Source: a bacterium
GTDB taxonomy: Bacteria > Acidobacteriota > Blastocatellia > HR10
DNA length: 11,555 bases
Reading direction: 5' to 3'
Assembly: GCA_041640655.1 (NCBI GenBank)
Contig: JBEPZV010000068.1
Coordinates: forward strand, 1 to 11,555
The position numbers and the translations under genes were made by a program. How positions within the stretch are numbered: the stretch's first letter is position 1; each line of letters starts with the position of its first letter. The notes under the pieces are model-generated. The model had not been told where the DNA came from. It did no database searches and saw only the letters and a program-made list of their open reading frames with translations. This document shows positions 1 to 11,555 of this stretch, piece after piece.

Positions 1-461
1 CCATCCGCATAATCCCCCGCGATGGCGCGCACGCGCAGTCCCGGATAGTCGCGCACCAGGCCGCGGGCGCTCTCCTCCAACATCTCGCGCGAGATGTCCA
101 CGGGCACATAGAGCAGCGCGCCCTGACGGCGGAGGAGCGCCGCGATGAGCAGACGCGTTTTGGTCGCGCTCCCGCTCCCCAGCTCCACAAGCGTGATCGG
201 ATCGGACATGCGCTCGCCGAAGCCGCGTGCGAGAATCTCCCCGGCATGGGCTTCCAGGATGGCGCGCTCAGCCCGCGTCAGATAGTACTCGGGCAGCGCG
301 CAGATCGCCTCAAACAGGAGCGATCCCTCGCGATCGTAGAAGTACCGACAGGGAAGGTGCTTGGGAGAGGCCGTCAGGCCCTCGCGCACATCGCGAGCGA
401 ATTCCGCCAGGTGGTCATCCGGGGTCGCGCGAATCAACTCGAATCGGTGCTCCTCATCCAT
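1..461 (-). CDS. egtD: L-histidine N-alpha-methyltransferase (hercynine synthase), 3'-truncated by the window edge
   Basis: Not in the ORF track; translated by hand from the ATG at 461: MDEEHRFELIRATPDDHLAEFARDVREGLTASPKHLPCRYFYDREGSLLFEAICALPEYYLTRAERAIL...LVELGSGSATKTRLL...YVPVDIS...AIAGDY. The K-x-LP-xx-YFYD-xx-GS-x-LF, LPEYYLTR-x-E and SAM-binding ELGSGS-xx-KT motifs are typical of EgtD. The start overlaps the senB stop (ATGGATGA). Confidence 0.95.
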   Translation of the reverse strand, partial: MDEEHRFELIRATPDDHLAEFARDVREGLTASPKHLPCRYFYDREGSLLFEAICALPEYYLTRAERAILEAHAGEILARGFGERMSDPITLVELGSGSATKTRLLIAALLRRQGALLYVPVDISREMLEESARGLVRDYPGLRVRAIAGDYAD

Positions 462-1425
462 GGGCGCTCTCCACCGCGCGAAGCTCTTGGAGCAGCGCGC
501 GCCAGCCACGGCGCTCGCGCGCTGGGGAGACGAGCGGTCGCAACCGCCGGATGTGCGCGCGCAACGCCGCGCGAAAATCGCGATCCGTCTCCGCGCGCCA
601 CAGCAGCGCGGCGAGCGCTTCCGTATCTCCGACCGGGAAATAGCCCGGATACTCCGGCCCCAAAATCCCCACCGATCCCGGAATGCGCGTCGCGAGGATC
701 GGCACCGAAGCGGCGAGCGCTTCAGAGAGGACATTCGCTCCCCCCTCCATCCGCGAGGAGAGTACCAACAGACGGCTGCGCGCCAGAAGGCGAAGCGCGC
801 GACCGTGCGGCTGCTCGCCCAGCCACCGATAGCGCGGATTCACCGCCATCTCCGCGCGCGCGGCTTCCGCCCATTCGGCTTCCAACGCCGCTCCGACGTG
901 CGTGATGCGAATGCGCGAGGCCGACGGCAGATACCGCGCCGCCCACGCCGCGCGAAGCGGATCCTTCACCGCGCGAAGATTGGCGATGACGCAGACCTCG
1001 AAGACGCGACGAAGCGGGACGATGCGCCCTCGAGGCCGCTCGGCCGATTGATAGAGGACGCGCGCCTTGGCCCGCAGCGATTCCGAGAGCTCGGCCACCC
1101 CCTCCGGTTGCAACAGGACGATGCGCGTGGCCAATTCCAGCGAACGTTTCACCTCTGGGGATGCGCGCAGGTCCTCATAAAGGTCCGTGCCCGTGAGTGC
1201 GACGATCAGAGGACGCTCCGGATGCGCGCGCCGGAAGCGCTCCACGGCGCCCGCGCTCCGACGCGCGTGCAAAGCGATGAGCAGATCGCACGGCTCGTCG
1301 CGATAATCCTCCCGAATCACCACGCGATGACCGAACGCGCGCAACAAGCGCGCCCACCGACACGCCGTCGTGCGATTGCCCGTCTGTCGAGCCGAAGCCG
1401 CGGGCGTGACCAGACAGATCCTCAT
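454..1425 (-). CDS. senB: Selenosugar synthase SenB-like GT-B glycosyltransferase (TIGR04348-type), ~323 aa
   Basis: Motifs MRICLVTPA...GNRTTACRW, LIALHARRS, LTGTDLY, VLYQS, LRAVKDP, SSRMEGGANVLSEA and YPGYFPVGD match the SenB family as I recall it. The ATG at 1425 overlaps the senA stop (ATGA). The ORF-track start at 1563 lies inside senA and is not credible. Confidence 0.9.
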   Translation of the reverse strand: MRICLVTPAASARQTGNRTTACRWARLLRAFGHRVVIREDYRDEPCDLLIALHARRSAGAVERFRRAHPERPLIVALTGTDLYEDLRASPEVKRSLELATRIVLLQPEGVAELSESLRAKARVLYQSAERPRGRIVPLRRVFEVCVIANLRAVKDPLRAAWAARYLPSASRIRITHVGAALEAEWAEAARAEMAVNPRYRWLGEQPHGRALRLLARSRLLVLSSRMEGGANVLSEALAASVPILATRIPGSVGILGPEYPGYFPVGDTEALAALLWRAETDRDFRAALRAHIRRLRPLVSPARERRGWRALLQELRAVESAHG

Positions 1426-2759
1426 CGCGAGAGGGCGCACGTACGAAAGCCCGCCCAGACGTCGCGCCGATCCGGGCGATAGAAGTTCCGCCACGTGTTG
1501 CGCAAGAGCCGACCGCGCGTGACCCAACATCCCCCACGCAATACCTTGTGATCCCCGAACCACGGTTGCGAGTACTCCTTGTACGGATCAGGGACGAACC
1601 CCGGGTAAGGGAGGAAATCGCTGCTGGTCCACTCCCACACGTTGCCGATCATCTGGCGACACCCGAAAGCGCTCTCGCCCGCCGCCAGCGCGCCCACATC
1701 CACGCATCCCATCGCGCGCCAATCCAGATTCGCTCGCTCCGGCGTCGGCGGCTCATCGCCCCATGGGAATCGTCGCTTTCGCCCGGCCAAGCGTGCCCCC
1801 GAGGCATCCGGCTCGCCCGCGGCGGCGACCTCCCACTCCCATTCGGTCGGCAACCGGCGCCCCGCCCATCGGCAATAGGCCTCGGCCTCGTACCAATTCA
1901 CGTGGATCACCGGACGATGCGGCTCCAGCGGTACCCATTGATCGAAATGGCGGCGCCACCATCGCCCCGGAGCCTCGCGCCGCCAATAGACCGGATGCTC
2001 GGCGCCCACGCGCTCGCGCCATTGCCATCCGGCCTCGCTCCACCACTCCCGCCGACGATACCCCCCATCGTCCACGAAGGCCGCGAACTCGGCTTGTGTG
2101 ACCGGAGCCCGCGCCATGACGAAGGGACGCACCGACACCGGATGCGCCCACTTCTCGTTATCGAAGACGAAGGGCTCATCAGGCGTCGCCCCCAGCCAGA
2201 ACGTCCCCCCCGGAATCTCGACATCCCCGGGAAGCGGCCCCCCTTCGGCGGAGATCGCCGAGGTCTCGACGACGAGAGAGAGCTTCGGCGGCGGATACCC
2301 GAGCGTCTGCCGCGTGTAGGTGATCGCCTCCGTGTGCATGTCCTCGTGAAACACTGAGAGACAGACGAAATAGGCCAGCTCCGGTGTCAGCTCCGATCGC
2401 TCCAATACCTCCAGCACGCGATCGCGCACCTCGCGCATGTAGGTGAGCGTCTGCTCGCGCGAGGGGAGCGGCAGCCGCCACCGCTCATCATGCGGGATGG
2501 CGATGGAGTCCCACAGCGCATCGGCATCGGGGCGAATCGGCTCACGCCCGAGCGCGTGTCGCAACACCCATTTCTCCTGAAACCAGGCGACGTGCCCGAT
2601 CTCCCACAGCAGCGGATTGATGATCGGCAGCAGGGGACCGATCATCTGCTCATCTGTCAGATCCGCGACAAGCTCAAACGTGCACCGGCGCGCATCGCGA
2701 ACCCATTCGCTCAATGTCCGCGCCGAGAAGACCGTCGTGTCCGCTCGAACCATCATCAT
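1422..2759 (-). CDS. senA: Selenoneine synthase SenA (EgtB-like non-heme iron selenoxide synthase; DinB + FGE-sulfatase domains), ~445 aa
   Basis: INPLLWEIGHVAWFQE and the iron-binding H-x3-H-x-E motif (HEDMHTE). FGE-like motifs FDNE, PVIHVNWYEAEAYCRWAGRRLPTEWEWE, GNVWEWT, YKEYSQPWF, VLRGG and RNFY...GFRTC. It is adjacent to senB. The start is one of three tandem ATGs (2759/2756/2753) after GGGGTGAG. Confidence 0.88.
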   Translation of the reverse strand: MMMVRADTTVFSARTLSEWVRDARRCTFELVADLTDEQMIGPLLPIINPLLWEIGHVAWFQEKWVLRHALGREPIRPDADALWDSIAIPHDERWRLPLPSREQTLTYMREVRDRVLEVLERSELTPELAYFVCLSVFHEDMHTEAITYTRQTLGYPPPKLSLVVETSAISAEGGPLPGDVEIPGGTFWLGATPDEPFVFDNEKWAHPVSVRPFVMARAPVTQAEFAAFVDDGGYRRREWWSEAGWQWRERVGAEHPVYWRREAPGRWWRRHFDQWVPLEPHRPVIHVNWYEAEAYCRWAGRRLPTEWEWEVAAAGEPDASGARLAGRKRRFPWGDEPPTPERANLDWRAMGCVDVGALAAGESAFGCRQMIGNVWEWTSSDFLPYPGFVPDPYKEYSQPWFGDHKVLRGGCWVTRGRLLRNTWRNFYRPDRRDVWAGFRTCALSR

Positions 2760-2779
2760 CTCACCCCGCCGCTTCCCCC

Positions 2780-2809
2780 AGTCTATGAGAGCGCGCTTCG
2801 TCCTGTCAA
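2780..2809 (-). promoter_or_regulatory. Putative sigma70-type promoter of the senA-senB-egtD operon
   Basis: Minus strand TTGACA (2809-2804), 18 nt spacer, TAGACT (2785-2780); ends 20 nt upstream of the first senA ATG. Confidence 0.7.
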
Positions 2810-3158
2810 CGCTCATCTGGATCCGCGCCCCGACGCAAAGACGTCCAAGATGACCGAGAGCCAAGGTCTCATTCCGCTGGAGCTGAGGATGACCCGCGAG
2901 CGCGTCATCGGCATGGTCATCACTCCGCACATGAGCGCCAGGGCGATGCGCGCTTCCCCCTTGTGGATGCGGCCCAACGGAAGTGAGCGCGGGACCCTCT
3001 CCCGGAATGTCATGGAGGAGCGCGGGCTCGCACGTCTTGGCTGTCGCCGGATGTCCACAGCAGATGTAGCGCGCGCGCCACAAGGGCCAGGGCGCACGAT
3101 CACACCCTCAGATGGGCAAGACGTGGAATGGCCGAGGGTTATGTCGAGCGCGCCGCTT

Positions 3159-3175
3159 GGGCACGCCGTTTGCAT
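3159..3175 (+). promoter_or_regulatory. Putative sigma54 (RpoN) -24/-12 promoter of lpxC
   Basis: GGGCACGCCGTTTGCAT versus consensus TGGCACG-N4-TTGCW. GG (3160-3161) and GC (3172-3173) are exactly 10 nt apart. Confidence 0.72.
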
Positions 3176-3188
3176 ATCTCCTTCATCT

Positions 3189-4076
3189 ATGCGTTCACTG
3201 CAGCGAACGCTGGCGCGCCCGGTGGAGATCGAGGGGATCGGGCTTCACACCGGCGTGCGTACCCGCTTGAGGCTGTGCCCGGCGCCGGCCTACACGGGGC
3301 TGCTCTTCCGTCGCACCGACCTGGATGGTTTCGAGATCCCGGCATCGCCTCAATACGTGGCTCGCGTCAGCTATGCGACGGCTCTGGTGCGCGCCGGGGT
3401 CATGGTCGCGACGGTCGAGCACCTGCTGGCCGCCCTCTATGCCTGCGGCGTAGATAATGCGATCATCGAGATGAACAACCTGGAGGTCCCCATCCTCGAT
3501 GGCAGCGCGGCCCCCTTCGTCCAGATGCTCGCGCGCGCGGGGCTGCGGACATCGGATGCCCCCCGACATTATGTGCGCGTCCGCAAGCCGATCCAGATTG
3601 GGGATGCGCATCAGCGAATCCTGCTCTCCCCCGATCCGGCTTTCCGCGTGAGCTGTGTGATCGAATTCCCCCACCCCATGATCGGACGGCAACAACGGGA
3701 GCTGGTCGTCACCGAAGAGACGTTCGTCGAAGAGCTGGCTCCGGCGCGCACGTTCGGATTCCTCGAAGACGTGGAGACCCTGCGCCAGAAGGGCTTGATT
3801 CGGGGGGGCTCGCTCCAGAACGCCATCGTCCTGGATCGCGTGGGCCTCCTCAATCCGGAAGGGTTGCGATTCCCCGACGAATTCGTGCGCCACAAGATCG
3901 TGGATCTGATCGGCGACCTCGCGCTCATCGGACATCCGCTCCTCGCGCGCGTGGAGGCGTGGCGCCCCGGCCACGCTCTGAACACAACGGCTGTCGCTGC
4001 TCTCTTGCGCGATCCCGAAGCGTGGGAGCTTGTGGCGCCGTCCTCGACCCGGATGGCCGAACCCGTCACCCCCTAG
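3189..4076 (+). CDS. lpxC: UDP-3-O-acyl-N-acetylglucosamine deacetylase LpxC, ~295 aa
   Basis: QRTL...GIGLHTG, TVEHLLAAL, EVPILDGSA, LAPARTFGF, GGSLQNAIV, LRFPDEFVRHKIVDLIGDL (zinc motif) and GHALN. Homology begins at the ATG at 3189; the ORF-track extension to 2490 is spurious. Confidence 0.97.
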   Translation: MRSLQRTLARPVEIEGIGLHTGVRTRLRLCPAPAYTGLLFRRTDLDGFEIPASPQYVARVSYATALVRAGVMVATVEHLLAALYACGVDNAIIEMNNLEVPILDGSAAPFVQMLARAGLRTSDAPRHYVRVRKPIQIGDAHQRILLSPDPAFRVSCVIEFPHPMIGRQQRELVVTEETFVEELAPARTFGFLEDVETLRQKGLIRGGSLQNAIVLDRVGLLNPEGLRFPDEFVRHKIVDLIGDLALIGHPLLARVEAWRPGHALNTTAVAALLRDPEAWELVAPSSTRMAEPVTP

Positions 4077-4093
4077 CCGCGCGAGGCCAAGGG
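4070..4093 (-). terminator. Stem-loop between convergent lpxC and kinase gene ends; possible terminator or 3' stabiliser
   Basis: The minus-strand RNA CCCUUGGCC-UCGCGC-GGCUAGGGG forms 9 bp (two G-U pairs) starting 1 nt after the kinase stop codon. There is no U-tract. Confidence 0.3.
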
Positions 4094-4094
4094 T

Positions 4095-6188
4095 TCAACT
4101 CAAAAGCGAGCGCACGGTGCGAATCAACTCCTCGATTTGATAGGGCTTTTGCAAGAACCGCACGCCGGGGCGCATCGGAACGCGCGGCCCCAAGTCCTCC
4201 AAGTTATAGCCGCTGCAGAGAACGACCTTCACCTCAGGGTTCAGGTGGATCAATTGCTCATAGCACGCCAGGCCACCCATTCGGGGCATCGTCACATCGA
4301 GGATGACCAGCGCGATCTCCCCTTGCTGCTCTCGATAGATCTCCAGCGCTTCGGCACCGTCCGAGGCCAAGAGCACATCATAGCCATGACGCGCGAGGAT
4401 GAGCGTAGCGACGCGCCGCACGGCTGGCTCATCGTCCACGAGGAGGATCTTCGGGCGAGCGCGCACCGACTCTCCTGAGCGCTCGCCCGCGGGAGCCTCT
4501 GTCGCCGCCGGGAAGTACAGGGCGAACGTCGTTCCCTGCCCCAATCGGCTCTCGACCTCAATGAATCCGCCAGCACCGCGCACGATGCCGTAGACGACCG
4601 CCAATCCCAACCCCGTTCCTTTTCCCACCTCCTTCGTCGTGTAAAACGGATCGAAGATGCGCGGGATGTGCTCTGGCGCTATTCCCACGCCGGTATCGGA
4701 GACCCGCACCACCACATACGCGCCAGCGAGAATCTCGCCCGCCCGCACACGCGGATGATCCGCCGAGAGCACCGCGTGCCCCGTCCGCAGCGTCAACTGT
4801 CCCCCCTCGGGCATCGCATCGCGCGCGTTCACGCAGAGATTCATGAGCGCCTGCTCTAACTGCGCGGGATTGATGCGGACGGGTCGCACATCCGAAGCCA
4901 GCTCCGTCCGAATGTGAATGCTCGCATCGAAGGAGCCGCGAAGCAACCGCGCGAGGCGCTCCACGACCTCGTTCACATCCACCGGGACAGGCGGGGCCGC
5001 CGAAGGGCGACTGAAGAGCAACAGCTGCGACGTCAGCTCAGCCGCTCGCTGTGCCGCCTGCTCGATCGCCTGCACCGATGGGCGCGCCGGATCCTCCGGT
5101 CGCAATTGAGCCAGAAGCAGCGACGCGTAGCCGAGAATCACCGTGAGTAGGTTGTTGAAGTTATGGGCGACCCCCGCGGCCAGCGTGCCCACGCTCTCCA
5201 TCCGCTGCGCCTGCAGCAGTTGCTGCTGCAGCTGACGCCGATCGGTGATGTCAATGAGCAAGCCCTCATAGTAGAGCACCCGCCCTCCGGCGTCGGTCAC
5301 CGCGCGCGCATATTCCTGAACGAAGATGCGCCCTCCATCTTTGCGACGCAGCTCGAATTCGGCTCCGTCCAGCCGCCCGGTGCGCTGCAGGAGCTCCATG
5401 TTCTTGCGGCGCTCGGAGACATCCACGTACAGATCGCGCTCGATGTCCGCGCGCAACAGCTCCTCCACCGACTCGTATCCGAGCATGCGCGCCAGTGCCG
5501 GATTCGCCACGAGGATACGCCCCTCGGGCGTGCTCTGGTAAATCCCCACGACGGCATTCTCGAAGATGCTGCGGTAGCGCTCCTCCAGTTGCCGCGCTTG
5601 CTGATAGAGCTCGGCGTGCCGGAGCGCAAGCCCCACCTGATGGCTGACGGCGCGGACCAGCTCGATCTCCTCCACGCTCCAAACCCGCGTTCGACCCATC
5701 ATCGTGAACCAGAGGACGGCCAAGAAGCGCTCCGCGCGAACGATCGGGGCGTAAAGGACCGAGCGCACGCCCAGAGACCGATACTGCGTCAGGATCGGAC
5801 GGGCCAGTGGATGCGTCTCCACATCGGAGATGGCCAACACCCCCTCGCGCCGTCCGACCTCGACAAGAGGCGCATAATCCGAGAGCCGATACGACGGCTG
5901 AGCCCCGGGAACGCCCGGCTTGCAGTACTCATGGACGGGCTCGACCAGATCCCGCTCCTCCTCGATCCGGGCGAAGACCGCTCGATCCACATCGAGAAAC
6001 CGCGCCAGCTCTTCCAGAGAACACCGCGCGATCTCCGACACATCGAACGATTCGTAGATCTGCGCGATGAGGCGTTGCAGGAGCGCCTCTCGCGCGGCCG
6101 CACGACGCATCTGCGCGTAGATCTCCTCCAGATGAGCGGCGTTCACCAGATGCGTCCGCTCAGAAGGCGATGGAGACTCGCTGGACAT
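4095..6188 (-). CDS. Cytoplasmic hybrid sensor histidine kinase/response regulator (GAF-PAS-HisKA-HATPase-REC), ~697 aa
   Basis: GAF (DVDRAV...SVLYAPI...WSVEEIELVRAVSHQ), PAS/PAC (YRSIFENAVVGIY...ANPAL...RRKDG...DITDR), H-box (AGVAHNFNNLL), N box (NLCVNARDAM), G1/F/G2 (DTGVGI, FDPFYTTK, GTGLGL) and REC (LLVDDE, LDVTMPRMGG, CSGY, LQKPY). The ATG at 6188 has an AGAGG SD-like element upstream. No transmembrane segment is apparent. Confidence 0.93.
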   Translation of the reverse strand: MSSESPSPSERTHLVNAAHLEEIYAQMRRAAAREALLQRLIAQIYESFDVSEIARCSLEELARFLDVDRAVFARIEEERDLVEPVHEYCKPGVPGAQPSYRLSDYAPLVEVGRREGVLAISDVETHPLARPILTQYRSLGVRSVLYAPIVRAERFLAVLWFTMMGRTRVWSVEEIELVRAVSHQVGLALRHAELYQQARQLEERYRSIFENAVVGIYQSTPEGRILVANPALARMLGYESVEELLRADIERDLYVDVSERRKNMELLQRTGRLDGAEFELRRKDGGRIFVQEYARAVTDAGGRVLYYEGLLIDITDRRQLQQQLLQAQRMESVGTLAAGVAHNFNNLLTVILGYASLLLAQLRPEDPARPSVQAIEQAAQRAAELTSQLLLFSRPSAAPPVPVDVNEVVERLARLLRGSFDASIHIRTELASDVRPVRINPAQLEQALMNLCVNARDAMPEGGQLTLRTGHAVLSADHPRVRAGEILAGAYVVVRVSDTGVGIAPEHIPRIFDPFYTTKEVGKGTGLGLAVVYGIVRGAGGFIEVESRLGQGTTFALYFPAATEAPAGERSGESVRARPKILLVDDEPAVRRVATLILARHGYDVLLASDGAEALEIYREQQGEIALVILDVTMPRMGGLACYEQLIHLNPEVKVVLCSGYNLEDLGPRVPMRPGVRFLQKPYQIEELIRTVRSLLS

Positions 6189-6248
6189 CTGTTCCTCTTC
6201 TCTCACACGCCGCAAAGCTCGGCACAGGTCATCTCCGGAAACCAACAA

Positions 6249-6278
6249 ACTTTATTCCAACCACGAGAGGCCTGTCAA
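6249..6278 (-). promoter_or_regulatory. Putative sigma70-type promoter of the hybrid kinase
   Basis: Minus strand TTGACA (6278-6273), 18 nt spacer, TAAAGT (6254-6249). Confidence 0.6.
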
Positions 6279-6331
6279 GGCGAAGAGGGGCGCACAGTCC
6301 GTGCGCCTTCGGCCCGCTGGCGATGCCCCTT

Positions 6332-6360
6332 TTGACTTTCCCCACCGCATCGGATATGGT
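6332..6360 (+). promoter_or_regulatory. Putative sigma70-type promoter of the permease
   Basis: TTGACT (6332-6337), 17 nt spacer, TATGGT (6355-6360); 60 nt before the ATG at 6421. Confidence 0.6.
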
Positions 6361-6420
6361 TTTGGGCTTCGCTGAAGGTGCGATCAGAAGTCTTGAGGCA
6401 ATCGGGCGAGCGCGAGGAAG

Positions 6421-8157
6421 ATGCTCGGCGAACTCTTTCGGCGTAAGACTGTAGACGCGATCCTCATCGAGAGCGAGAAGCCCGAATATCGGCTCAAGCG
6501 GGCGCTCACGGCCTGGGACCTGACGGCACTGGGCATCGGAGCCATCATCGGCGCGGGGATCTTCGCTCTGACGGGTACAGCGGCTGCGGGCACCGTGGAT
6601 CCGACGACCGGAGAAGTCCTGCGCCCCGGAGCCGGCCCCGGGCTGATTCTCTCGTTCGTGCTGACGGCGATCGCCTGTGGCTTCTGCGCCCTCTGCTACG
6701 CGGAATTCGCATCGCTGATCCCCATCTCCGGCAGTGCGTACACCTACGCGTATGCGACGCTCGGCGAACTGATCGCGTGGATCATCGGATGGGACCTGAT
6801 CCTCGAATACGCGGTCGGCAATATCGCCGTGGCCGTGAGCTGGTCGGGTTATTTCATCGAACTCCTGCGCGGACTCGGTCTGGAGATCCCGCCCGAATGG
6901 CGATGGCTCACGGTGAGCTACAACGTCGGCGTTCACACGCCGGAGATCCTCGCCCATGCGCCCCGCGTGTTCGGCCTCCCGATCATCATCAACCTCCCGG
7001 CCTTCGGCATCGTGGCCGTGCTCACCATCTTGCTCGTCATCGGCGTCAAAGAGAGCGCGCGCTTCAACGCGCTGATGGTCATCGTGAAGCTGCTCGTGCT
7101 GTTCTTCTTCATCGCGATCGGATTCCTCTACGTGAAGCCGGAGAACTGGCAGCCCTTCGCGCCCAATGGGTGGAAGGGCATTATGACGGGCGCGGCGCTC
7201 GTCTTCTTCGCCTACATCGGCTTCGACGCCATCTCCACGACGGCCGAGGAGACGCGCAACCCTCAACGCGATCTCCCCTTGGGGATGATCGGCTCGCTCG
7301 TCATCTGCACCATCCTCTACGTGGTCACGGCCGCCGTGCTCACGGGACTGGTCCACTATTCGGAGCTGAACGTCCCGGAGCCGCTGGCGCTCGCCCTGCG
7401 CCTCCTCGATTTGAATTGGGCGGTGGGGATCGTCGCCTTCGGCGCCGTGGTGGCGACGACGTCGGTGTTGCTCGTCTTCCAGATGGGGCAGCCGCGCATC
7501 TTCTTCTCCATGGCGCGCGATGGGTTGCTGCCAGCGCGATTCGCCGAAGTGCATCCGCGCTTCAAGACGCCGCATGTGACGACGATCCTGACGGGCGTCG
7601 CCGTCGCCGTCTCCGCCGCCTTCGTGGACATCGGCGAGGCCGCGGAGCTGACCAACATCGGCACGCTCTTCGCCTTCATCCTCGTGTGCGCGGGTGTGAT
7701 CGTCCTGCGCCACACGGACCCACAGCGGCCGCGTCCGTTCCGCACGCCGTTGGTCCCTGTCGTCCCCCTCCTCGGCATCGCCAGTTGCTTCTACCTCATG
7801 CTCAGCCTGCCACGACTCACCTGGATCCGCTTCGGCGTGTGGCTGGCCCTGGGGCTCCTCATCTACGTCTTCTACGGCGTCACCCACAGCCGATGGATTC
7901 GCGAGCAGACGCCGCGGCGTCCCCTTCAGATCGCGGGCTTGGGCGCCGCCCTCATGATCCTGGCTCTCGTGAGCCTCGCCGCAAGTCATCACTACCAGGA
8001 GCTGATGGCAAAGGTCTCGTCCGACCACTCGAGCACGCTGCTCGCTTACGCCGAACATATGTACCGCCTGACGCGCCTGGGGACCTTCGGGGGATTGAGC
8101 CTCGGGGCCCTGCTTCTGGCCTTCGGTCTCTGGAGCGGACGACGACGGCGAACGTGA
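6421..8157 (+). CDS. APC-superfamily amino acid permease (cationic amino acid transporter-like), 578 aa
   Basis: GIGAIIGAGIF, AGPGLILSF, LCYAEFAS-xx-PISGSAYTY, IGWDLILEY, FFAYIGFDAIST-x-AEE-xx-NPQRD, QPRIFFSMARDGLLP, NIGTLFAF and RPFRTP; many hydrophobic helices; GAGG just upstream. Confidence 0.93.
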   Translation: MLGELFRRKTVDAILIESEKPEYRLKRALTAWDLTALGIGAIIGAGIFALTGTAAAGTVDPTTGEVLRPGAGPGLILSFVLTAIACGFCALCYAEFASLIPISGSAYTYAYATLGELIAWIIGWDLILEYAVGNIAVAVSWSGYFIELLRGLGLEIPPEWRWLTVSYNVGVHTPEILAHAPRVFGLPIIINLPAFGIVAVLTILLVIGVKESARFNALMVIVKLLVLFFFIAIGFLYVKPENWQPFAPNGWKGIMTGAALVFFAYIGFDAISTTAEETRNPQRDLPLGMIGSLVICTILYVVTAAVLTGLVHYSELNVPEPLALALRLLDLNWAVGIVAFGAVVATTSVLLVFQMGQPRIFFSMARDGLLPARFAEVHPRFKTPHVTTILTGVAVAVSAAFVDIGEAAELTNIGTLFAFILVCAGVIVLRHTDPQRPRPFRTPLVPVVPLLGIASCFYLMLSLPRLTWIRFGVWLALGLLIYVFYGVTHSRWIREQTPRRPLQIAGLGAALMILALVSLAASHHYQELMAKVSSDHSSTLLAYAEHMYRLTRLGTFGGLSLGALLLAFGLWSGRRRRT

Positions 8158-8168
8158 TCTCGCCGTCC

Positions 8169-8879
8169 TCATCCGCTCTTCTGCGGATAGGGACAGAGGG
8201 CGTTGAGGACGCACTGTCCGCACAGCGGTCGGCGCGCCCGACACGTCTGGCGACCGTGAGCGATCAACCGATGGCTGAACGCGATCCACTCCTCCTGTGG
8301 GATGAGCGCCATGAGGTCGCGCTCGACCTTGTCCCGATCTGTGTGCCGTGTCAGGCCGAGGCGTTGGGCGACGCGCAAGACGTGCGTATCCACGACGATG
8401 CCCGAGGCGATCCCGAACGCATTCTGCAACACGACATTGGCCGTCTTCCGCGCCACGCCGGGGAGCGTCAGCAGCGCCTCCATCGTCGTGGGCACAGCAC
8501 CGCCGAAATCGGTCGCGATCTTGCGACACGCGGCTTTGATCGCCCGCGCTTTGTTCCGGTAGTAGCCTGTCGGCCGGATCAGGCGCTCCAGCTCACGCAA
8601 GGGCGCCGAAGCATAATCCTCCGCCGTGCGGTACTTCCGAAACAACTCCGCCGTGACCTGATTCACTCGCTCATCGGTGCACTGCGCTGAGAGGATCGTC
8701 GCCACCAGAAGCTCCAGGGGATTACTGAAATTCAGCGCCGTTCGAGCCACGGGGTATGCCTCTCGAAGCCGCGCCAGGATCTCCCGAACGCGCGCTTGCT
8801 CCTCGGGCGAAGGCGCGCGCGCCTCCGCGAGCGTCGCTTCCGCCGACCGTCTTCCCCTCGGACGATGCGCGTCCCTCAT
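8169..8879 (-). CDS. nth: Endonuclease III (DNA glycosylase/AP lyase), ~236 aa
   Basis: LLVATILSAQCTDERVN, HhH motif LPGVARKTANVV, VVDTHV and the [4Fe-4S] motif C-x6-C-x2-C-x5-C (CRARRPLCGQCVLNALC). The ATG at 8879 overlaps the upstream stop (ATGA) and has GGAGG upstream. Confidence 0.96.
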   Translation of the reverse strand: MRDAHRPRGRRSAEATLAEARAPSPEEQARVREILARLREAYPVARTALNFSNPLELLVATILSAQCTDERVNQVTAELFRKYRTAEDYASAPLRELERLIRPTGYYRNKARAIKAACRKIATDFGGAVPTTMEALLTLPGVARKTANVVLQNAFGIASGIVVDTHVLRVAQRLGLTRHTDRDKVERDLMALIPQEEWIAFSHRLIAHGRQTCRARRPLCGQCVLNALCPYPQKSG

Positions 8880-9529
8880 CCTCCCTCCCCTCGACTCTCC
8901 GCGTGCACGGCGTCGAAGAACATCGCCTCGTATTCCAAGGCGAGCCGAGCCGTGCGACGAATCGCCTCCCATGCCCCCTCCGCCGCGTATTTTCGGATCA
9001 GCGTCACCTCGCGCGCCGGATCAAGCGGCGGGAGCGCGAAGCACTGAACCTCGGACTCCGTGAACCCATAGTGCGCGCGAAAGCCGGCATGCAGCGCGCG
9101 ACAGACCTCGCTCCAGACCTCCTCGATGAACAAGAACGCCGCCAGATTCTCGGCCGGCGTGCCGCTGACGGCCACGTGAACGAGGAAATTCGGCGCGGCG
9201 AGCACCCCCGGCAAGGGCTCAGCACGCATGGCCACCTCCGGCTCCAGGCCGAGCGCTCGCAAGAAGTGCTGATACTGCGCCAGGTAGCCCACCTCGCGAT
9301 GCGCCATCTCGATGAAGAACGCCTTCCCCTCGCGATCCGGCATCTGCAGCACGCTGAGCGCGAAGTAGTCGTAAATGTGGAGCGTGTAGTGATATTCCTG
9401 CTCGGCCAGAATCCTCAACCGCTCTCGGGGAAGCCGCCCCTCCGCGATCTCCCGCACAAGCGGATGATGCGCGATGCGCTCGAAGAGCGGTTCCACGGCC
9501 CGCCGCAGATCCTCAAGCTCATCCCGCAT
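8876..9529 (-). CDS. TenA/THI-4/PqqC family (heme-oxygenase-like fold) protein, non-Cys variant, ~217 aa
   Basis: N-terminal HHPLVREIAEGRLPRERL...QEYHY and C-terminal ALEYEAMFFD resemble the TenA patterns HPF...G-x-L...QDY-x-Y and E-xx-FWD. The ATG at 9529 is preferred because the alternative TTG at 9568 is part of the TTGACA -35 box. Confidence 0.78.
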   Translation of the reverse strand: MRDELEDLRRAVEPLFERIAHHPLVREIAEGRLPRERLRILAEQEYHYTLHIYDYFALSVLQMPDREGKAFFIEMAHREVGYLAQYQHFLRALGLEPEVAMRAEPLPGVLAAPNFLVHVAVSGTPAENLAAFLFIEEVWSEVCRALHAGFRAHYGFTESEVQCFALPPLDPAREVTLIRKYAAEGAWEAIRRTARLALEYEAMFFDAVHAESRGEGG

Positions 9530-9538
9530 AGCGGCATT

Positions 9539-9568
9539 AAAGTAGTTGCGCCCCCGATTTTGTGTCAA
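9539..9568 (-). promoter_or_regulatory. Putative sigma70-type promoter of the TenA-like/nth operon
   Basis: Minus strand TTGACA (9568-9563), 18 nt spacer, TACTTT (9544-9539), 9 nt before the ATG. Confidence 0.62.
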
Positions 9569-9578
9569 GATGCCCCTG

Positions 9579-9587
9579 TGCTATAAT
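9579..9587 (+). promoter_or_regulatory. Putative extended -10 promoter for the zinc-ribbon gene (and possibly deoB)
   Basis: TGcTATAAT is a perfect TGn-TATAAT in the intergenic region of a high-GC sequence. Confidence 0.7.
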
Positions 9588-9710
9588 GATCGGTGATCTT
9601 ATGGAAGGGGAGACGGTCAATCAAGGCGAGTCGAGAACACAGCCCAACGTCACTCCTCACCCATCCCCTTTCCGCGTGTCACGGCGAGACTCTCCCGGGA
9701 GGACGTGGCG

Positions 9711-10445
9711 GTGAATCCAGAGTTAGCGAAATTGATCGCCTTACAAGAACTGGACTTGAAGATTCGGGCCCTGGAAGAAGAGATCGCCATCGTACCGACG
9801 AAGAGGGCTGAGCTGGAGCGACAGTTTGAGGAGTTCGCGGCCGCGTACCTGGAGAAGAAGTCGCGCCTGGAAGACTCCAGGCGTCAACATCGGCAATTGG
9901 AGATGGACCTGCAGGACGCGCAGCTGCGCTTGGAGAAATATAAGAACGACCTCATGCGCGTGCGGAATCAGACGGAATACGCGGCGGCGTTGCGCGAGAT
10001 TGACATGGCCAAGAAGCTCATCAGCGCGCTGGAGACGCAGATTCTGGAGCTGCTGGAGACGATCGAGACGCTCGAACGAGAGGTTCGGGAACAGACGCCG
10101 GAGATCGAAGCCAAGCGCCAGCATGTGGACGCGTTGCTGGCCGAATACGCGACGGCCGTCGAGCGACTGACCGAGGAGTTGCATCGCATGCGAGAAGAAC
10201 GGGAGCGCCTGGCCAGGACGATTCGCCCGGATTTGCTCCAGCGGTACCTGCGCCTGGTTGAATTGCGCGATGGGATCGCCCTGGCGGAAGTGCGCGATGG
10301 CTCCTGCACGGCATGCTATATGACTGTTCGCCCACAGGTCTACGCCGACGTGCGCAAAGGCGAAGAGATCCTGACGTGCGATCATTGCAGTCGCATTCTC
10401 TACTACCGCGGGGCATCGGTCGAAGGCTCAGAATCAGCGGCCTGA
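9711..10445 (+). CDS. Coiled-coil protein with C-terminal C4-type zinc ribbon (DUF164 / HP0958-CT398-like), ~244 aa
   Basis: L-xx-LQELD N-terminus, long heptad E/L/R-rich helix, EY-x-A-xx-REID, and CTAC...CDHCSRILY. The GTG at 9711 lies 8 nt after GGAGG (9698-9702); the GTG at 9705 is only 2 nt away from it. Confidence 0.9.
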
Positions 10446-10596
10446 GTGGCGAGGGGTCATCCGATGGGCTCGAATTCGCAAGAAGCCGAGGGGGACGCTC
10501 GGTGAGCGAGCTGCTCCGCCGAAGGAACTGTCAAATATCCGAGGCGCACCTGAGAAGATCCCGGGGTGCGGGAGGAGTGATGAGGGAGGGCCACTG

Positions 10597-11555
10597 ATGC
10601 CATCCGGTACGATCTTTCGCCGCGTCATTCTCATAGTGCTGGATAGCGTCGGGATCGGCGAGATGCCCGATGCGGATCGGTATGGGGACCAAGGCAGCGA
10701 TACGCTCGGACATCTCTTCGCCCATCGCCCGCTTCATGTCCCCAACTTGCGCCGCTACGGGATCGCGAATATCAAGCCCGTCGCCCTGCCGCCGGTGGCT
10801 GCTCCCGAGGGGGCGTTCGGACGCGCAGCTATCGCCTCGGCGGGCAAAGATACGACGACCGGCCATTGGGAGATCGCCGGGATCATCACAGAGACGCCCT
10901 TCCCCACGTATCCGAACGGGTTCCCCCCCGACATCATCGAAGCCTTTGAGCGAGCGATCGGACGGCGCGTGCTCGGCAACAAGCCCGCTTCGGGGACGGA
11001 GATCATCCAGGAGCTCGGCGAAGAGCATCTGCGGACGGGATGCCCGATCGTCTACACGTCAGCCGACAGCGTCTTTCAAATCGCGGCCCATGAGGAGGTC
11101 ATCCCCCGCGAAGAGCTGTACCGAATGTGCGAGATCGCGCGACGTCTGCTCGATGGGCCGCACCGCGTCGGGCGCGTCATCGCGCGACCGTTCGTCGGCA
11201 CACCGGGGAATTTCCGACGCACGGAGGGGCGGCGGGATTACGCCGTTGATCCCCCCTCACCCACGTTGCTCGATCTCCTGAAGGCGTCCGGATGGGAGAC
11301 GGTCGCCGTCGGGAAGACAGGTTCCATCTTCAATCACCGCGGGTTCACCCGCGAGATCCCGGCGGGGAATAATATGGCCTCGATCGAAGGCACGCTTCAC
11401 GCGATGCGTGAGACCGAGACCGGTGTGATCTTCGTCAACCTCGTGGACTTCGACACGCTCTACGGTCACCGCAACGATGTCGAAGGCTATGCGCGCGCTC
11501 TCGAAGCCTTCGATGCGCGCTTGCCGGAGATCGAAGCGCGACTGCGCCCGGACGA
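10597..11555 (+). CDS. deoB: Phosphopentomutase, 3'-truncated by the window edge
   Basis: Not in the ORF track; translated by hand: [39 protein letters not shown]...[15 protein letters not shown]...[11 protein letters not shown]...[16 protein letters not shown]...[10 protein letters not shown]...[23 protein letters not shown] at 10585-10589. Confidence 0.96.

Follow-up and report, generated by a model that had tools for sequence, protein, structure and literature searches.

The window, by which we mean the whole 11,555-nucleotide stretch of DNA analysed here, very probably carries a three-gene selenoneine operon, senA-senB-egtD, judging from its sequence. It is a genuine but unremarkable instance of a pathway published in 2022, and no new chemistry is indicated. 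Gene identities, motifs, gene order and genome content were observed here, while the chemistry comes from the literature on the Variovorax paradoxus enzymes; we infer that the window copies perform it and that SelD supplies the selenophosphate.

Layout of the locus

The operon comprises three minus-strand open reading frames (2759-1422, 1425-454 and 461-<1) and a candidate promoter:

1422..2759, minus strand: senA, predicted selenoneine synthase (non-heme iron selenoxide synthase), 445 aa; NF041186, motif, 8K5I/8RYZ alignment
454..1425, minus strand: senB, predicted selenosugar synthase (GT-B Se-glycosyltransferase), 323 aa; TIGR04348, SenB PDB chains
1..461, minus strand: 5' part of egtD, predicted histidine N-alpha-trimethyltransferase, 153 aa in the window; the rest lies on contig C93 of the same genome (G000:C93)
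2780..2809, minus strand: putative sigma70-like promoter, TTGACA-18-TAGACT, 10/12 matches
1422..1425, minus strand: senA stop/senB start overlap, ATGA, 4 bases (forward bases tcat)
454..461, minus strand: senB stop/egtD start overlap, 8 bases (forward tcatccat, minus strand ATGGATGA)

A check of reading frames and bases found the three co-oriented genes, both overlaps and the promoter exactly where the sequence-only reading had placed them. Three consecutive ATG codons (2759, 2756 and 2753) are candidate starts of senA, and the choice kept varies among relatives. Base 1 of the window is also base 1 of its contig (C68), so the truncation of egtD comes from the assembly. The remainder of egtD lies on contig C93, whose overlap with C68 is exact across 127 bp; the joined frame is 333 aa with zero internal stops, and an independent metagenome contig (L166) backs the join with 100% identity over 3686 bp. 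Beyond egtD, C93 carries a convergent serC, and the genome's only egtD is flanked by senB and serC. An Rfam search of the window returned 0 matches. The nearest named relatives are Acidobacteriota-type genomes.

The oxidase groups with SenA

The oxidase scored 532.4 bits against the SenA model (NCBIfam NF041186, cut-off 420) and 362.6 bits against the EgtB model (TIGR03440, cut-off 360). The published SenA motif, xNEH--HRHxHYYN(F/Y)(F/Y)R (reported in PMC11030361), was scored over 14 residue positions, with its free first position and two gap positions outside the score. The composite motif is matched at all 14, reading NEHHRHMHYYNFYR (N48, E53, H56, H90, R93, H138, M141, H142, Y393, Y396, N425, F426, Y427 and R431), and these residues align with the same residues of V. 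paradoxus SenA (8K5I/8RYZ). Among the residues that PMC11237966 describes for that enzyme (8K5I/8K5J/8K5K, 8RYZ), N63, E68, H71, R120, H167, H171, Y363, N395 and R401 have identical counterparts in the window protein, and F397 corresponds to Y427, which the published motif allows. The exact motif recurs in 70 of the 80 closest loci, the other 10 deviating from its strict form, and senB lies near senA in 62 of the 80.

We built a FastTree phylogeny of 75 rows labelled by motif, leaving out near-duplicates and rows with non-standard motifs; it held one OvsA row, zero OvoA and zero characterised SenA, and its support values are those of FastTree only. The window protein nested among the SenA-motif sequences, EgtB-I and EgtB-II formed groups of their own (support 99 and 100), and the lone OvsA row fell outside its subclade. 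The ranking of solved structures had suggested placing the window protein as sister to OvsA; the tree does not support this placement, the OvsA row sitting on a long branch towards the base of the SenA group, far from the window protein.

It is extremely unlikely that the oxidase is a canonical EgtB that makes ergothioneine together with EgtD, with the glycosyltransferase as a bystander. Such an enzyme would explain why the TIGR03440 cut-off was passed, but the pass was narrow and the SenA model was ahead by 170 bits, whereas genuine EgtB-II proteins from the same class rank the two models in reverse (EgtB 488, SenA 363). The linked egtD would fit as well: across all NHISS genes, no neighbour is more frequent than egtD (69.9%; PMC13674229). 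Against this, the thiol-binding pair Arg87/Asp416 of EgtB is replaced by H90/Y427, the SenA hallmark, and the oxidase stands outside both EgtB groups of the tree. The EgtB-I motif is given as SDH..RR..NWD and that of OvsA as MQA (PMC11030361); the type II EgtB motif, SHH..RR..Q, is absent from the window oxidase, which has NEH and M141. We regard it as just as improbable that the oxidase is an OvsA, with 5-selenohistidine or ovoselenol as the product, even though OvsA (8U41/8U42) gives its best wild-type match in the PDB at 353 bits, ahead of Mycobacterium thermoresistibile EgtB at 298 and V. paradoxus SenA at 261. The last score is lower partly because V. paradoxus SenA lacks a segment of ~55 residues; the window protein keeps these residues (~318-371) and lacks a short N-domain insertion of V. 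paradoxus SenA. Scored over its whole length, OvsA ranks first among the solved structures; it shares with the window protein the half of the motif that binds the selenosugar (NEH, HR; PMC11030361). In the hercynine-binding half, however, Y396/N425/F426 replace M/Q/A, and these three residues are the ones reported to switch OvsA to SenA activity (PMC11030361). The closest solved structure of all is OvsA-YNF (8UX5, 363 bits); according to the same source, this OvsA was engineered to carry the SenA motif and makes selenoneine. Moreover, egtD is linked here, whereas most ovs organisms covered by that source lack it, and the genome's best match to an ovothiol-type methyltransferase model (TIGR04345, a proxy for OvsM) reached 25.5 bits against a cut-off of 170. 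The window oxidase is thus best read as SenA, and the longer SenA type to which it belongs would in effect be a naturally occurring counterpart of the engineered OvsA-YNF.

SenB and EgtD

The product of 454-1425 scored 411.8 bits against the SenB model (TIGR04348, cut-off 300), and its PDB matches at E<=1e-5 were SenB chains only. Its residues N17, T20, H53, T78, T80, D81, Q126, R151, K154, E227 and E235 correspond to V. paradoxus N20, T23, H58, T83, T85, D86, Q131, R155, K158, E231 and E239, and V. paradoxus H211 is conserved as H207. This set includes K158, N20, T23, E231 and E239 of the V. paradoxus and Ramlibacter sp. enzymes (8FBX, 8JJN, 8JJQ, 8K5U) and their selenophosphate pocket, H58, T83, T85 and R155, as described in PMC10891094. 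The window protein differs from these enzymes in having T at R22, A at T214 and EGGANV for the EGGAHV of beta-proteobacterial SenB, with N in 68/68 aligned relatives. H235 of EGGAHV contributes its main-chain amide; since R22 is T and H235 is N here, donor preference may differ from that of V. paradoxus SenB.

The EgtD model (TIGR03438) matched the two egtD pieces separately, at 147.9 and 259.2 bits, and the whole egtD of a 98% identical locus (L167) at 373.7 bits against a cut-off of 290.9. The best PDB matches of the piece on C93 were EgtD (E 1e-49), and the closest structural-sequence matches of the gene product are the mycobacterial enzymes (4UY5-7, 4PIM, 7SCF). The alignment keeps a Met and a Glu (M252/E282), which we take to be the histidine-pocket residues of EgtD. 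In mycobacteria, egtD is linked to egtABCE; in the window it is linked to the sen genes.

The identities of senA, senB and egtD, and the preference for selenoneine over ovoselenol, had been proposed from the letters of the sequence; HMM cut-offs, the residue motif, structure alignments and the tree now agree with them. Two of the checks that had been suggested, an HMM and tree comparison of the oxidase with EgtB (with one OvsA row) and a comparison of the glycosyltransferase with TIGR04348, gave a SenA-group placement outside the canonical EgtB clades and a clear SenB match. The expectation that automatic annotation would miss these genes did not hold: NCBIfam release 20 names a 'selenoneine synthase SenA' and a 'selenosugar synthase SenB', and the generic names FGE-sulfatase and Glycos_transf_1 come only from Pfam.

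Selenium supply and the proposed pathway

No senC or selD was found in the window or on C93 beyond the contig end, and the locus is not a senABC three-gene cassette with selD/senC within ~5 kb. Among the 62 senB-bearing loci of relatives, selD is likewise not linked in 52. The assembly, which is 89.8% complete, holds a single SelD, on another contig (G000:C2:48263-49189; 365 bits, selenocysteine-type), whose gene carries a TGA in frame at codon 21; SelD is probably itself a selenoprotein and shared with selenocysteine synthesis. The genes selA and selB and tRNA-Sec are present, and no selU was found in the assembly. Neither an EgtB nor any second full-length NHISS was found there either, although at 89.8% completeness an EgtB could be unassembled, and no egtC or egtE scored over cut-off in the genome. 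SenA was the sole full-length NHISS match in 5/5 checked relatives that carry the operon.

In the proposed pathway, EgtD would trimethylate histidine with SAM to hercynine, and SenB would join selenophosphate, most likely from the cell's single, unlinked SelD, to a UDP-sugar (probably UDP-GlcNAc) to give a 1-selenosugar. SenA, with Fe(II) in a three-histidine site and O2, would then attach the selenosugar at C2 of hercynine; the selenoxide intermediate would eliminate spontaneously to selenoneine, so that no EgtC or EgtE step would be needed. The most likely reason for egtD lying within the operon is that the organism lacks an ergothioneine cluster from which hercynine could be drawn. The operon brings its own egtD but is not self-sufficient, senC being absent and the only SelD lying on another contig.

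The sen cluster senA-senB-senC was described in V. paradoxus and Amycolatopsis palatopharyngis (Kayrouz and Seyedsayamdost, bioRxiv 10.1101/2022.04.13.486033). The window agrees with it in the SenA and SenB families, the catalytic residues and the predicted product, and differs in lacking senC, in the order senA-senB-egtD and in the single SelD with an in-frame TGA. V. paradoxus and A. palatopharyngis are also recorded as having egt clusters; the search of the window's assembly, by contrast, turned up no EgtB. As reported in the same preprint, a minor share of the sen clusters includes egtD, and all three sen genes lie within 5 kb for just 827 of 2,353 senB sequences.

Promoter, transcription and distribution

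A promoter scan of the window gave 4 sites, where shuffles gave 1.4 +/- 1.1, which makes the scan weak by itself. Across the window and four relatives, however, the -35 box TTGACA is invariant (5/5 aligned sequences) and the -10 box is identical in 4/5, and in one relative (L042) the upstream DNA has been deleted right up to the TTGACA box. The 4- and 8-base overlaps suggest that senA, senB and egtD are translationally coupled, and the three genes are presumably co-transcribed. The 4-base senA/senB overlap recurs in 21 of 51 co-oriented junctions (loci L041-L120) and is therefore common, not obligatory. In one RNA run from a close relative, 0.22 of the words were present; its contigs (mostly 95-99% alike) touch all three genes and bridge both junctions (247-694 and 1163-1686). 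They carry no strand or single-transcript information and may stem from DNA in the library, so we do not count them as proof of expression.

The operon was not found in 3/7 genomes of the genus or in the family's one further genome, and two genomes (G003 and G007) hold decayed senA or egtD remnants at the same site. A decayed eutN frame was seen by DNA and tblastn comparison and was missed by BLASTP against intact EutN and by Pfam.

This patchy record would fit an operon that is intact in sequence yet silent or heading for loss, an explanation to which we give scarcely any credence: all three frames are intact, every motif residue is present and the promoter is conserved, and the contigs from the relative's RNA run, weak as they are given possible DNA, cover parts of all three genes. 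Slightly less remote, though still very unlikely, is a variant chemistry in which SenB uses another sugar donor, or in which the enzymes handle both S and Se and yield ergothioneine via a thiosugar, EgtB being absent. The departures of SenB at R22 and H235 could be read in this way, as could the failure to find EgtB in the assembly, the 10 of 80 relatives off the strict SenA motif, and the membership of the oxidase in a SenA subgroup that is known from sequence and keeps the segment V. paradoxus SenA lacks. The window SenA has the strict motif, however, and in the experiments reported by Kayrouz (10.1101/2022.04.13.486033) SenC with sulfide gave no product, while SenA with thioglucose halted at the sulfoxide with zero ergothioneine; cleavage of that sulfoxide would call for an egtE, and none scored over cut-off.

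A possible selenoneine-only lineage and in-frame TGA codons in senB

The locus extends a known pathway to an Acidobacteriota lineage. Our literature search found no paper joining selenoneine with Acidobacteriota; a linked egtD is already in print (10.1101/2022.04.13.486033). As an apparent producer of selenoneine without ergothioneine, the organism would offer a useful way to ask if selenoneine plays an independent role. We tentatively propose, at somewhat less than even confidence, that this Acidobacteriota group is selenoneine-only: hercynine would serve selenoneine solely, and a SelD that itself requires selenocysteine would gate the pathway by selenium supply, with the TGA in relatives' senB as a second gate that arose repeatedly. 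If so, the TGA-bearing SenB of these relatives would be a selenoprotein or a selenium-sensing switch.

One in-frame TGA was seen in 11 of 117 senB homologues, at different positions and in scattered relatives, the window genome not among them. Our literature search found no paper describing an in-frame TGA in senB. These codons possibly encode selenocysteine. SECIS-like hairpins after the senB TGA folded no better than shuffled sequences at 3 sites (z -1.0 to -1.7), and neither did the SelD site that served as positive control (z -1.0), which leaves the comparison without weight in either direction. Two of the TGA positions correspond to Cys4 and Cys145 of the window SenB.

Operon organization

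The sequence-only reading had proposed three co-oriented genes with two overlapping junctions behind one promoter, an arrangement borne out by ORF coordinates, sequence reading and a promoter scan. The window spans bases 1-11555 of contig C68 of the source genome (3.13 Mb in 128 contigs, 89.8% complete).

Features of the window
2809-2780, minus: sigma70-like promoter TTGACA-18-TAGACT (promoter scan)
2759-1422, minus: senA, oxidase (ORF, 445 aa)
1425-454, minus: senB, glycosyltransferase (ORF, 323 aa)
461 to contig end, minus: egtD 5' part, methyltransferase (ORF; rest on contig C93)
3192-4076: lpxC, unrelated neighbour
4095-6248: GAF-PAS hybrid histidine kinase, unrelated neighbour
6421-8157: APC amino-acid permease, unrelated neighbour
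8169-8972: endonuclease III, unrelated neighbour
8876-9568: TenA-like protein, unrelated neighbour
9705-10445: zinc-ribbon coiled-coil protein, unrelated neighbour
10597-11553: phosphopentomutase, unrelated neighbour

The window sequence contains both overlaps, ATGA between senA and senB and ATGGATGA between senB and egtD; the 4-base senA/senB overlap is shared by 21 of 51 junctions where senA and senB are co-oriented, and the operon genes may be translationally coupled. The -35 box at 2809-2780 is invariant in 5/5 aligned sequences, and at locus L042 the upstream DNA is deleted, with the deletion ending exactly at that box. In one RNA run, contigs of a close relative bridge both gene junctions, a faint hint of expression. 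An Rfam search of the window returned no family matches.

Assignment of the three enzymes

The oxidase had been read as SenA, and its NCBIfam score, residue motif and alignment to Variovorax paradoxus SenA agree on this. It scored 532.4 bits against the SenA model (cut-off 420) and 362.6 against the EgtB model (cut-off 360). According to PMC11030361, a composite residue motif sorts these enzymes into classes; the window protein carries the exact SenA motif (N48, E53, H56, H90, R93, H138, M141, H142, Y393, Y396, N425, F426, Y427 and R431), and these residues align with their V. paradoxus counterparts. The Arg87/Asp416 pair of EgtB is replaced by His and Tyr, a mark of all SenA proteins according to the Kayrouz preprint. 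PDB matches ranked the engineered ovoselenol synthase OvsA-YNF highest (363 bits), followed by OvsA (353), EgtB (298) and V. paradoxus SenA (261), the last scoring low partly because it lacks ∼55 residues. OvsA-YNF, mutated at three positions, yields selenoneine (PMC11030361), and its three engineered residues occur naturally in the window oxidase. The proposed phylogenetic check also separates the protein from EgtB: in a tree built with FastTree from 75 rows labelled by motif, among them one OvsA and no characterised SenA, it nests among SenA rows, with EgtB-I and EgtB-II as separate groups.

The glycosyltransferase proved to be SenB, as proposed, at 411.8 bits against TIGR04348 (cut-off 300), and all four of its PDB matches are SenB. 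The residues reported as mutagenesis-tested in PMC10891094 and PMC11237966 (K158, N20, T23, E231, E239, H58, T83, T85 and R155 of V. paradoxus SenB) are all conserved, whereas the window protein departs at R22, T214 and H235. EgtD is the identity of the methyltransferase. The gene runs on into C93; the two contigs share an exact 127-base overlap and together give a complete frame of 333 aa; an independent contig crosses the join at 100% identity, and a whole copy, 98% identical, passes TIGR03438.

The Kayrouz preprint demonstrates the pathway chemistry for V. paradoxus, and by analogy the window enzymes very probably carry out the same selenoneine chemistry. SelD would provide selenophosphate, SenB would convert a UDP-sugar to a 1-selenosugar, EgtD would supply hercynine, and SenA would join selenosugar and hercynine at C2, with selenoxide elimination then giving selenoneine. 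The pathway is known, as are the two enzyme families, and NCBIfam already has names for both, contrary to the expectation that automatic annotation would give only generic ones. Literature searches brought up no paper linking selenoneine with Acidobacteria, and one of them gave only the Kayrouz preprint.

Selenium supply

Neither the window nor C93 contains selD. The genome holds one SelD (C2:48263-49189; L001:1471-2532; 365 bits) with an in-frame TGA at codon 21 and a hairpin 3' of it, and this SelD is probably a selenoprotein; selA, selB and tRNA-Sec are present. In the same, incomplete assembly we found no selU, and no second full-length NHISS enzyme (SenA being one), egtC, egtE or ovothiol-type methyltransferase over cut-off. 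The relatives search gave a single selD match in every one of 41 genomes, usually with one TGA in it, and we infer that the housekeeping SelD acts as SenC. SenA is the sole full-length NHISS match in all five operon-bearing relatives checked.

In eight genomes of the class, a gene with the EgtB-II motif (SHHRRHQHFYNFFE) lies ∼0.1-2 kb from selD (L121 and L123-L129; G022, G020, G030, G036, G017, G014, G013 and G033). These genes have F at the position of the SenA catalytic Tyr and form their own subgroup in the tree; sen genes also lie alongside in three of the eight. A link to selenium is possible.

Distribution and history

The nearest named loci are in Bacterium HR10 (98%), Bacterium HR08 (93%) and an Acidobacteria MAG (80%), which places the lineage most probably in Acidobacteriota. 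SenA exceeded the cut-off in 10 of 41 relatives; senB did so in 12 of the 41 and in 33/401 genomes of the phylum. The exact SenA motif is present in 70 of the 80 closest senA loci; within the locus sequence compared, 62 of the 80 have senB, 29 egtD and 10 selD. selD is missing from 52 of the 62 senB-bearing loci, and is present in 5 of the 46 loci that have 5 kb or more of sequence to each side. The tandem senA-senB-egtD order occurs in 8/80 loci, from Acidobacteriota, a Bacillota MAG and a Myxococcales MAG. Ten loci (L052-L054, L060, L072, L077, L078, L082, L085 and L086), mostly Methylomirabilota, have senA adjoining egtD and no senB in the sequence compared; in L060 and L072 the hercynine pocket has T/Y instead of N/F.

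The operon lies between serC and lpxC in four of seven genomes of the genus, the source genome included. In G001 and G004, serC is beside the lpxC region and the operon is absent; at the serC-eutN-lpxC site of G003 (L192, 593-976) and G007 (L195, 3-724), decayed pieces of senA and egtD are left. From these empty sites and remnants, the operon looks ancestral at this site, with several losses.

Between senA and lpxC, the window also carries a decayed eutN/ccmL microcompartment vertex gene (2889-2995, plus strand), recognisable from a 116-base stretch of 70% DNA identity (E 3e-11). G001, G003, G006 and G007 have an intact version at the serC-lpxC site; the source assembly yielded no intact copy. 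An lpxC match in G004 (L193, C3:109846-110697) has one TAA inside, probably at the match end.

In-frame TGA codons in senB homologues

Window senB has no in-frame TGA. After removal of 18 duplicate loci, a single in-frame TGA interrupts otherwise intact senB in 11 of 117 distinct matches (L065, L073, L083, L091, L093, L170, L179, L121 in G022, L122 in G039, L136 in G046 and L139 in G163), and one more has TAA. The comparable counts are 1/135 for senA/EgtB-like matches and 0/58 for egtD (Fisher p = 1.3e-4, which overstates the significance since related sequences are not independent). Selenocysteine or selenium-sensing read-through is possible. The hairpins that follow the TGA at three senB sites are no more stable than shuffled sequence (z -1.0 to -1.7), and the same holds for the SelD site taken as positive control (z -1.0). 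In window SenB numbering the TGAs fall at seven different positions: 4, 130, 145 and 171, twice each, and 5, 67 and 220, once each. The window protein has Cys at positions 4 and 145, the latter also being Cys in 61/70 relatives. At position 171, 53 of 70 relatives have Arg, and a CGA-to-TGA nonsense change is also plausible there.
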